Below are positions 1-24,000 of a DNA stretch of 24,000 nt, in pieces. The DNA comes from Candidatus Caenarcanum bioreactoricola (GTDB lineage: Bacteria > Cyanobacteriota > Vampirovibrionia > Caenarcaniphilales > Caenarcanaceae). The DNA lies in assembly GCA_001899385.1 (NCBI GenBank), contig MOYB01000003.1:1-24000 (forward strand). Reading direction: 5' to 3'. The position numbers were made by a program, and so were the translations under genes. The notes beneath the pieces are model-generated. The model did not search any database. It was not told the DNA's origin and worked only from the letters and a program-made list of their open reading frames with translations. The stretch's first letter is position 1. Each line of letters begins with the position of its first letter.

Positions 1-6
1 TATTTT

Positions 7-44
7 GAGGGGGAGTAAGGGGGAGTAAGGGAGTAAGGGGTAAA
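7..44 (+). repeat. G-run tandem repeat: GA GGGGGAGTAA GGGGGAGTAA GGGAGTAA GGGGTAAA
   Basis: Read directly. There are four G-runs (5, 5, 3, 4) separated by identical 5-nt AGTAA spacers. The repeat lies beyond the tuf terminator and touches the window edge, so it may be truncated. Confidence 0.8.
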
Positions 45-48
45 TTAT

Positions 49-81
49 AAAAAAAAAGAGCATCTTATTTCAAGATACTCT
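49..81 (-). terminator. Rho-independent terminator of tuf
   Basis: The minus-strand RNA reads GAGUAUCUU-GAAAU-AAGAUGCUC: a 9-bp stem with one G-U pair (58-66 pairs with 72-80) and a 5-nt loop. It is followed immediately by a run of 9 U (A-run 49-57 on the plus strand). It sits 34 nt after the tuf stop codon. Confidence 0.8.
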
Positions 82-114
82 AGCTTATTAAAAATTAAAT
101 TGTTATAAAACTTA

Positions 115-1335
115 TTATTTAATTATTTCAGTAACAACACCTGCACCTACTGTTCTACCACCTTCACGAATTGAAAATTTCATTCCAACTTCAACAGCAA
201 TAGGACATATTAATTCAGCAGTCATTTGAATATTATCTCCAGGCATAACCATTTCTACGCCTTCTGGTAATTTAATATTTCCAGTAACATCTGTTGTACG
301 AACATAGAATTGAGGACGATATCCATTAAAGAAAGGAGTATGACGACCACCTTCTTCTTTCTTTAAAACATAAACTTCTGCTTTAAATATTGAATGTGGA
401 TTTATACTTCCTGGTTTACAAATAACTTGACCTCTTTCTATTTGTTCTTTATCAACTCCTCTAAGAAGTAAGCCTACATTGTCTCCAGCTTGACCTTCAT
501 CAAGAGTCTTTCTAAACATTTCAACTCCAGTAACAACTGTTTTCTTTCTTTCTTCAGTTATTCCAACTATTTCAACTTCTTCTCCGGTTTTAACCATTCC
601 TCTTTCAATTCTTCCAGTTGCAACTGTTCCTCTTCCTGTAATAGAAAATACATCTTCTACTGCCATTAATAGAGGTTTATCAATTTCACGTTGTGGAGTA
701 GGAATATCTTTGTCTACAGCTTCCATTAATTCATGGATTTTATCAACCCATTCATTTTCTCCGCGTTTAATTTTAGGATTTGCAATAAGTGCTTCTAAAG
801 CCATTTTTGCAGAACCTTTAATAATAGTTACATTATCACCATCAAACTTATATTTACTAAGAGTTTCACGAGTATCCATTTCAACAAGTTCTAAAAGATC
901 ATTGTCTACACTAGGATCATCTATTTTGTTAAGAAATACAACTAATCTAGGAACACCTACTTGACCTGCTAAAAGAATATGTTCTTTTGTTTGAGCCATA
1001 GGGCCATCTGTTGCAGCAATAACAAGAATAGCTCCGTCCATTTGTGCAGCACCAGTAATCATATTTTTAATATAGTCTGCGTGTCCTGGACAATCAACGT
1101 GAGCATAATGTCTCGTTTCTGTTTGATATTCAACGTGAGCTGTATTAATAGTAATACCACGAGCCTTTTCTTCTGGCGCGGCATCGATATCTTCATATTT
1201 TTTTGCTTCTGCTCCACCTATTGCCGCTAATGCCATTGTTATAGCAGCGGTTAAGCTTGTTTTACCATGGTCAACGTGACCTATTGTTCCGATATTAACG
1301 TGTGGCTTATTACGTTCGAACTTTTGACGAGCCAT
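115..1335 (-). CDS. tuf: Elongation factor Tu
   Basis: Full-length 406-aa ORF with G-domain motifs [16 protein letters not shown] and NKID, and the EF-Tu signature [21 protein letters not shown]. An AAGGA Shine-Dalgarno lies upstream of the ATG. Confidence 0.98.
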
Positions 1336-1377
1336 TCTTTGAATTCCTTTTTATAAAATTACAGATTAACTTTTAGT

Positions 1378-1386
1378 ATTCTATCA
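1378..1386 (-). promoter_or_regulatory. Candidate extended -10 promoter element for tuf (TGATAGAAT on the minus strand)
   Basis: The minus strand reads TG-A-TAGAAT about 45 nt upstream of the tuf ATG. No convincing -35 was found. This is sequence pattern only. Confidence 0.35.
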
Positions 1387-1442
1387 AAATATAAAAAGAA
1401 TTAGTATAATATCTTAAAATATTTTTAATTTTTAATAATTTT

Positions 1443-2603
1443 ATGTTTAACTTCAAATATCAAAATACAACTAAATTAATCTTTGGAAAAGACAAAATAA
1501 AAGAATTATCACAAGAAATTCCTATTAATAGTCGAATATTAGTATTATATGGAGGAGGAAGTATAAAGAAAAATGGTGTATATGACTCTGTTAAAGAAAC
1601 TCTTAAAGATTATACCATCTTTGAATTTGGTGGAATAGAAGCTAATCCAGGTTATGAAACTTTAATGAAAGCTGTAGAAATAGTAAAAAAAGAAAAAATA
1701 GATTTTTTACTTGCAGTAGGAGGTGGTTCTGTTCTTGATGGAACTAAGTTTGTCGCAATTGCTCCTTTTTCGGAAGGTGATCCTTGGGACTTTCTTACAG
1801 GCAAAGCTTCTCCTCAAAAAGCATTACCTATTGGTTCTATAATGACTCTCCCTGCAACTGGTTCAGAATCAAATTCAGGTGCGGTGATTACTCGTTATGA
1901 AACTAAAGATAAATTATTTTTTATTTCAAATCTTGTCTTTCCTAGATTTGCAATATTAGAGCCAGAAATAACTTATTCTTTGCCACAAAATCAAACGATT
2001 AATGGTATAGTAGATGCTTTTGTTCATATAATGGAGCAATATTTAACTTTTAATGTAAATTCTCCAGTTCAAGATGGTTTCTCAGAAACTCTTTTAAAAA
2101 CACTTATAGATTCAGCTCCTAAAATTTTAAAAAATCCAAAAGATTATGATACAAGAGCAAATATAATGTTTTCTGCAACTTTAGCACTTAATGGTTTAAT
2201 AGGAATAGGAGTGCCTCAAGATTGGACTACACATATGATTGGGCATGAAATAACTGCAAGGCACGGATTAGATCATGCTATTACTTTAGCAATTATTTTA
2301 CCTGCTGTTATGAAGATAAGAAGAAAGCAAAAAAGAGAAAAGCTTATTCAATATGCTAAAAATGTATGGAATATTCAAGAAAACAATGAAGAAAAGCTTA
2401 TAGATTTAGTAATAGAAAAAACTGAGAATTTCTTTCAAAGTTTAGGAATAAAAACTTATCTTTCTGATTACAATATAAAAGAAAATGATATAAACGAAAT
2501 CCTTAAAAAGCTTGAAGAACATGGAATGACGGCTTTAGGAGAAAATAAAGATATTACAATAGATATTAGTAAAGAGATTTTAAAGACTGCTTTATCTAAA
2601 TAA
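1443..2603 (+). CDS. Iron-containing (group III) alcohol dehydrogenase, YqhD/BdhA-like
   Basis: 386-aa ORF. It has the N-terminal F..P..I.FG pattern, the LAVGGGSVLDGTKF glycine-rich NAD(P)-binding motif, and conserved His-containing motifs (HMIGHEITARHGLDHA) typical of Fe-ADH. Confidence 0.9.
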   Translation: MFNFKYQNTTKLIFGKDKIKELSQEIPINSRILVLYGGGSIKKNGVYDSVKETLKDYTIFEFGGIEANPGYETLMKAVEIVKKEKIDFLLAVGGGSVLDGTKFVAIAPFSEGDPWDFLTGKASPQKALPIGSIMTLPATGSESNSGAVITRYETKDKLFFISNLVFPRFAILEPEITYSLPQNQTINGIVDAFVHIMEQYLTFNVNSPVQDGFSETLLKTLIDSAPKILKNPKDYDTRANIMFSATLALNGLIGIGVPQDWTTHMIGHEITARHGLDHAITLAIILPAVMKIRRKQKREKLIQYAKNVWNIQENNEEKLIDLVIEKTENFFQSLGIKTYLSDYNIKENDINEILKKLEEHGMTALGENKDITIDISKEILKTALSK

Positions 2604-2663
2604 GGGAGTTTTTGCTTATAGTTAAAATATTTGTCAATACCAAATAAAAATTAAAATTTAAAC

Positions 2664-3029
2664 TCAGGCATTAAAGAATTTATTTAATAAAGGTCTTAAG
2701 TTCTCAGGTAAAAGATCTCTTATTTCAGAGAATTCTATAAATTCTTTTTGAGATAGATGTCTAGTTGTTGAAATAGCTTCTCCTTGTTTATCTAACAAAG
2801 GGATCACTCTATTGAAATCTTCTCTTGGTTTTAATACGTAATGGACTTTGTCAATTGTAATATCAGGATTCATATCATGTGTTTTAAGAAATTTTTTTAA
2901 TTGTGATAATTTTACAACAGCTATTTTGTCTGGACCTATTTTATGTACTTTAGGACGAAGAAAAGATAAAAGACCCTTAAGAGTTCTTTTATTTTTTAAA
3001 GTAATAATTGATTTTAATCTTATATTCAT
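2664..3029 (-). CDS. Hypothetical basic protein (121 aa)
   Basis: Clean ATG-initiated ORF that fills the gap between neighbouring genes. I recognise no motif. Lys-rich, with no signal peptide. Confidence 0.5.
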   Translation of the reverse strand: MNIRLKSIITLKNKRTLKGLLSFLRPKVHKIGPDKIAVVKLSQLKKFLKTHDMNPDITIDKVHYVLKPREDFNRVIPLLDKQGEAISTTRHLSQKEFIEFSEIRDLLPENLRPLLNKFFNA

Positions 3030-3192
3030 AATAATTTTATTTTAAAAGATTTAAATAATTATAATATACATATACATTATTGTTAAATTTAAGTGCTTCC
3101 CTGAAATAAAGAGTAAATAACCTAAAATAGTTTGATTAATCATCCAAATTGTGGATTAAAAATTTTAATAAAACAAAATTCTATTTAAAAAT

Positions 3193-3942
3193 ATGTCTTT
3201 AACTTCTACTAATGATCCATATTTTTTAGCATCTAATAATTCAAGTGTTTTTTCAAATAAAACAACTAATTTTGAAGATGCCTTAGAAAAATTAAATCAA
3301 GTATCTAGTCTTAATAATTCTTCTACAGATTATTATGATTTAGATGAAAAAGATGTACAGTCAATATTAAATAAACTTGGAACTTTTTTAGATAAAAATA
3401 CAGAAAAAGATACTGATAATGATTCTGTTTTAGGAAAAGGTGAATCTAAAGAAGTAGATGATTCTGTAAAAAATATAATTAAAGATCCAAAGAAAAGTAT
3501 AAAGGCTTTAGGCTTACCTTCAAATTTTAATCTTAGTATACCTAAAGTACATACTCTTGTTCCAAATTTTGGAGATTTTACAGGTCTAACTTCAATGTCT
3601 GTAGATATAACTGTTTCCGGACTTTATAAACAACTTCAACAATTATATTCTGTTCAAAATTACTTAGATTCTACCGATTGTAAGCCTGCTGGCGGTTTTT
3701 CTTATATAAAAGGTAGACCTGCTTATAAGGATGATACTCCTGAAGGAAAGAAAATGCAAGATCAAGTTTTTGCTGCTTTAAAAAATGAAATTTTAAATCA
3801 ACTAACAAAGCTTATTCAACAAATTGATGTAATGACAAAAGGACTTCAACAACAACAACAAATGGCTGAAAGTTTTAGAAAATTCCAAGATAGTGCAGTA
3901 GCAAAAGCTATTAAAAAAGCTTCTGGAGGCGGTAACGCTTAA
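3193..3942 (+). CDS. Hypothetical Asn/Ser/Gln-rich protein (249 aa)
   Basis: ATG ORF with no competing frame. No signal peptide or transmembrane segment. The C-terminus looks coiled-coil-like with a QQQQQ run. No family recognised. Confidence 0.55.
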   Translation: MSLTSTNDPYFLASNNSSVFSNKTTNFEDALEKLNQVSSLNNSSTDYYDLDEKDVQSILNKLGTFLDKNTEKDTDNDSVLGKGESKEVDDSVKNIIKDPKKSIKALGLPSNFNLSIPKVHTLVPNFGDFTGLTSMSVDITVSGLYKQLQQLYSVQNYLDSTDCKPAGGFSYIKGRPAYKDDTPEGKKMQDQVFAALKNEILNQLTKLIQQIDVMTKGLQQQQQMAESFRKFQDSAVAKAIKKASGGGNA

Positions 3943-3950
3943 TAAATAAT

Positions 3951-4772
3951 TTATCTTAAAATCAAAACTTTTTTAACAGTAGATGTATCTTCAAAAAGTC
4001 TTACAAATATTTCAAGTTCTGAATTGTTTTTATCTTTTCTTATTTTTATTACTTTACCAAATGGATAAGCACTAGGGAAAACTCTTGGAAAAATCTCAGT
4101 TGCAGAAATACTTGAAGTTTGAACAATATCACCTTTTTTAATATCAGAACCTATTGGAACAAATCGTAATTTTGCTATTTGTAAATTATCTGTACCGAAG
4201 ATTATACCTGTTACTTTAGATCTACTTATTTCAGCACCAAATTTAACTTGATTTTCTCTAATTAAAGAAACAATAGAATAAGTTTTTTCAACACGACTAA
4301 TTTGACCTAATATACCTTTGTCTGTAACAGCAATCATACCTACTTTTAAACCTTCATTAAAACCTTTATCTATTATTAATTCCTTATACCAATTATTAGG
4401 AGAACGAGAAACTACTTTTGCTAAAATTGCATTATTAAATTTATCTTTTTTTAATTTATAAAGTTTTGCTAAATAATCATTATCTTTAATTATTTGTCTC
4501 ATTATTTCAATATCTTTTTCATATTCAGAAAGTTTTTTTTCTAAAATTTTGTTTTTAAAATATTCTTTTTCAAAAGCCTTTTTTGAATCTAAAAATCTAT
4601 TGAAATTATAAGAAACAAAATCCGATGTTTTTTCATTTCTAGAGCTTATATTGCTAAAAACAGAAGGGTAAAATTCTTTAAATAAAAATGCAGATAAAAT
4701 ACCTAAGACTGTAGCACTAATACAAACTAAAAATATTTTCATCCAATTTAATTTAGATTTTTTATTAATCAC
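3951..4772 (-). CDS. mreC: Rod shape-determining protein MreC
   Basis: N-terminal membrane anchor (IFLVCISATVLGILSAFLF), then a coiled-coil segment, then MreC beta-domain patterns (A.VV.RSP.NW...IIDKG...G...GM.V....G..G.I..V...S.V.LI). The track start is GTG at 4772. An in-frame ATG at 4742 is an alternative start. Confidence 0.8.
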   Translation of the reverse strand: MINKKSKLNWMKIFLVCISATVLGILSAFLFKEFYPSVFSNISSRNEKTSDFVSYNFNRFLDSKKAFEKEYFKNKILEKKLSEYEKDIEIMRQIIKDNDYLAKLYKLKKDKFNNAILAKVVSRSPNNWYKELIIDKGFNEGLKVGMIAVTDKGILGQISRVEKTYSIVSLIRENQVKFGAEISRSKVTGIIFGTDNLQIAKLRFVPIGSDIKKGDIVQTSSISATEIFPRVFPSAYPFGKVIKIRKDKNNSELEIFVRLFEDTSTVKKVLILR

Positions 4773-4857
4773 TTTTTAAATATTTTTTTGATTTGTTCAA
4801 TATAATAATATATTAAGAAAGTTTTGAAAAAAATATAATATTTAGAGGTTTAAAATT

Positions 4858-5499
4858 TTGGAAGATAAAAAAAATGTACATATAGGTACTAGAATAATTC
4901 TAACTAAAGATCTTGATAATCTAAAAAAAGAAATTTTATTCCTTGGTAATAAATGCTGTGAATCAATAGCTATTTGTATATCTTCTTTATTAAATTACGA
5001 TAAAATCTTAGAGGAAAAAATTAAAAATAATCATCTATATATAAAAGATTTATGTTTAAATGTTGAAAATAAAATTTTTTTAATATTAAGTTTACAACAG
5101 CCTTTATTAAAAGATTTAAGACTTGTGATAAGTACATTAAGTATGTGTCATCAGTTCTATAGAATAAGTGATATCTGTGAAAATCTTGTTTATATAAGTG
5201 AACTACTTGAAAAATCATTAAAACCAGAAGAACTTATTCTTTTAAATGAAAATAGTCAATCGTTATTAAAAGATTCTTTGATTGCTTTTGAAACATTTTC
5301 ACTTGATTTTATAAATGAATTAATGCAAAAAGAAAACAATTATCAGATTATACAAGACAACTGTTTACAAAAAATAACAAAAAATAATTTTGAAATTCAT
5401 ATATTCAATTATTTAAAGCTTTTAGAAAGACTTTTTCTTGCTATTTCTTCAATACAAAAAGAAATATATTTTATAAACTCTGGAATAAGAAAGATTTAA
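4858..5499 (+). CDS. PhoU-family protein (divergent)
   Basis: TTG start preceded by AGAGG. It has a two-repeat PhoU-like helical pattern. The core QQPLLKDLRLVISTLSMCHQFYRISDICENL aligns with the PhoU RQPVASDLR....I..LERIGDHA.NIA motif, but the acidic metal-binding residues are largely replaced. Confidence 0.65.
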   Translation: MEDKKNVHIGTRIILTKDLDNLKKEILFLGNKCCESIAICISSLLNYDKILEEKIKNNHLYIKDLCLNVENKIFLILSLQQPLLKDLRLVISTLSMCHQFYRISDICENLVYISELLEKSLKPEELILLNENSQSLLKDSLIAFETFSLDFINELMQKENNYQIIQDNCLQKITKNNFEIHIFNYLKLLERLFLAISSIQKEIYFINSGIRKI

Positions 5500-5519
5500 A
5501 GCTATTTCAGATTTTGCTC

Positions 5520-5548
5520 TTGATAAAGATTTTTTTATTTGTTAGAAT
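5520..5548 (+). promoter_or_regulatory. Sigma-70-type promoter for rpsQ-rplN (TTGATA-N17-TAGAAT)
   Basis: -35 TTGATA at 5520-5525, an exact 17-nt spacer, and -10 TAGAAT at 5543-5548, which ends 27 nt upstream of the rpsQ ATG. This is sequence pattern only. Confidence 0.5.
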
Positions 5549-5575
5549 TCTTATTCAGTTATCATTTAATTATAT

Positions 5576-5848
5576 ATGCAGGATAAGGATCAAAATAAAG
5601 AGTGCGAAAAATACAGAAAGAATTTTTCTGGAAAAGTTGTGAGCACTAAAATGGAAAAAACTATTACAGTCTTGATTGAAAGACAAATACAAGATAAAAA
5701 ATATAAAAAAATAGTTAAAAGACGCAAAAAATTATTAGCTCATGTACCTGATGGTTTAGTATGCGCAGAAGGTGATTTTGTAACTATAGAATCATGCAGA
5801 CCTATTAGCAAGAATAAATCTTTTATATTAAAGTCTATAAATAAATAA
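5576..5848 (+). CDS. rpsQ: 30S ribosomal protein S17
   Basis: The motif G.VVS.KM.KTI.V...R......YKK.V.R.KK..AH and the C-terminal E.CRPISK.KSF motif are characteristic of S17. It has an N-terminal extension of about 15 aa. Confidence 0.92.
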
Positions 5849-5864
5849 TTTTAAGGAGAAAATA

Positions 5865-6242
5865 ATGATTCAACAAGAAACATGGCTAGAAGTAGCAGAT
5901 AATAGTGGAGCAAAAAAGCTTGAGTGCATTCGTGTTCTTAAAACTGGAAGTGGAGAAGGAAAAGCAGTTGGAAATGTTGGCGACGTAATAGTTGCTGCTG
6001 TTAAATCTGCAGAACCTAAATCTTCTGTAAAAAAAGGTAGTGTTGTAAAAGCTGTAATCGTAAGAGTTAGAAAACGCAAAAGAAGAAAAAATGGTTCAGT
6101 TATTTCTTTTGACGAAAATGCGGCTGTACTTATAAATGATAAATTAGAACCTATTGGTACTCGTATTTTTGGACCTATTGATAGAGGGTTAAGAGAATTT
6201 GGTTTTGCTAAAATATTATCTTTAGCTCCTGATGTTGTTTAA
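5865..6242 (+). CDS. rplN: 50S ribosomal protein L14
   Basis: [15 protein letters not shown]...CIRVL ... FDENAAVLI....EP.GTRIFGP..R.LR...F.KI.SLAP.V is a canonical L14 sequence. A strong AAGGAG Shine-Dalgarno sits at 5853-5858. Confidence 0.97.
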
Positions 6243-6259
6243 CTTTTACTTTTCTTTTT

Positions 6260-6778
6260 ATGAAATTTTTAAAATATTTATTTCGTCTAAAGCCTGATTT
6301 TTCTATAGATGGAATAATCACTGATTTAAGTATAGAAATTTTAAAGAATAATAATATAAAAGGTTTAATCTTAGATCTTGATAATACTATAATTGCTTCT
6401 AAAGCCGGCATTTTAGATGATGAAATTAAATCTTGGTTAAAACAAGCTCAAAATAATGAAATTAAATTAATTGTTGTTAGTAATAATAATAATAGTACTT
6501 ATCTAAAACAAATAGAACCTATATTAAAAGAATTAGATATAGAATTAATTGGAAAAGCTTGTAAACCTTTTAGTAAAAATTTAAAAAAAGCAATTCAAAT
6601 ACTTGATTTACCAGTTGAAAATATATGTTTAATAGGTGATAGAGTTTTAACAGATATATTAGGTGGAGTGAATTTAAATATGAAAACAGCTCTTGTTAAG
6701 CCTCTTATAGGAGATAAAGAAAATATTATATATAAAAATTTAAGGAAATTAGAATATATTTTCTTGTATAAAAGTTAA
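6260..6778 (+). CDS. yqeG: YqeG-family HAD-IIIA phosphatase
   Basis: HAD motif I LDLDNT, motif II VVSNN, and K...GDR..TDI..G (motifs III/IV), with overall length and layout typical of the YqeG/GEP4-like subfamily. Confidence 0.85.
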   Translation: MKFLKYLFRLKPDFSIDGIITDLSIEILKNNNIKGLILDLDNTIIASKAGILDDEIKSWLKQAQNNEIKLIVVSNNNNSTYLKQIEPILKELDIELIGKACKPFSKNLKKAIQILDLPVENICLIGDRVLTDILGGVNLNMKTALVKPLIGDKENIIYKNLRKLEYIFLYKS

Positions 6779-6788
6779 AATTAATTAA

Positions 6789-8597
6789 ATGAATACAGAA
6801 TCAATAAGAAATTTTTCAATAATAGCTCATATAGATCATGGTAAATCAACACTTGCAGATAGACTTCTTGAATATACGGGTACTATAAGCAAAAGAGATA
6901 TGGAAGAACAAGTTCTTGATAATCTTGACTTGGAAAAAGAAAGAGGCATTACTATAAAGCTTCAAACAGCCCGAATGGACTATAAAGCTAAAGATAAAAA
7001 AAATTATATAATAAATCTTATTGATACACCTGGGCATGTTGATTTTAGTTATGAAGTTTCTAGAAGCTTAGCTGCTTGTGAAGGGGCTTTGCTTGTAATA
7101 GATGCATCTCAAGGTATAGAAGCACAAACACTTGCAAATGTTTTTATTGCTTTTGAAAATAATCTTGAAATAATTCCTGTTATAAATAAAATAGATCTTC
7201 CCTCTGCTGATATAGAAAGAACTAAAAAAGAAATAGAAAGTGTAATAGGCATAGATGCAGATAATGCAATTCTTGTTAGTGCAAAAACTGGTATTGGTAT
7301 AGAAGAATTATTTGAAGCTATTATTGAAAGAGTCCCTCCCCCTAGAAATAATGCACAAAGCCCTCCTAGAGCATTGATTTTTGATAGTTATTATGATCCT
7401 TATAGAGGTATTGTAACTGTTGTAAAAATAATTGATGGTTGCCTTAAAAAGGGTGATAAAATCAAGCTTATGGCAGCAGCTCCTAATGAAGAATTTGAAA
7501 TTTTAGAATTAGGATTTTTAAAGCCAAAACAAATAGAAACTTCTAGTTTAGCTTGTGGAGAAGTAGGTTATATTGCTGCTTCTATAAAATCTATTTATTC
7601 TCTTGTAGGAGATACTATTACATTAAAAGAACATGGTGCAAAAGAAGCTTTGCCTGGTTATAAAGCAGCAGTACCTTTAGTATTTTGCGGTATTTATCCT
7701 ATAAATTCTATTGACTATCATAATCTTAAAGATGCTCTTGAAAAACTAAGACTTAATGATAGTTCTATAACTGCTGAGCCTGAAACTTCTGCTGCATTAG
7801 GTTTTGGTTTTAGATGTGGATTCTTAGGCTTACTTCATATGGAAATTGCTAAAGAACGTCTTGAACGAGAATATAATCTTGATTTAATAGCAACAGCACC
7901 AAGTGTAATTTATAAAATAACCACAACAAAAGGTGAAATTCTTGAAATAGATAATCCTTGTAATTTACCAGAGCCAATGTTAAGAGAAAAAATAGAAGAA
8001 CCTTGGGTAAAAGCAACTATTAATTGTCCTCCTGAATATGTTGGTACTTTAATGGATTTATGCCAAGATCGTAGAGGAATTTTTTCAAATATGGAACATA
8101 GTGGAGAAAGAAAAGTTTCTTTGTTTTATGAATTACCTTTAGGAGAAATCTTAACAGACTTCTTTGATCAACTTAAATCTCGTTCTAAAGGTTATGCAAC
8201 TTTAGATTATGAACAAATTGGTTATAAAGAAGGGGATTTAGTGCGTATGGACATAAAGCTTGCAGGAGAAAATGTTGATGCTTTTTCGGTTATAACACAT
8301 CAAAGTAAAGCTTTTTATTTAGGAAGAAAACTTACAAAAAAATTAAAAGAAATTATACCAAAACAACTTTTTGAGGTAGCAATACAAGCAGCTATAGGAA
8401 GTAAGGTCATTGCAAGAGAAACTATCTCAGCCATGAGAAAAAATGTTTTAGCAAAATGTTATGGTGGAGATATAAGTAGAAAAAGAAAACTTCTTGATAA
8501 ACAAAAAGAAGGAAAGAAAAAGATGAAAGCAATAGGAAGTGTAGAAGTTCCACAAGAAGCTTTTCTTGCAGTTTTGAAAACAAGCGAAGAAAATTAA
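6789..8597 (+). CDS. lepA: Translation elongation factor 4 (LepA)
   Basis: 602 aa. G motifs [17 protein letters not shown] and NKIDL are present. The LepA-specific C-terminal domain is also present ([36 protein letters not shown]). Confidence 0.98.
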
Positions 8598-8612
8598 TTT
8601 AATATTTTATAT

Positions 8613-11600
8613 TTATAAACTTAATCCAGCAATATCTGTAATATCAATATCTAAAACATTCATAAAATCTATATCTTCTATATAACCAGTACCAGCTGTA
8701 TTATTACTATTTTCCGCAAAATAATTTTCTATAAGAAGACTATTAGAACCAATAGTAATTAATAAATCATCACCAGTTGTAGTACTACCTTCTTGATGAG
8801 TAAAGATAGAACTTGAATAAGTAAAATCAGTTAAATCTATATTATCAGTACCTCCTCTATCTAAAATACGATCATTAGCAAAATCTTGTCTAAAAATATA
8901 ACTATCATTAGTTGAATAAACATCATAGAAATTATCATTTTGTGTAGTTGAAACAAAAAGATTTGCAGTATTATTTCCTCTTATATAAGAATCTCCTATT
9001 CTATTACCATTAGAATCAAATCTTTGAGAATAAATTCCTTCAGCATTCCCATCTTGATTATAAGATTGCCATGTAACTAAGAATCCACCATCTTCTAATC
9101 CAAGAACATTACAATCTCTTTGACTATTATTTGTATAAGAATTAACTTGAAATTCATTTCCTACTTTATTACCATTAGAATCATATCTTTGTGCGAAAAT
9201 CCCTTCATAACTACTATCTTGTCCATAAGACTGCCATGCTATTACAAATCCACCATCTTTTAATCCACTAACACTTGAATCTTGTTGACTATTTGTAATA
9301 TAAGTATTAACTTGAAATTCATTATCTATTTTATTACCATTAGAATCAAATATTTGTGCAAAAATTCCAAAATTATCTCCATCTTGAGCTTGTGAAGTCC
9401 AACTAATTACAAAATTGCCATTTTCTAAAACACTAGTTGCTATTTTTGATTGAGCTCCTGTAGTATAAGTATTAACTTGAAATTCACTACCTATTTTATT
9501 ACCATTAGAATCAAATATTTGAGCAAAAATTCCAAAATTATCGCCATCTTGTCTATTAGATTCCCATGTAATTAAAAAATTATTATTTGTAAGATTTGTT
9601 ATAAAAGGATTTTGTTGATCAAATTTTGTAGTTGTATTAATTTGAAATTCATTTCCTATTTTACTACCATCAAAATTAAATATTTGTGCATAAACTCCTA
9701 AACCATTCCCATCTTGGTTTTGAGAAGTCCAAGTAATTACAAAATTACCATTATCTAATGTACTTATCGCTGAAAGTTTTTGTGTACTTGCTGTATAAGT
9801 ATTAACTTGAAACTCACTTCCTATTCTGTTGCCTATAGAATCATATATTTGTGCATAAACCCCATAATTACTACCATCTTGACCATCTGATGACCATGTG
9901 ACAACAAAATTACCATTATTGAGACTATTAACTATTGCATTATCTTGACTTTTAGTTGTATAAGTATTAATTTGAAATTCATTACCTAGTTTATTTCCAT
10001 TAGAATCATACATTTGACCATAAATTCCAAAACTATCTCCATCTTGTCCATTTGATTGCCATGTAATCACTGTGTTGCCATTAATTAGTTCAGTAGAAGA
10101 AGCTAAAGATTGCGTTCCTTGATAATAAGTGCTAACAGAAGTTTCATTAGTAGAAATTAAATCATTTTTTAAAGTTATAGTTGCATTAAAAGTCTGATTA
10201 GTTATAGTTGTTTTTCCATCACTTAAACTAAAATTAAAATTAGCAGTTGTTGATTCAGTGCCATCATGTAATATTGCAACTTGTCCTGCTTCAATTTGTG
10301 CTTGTGTAAAACTTCCATTAGAATTTACCCAAGTATTAGTATTAATATCCCATTCTTGTACTATTAAACGTGTTTGGCTATTTATAGTATAAATTAAATT
10401 TTCTTTTAGTGTGTCTATATCTATAGCATTTAAATCAGCAGTTGTAATAATATATCTGGAAGATTCTATAAGTGCACTAGTTCTATCTCCGCTAAGAGTT
10501 GGAGCAATATTATTATGATTTACAGTAATATTAAAAGCTTGAGAAGTTAAAGTATTTATTCCGTCGCTAACAATAAAATTAAAACTTGAGTTCCCTGTTA
10601 ATGAATTATTATGCTGAAACATAACTAAATTGTTATTTATGTCAGCTTGTGTAAAAGTATTAGAAGCTATGCCATTAACTAAAATATTTCCATTAATTAA
10701 ATTATTTGCTGTATAAGTAAGTTGTGAAGCTGTATTATCTAAGTCAGTAGTATTTAAATCAGAAGAAGTTATTGTATATGTAGAACCTTCATTAACTTCT
10801 CCGGTTCTATCTCCTGAAAACACAGGAACTTCATTTATTTTTAAAATTAAATTTTCTATTTTTCCTGTTGTATAGTAATTATTTATTGTAATTTTATTTC
10901 CACTTCCAAAATCTAAAATTAAACTATTTCCACTTTTAGTCCATAAATTTGCTTCTATTTCATAATTAATTCCTATTTGTGTAATACCTGTGATATTTCC
11001 GATTAAATTACTAAGATCTAATGTATCGGTGCCTGCTGAATCTGTTATTATGTCTGTCCCATCATTAAGCTCATAAATATAAGTATCATTTTTATTTCCT
11101 CCAATAAAAACATCATTCCCAGCGCCACCATTAAAAATAGTATTATAATTTGTATTTCCGATAAGAACATCATGTCCTTGTCCAGCAATAATAGTGCTAA
11201 ATTTACTTAAATAATAAAAGTTTACAGTGTTAGAGCCTGAAGTAATAGCATTTGTTGTAATATTTAGATTTATTATAGTATTAGTAGTGATCAGAGAAAG
11301 ATCTAAAATATTTTCATATCTAATATTCTTAGGATTAAAATTATTTACATCTATTAGGTAATCTCGTCCAAAATTATCTTCGAAAACATAAGTATCAATA
11401 CCTAAGCCACCGTATAAATAATCATTACCAGTTCCACCAGCTAAAATATCATTACCATTTCCAGCATAGATTCTATCATTTCCATCTCCACCATATAATA
11501 TGTCATTTCCATTATCACCCAGAATAGTATCACTACCTTCATTGCCTTCTATATAATCATTATTAGCTCCACCAGATAATTTATCATTGCCTATACCTCC

Positions 11601-11885
11601 AAATAACTTATCATTGCCATTTCCACCTTCTAATGTGTCATTTCCAATACCACCATTTAAATAATCATTGCCATTAGCTGCTATAAGATAATCATTGCCT
11701 CCGTAACCAAAAAGATAATCATCACCATCTCCCGAAATAAGTACATCTGAGCCATTTTTACCTACTAAAGTATCGTTTCCTCCTAAAGAATACAAATAAT
11801 GATTATTATCAGTTAAAGCTATAAGAGTTACTCCTAAGCCTGATAAATCTTTTATTTGTATATATCTTGAAGGATTAATTACCAT
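8613..11885 (-). CDS. Giant multi-domain calcium-binding repeat protein (RTX nonapeptides + cadherin-like modules + 7 x 55-aa propeller-type repeats)
   Basis: Uninterrupted 1090-aa ORF with no N-terminal signal peptide. It contains 14 consecutive GGxGxDxUx nonapeptides (aa 35-160) plus a short second block (aa 236-268). Two modules of about 105-115 aa carry the FTQxxI...V...H......F.F..SDG signature. Seven tandem 55-aa repeats follow. The C-terminal module (GGTDNIDLTDF...LLI...IENYF...IEDIDF) resembles the non-repeat ends of RTX-family proteins. Confidence 0.85.
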   Translation of the reverse strand: MVINPSRYIQIKDLSGLGVTLIALTDNNHYLYSLGGNDTLVGKNGSDVLISGDGDDYLFGYGGNDYLIAANGNDYLNGGIGNDTLEGGNGNDKLFGGIGNDKLSGGANNDYIEGNEGSDTILGDNGNDILYGGDGNDRIYAGNGNDILAGGTGNDYLYGGLGIDTYVFEDNFGRDYLIDVNNFNPKNIRYENILDLSLITTNTIINLNITTNAITSGSNTVNFYYLSKFSTIIAGQGHDVLIGNTNYNTIFNGGAGNDVFIGGNKNDTYIYELNDGTDIITDSAGTDTLDLSNLIGNITGITQIGINYEIEANLWTKSGNSLILDFGSGNKITINNYYTTGKIENLILKINEVPVFSGDRTGEVNEGSTYTITSSDLNTTDLDNTASQLTYTANNLINGNILVNGIASNTFTQADINNNLVMFQHNNSLTGNSSFNFIVSDGINTLTSQAFNITVNHNNIAPTLSGDRTSALIESSRYIITTADLNAIDIDTLKENLIYTINSQTRLIVQEWDINTNTWVNSNGSFTQAQIEAGQVAILHDGTESTTANFNFSLSDGKTTITNQTFNATITLKNDLISTNETSVSTYYQGTQSLASSTELINGNTVITWQSNGQDGDSFGIYGQMYDSNGNKLGNEFQINTYTTKSQDNAIVNSLNNGNFVVTWSSDGQDGSNYGVYAQIYDSIGNRIGSEFQVNTYTASTQKLSAISTLDNGNFVITWTSQNQDGNGLGVYAQIFNFDGSKIGNEFQINTTTKFDQQNPFITNLTNNNFLITWESNRQDGDNFGIFAQIFDSNGNKIGSEFQVNTYTTGAQSKIATSVLENGNFVISWTSQAQDGDNFGIFAQIFDSNGNKIDNEFQVNTYITNSQQDSSVSGLKDGGFVIAWQSYGQDSSYEGIFAQRYDSNGNKVGNEFQVNSYTNNSQRDCNVLGLEDGGFLVTWQSYNQDGNAEGIYSQRFDSNGNRIGDSYIRGNNTANLFVSTTQNDNFYDVYSTNDSYIFRQDFANDRILDRGGTDNIDLTDFTYSSSIFTHQEGSTTTGDDLLITIGSNSLLIENYFAENSNNTAGTGYIEDIDFMNVLDIDITDIAGLSL
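8991..10148 (-). repeat. Seven in-frame tandem 165-bp (55-aa) coding repeats
   Basis: The anchor ATTAA(C/T)TTGAAAT recurs on the plus strand at 9141, 9306, 9471, 9636, 9801 and 9966 (exact 165-nt period), with a degenerate copy at 10131. The protein consensus is G[NS]EFQVNTYT..xQ....V..L.NGNFV.TW.S..QDG...GI[FY]AQI[FY]DSNGNKI. Confidence 0.9.
10167..10835 (-). other. Two cadherin-like (CSPG/FRAS1-type) modules within the giant protein
   Basis: aa 351-456 and 457-573 each contain ...DL...D.D.....L.YT...... FTQA.I....V...H.......F.F..SDG... This matches my memory of the cadherin-like/CSPG repeat signature. The assignment is by pattern only. Confidence 0.5.
11391..11783 (-). repeat. RTX (hemolysin-type calcium-binding) nonapeptide array, 14 x 27 bp
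   Basis: The array reads GGNDTLVGK NGSDVLISG DGDDYLFGY GGNDYLIAA NGNDYLNGG IGNDTLEGG NGNDKLFGG IGNDKLSGG ANNDYIEGN EGSDTILGD NGNDILYGG DGNDRIYAG NGNDILAGG TGNDYLYGG. Confidence 0.9.
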
Positions 11886-11909
11886 AATAAATTTAATAGT
11901 TGTTTTTAA

Positions 11910-11935
11910 AATTCCAAAGTACAGGGAATTCCAAA
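11910..11935 (-). promoter_or_regulatory. Direct repeat TTTGGAATT-N8-TTTGGAATT upstream of the giant RTX gene
   Basis: On the gene-sense strand TTTGGAATT occurs twice (11935-11927 and 11918-11910), 17 nt start-to-start. The proximal copy ends 24 nt before the ATG and is followed by TTAAAA. The same architecture occurs upstream of the poly-Asp gene. Confidence 0.45.
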
Positions 11936-11994
11936 CTCCTATAAAAGGGAAAATACTTCTTTGTTAAGGGATTACTATTAAAGATTTAGTAATT

Positions 11995-13176
11995 TTAATT
12001 ATTTAAAAGATCATTAATTATCCAATTATAAATATGTTCCTCTTTTTGATCTGGATGCATAATATCTTTATATTTTTGATTTTTAGGTTGTCTCCAATCT
12101 ATATGATTAAATCCAAAGAAAACTCTTGATAGTTCAGTACTTGGACAAAAATTATTTTTAGGAAAAATCCTTGACCATTCTTCAGGTTGTTTCTCGTTTT
12201 CATTGCAAACTCTTGCCCACAAAGCACTACTTAAAGGTGTAACACCATCATTTAATTTTAGATTATTTCTTAATTCAGGCTTTTCATCATTATATTTTTT
12301 TCTAGCCATAATTTTATTTAATTCTATTTGTGAAGTTCTTGAACTCATAAATAAATTCCTTGGTATACATTCAAGGAAAAAAACTTCTAAATATTCTGCG
12401 GGATTATCAGGATAAAAAGGGAAAAAGAAAGAACCATAAGTAATAAATTTATTTTTATTCTTTACTTCTGGAATAAAAGCTTGTTTAGGAGGATTATAAT
12501 TTGCAGAAGATGGCAAAGATTTATCAAAATCAAGCCAAGCTTGTTCTTTTTCTAAAAATTTATAACGATTTCTAAGCATATTTAAAACAAGAGTACTTTT
12601 AAATTTTATAATAGGATCTTTATTTTCTATAGCAGAATAAACAAGTTGAGGAGTTACAACAAAAGTACCCTGATGTCCTGTTGCCATTGTAATTACTTTA
12701 TCTGTCATAGATTCTAAATCAGAATGTTTATTTAAAATTATTCTAGGAAGAAGTCCTCCTTGGCTATAACCAATAAAATTAAGTGATTTAATATTTTTTT
12801 CTTGAATAAGCATTTGCCTTATAGCTTTTTCAAGAATATCCGAGGATTCATAAAGACTTCCCCAAGCATAATAACGAAAAACAAATATTTTATAATCTTT
12901 TAATTCAGGATCTATTCTAGTTTTCCAAATATTCCAGAAATTTCCCCATTCATATAATTCTTTACTTAATTTTGCAGAATTTAAACCAGGTATTAAAATC
13001 AAAGCTTTAGTAGCTTCAGATGATTGTTTTAAAGATATTTGTGTTAAAGTGTTAATTCTTTGTGAAGGTCCAGTAGCTATTCTAGAATCGTAATATATAT
13101 TTTGTTTTATATCTTTTGCTGATACAGCCATTGATATAAAAATTAGAAATATTAATAAAAATTTTAAAAGTTTCAT
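11995..13176 (-). CDS. Secreted alpha/beta-hydrolase, lipase/esterase-like (GxSxG = GYSQG)
   Basis: Sec signal peptide MKLLKFLLIFLIFISMAVSA|KD. It has a LILIPGLNS oxyanion-region-like strand and the nucleophile elbow FIGYSQGG (Ser138 codon at 12763-12765). A downstream TMATGHQGT motif resembles lipase class 2/DUF676/PGAP1-like hydrolases. Confidence 0.7.
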   Translation of the reverse strand: MKLLKFLLIFLIFISMAVSAKDIKQNIYYDSRIATGPSQRINTLTQISLKQSSEATKALILIPGLNSAKLSKELYEWGNFWNIWKTRIDPELKDYKIFVFRYYAWGSLYESSDILEKAIRQMLIQEKNIKSLNFIGYSQGGLLPRIILNKHSDLESMTDKVITMATGHQGTFVVTPQLVYSAIENKDPIIKFKSTLVLNMLRNRYKFLEKEQAWLDFDKSLPSSANYNPPKQAFIPEVKNKNKFITYGSFFFPFYPDNPAEYLEVFFLECIPRNLFMSSRTSQIELNKIMARKKYNDEKPELRNNLKLNDGVTPLSSALWARVCNENEKQPEEWSRIFPKNNFCPSTELSRVFFGFNHIDWRQPKNQKYKDIMHPDQKEEHIYNWIINDLLNN

Positions 13177-13254
13177 AATAATTTATTTTAAAAAAAGGGT
13201 TTTCCCCTATTCAAGTAATAAAATCCCTAAAGATCTTATCAAAAACTCTAGTTT

Positions 13255-13280
13255 TTTGGAATTTATTTATCACAGGAATA
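13255..13280 (+). promoter_or_regulatory. TTTGGAATT-N8-ACAGGAATA motif upstream of the poly-Asp gene
   Basis: TTTGGAATT is at 13255-13263 and the imperfect copy ACAGGAATA at 13272-13280 (17 nt start-to-start). It is followed by TTTTAAAA and the AGAGG Shine-Dalgarno, and ends 18 nt before the ATG. It is colinear with the block upstream of the giant RTX gene. Confidence 0.45.
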
Positions 13281-13298
13281 TTTTAAAAGAGGTTAGAA

Positions 13299-14420
13299 AT
13301 GTCAACAGGTTTTAATGCTTTTAATTATTACAACATAAATGCTGTTAATAATTTTGCTTCACTTAATAATGCGATACTTGTTCAATCGGGCAATGCAACA
13401 GGTTCTGCAGATGATAATATATCACCTGGATGGAATGGTGATAACAATTCAAATTTAAACGATATTTTTTATGGTGGATCTGGCCTTGAATGGTTTAATG
13501 GGGGAAATTCAACAACAGATGGTGCTAATATTTATGTTAGAGGTGCTTATACACTTAGTACAGATCCTACTGATCCTATTATAGCAGATACTGCTGGTTT
13601 GAACACTTATTTCGTAGGACCTGCACACGGAGCTTACACAAGAACTTATGATGGGTATGGGGACGTTAATGTGCCTGCAGATCCCGGCAGTAATGATATT
13701 ATAGATTTACAACAATCAACAACAGTAGGCGGAGTAACATATGATTTTCCAATTCAAAGCGAAGATCATGAAATAATATACATGGTAGGTGTTAGAGATA
13801 ATGAAGTAGGTCAAACCGATTTAATTGCAAGTCATGGGAGAGTTAATGGAACTGATTATCAAATAACCTATACTGATGGACATGTTACTTATATTAGAGG
13901 CATGTTTGATAGTGAAACTGATACAGAACCTAATGCAACTATTCAATATGATAATTGTGAAGAGCTTGATTTAGATATTCCTGATGACGACGATGATGAT
14001 GATGATGATGATGACGATGACGACGACGATGACGATGAGCCTGACGACGATGATGACGACGATGATGATGACGATGATGACGATGATGATGACGATGATG
14101 ATGACGACGATGATGATGACGATGATGATGACGACGATGATGACGACGACGAACCTGATGATGACTGCCCATGTCCACCAAATACAAATATAAATGTTAA
14201 TATAAATCCAATTCAGAATAATATAAATAACTCTGCATGGTCATGGTCAAATGCTCAAGTATTTAATAGCAATAGAAACCATTCAGGATCTCATTCTTCC
14301 TTTGGAAGTCTATTTAGAAATAATAGAGCAACAAATTTCGGCAATATAACACAAGTAAATGCAAATCCTTTTGTAGGACTTAATCTTGGAAATATATTTA
14401 ATCTCCTTGGAATAAGATAA
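13299..14420 (+). CDS. Hyper-acidic poly-aspartate protein (373 aa)
   Basis: ATG preceded by AGAGG, and a terminator follows. The N-terminal 225 aa is a Gly/Asp/Asn/Thr-rich domain with no signal peptide. The central tract carries 57 Asp in 63 residues. The C-terminal 80 aa is Asn-rich. Confidence 0.75.
   Translation: MSTGFNAFNYYNINAVNNFASLNNAILVQSGNATGSADDNISPGWNGDNNSNLNDIFYGGSGLEWFNGGNSTTDGANIYVRGAYTLSTDPTDPIIADTAGLNTYFVGPAHGAYTRTYDGYGDVNVPADPGSNDIIDLQQSTTVGGVTYDFPIQSEDHEIIYMVGVRDNEVGQTDLIASHGRVNGTDYQITYTDGHVTYIRGMFDSETDTEPNATIQYDNCEELDLDIPDDDDDDDDDDDDDDDDDDEPDDDDDDDDDDDDDDDDDDDDDDDDDDDDDDDDDDDDEPDDDCPCPPNTNINVNINPIQNNINNSAWSWSNAQVFNSNRNHSGSHSSFGSLFRNNRATNFGNITQVNANPFVGLNLGNIFNLLGIR
13983..14165 (+). 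repeat. GAT/GAC codon tract encoding D18-EP-D36-EP-D3
   Basis: Counted codon by codon: 18 Asp (13983-14036), GAG CCT, 36 Asp (14043-14150), GAA CCT, then 3 Asp. 23 of the 57 Asp codons are GAC, often in the unit GAC GAT GAT GAT. Confidence 0.95.
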
Positions 14421-14448
14421 AATATATATAAATTTCTAACTTTAATTT

Positions 14449-14483
14449 ATCCTTCTTTCTATAAATAGAGAGAGGGATTTTTT
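14449..14483 (+). terminator. Rho-independent terminator of the poly-Asp gene
   Basis: 13-bp stem in which 14449-14461 pairs with 14466-14478 (two G-U pairs in the plus-strand RNA), a TAAA loop, then a run of 5 T (14479-14483). It overlaps the murG stop codon on the other strand. Confidence 0.65.
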
Positions 14484-15576
14484 AATTAAAAAAAGATTTA
14501 ATAATATTACTTATTGTAATTACTGCATTTTTTTCTTTAAATTTTACTTCTAAATTTTTAAGATAAACTTCTTTTTTTTCAGTTATTTTATTAATTGCGG
14601 TAATTAAATTATTTACAGTTAAATCTTTTTGCTCTAAAAGAAAACAATAATCTTTAGAAGCAAGAATTGAAGCATTATAAAATTGATGATTTTGAGCAAG
14701 ATTAGGTAAAGGTATTATTATTGAAGGAATTTTCTTAGCACAGATTTCAGCTAAAGTCATTGCTCCTGCTCGTCCTATAATAAGATCAGTTGCTGAATAT
14801 AATAATGCTATTTTGTCTATATAAGAAAAAGCTTTGTAATTATTAAAATATTTTTCAGTTAAATTATTAATTTGATTTTTTAATCTCTGAAATTCTTTTT
14901 CTCCTAATTGATGAACTATTTGCCAATTATTAGCAATCAATTCTTCGATACAATCTAAAATAATATTATTAATTATTTGTGAACCTTGACTTCCTCCAGT
15001 AATAGTAAGAATTTTTTTATTAAAATCAAGTCCAAAGTCTTTACAAGCAATTTCTTTTGAAATTTCATTAAAAAATTCTTGTCTAATAGGATTTCCACTT
15101 AAAATAATAGGAGCATTTTTTGTTTTAATTATAGTTTTTGGTTCTAATCCAAAGCTAAGACAATTAGAATTCTTAGCAAAAATTTTATTTGATAAACCCA
15201 TAATAGAATCTAAATTATGAATTATATAAGGAATTTTAAAAAGATTTGCTGCTAATAAAATTGATGCAGAAGCATAACCACCAGTACTAAAAATTAAATC
15301 AGGTTTTTGTTTTTTTAAAATATAACAAGCTTCTATAGTTGCAAAAAAAAGTTTAAAAATCCAAAAAATTATTTTCCAAGATCTAGGCATTCCTCCTATA
15401 AAAGAAATATATTCTCTTTTTATATTTGCTTCTAAAGCCTTATTATCTTCTAATTTTGATTTGCAAACAAAATAAAAAAAATCAAATTCTTTATAATTCT
15501 TAAGGTTCTCATGTATAGCTAATATGGGATATATATGTCCACCGCTTCCACCACCTGCAAAAGCAATTTTTTTCAT
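14482..15576 (-). CDS. murG: Undecaprenyl-PP-MurNAc-pentapeptide GlcNAc transferase MurG
   Basis: N-terminal motif AGGGSGGHIYPILAI, GT28 layout, and the C-terminal TGGSQGS and RAGA.T..E motifs. Confidence 0.93.
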   Translation of the reverse strand: MKKIAFAGGGSGGHIYPILAIHENLKNYKEFDFFYFVCKSKLEDNKALEANIKREYISFIGGMPRSWKIIFWIFKLFFATIEACYILKKQKPDLIFSTGGYASASILLAANLFKIPYIIHNLDSIMGLSNKIFAKNSNCLSFGLEPKTIIKTKNAPIILSGNPIRQEFFNEISKEIACKDFGLDFNKKILTITGGSQGSQIINNIILDCIEELIANNWQIVHQLGEKEFQRLKNQINNLTEKYFNNYKAFSYIDKIALLYSATDLIIGRAGAMTLAEICAKKIPSIIIPLPNLAQNHQFYNASILASKDYCFLLEQKDLTVNNLITAINKITEKKEVYLKNLEVKFKEKNAVITISNIIKSFFN

Positions 15577-16538
15577 TAACTATTTACGATTTTAAGAAGT
15601 TCTTCTGAATTAGTTTCAGTATTATTTCTTCTTTTAACAGGATGAAGCCATATAACTTTTTCTTCTTCTGAAAATTCTCCTAATGGTTGAATCTCTGGTT
15701 GAAGCCAAACATGTTTTCCTGTCCAAATCTGTGTTTGAATAGTATTAATAATATTGCACATATTTTCAGAATTTGCATTCTCTGCATTAAGAATAAAATT
15801 AGCATGTTTTTGTGAAACTTCTGCTCCTCCTATTTTATAACCTTTGAATCCCATTTCATCTATAAGTTTACCAGCAGAATATTTAGGATTAGGATTTCTA
15901 AATATACAACCACAAGAAAATCCTTTAGGTTGTTTACTTTCTCTTTCTTTAGAATAGAACTTCATCTGATTTTGAATTTGAGCCATAGTACCTTGTTTAA
16001 GTCTATATTTTGCTTCAAGTACTATATATCTAGAAGTATCTATTGATGATTTACGATAACCAAATGCAATTTGACTTGGAACTAAGCTTATCATTTCAAG
16101 CTTTTTCGTATCAAATAATACAACTTTTTCTAATATATCTGTAGTGGAATGACCATGAGCACCAGCATTCATAATAACAGCACCACCAACAGTACCAGGT
16201 ATTCCTTCGTAAAATTCACAACCACTTAAACCTAATTGTGAAGTATGAGAAGCAAGCCTAGGAAGTCTAGTACCAGCACCTACAACTATTGTTTCAGGAG
16301 AAGTCTTTGTAATCCATTCCATAGAAGTAGTACAAATAAGAGCGCCCTTTACACCTTTTGATGAAATAAGTACATTAGAGCCTCCGCCTAGAACAGACCA
16401 AGGAATTTTTTTCTCTCTAAGCTCATATATTAAAGAAATAAGTTCATCAGGATTTTCAGGAAAATATACAAATTCCGCTTCTCCACCAATTCTTATGGTA
16501 GTCATATTACTAACACTTATATTTTCTAGCTTATTCAT
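15576..16538 (-). CDS. murB: UDP-N-acetylenolpyruvoylglucosamine reductase MurB
   Basis: FAD-binding motifs T.IRIGG.AE and VLGGGSNVL, GIPGTVGGA..MNAGA, and C-terminal GS.F.NP. Its stop codon overlaps the murG ATG by 1 nt (TAATG). Confidence 0.95.
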   Translation of the reverse strand: MNKLENISVSNMTTIRIGGEAEFVYFPENPDELISLIYELREKKIPWSVLGGGSNVLISSKGVKGALICTTSMEWITKTSPETIVVGAGTRLPRLASHTSQLGLSGCEFYEGIPGTVGGAVIMNAGAHGHSTTDILEKVVLFDTKKLEMISLVPSQIAFGYRKSSIDTSRYIVLEAKYRLKQGTMAQIQNQMKFYSKERESKQPKGFSCGCIFRNPNPKYSAGKLIDEMGFKGYKIGGAEVSQKHANFILNAENANSENMCNIINTIQTQIWTGKHVWLQPEIQPLGEFSEEEKVIWLHPVKRRNNTETNSEELLKIVNS

Positions 16539-16541
16539 CTG

Positions 16542-17894
16542 TTATCCTATCGTTATAGTATTTAGACTTAGATTTTCCTTAAAAAGTTTCCCAATTTTTG
16601 TAATATCACCAGCTCCTAATATTAATAATAAATCATTTTGTTTAAGGCTTTGTAATATAGTTTTTACTATTTCTGAAAAATCATTGCCACAATACTCAAC
16701 TCTTTCTTCAGGCTTTTCATGATTCATTTCATTAACGAGTCTCATGCTGTTAATATTTTCTAAATGTTGACCTCGTGCTAAGTATAAATCAGCTATATAT
16801 AAAATGTCAGCCCCTTTAAAGCAATTTTTAAAGTTTTCCCATAAATCTCTGAGCCTTGTTGGAAGGTGCGGCTGGAAAAGTACTACTAATCGCCCATTCG
16901 AATTTTCTTTTTTTAATAAATCTTTTGCACAATTAATAGCAACTTCTATTTCAGTAGGGTGATGCCCATAATCATCATAGATTTTAATATTTTTAGAAGA
17001 AGTAAAAATATGTTCAAATCGTCTTTTTACTCCATTAAAATCTTTTAAAATATTTAAACAATTATGTTTATTTGCTCCAAAGCTTTCTGCTAAAGTTATT
17101 CCTATTAATGCATTATAACAATTATGTTTACCTTTAAGATTAGGGATTTCTATATTTTTTATTAATTCATCAGCATTTTGCATATAATCAAATGAATTAT
17201 TATGCTTTAAATCATTAACTATTTTTTTTACATTTGGACAATTGCCATTATATAAAAGAAAATTAGCTTTTTTAGCAAATTCCTTGAATTTTGAAATTTG
17301 TATATCAAAAGAATTTTCATAATTTTCCAAATGATCTGGTTCTATATAAGTAATTATTCCATGACTTGGATTGGTTTTTAAGAAACTCTGATCACTTTCA
17401 TCTCCTTCAAATATAAAAATCTCACTATTCTTTTTTAAAGCACTTGAATCTAAGCCTTTTATTTCACCGCCAATTAGCCAAGAAGGATTTAATCCAAGAT
17501 TTTCAAAAAGCCATGCAGTTAATGCCGTAGTAGTAGTTTTACCATGAGTACCTGATATAACAATTTGATATTTGAAATTATTTGCAATACATTGTAATAA
17601 GTCAGATCTATGCCAAATTTTTACATTTTGACTTTGTAAATAAATTAATTCAGGATTATTTTTTTCAATCGCAGTACTAATAACACATACATCAGGTAAT
17701 TCAATTTGTTTTAATTTTTCTACATTATGTGAGATCCAAAGATTGGCTCCTAAAGCAGAAAGTTCTTTTATATTGTTTATTTCATTTTTATCAGAACCAG
17801 AAACTTTGCAATTAGATTGCAAACATATTCTAGCTAAGGGATTCATTCCTGCGCCACCTATTCCAATAAAATGCAAATTTTGGGGCAAATTCAT
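16542..17894 (-). CDS. murC: UDP-N-acetylmuramate--L-alanine ligase MurC
   Basis: HFIGIGGAGM..LA...L..G..V.GSD N-terminal motif, the Mur ligase P-loop GTHGKTTTT, and DDYGHHPTEI. Confidence 0.95.
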   Translation of the reverse strand: MNLPQNLHFIGIGGAGMNPLARICLQSNCKVSGSDKNEINNIKELSALGANLWISHNVEKLKQIELPDVCVISTAIEKNNPELIYLQSQNVKIWHRSDLLQCIANNFKYQIVISGTHGKTTTTALTAWLFENLGLNPSWLIGGEIKGLDSSALKKNSEIFIFEGDESDQSFLKTNPSHGIITYIEPDHLENYENSFDIQISKFKEFAKKANFLLYNGNCPNVKKIVNDLKHNNSFDYMQNADELIKNIEIPNLKGKHNCYNALIGITLAESFGANKHNCLNILKDFNGVKRRFEHIFTSSKNIKIYDDYGHHPTEIEVAINCAKDLLKKENSNGRLVVLFQPHLPTRLRDLWENFKNCFKGADILYIADLYLARGQHLENINSMRLVNEMNHEKPEERVEYCGNDFSEIVKTILQSLKQNDLLLILGAGDITKIGKLFKENLSLNTITIG

Positions 17895-17904
17895 TATTTA
17901 ATTA

Positions 17905-18180
17905 TTATTTTGTAGCCCCTTTTAAATTTTCAATATTTTCTTTAATTAATTTAAATGCTCTACTTTTAAGACGATTAGCTTTGCTTACATTAATTGCTTG
18001 TTGAGAAGTTTGATCAAGTTTTTTATAAATTAAATTTAAATGTTGTTTTAATGAATTTTCATCATTTAATTTTTTAATAGATTTGAAAAGTTGCTTTATT
18101 TCAGCACGTTCTTGTAAATTTCTATTACGATTTCTTTTATTAGTGAGTATATCTTTTTTAGATGCTTTTGTATTTGCCAT
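17905..18180 (-). CDS. rpsT: 30S ribosomal protein S20
   Basis: MANTKASKKDI..N.R.R.RN...R. The N-terminus, size (91 aa) and basic helical composition are typical of S20. It ends 10 nt before the murC ATG. Confidence 0.92.
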   Translation of the reverse strand: MANTKASKKDILTNKRNRNRNLQERAEIKQLFKSIKKLNDENSLKQHLNLIYKKLDQTSQQAINVSKANRLKSRAFKLIKENIENLKGATK

Positions 18181-18280
18181 TACTTTAGAATTTATAAATT
18201 TCAGTTTAAAAATAATACAATAATTAACTTTATATATGCAAGCAAAGCTAATAATTTCTTTTCTATATTAGCTATTTATT

Positions 18281-18841
18281 TTATAAATAATAATTATAAG
18301 TTTCAACAGTCAATGGATGTAGATACCAATTCTTCCGAATTATTTTTTCTATTGTTTTTTTACAAGCTTCTAATACTGCTCCTTTTAATCCTTTTTCTTT
18401 TAATGCCTTATTTATAGGCGTTATCCATTCTTCTTCTCTTGTAGGTTCAATTGCATCTGCAATAAAAATTATTTCTTCGAGAAGACTCATTTTAGGGCGT
18501 CCAAGAGTATGACTTGCTATTGCCATTAAAATATCGTTATTGTTTATCTTAAATTCTTCTTGTGCAATAATAGCACCTACTCTTGCATGCAATAATCTTG
18601 GAGAAAGCTTATCTGCTAAATCTAAGATTTGATTTTTTTCTATAATTTTTTCAATTAAGAATTCATTAGATTCTTCTTTAGCAATATCATGAAGCAAAGC
18701 AGCAATTTGTGCATCTTCAATAGAAGCATTATATTCTTTAGCAAGGATTTCTGCTGTTTTTACTACTGATAAAGTGTGTTCAAATCTTTCCTCTGAAAGT
18801 CTTGTTCTAATTTTTTCTTTTATTTCTTTAAATGTGAACAT
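18281..18841 (-). CDS. yqeK: HD-domain protein YqeK (bis(5'-nucleosyl)-tetraphosphatase family)
   Basis: R.EHTLSV...A..LA..Y......A.IAALLHDIAKE HD motif. Size (186 aa) and layout are those of the YqeK family. Confidence 0.85.
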   Translation of the reverse strand: MFTFKEIKEKIRTRLSEERFEHTLSVVKTAEILAKEYNASIEDAQIAALLHDIAKEESNEFLIEKIIEKNQILDLADKLSPRLLHARVGAIIAQEEFKINNNDILMAIASHTLGRPKMSLLEEIIFIADAIEPTREEEWITPINKALKEKGLKGAVLEACKKTIEKIIRKNWYLHPLTVETYNYYL

Positions 18842-19727
18842 ATTTTAAATTTTCAGAGAATTTAATATCTTCATTTAAGTCATCAATTTGAAAATCAGTA
18901 TAATCTCCAACAGATGTAAAAGAAGAAAGCCTTTTAACATTTGTAAGCATTTTATGAACTGCTTCAGCTAATTCAACAGAATAAGGCTTATCAGCAGTAA
19001 GATGTATTGTTCTAAAAGGTGCTCTAACTTTTTTATTTCCTTTAATTAATACCCTATTCTGATAAATCAAAGATTTTGCTTGGGCAAGTGCTTGTTCAAA
19101 AGTTTGAAATTTTGCTAGATTTGAAAAAGTTTGTTTTCTACTTAAATCTTTTCTGTAAATCTTATCAAGATGCATTTCACCTATAGTACGTAAACCTACA
19201 TTTTCATGAACTGAACTTAAATTAATTCCTCCACAAGGCATAACAAAATAAAGCCATGAAGAAACTTTAGCTATTATTTTTGCAACACTTTCTGCAAAAG
19301 CTAAGTCAGCACCACAACGATAATACAAAGCACCATGTGGACGTACATAGGCTATTTCAATATTTAGATTTTTTGCAATTCCAATTATAAAACTTAATTG
19401 AGAGGTAATACAATATTGTAATTCTTCAAAAACAAAAGGAATTTCTTTTCTTCCAAAATTAACAGGATCTGGATATCCTATATGTGCACCTACTACTAAT
19501 TTTCTTTCTTTTGCCATTCTTAAGGCTTTACTTATACTAGCAAAATCACCAGCATGTCCACCACAAGCAATGTTTACACTTGTTACAAAAGGCAAAATAG
19601 CTTCTTCATTTGCATGTTTATAAATTCCCCAACTTTGAGCTAGATCACAATTAAGATCTATTGTTGGTATATAACCATATTCATTAGTTTCTTGAGGAAT
19701 ATTTGTTTTTTGAATATTTTTTTCCAT
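18828..19727 (-). CDS. pxpA: LamB/YcsF family protein (5-oxoprolinase subunit A-like)
   Basis: DLNCDL..S.G......E..ILP.V...NIACGGHAGD......AL..A......VGAH.GYPD...FGR family signature. It has a C-terminal extension of about 50 aa relative to my memory of typical PxpA. The 3' end overlaps yqeK by 14 nt. Confidence 0.85.
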   Translation of the reverse strand: MEKNIQKTNIPQETNEYGYIPTIDLNCDLAQSWGIYKHANEEAILPFVTSVNIACGGHAGDFASISKALRMAKERKLVVGAHIGYPDPVNFGRKEIPFVFEELQYCITSQLSFIIGIAKNLNIEIAYVRPHGALYYRCGADLAFAESVAKIIAKVSSWLYFVMPCGGINLSSVHENVGLRTIGEMHLDKIYRKDLSRKQTFSNLAKFQTFEQALAQAKSLIYQNRVLIKGNKKVRAPFRTIHLTADKPYSVELAEAVHKMLTNVKRLSSFTSVGDYTDFQIDDLNEDIKFSENLKYVHI

Positions 19728-19779
19728 AAAATTATTATAATTCTTAATTTAATATTTAAGTGCTAAAATTATAAAATCT

Positions 19780-20685
19780 ATGCTAAATATTAAACTTTCA
19801 TTAGCAGTAAATAATTTTTTAGAATATTTAGAGAATCTTGATGCAGATACAAAAAGAGCTTATACTTTAGATCTTAATGCTTTTATTTTAAATTTTGAAG
19901 AAGATATATCTATAAATCAAATAAGTACTAATCATTTAAAAATTTATCTTAATAATCTTAAAACTAAAGATAATAAAAGAGTAAGTGTTTCTACACAGAA
20001 TCGACATTATGCTACTTTAAAACGATTTTTTGATTGGTTGAAAAAAGAAAATTATATTCAAGAAAATTTATTTGAAAATCTAAAAAGGCGTCGTCCTAAC
20101 AAAGATTTAGGCGAAGTCCCAAGTGGAAGTATAATACGTTCGTTAACCCAAGATCAAATTGAACAACTTTTACAAAATCTAAAAGAATTTGAATTAAGAG
20201 AACAAGTCTTATTTTTATTAATTTATACTACGGGTTTACGAATAAGTGAAGCATTAAAATTAAAAATAGAAGATATACAAGAAGATGGGAGCATATTAGT
20301 CCGTTCAACTAAAGGTAATAAACCAAGAAAAACTTTTGTTGGAAAAATTCTTAAACCTCTTTTAAAAAAATATATTTCAAAATTAGAAAAAAATTCATGG
20401 TTATTTCCATCTATAAAACTATCTGCTGAATCAATGAGTTATGGAAGAGCAAGACAGTTATTTACAAAGATTAGTCAAGGAATTAAAAATTATGATGGCT
20501 CAAAAATCACAATTCATCAATTAAGACATACTTTTGCGACTGAACGAGTAGGTTATATTGATTCAATTTTATTAATGGATCTTATGGGGCATTCAGATAT
20601 AAGAACAACTCTTAGATATGCTAAAGCAGATGTTAAAGCCATTAAAAATGCATTTGATGTTTTTGATCAACGAAAATTTAGATAG
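19780..20685 (+). CDS. Tyrosine site-specific recombinase, XerC/XerD-like
   Basis: N-terminal SAM-like core-binding domain. Catalytic residues are in the expected order: TGLRISEAL (Arg), HQLRHTFAT (His-x-x-Arg), and GHSDIRTTLRYAK (His ... Tyr). Confidence 0.8.
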   Translation: MLNIKLSLAVNNFLEYLENLDADTKRAYTLDLNAFILNFEEDISINQISTNHLKIYLNNLKTKDNKRVSVSTQNRHYATLKRFFDWLKKENYIQENLFENLKRRRPNKDLGEVPSGSIIRSLTQDQIEQLLQNLKEFELREQVLFLLIYTTGLRISEALKLKIEDIQEDGSILVRSTKGNKPRKTFVGKILKPLLKKYISKLEKNSWLFPSIKLSAESMSYGRARQLFTKISQGIKNYDGSKITIHQLRHTFATERVGYIDSILLMDLMGHSDIRTTLRYAKADVKAIKNAFDVFDQRKFR

Positions 20686-20687
20686 AT

Positions 20688-21605
20688 TTATTTATGAAGT
20701 ATTGTTTGTAAATTCTTAGCACTCTCTTTATTAATAAAACCCTCTAAAAGACTTATAATAGAATCTCCATCTTCTTCTAAAGAACTACCAACTGCATAAT
20801 AATTTTCATAGAAATTTTTAATTTTAGCTAAATATCCGGAATTTTCAGCTTTACTACCAGCACCTCTATTATAATTTTGAACTAATTCATTAATTCCTAC
20901 TTTTTTATATTGTAATAATTTCTTTAAATAAAACATTACAAAAATAACTGATGCTGTTGGTTTATCTAACATTTCTTTTGTAATAGTTAAACCAAAAGTC
21001 TTCATATCTATTAATGCAGCCTTACCTCCTTGTGCAAAACCCCAAGATTTCTCATCAAAACCTTGTCTTGGATTAAAACTAGATTCTGTTCTAATAATTG
21101 CAAGTATTAATGCTTTAAAAGCTTTACCTTCTTTACTATTTTCATTTATTCCTAATTTTCCGAAAACTTCTGTGATTGCTTGTTGAACTGCTTTATAATT
21201 ATCTTCATATTCAGATTCATTAAATTTAGCTTTTGCTGCTTTTTCTTGAGTTATTTCTTCTCTTTCTTTTTTAGGTTGATTAATTATGTTAGTAGCTAAA
21301 ATAGGAGCAGCTAAAGGTAGTGCAAAAGGAGAAGCCATAAAAGGAACTACAGAAGAAGAGATTACATCTTGTGAGGTTGTTTGGTTTGCCATACAAGCAC
21401 CAAATCTTTCCATTTTTACGTTTAAGGAGTCTGGCTCTCCTTGTATTTTTTTTATACAATTACAACCATGATTTATAATAAATAATCTTTCAAAAACTTT
21501 ATTATCTTGAGGATTATTAGGATTATATGGAATCATTGTCTTAAGAAATTTGTCTTTAGTTAATATATAATTCAATTTGATTAAAATAGTATTAATATAT
21601 CTCAA
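20688..21605 (-). CDS. Membrane-anchored lytic-transglycosylase-like protein (SLT-type motif)
   Basis: AIIRTESSFNP...(x9)..WGFAQ and a downstream NYNRGAG resemble the SLT catalytic E-S, GLMQ and AYNAG motifs. A hydrophobic segment VVPFMASPFALPLAAPILATNII is present. The track start is TTG at 21605. An in-frame ATG at 21536 is an alternative start. Confidence 0.5.
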   Translation of the reverse strand: MRYINTILIKLNYILTKDKFLKTMIPYNPNNPQDNKVFERLFIINHGCNCIKKIQGEPDSLNVKMERFGACMANQTTSQDVISSSVVPFMASPFALPLAAPILATNIINQPKKEREEITQEKAAKAKFNESEYEDNYKAVQQAITEVFGKLGINENSKEGKAFKALILAIIRTESSFNPRQGFDEKSWGFAQGGKAALIDMKTFGLTITKEMLDKPTASVIFVMFYLKKLLQYKKVGINELVQNYNRGAGSKAENSGYLAKIKNFYENYYAVGSSLEEDGDSIISLLEGFINKESAKNLQTILHK

Positions 21606-21693
21606 ATTTTAAAAAAATATATTAAAAAATTACAAAAAAATAAGCTTTATAATGCAAAATATTATATGAGAATTCTTATTTTAATTTTGATCA

Positions 21694-22758
21694 ATGCAGA
21701 AAAATAATTTAAAGAAAAAGATATTTTCGCTTTCTTTTTTTGCTTTATTATTATTAACCTTTTTTACAAGTAGTTGTAGCTTAGGAATTAATGGTGATGC
21801 TGCTTCAAAAAAAGCTGAAAAATATTTAAATACTTATATTTTAAGAAATACCGGAGGAATAACTGCTAAAGCAGCCGGTGTAGATAAAAAAGATGAATTT
21901 TATGAAGTTCAAATTCAAATTCTTAAAGATAATCAGGTAATGGAAAAAGTACCAGTTCTTGTTACTAAAACTGGAAAAACTCTTATTCTTAATCCTCAAC
22001 AGACTCTTATATATAATTTAGATGTATCTCCTGAAGATGCTTTCTTAAAAGCAAGTAAAGAAGCTCAAACAAAGATGCTTAAAAATATTCCTAAAAAAGA
22101 CAAAGTTGAAGTTAAACTATTTGTTATGTCAGGCTGTCCTTTTGGAGTAGAAGCTGAAAATACTTTTTATAAAGTAATTAATCATCTTGGAAAAGATATT
22201 AAAGACCTTGATATTCAAGTAAAATATATTACTTCAAAAGTTAAATTAGAAAATAAAAATCCTAAATATTGTATTGAAAATTATTGTGCAATGCACGGTT
22301 TAGCAGAGATAAAAGAAAATCTTCGTCAAATATGTGTTGCAAATACTGATAAAGATAAATTTTGGGATTATTTAGCTGAATTTAATTCAAAATGTAAGCT
22401 TGATGAAAAAGCTGAATCTTGTGCTAATGAAATTATAAAAGCTAAAGCTATTGATGCACAAAAAATTGTAGATTGTATGAAAGCTCCTGTAGATTTATTT
22501 GAAAAAGATTTTCAGGAAAGTACAAAGTATGAAGCAACTGCTTCTCCTACAGTCATAATTAATGGTGCTAAATATGAAGGTATGAGAACTCCTAATGCTA
22601 TTTTAGAAGCAATGTGTGCAGGTTATAAAAATGCTCCTGCTATTTGCAAGCAAAAAATAAAAGATGGAGATAAAATCCCTGAAGCAGGAAATGCTTCTTG
22701 TGGAGCAAGTCCAGCTCCTGTAGCGGTACCTACAAAAGATGCCCCTGAAACAAAATAA
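21694..22758 (+). CDS. Thioredoxin-fold lipoprotein, GILT/DsbA-like with a CxxG motif
   Basis: Signal peptide with lipobox-like FFTSSC (Cys28). The thioredoxin-type strand-motif VKLFVMSGCPFG has its Cys148 codon at 22135-22137. YCAMHGLAEIKENLRQIC matches the GILT signature HG-x2-E-x3-N-x4-C. Confidence 0.6.
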   Translation: MQKNNLKKKIFSLSFFALLLLTFFTSSCSLGINGDAASKKAEKYLNTYILRNTGGITAKAAGVDKKDEFYEVQIQILKDNQVMEKVPVLVTKTGKTLILNPQQTLIYNLDVSPEDAFLKASKEAQTKMLKNIPKKDKVEVKLFVMSGCPFGVEAENTFYKVINHLGKDIKDLDIQVKYITSKVKLENKNPKYCIENYCAMHGLAEIKENLRQICVANTDKDKFWDYLAEFNSKCKLDEKAESCANEIIKAKAIDAQKIVDCMKAPVDLFEKDFQESTKYEATASPTVIINGAKYEGMRTPNAILEAMCAGYKNAPAICKQKIKDGDKIPEAGNASCGASPAPVAVPTKDAPETK

Positions 22759-23332
22759 AAGAAATCAATCTAAAAAGATCCTGTCTAATCTTAATTTACA
22801 GGATCTTTCTTTTTTTATTAGTGAAAAAATAATTCAATGGGAAAGCTTTCTTAACGCACAAAATATATTATTTTACTGGGCGATGAAAGATGAAATATCT
22901 CTCTATACAGTAATAGAACAAGCTTTATACCTAAAGAAAAATTGTTTTTTACCAATAATAAAAGATAATGAATTATATATTTCAAAACTTAATAATTTAG
23001 ATGAAGTTTTGAAGAAAAATATATTAGGTTTTTATGAAATAGAAAATAATTTTCCTAATGATTATAATAAAATATCTGAGATTTTAGATTTAATCTTTGT
23101 TCCGGCATTATGTTTTGATAAAAAAGGTAATAGATTAGGTCGAGGTAAAGGTTTTTATGATAAATTTTTTGTGAATATATCTAGGCAAAATATTATAACT
23201 ACTGGAATTATTCCAGATATATTATTATTTTCTGATTTAGATTTTATTGATCCTTGGGATCAAAAAGTTGATTATATAATAACGGAAAAAAAATTAATGG
23301 GGAGTTTATACCAAAAAGTGATCATTAGCTAA
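22739..23332 (+). CDS. 5-formyltetrahydrofolate cyclo-ligase
   Basis: Family pattern ...FLP......L........GF.EI.......DLIFVPAL.FD..GNRLGRGKGFYD.F ... D.WD.KVDYIITE. The ATG overlaps the upstream gene by 20 nt. Confidence 0.85.
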   Translation: MPLKQNKRNQSKKILSNLNLQDLSFFISEKIIQWESFLNAQNILFYWAMKDEISLYTVIEQALYLKKNCFLPIIKDNELYISKLNNLDEVLKKNILGFYEIENNFPNDYNKISEILDLIFVPALCFDKKGNRLGRGKGFYDKFFVNISRQNIITTGIIPDILLFSDLDFIDPWDQKVDYIITEKKLMGSLYQKVIIS

Positions 23333-23340
23333 CAAATAGA

Positions 23341-23484
23341 TTTCTTGAAGAAACCCCCTTCACCCCCTTAACAGGGGGAATCTAAAGGATATAAGTCTAA
23401 AATGGGGCTTGTCGCCCCAAGCCCCACAAAACTACAAGCTCAATCTCCCCCTGTTAAGGGGGTTGGGGGGTTTCTAAAAAGAAA
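23341..23484. repeat. GC-rich nested palindromic element (MITE/REP-like) between convergent genes
   Basis: The left arm 23349-23379 (AGAAACCCCCTTCACCCCCTTAACAGGGGGA) pairs with the right arm 23446-23475 (TCCCCCTGTTAAGGGGGTTGGGGGGTTTCT). There is an outer 6-bp extension (23341-23346 with 23479-23484). Each arm contains its own CCCCC-N6-GGGGG hairpin. A central 9-bp hairpin pairs TGGGGCTTG (23403-23411) with CAAGCCCCA (23418-23426). Confidence 0.8.
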
Positions 23485-23498
23485 ATTTAGTTAATTTC

Positions 23499-24000
23499 TT
23501 ATATTATATTTGCTCTATTTTGATATTGTTTATATCTCCATTTTGCATCTTCTTCTGTTCTTTTGAATAAATCTGCAGCTTCTGTAGGTACTGCCTTAGA
23601 AAGAGAATTATATCTCACTTCTGAACCAATAAAGCCTTGGAAATTATCAAAATTAGGTTCTTTAGAATCAATTACAAAAGGATTTTTACCTTCAATTTCA
23701 AGCATTGGATTATGTCTGTAATTTACCCAATAACCACATTCAACCGCTTGTTTTTGACGTCTAGAAGTAGTATTCATTCCACTACGAATTCCATGTGCAA
23801 TACAAGGAGCGTATGCAATTATTAATGAAGGTCCTTTATATGCTTCTGCTTCTTTAAGTACTTTGAAATATTGATTCATATCCGCACCTAAAGATACTTG
23901 TGCTACATAAACATATCCATAAGTCATTGCAATTGCGCCAAGATCTTTCTTTCTCATTCTCATACCAGCTGAAGCAAGTTTTGCCACTGCTCCTACAGGT
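23499..24000 (-). CDS. nifJ: Pyruvate:ferredoxin (flavodoxin) oxidoreductase, C-terminal part (5' end outside the window)
   Basis: KKDLG.IAMTYGYVYVAQVS.G......F.KVLKEAE...GPSL.IAY..CI.HG...GM......Q..AV..GYW...R..P......GKNPF..DSK.P matches the conserved C-terminal TPP-domain tail of homodimeric PFOR/NifJ. The frame stays open to the window edge. Confidence 0.93.
   Translation of the reverse strand, partial: PVGAVAKLASAGMRMRKKDLGAIAMTYGYVYVAQVSLGADMNQYFKVLKEAEAYKGPSLIIAYAPCIAHGIRSGMNTTSRRQKQAVECGYWVNYRHNPMLEIEGKNPFVIDSKEPNFDNFQGFIGSEVRYNSLSKAVPTEAADLFKRTEEDAKWRYKQYQNRANII

Follow-up and report, generated by a model that had tools for sequence, protein, structure and literature searches.

What role could an almost uninterrupted run of aspartate residues play in a bacterial protein? 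The question is raised by one open reading frame (positions 13299..14420, forward strand) of the window, by which we mean the whole 24-kb stretch of Candidatus Caenarcanum bioreactoricola DNA analysed here. An initial annotation had drawn attention to the poly-Asp tract in its product and found a calcium-related role attractive, listing an electrostatic spacer among the alternatives. Judging from comparison with the homologues, we lean, with moderate confidence, towards the view that the tract is a real, translated and lineage-specific version of a hypervariable spacer in a small orphan family of acidic, Lys-poor and probably exported proteins. Most likely, it serves as a linker of unusual acidity rather than as a dedicated calcium or mineral device.

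The gene that encodes the tract looks genuine. The ORF is complete, with 373 aa plus a stop codon, zero Lys, a pI of ~4.1 and a net charge of ~-82. No longer N-terminus is possible, because 13299 is the first start codon past the upstream stop. A Shine-Dalgarno-like AAGAGG, read directly from the sequence (13287..13292, + strand), lies 6 nt 5' of the ATG, and an intrinsic-terminator-like hairpin of 13 pairs followed by a T-run (14449..14488, + strand) is found 29 nt past the stop codon; three terminator-like sites were detected compared to 0.4 expected in shuffled sequence. The conserved segments that flank the tract are in frame with it. Rfam and tRNA scans of the 24-kb window returned no features. 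Two ORFs overlap the tract, one on the minus strand (13939..14187) and one in the +2 frame of the plus strand (13984..14193), and we regard both as side effects of the repeat; only the minus-strand ORF was translated, and across the tract it reads as a His/Arg run. AlphaFold models (pLDDT 35.5 from the single sequence and 33.1 from the four-sequence alignment) were unusable for assigning a fold.

Direct translation of the ORF gives P-D18-EP-D36-EP-D3-CPCPP, exactly as previously described. The linker (P-D18-E-P-D36-E-P-D3; 13980..14165, + strand; 34 GAT and 23 GAC codons, 47.5% GC) begins with P228 and continues through D229-D246 (18 residues; nt 13983-14036), Glu-Pro, D249-D284 (36 residues; nt 14043-14150), a second Glu-Pro and D287-D289 (nt 14157-14165), and C-P-C-P-P follows (nt 14166-14180). 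The count of 57 Asp is correct and the span of 63 residues is not: positions 13983-14165 hold 61 codons, or 62 with the leading Pro, and the figure of 63 counts one flanking residue. The 1:2 ratio of the two long runs (18:36), which had also been pointed out, finds no support beyond the numbers themselves; run 1 and the first half of run 2 agree at 10 of 18 codon third positions, approximately as expected by chance (hand count). On the other hand, the proposal that the tract is maintained as protein agrees with its context, as it is translated as Asp in frame with the N-terminal domain upstream and with the Cys-Pro and INNS..SNAQVF segments downstream, as in the homologues.

The robust codon signal in the tract is the enrichment of GAC, not its placement. 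Our recount confirmed that 23 of the 57 Asp codons are GAC, and the reported dominance of GAT elsewhere is equally clear, with 340 GAT versus 35 GAC in the 21 other ORFs of the window and 23 GAT versus a single GAC in the remainder of the poly-Asp ORF. GAC therefore makes up 40% of the tract against a background of 9% (binomial P = 4.5e-10), and GC content falls from the value given above to 33% in the rest of the ORF and ~27% in the window. The suggested GAC-GAT-GAT-GAT unit fares less well. Tandem Repeats Finder (TRF) detected a 12-nt period at 84% matches, along with period-3 arrays, and the period-12 identity of the tract exceeds that of shuffled codon orders (P = 0.0085), but the six copies of the unit itself do not stand out against shuffles (P = 0.12). 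Likewise, the argument that interrupted codons suppress slippage retains the GAC enrichment but is weakened by a GAC spacing that is no more even than chance. Pure GAT runs extend to seven codons at most, a length reached in 36% of codon shuffles. A 27-nt perfect duplication inside run 2 was also considered and dropped; a 38-nt exact repeat was not significant relative to shuffled codon order (P = 0.06).

To place the protein, we searched with its N-terminal domain (N-domain; residues 1-228, 13299..13982, + strand), which starts with MSxGF and ends with ATIQYDNC..L. A phmmer search of 1.84 billion cluster representatives returned a single match, P0001 (E 1.4e-14); a BLASTP match of the family N-domain had an E-value of 1e-23, and profile searches then added P0002 and P0003. 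In this exhaustive search the homologues amount to three clusters at 90% identity, all of them metagenomic, and we define the family here as the window protein, P0001 with P0004-6, P0002 and P0003. The N-domain is 30-42% identical to those of P0001, P0002 and P0003, with 35 invariant columns (alignment A3). No homologue of the N-domain was detected among 5.8 billion proteins in a word-indexed search, nor in GTDB genome contigs or JGI metagenome contigs, and a scan of IMG/VR with the family profile gave no match. Exact look-ups of the poly-Asp protein, MurG, L14 and S20 did not reveal the same gene in another strain or species, and the neighbouring MurG, used as a query for related genomes, matched nothing in genome or metagenome contigs. 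For EF-Tu, the best PDB matches were chains of 405 aa such as 1eft (Thermus), which have the insertion that had at first suggested a cyanobacterial affinity, so this insertion was not used to assign taxonomy. Pfam, NCBIfam and PHROG assign no family to any of the four members, returning only low-complexity noise (Nop14, SepX/GlpR, RNase E), and a PHROG scan of the four yielded nothing other than sub-threshold matches to families of unknown function. The analysis defines a protein family that had no earlier annotation.

All members share a common order. A conserved, acidic, Lys-poor N-domain of ~220 aa, which closes in ATIxYD[ND]C, is joined by a low-complexity linker to a Cys-Pro motif; an INN.S.S.SNAQ[VI]F-type motif comes next, and a tail rich in N/Q/S/Y completes the protein. 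In the window protein, the linker is closed by CPCPP (14166..14180, + strand), which has counterparts in all three homologues (PPTCYYPP in P0001, VCPP in P0002 and YCPPACCPP... in P0003), and in each of the four proteins Cys is found on both sides of the linker. The conserved post-linker motif INNSAWSWSNAQVF (14223..14264, + strand), which shares the reading frame of the N-domain, has aligned counterparts in P0001 (NTVTNRSASLSNAQII; E 0.006) and P0002 (INNESNAISNSQVF; E 0.06). The C-terminal tail (residues 295-373; 14181..14417, + strand) is rich in Asn (22/79), with four Arg and no Asp or Glu; homologue tails are likewise N/Q/S/Y/G-rich, and conservation does not extend to the extreme C-termini (GNIFNLLGIR, MSNFFS, YNYNS and SNSYY in the four members).

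Between these modules the members differ profoundly. In alignment A2 the Asp runs share columns with TPIPTPTPTPTVTVTV... in P0001, PPVYPPVQPPVYPP... in P0002 and NPPGNPPNPPYNPP... in P0003, so that the relatives carry TP/TV, PPVYPPVQ or NPPxNPPY repeats at this site, which are Pro/Thr/Val- or Pro-rich and non-acidic. Every homologue linker is encoded by degenerate tandem DNA repeats. Members of the P0001 90% cluster are 89-94% identical overall, with nearly identical N-domains, yet in-frame indels of 2 aa distinguish their TP/TV linkers, and only some of these members contain a module of ~100 aa. Because the linkers of the relatives differ from one another and change by in-frame indels, the poly-Asp tract is best read as this lineage's version of a hypervariable spacer. 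Of the roles originally suggested, the electrostatic spacer is the one that fits these comparative data best.

The proteins of this family are probably exported, to judge by their composition. Lys accounts for 0% of the poly-Asp protein and 2.2% of a neighbouring RTX protein, compared to 7-20% in other proteins of the window, and the poly-Asp protein and this neighbour both have a pI of 4.1 and 13-14% Asn. The 373-aa sequence has no LPXTG sortase anchor and no N-terminal signal peptide, its N-terminus (MSTGFNAFNYYNINAV) having no hydrophobic core; we recognised no sorting signal in the protein and no secretion genes nearby.

We propose that a Pro-rich spacer was rebuilt in this lineage as Asp runs between retained prolines. 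The linker would evolve as short DNA repeats expand and contract in frame, a process shown for the family and suggested for the tract by its 12-nt periodicity. With a computed charge of ~-59 over 67 residues, the tract would form a disordered chain, kept extended by electrostatic repulsion, that may space the N-domain from the C-terminal module in the manner of a polyproline-II-type linker. Such a charge density would necessarily condense Mg2+ and Ca2+ (Manning counter-ion condensation), which may or may not be a selected function; the tract is thus most likely an extended polyanionic stalk that also condenses divalent cations. The GAC excess could reflect selection or survivorship acting on a long single-amino-acid run, through slippage resistance, through easier decoding, given that tRNA-Asp(GUC) decodes GAC by Watson-Crick pairing (PMC5372726), or, as another candidate source, through amplification of units that already contained GAC. 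Acidic runs with occasional Pro destabilise translating ribosomes (10.1101/2021.02.02.429294), which implies a cost and speaks for an advantage that the acidic chain in particular confers. As a counterpoint, a passive spacer alone explains neither the 40% GAC nor the growth of Asp to 57 residues.

One alternative sees in the tract a dedicated module for high-capacity Ca2+ binding or mineral control, analogous to aspein/asprich or calsequestrin tails, that works with the RTX neighbour. The 57 carboxylates and the net charge of the tract would suit such a role, as would the extracellular-looking composition and a eukaryotic precedent, the 33 consecutive Asp of a chicken extracellular-matrix protein (PMC2115193). 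Some RTX-like similarity is also present in the N-domain, where a degenerate RTX-like stretch, NDIFYGGSGLEWFNGGNSTTDGANIYV (13458..13538, + strand), constitutes weak evidence. The family profile weakly matched the RTX "Hemolysin" chain 9p6c_A in the PDB (E 0.0037), as well as lipase 2z8x and CyaA 5cvw (E ~0.14), and BLASTP aligned the protein with residues 244-392 of the RTX neighbour at an E-value of 3e-5, in a tiny database. However, hhalign of the family against this neighbour gave a probability of 1%, and PF00353 (HemolysinCabind) was found in none of the four family members even at E <= 1, whereas the 1090-aa neighbour itself scores 1.7e-29. The RTX/cadherin-like gene lies 1.4 kb away on the opposite strand, past an esterase gene, and so is not co-operonic with the poly-Asp gene. 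No homologue locus has an RTX neighbour or conserved synteny, and the neighbourhood argument of the initial annotation finds no support. None of the 24 ORFs of the window encodes a type I secretion ABC transporter, membrane-fusion protein or TolC, although secretion genes of this kind may lie elsewhere in the genome, outside these 24 kb; the window contains no carbonate-, phosphate- or mineralisation-related genes. The three homologous clusters carry uncharged, non-acidic linkers at the same site, so the function of the family does not need an acidic tract. Taken together, these observations speak against the calcium or mineralisation role first put forward, and we regard a dedicated module as distinctly unlikely. 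A related reading, which we consider improbable, is that a Pro-rich spacer was converted into a selected, cation-responsive surface polyanion, an aspein-like counterpart for Ca2+/Mg2+ storage, buffering or mineral nucleation, in an uncultured low-GC host that would need to overcome the ribosome destabilisation caused by acidic/Pro-containing nascent chains.

Unlikely too, though slightly less so, is a neutral or slightly deleterious trinucleotide expansion, tolerated in an unconstrained linker and with no role for its acidity. This would be in keeping with the hypervariability of the linker within the family, where in-frame indels separate relatives of ~90% identity, with the period-3 and period-12 arrays detected by TRF, with the near-random order of GAC and GAT, and with the pure (GAT)n arrays of similar length that we found in other low-GC sequences. 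It does not account for the GAC enrichment, nor for a tract of such GC content in a ~27% GC genome, where AT-biased mutation should erode it; the short longest pure GAT run implies a low present-day potential for slippage, and a long tract that carries translational risk (10.1101/2021.02.02.429294) and is useless should be selected against. Mimicry of nucleic acid or trapping of polycations, in the manner of SSB acidic tails or DNA-mimic anti-restriction proteins, had also been listed in the initial annotation; we consider such a role of the tract very improbable. Tails of D30 to D81 do occur on phage gp32-like SSBs (PHROG 1192 and 15004), but no member of the family has a DNA-binding or SSB domain or any such PHROG or Pfam match, the tract, unlike that of phage SSBs, lies between Cys/Pro residues and precedes an uncharged conserved module, and the composition resembles that of the exported RTX neighbour rather than that of cytoplasmic proteins. 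Finally, an assembly or sequencing artefact, or a pseudogene, is hardly credible. Assembly errors are common in low-complexity repeats, and the sequence comes from a single assembly; yet the repeat is impure and hard to create by collapse or expansion, its length is an exact multiple of three that joins two segments conserved in the same frame in the homologues, and the gene has a ribosome-binding site and a terminator.

Should the spacer reading hold, this protein represents a natural case of a linker switching its chemistry, from Pro-rich to poly-Asp, while its position and flanking modules stayed fixed, and it would support the idea that spacers are selected for extension and not for sequence. 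The tract is also an extreme test case for translation, as the ribosome must complete a 62-residue Asp/Glu/Pro stretch that is longer than the exit tunnel. In addition, it bears on the question of why long poly-Asp, in this gene as in dozens of others from phages and giant viruses, has ~35-50% GAC even at high AT.

Among known systems, RTX beta-roll proteins are likewise acidic, Lys-poor and Asn/Gly-rich and, as type I secretion substrates, have no signal peptide. The poly-Asp protein has one or two degenerate GGxGxD-like units in its N-domain and an RTX gene nearby; it differs in that this RTX-like stretch is very short and N-terminal, with no significant PF00353 match, in the lack of type I secretion genes in the window, and in the conserved Cys of the family. 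Conserved Cys residues are not known to be common in RTX proteins. Eukaryotic poly-Asp proteins (aspein, asprich and the chicken extracellular-matrix laminin-binding protein) share the very long Asp runs, the acidity and a probable extracellular location, and their physical capacity to bind Ca2+ would, by analogy, be equal. They are set apart from the window protein by the absence here of homology, signal peptide and mineralising context, and by the uncharged Pro-rich linkers that replace the tract within this family.

The initial annotation had called bacterial tracts of this length essentially undescribed, and an initial literature search for bacterial poly-aspartate gave alginate-type matches only. 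Poly-Asp of at least 30 residues is nevertheless not unheard of: mixed-codon runs are found repeatedly in giant-virus proteins and in phage gp32-like SSB tails. We found runs of at least 30 GAT/GAC codons in 86 IMG/VR contigs, several of them in phage gp32-like SSB genes. The codon pattern of the tract is a general one, as codons are mixed in 69 of the 91 viral runs of this length, with a median of 34% GAC, including in contigs of 21-29% GC. The phage tails resemble the tract in their long runs and mixed GAT/GAC codons, and their genes are expressed in bacteria, which shows that the bacterial ribosome is able to get through runs of this kind. In those phage SSBs that we examined, however, poly-Asp comes after the SSB core, within the last third of the protein, in alternation with Lys-rich blocks, whereas the window protein has no SSB core and carries its tract internally, upstream of a conserved module.

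As with this tract, the Ser-Asp repeats of staphylococcal Clf/Sdr proteins and the Pro/Gly-rich region of Aap form a disordered, low-complexity, acidic or Pro-rich segment that separates a folded ligand domain from a C-terminal module, and their DNA consists of degenerate tandem repeats in which synonymous codons are mixed. The stalks vary in length, as does the homologous linker within the P0001 cluster. Unlike these stalks, the poly-Asp protein has no LPXTG, signal peptide or homology to them, it comes from an uncultured low-GC bacterium, and its surface location is a prediction; its tract is a homopolymer (D18, D36) and not a dipeptide repeat as in Clf/Sdr. In support of interchangeable spacers, the Ser-Asp repeats and Pro/Gly-rich stalks of staphylococcal surface proteins show near-identical behaviour as extended disordered chains (PMC9881980).

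The 373-aa ORF on the forward strand (13299..14420) contains, at residues 228-294, the segment P-D18-E-P-D36-E-P-D3-C-P-C-P-P, with Asp runs read directly at nt 13983-14036 (D18), 14043-14150 (D36) and 14157-14165 (D3). This tract is far beyond chance, and the runs described in the initial annotation, with their 34 GAT and 23 GAC codons (n = 57), were reproduced; no support was found for a meaning of the 1:2 (18:36) ratio of run lengths noted there. The enrichment in GAC is robust: Asp is encoded by 340 GAT vs. 35 GAC codons across 21 other large ORFs in the window, and by 23 vs. 1 in the same ORF outside the tract (binomial probability of the excess 4.5e-10). The GC content is 47.5% in the tract, 33% in the remainder of the gene and ~27% in the window.

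A ribosome-binding site (AAGAGG) is located 6 nt ahead of the ATG, and a 13-bp hairpin with a T-run is found downstream of the stop codon. A longer N-terminus is impossible, as 13299 is the first start codon past the upstream stop. The weightiest point in favor of a real gene is that both flanks of the tract are conserved, in an unshifted frame, among homologues, so the tract must be read as Asp; this supports the proposal that it is maintained at the protein level. A minus-strand ORF spanning the tract translates to a His/Arg run, and this and the +2-frame ORF are taken to be by-products of the repeat. The ribosome exit tunnel accommodates 30-40 residues, fewer than the 62 of the D/E/P stretch; thus only poly-Asp would occupy it over much of the tract, making the protein an interesting natural substrate. 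Consecutive acidic residues with intermittent prolines destabilize translating ribosomes, an effect offset when the exit tunnel already holds at least 30 aa of preceding chain (10.1101/2021.02.02.429294); here, 227 residues precede the tract. The translation cost argues mildly against pure neutrality.

The tract lies in a protein of an orphan family that had no earlier annotation. Searches of Pfam, NCBIfam and PHROG gave no family match for the protein, and its N-terminal 228 residues had no match in a word-indexed search of 5.8 billion proteins or in GTDB species genomes, JGI metagenomes or IMG/VR. Exhaustive phmmer searching of 1.84 billion cluster representatives recovered a sole relative (P0001, 394 aa, E 1.4e-14), and profile searches added two more (P0002 and P0003, each 395 aa); all three are encoded on metagenome contigs (35-39% GC) that carry no annotation. 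The source genome seems to belong to a poorly sampled lineage, as neither GTDB nor the JGI metagenomes nor the exact-match collection yielded a close relative of it. The four proteins share a single architecture: an N-domain of ~220 aa that starts MSxGF and finishes ATIxYD[ND]C..L (35 invariant columns in the four-protein alignment), a low-complexity linker, a Cys-Pro motif (CPCPP here; PPTCYYPP, VCPP or YCPPACCPPACCPPPCPP in the relatives), a SNAQ-type motif of the form INN.S.S.SNAQ[VI]F (INNSAWSWSNAQVF, nt 14223-14264, forward strand; E 0.006 to P0001 and 0.06 to P0002) and an N/Q/S/Y/G-rich tail. AlphaFold models are of low confidence (pLDDT 35 and 33). Because all members have Cys residues bracketing the linker (C220...C290/292 here; 212...253, 224...276 and 223...272 in relatives), the linker might, speculatively, be closed into a loop by a disulfide or serve for cross-linking.

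The Asp runs occupy exactly the alignment columns of the relatives' linkers, namely TPIPTPTPTPTVTVTVTVTVTPTPTPTVTVPP in P0001, PPVYPPVQ repeats in P0002 and NPPxNPPY repeats in P0003: the tract represents the variable spacer of this family. Its punctuating prolines and closing CPCPP look like a remnant of the Pro-rich linker of the family. Linker DNA consists throughout of degenerate tandem repeats, with periods of 6, 15/30, 21/45 and 12/36 nt. Members of the P0001 90%-identity cluster are 89-94% identical overall with a nearly identical N-domain, and the TP/TV linker shows 2-aa in-frame indels among them. Two members (P0001 and P0005) carry a ~100-aa module, comprising a second Cys/Pro/Thr linker and a second SNAQ motif, that two others (P0004 and P0006) lack; P0005 and P0006 come from different loci of one sample. 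The linker is the fast-evolving part of the family. Two P0001-type versions in one sample, one of 399 aa with two linker-plus-motif modules (L091, 10001-11200) and one of 297 aa with a single module (L092, 4120-5013), are paralogues or strain variants a whole ~100-aa module apart.

The GAC codons had been interpreted as interruptions that suppress slippage. The enrichment stands, but slippage resistance is not favored as its cause, as GAC placement is random-like; uninterrupted GAT reaches 7 codons at most, as expected from shuffled codon orders. The proposed GAC-GAT-GAT-GAT unit holds as a 12-nt period (detected by TRF; period-12 identity above that of shuffled codon orders, P = 0.0085) but not as a count of units (P = 0.12), and an exact repeat of 38 nt (offset 27) reaches marginal significance (P = 0.06). 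One candidate explanation of the excess, amplification of units containing GAC, fits the period-12 signal. Another is better decoding by tRNA-Asp, whose GUC anticodon forms Watson-Crick pairs with GAC and wobbles on GAU; translation of poly-Asp is sensitive to the state of this tRNA (PMC5372726). Runs of at least 30 GAT/GAC codons in IMG/VR amount to 91 tracts on 86 contigs, the longest of 120 codons. Mixed codons occur in 69 of these 91 (median 34% GAC), even on contigs of 21-29% GC; long poly-Asp tracts thus generally show mixed coding.

Poly-Asp of at least 30 residues is recurrent in viral data. Several carriers are single-strand DNA-binding proteins of the phage gp32-like type (PHROG 1192/15004; IMG/VR loci L023, L026, L040, L046 and L070), whose acidic C-terminal regions contain D30 to D81 tracts, often in alternation with Lys-rich blocks (e.g., KKSSKKPSKK); other carriers are giant-virus proteins. 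The view that the bacterial world has essentially no described tracts of this sort should therefore be moderated, although within a chromosomal bacterial gene an internal D18+D36 tract still appears rare. Phage tracts are mostly mixed GAT/GAC even in 24-29% GC contigs, and the N-termini of two further proteins (L062, D43; L076, D56) resemble those of the gp32-like carriers. The longest run, on a 104-kb IMG/VR contig (L080, 3880-4239; 120 Asp codons, of which 53% are GAC, with pure stretches of at most 5), sits in a 276-aa Lys-rich protein of unassigned function.

The poly-Asp gene is flanked by a divergent gene for a signal-peptide-bearing alpha/beta-hydrolase (11995-13176, minus strand), beyond which lies a gene for a 1090-aa RTX/cadherin-like protein (8613-11885, minus strand), and by the convergent murG on the other side. 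The initial annotation built a calcium-related role partly on the RTX neighbor. This argument is not supported: homologue loci have neither an RTX neighbor nor conserved synteny (neighbors are pheT and rpoB, fmt, aconitase and an SLH-OprB porin, or a Kdo-transferase-like gene), and the 24-kb window contains no type I secretion or mineralization-related genes, so the adjacency is no evidence of a functional link. Residues ~50-140 of the N-domain show weak similarity to RTX beta-rolls (PDB profile match 9p6c_A, E 0.0037), and BLASTP against the RTX neighbor gave E 3e-5 in a tiny database; hhalign of the N-domain family against this neighbor gave a probability of 1%, PF00353 does not match the poly-Asp protein, and RTX family membership is not established. 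The two proteins contain 0% (0/373) and 2.2% Lys, respectively, both with a pI of 4.1 and 13-14% Asn, vs. 7-20% Lys in other window proteins; zero Lys in 310 non-tract residues has a chance probability of 1.7e-13. The homologues are also acidic and Lys-poor (1.0-1.5%). Such a composition is probably a signature of exported or surface proteins, and the two neighbors have it in common despite no established homology.

The RTX/Cadherin_3 protein carries its RTX nonapeptides near the N-terminus (residues ~70-210) rather than the C-terminus, and in its gene a 165-nt (55-aa) unit is tandemly repeated ~6.4 times (8995-10046; GNEFQVNTYT...GNFVI.W.S..QDG..FGIFAQIFDSNGNKIG), with a partial match to CopC. 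Elsewhere in the window, a 354-aa protein (21694-22758, forward strand) with a lipoprotein-like signal sequence and 11 Cys has a lone Pfam match, the thioredoxin-like domain PF25011 of eukaryotic vacuolar sorting receptors (E 2.3e-14). A 249-aa Ser/Asn/Asp-rich ORF (3193-3942, forward strand), with QQQQQ near the C-terminus and neither signal peptide nor Pfam match, is another uncharacterized low-complexity protein. At 5576-8597, the ribosomal protein genes S17 and L14 lie by themselves rather than within the usual long ribosomal operon; next come a HAD phosphatase gene and lepA. A short G-rich tandem repeat just 3' of the EF-Tu gene (8-43; AGGGGGAGTA, ~3.5 copies) stands out against the very AT-rich window.

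The tract region has a charge of ~-59 across 67 residues. Manning condensation onto highly charged chains is established polyelectrolyte physics, and one charge per ~3.6 Å exceeds its threshold; the tract should therefore condense Mg2+ and Ca2+, and some cation binding would be unavoidable. Comparative data do not point to cation binding as a selected function, leaving the proposed calcium or mineral role unsupported, and we consider it quite improbable that the tract is a surface polyanion selected for cation responsiveness or mineral activity. The alternative of an electrostatic spacer gains support from the position of the tract in place of the relatives' linkers. At this charge, the chain would be disordered and electrostatically stretched, and would serve for spacing just as the polyproline-type linkers of the relatives do. 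We classify the tract as a low-complexity spacer of a known kind, here in an extreme homopolymeric acidic form. Direct experimental support for an acidic/Pro-rich equivalence of this kind comes from SdrC and Aap: the Ser-Asp repeat of the former and the Pro/Gly-rich stalk of the latter behave near-identically, as highly extended disordered chains (PMC9881980).
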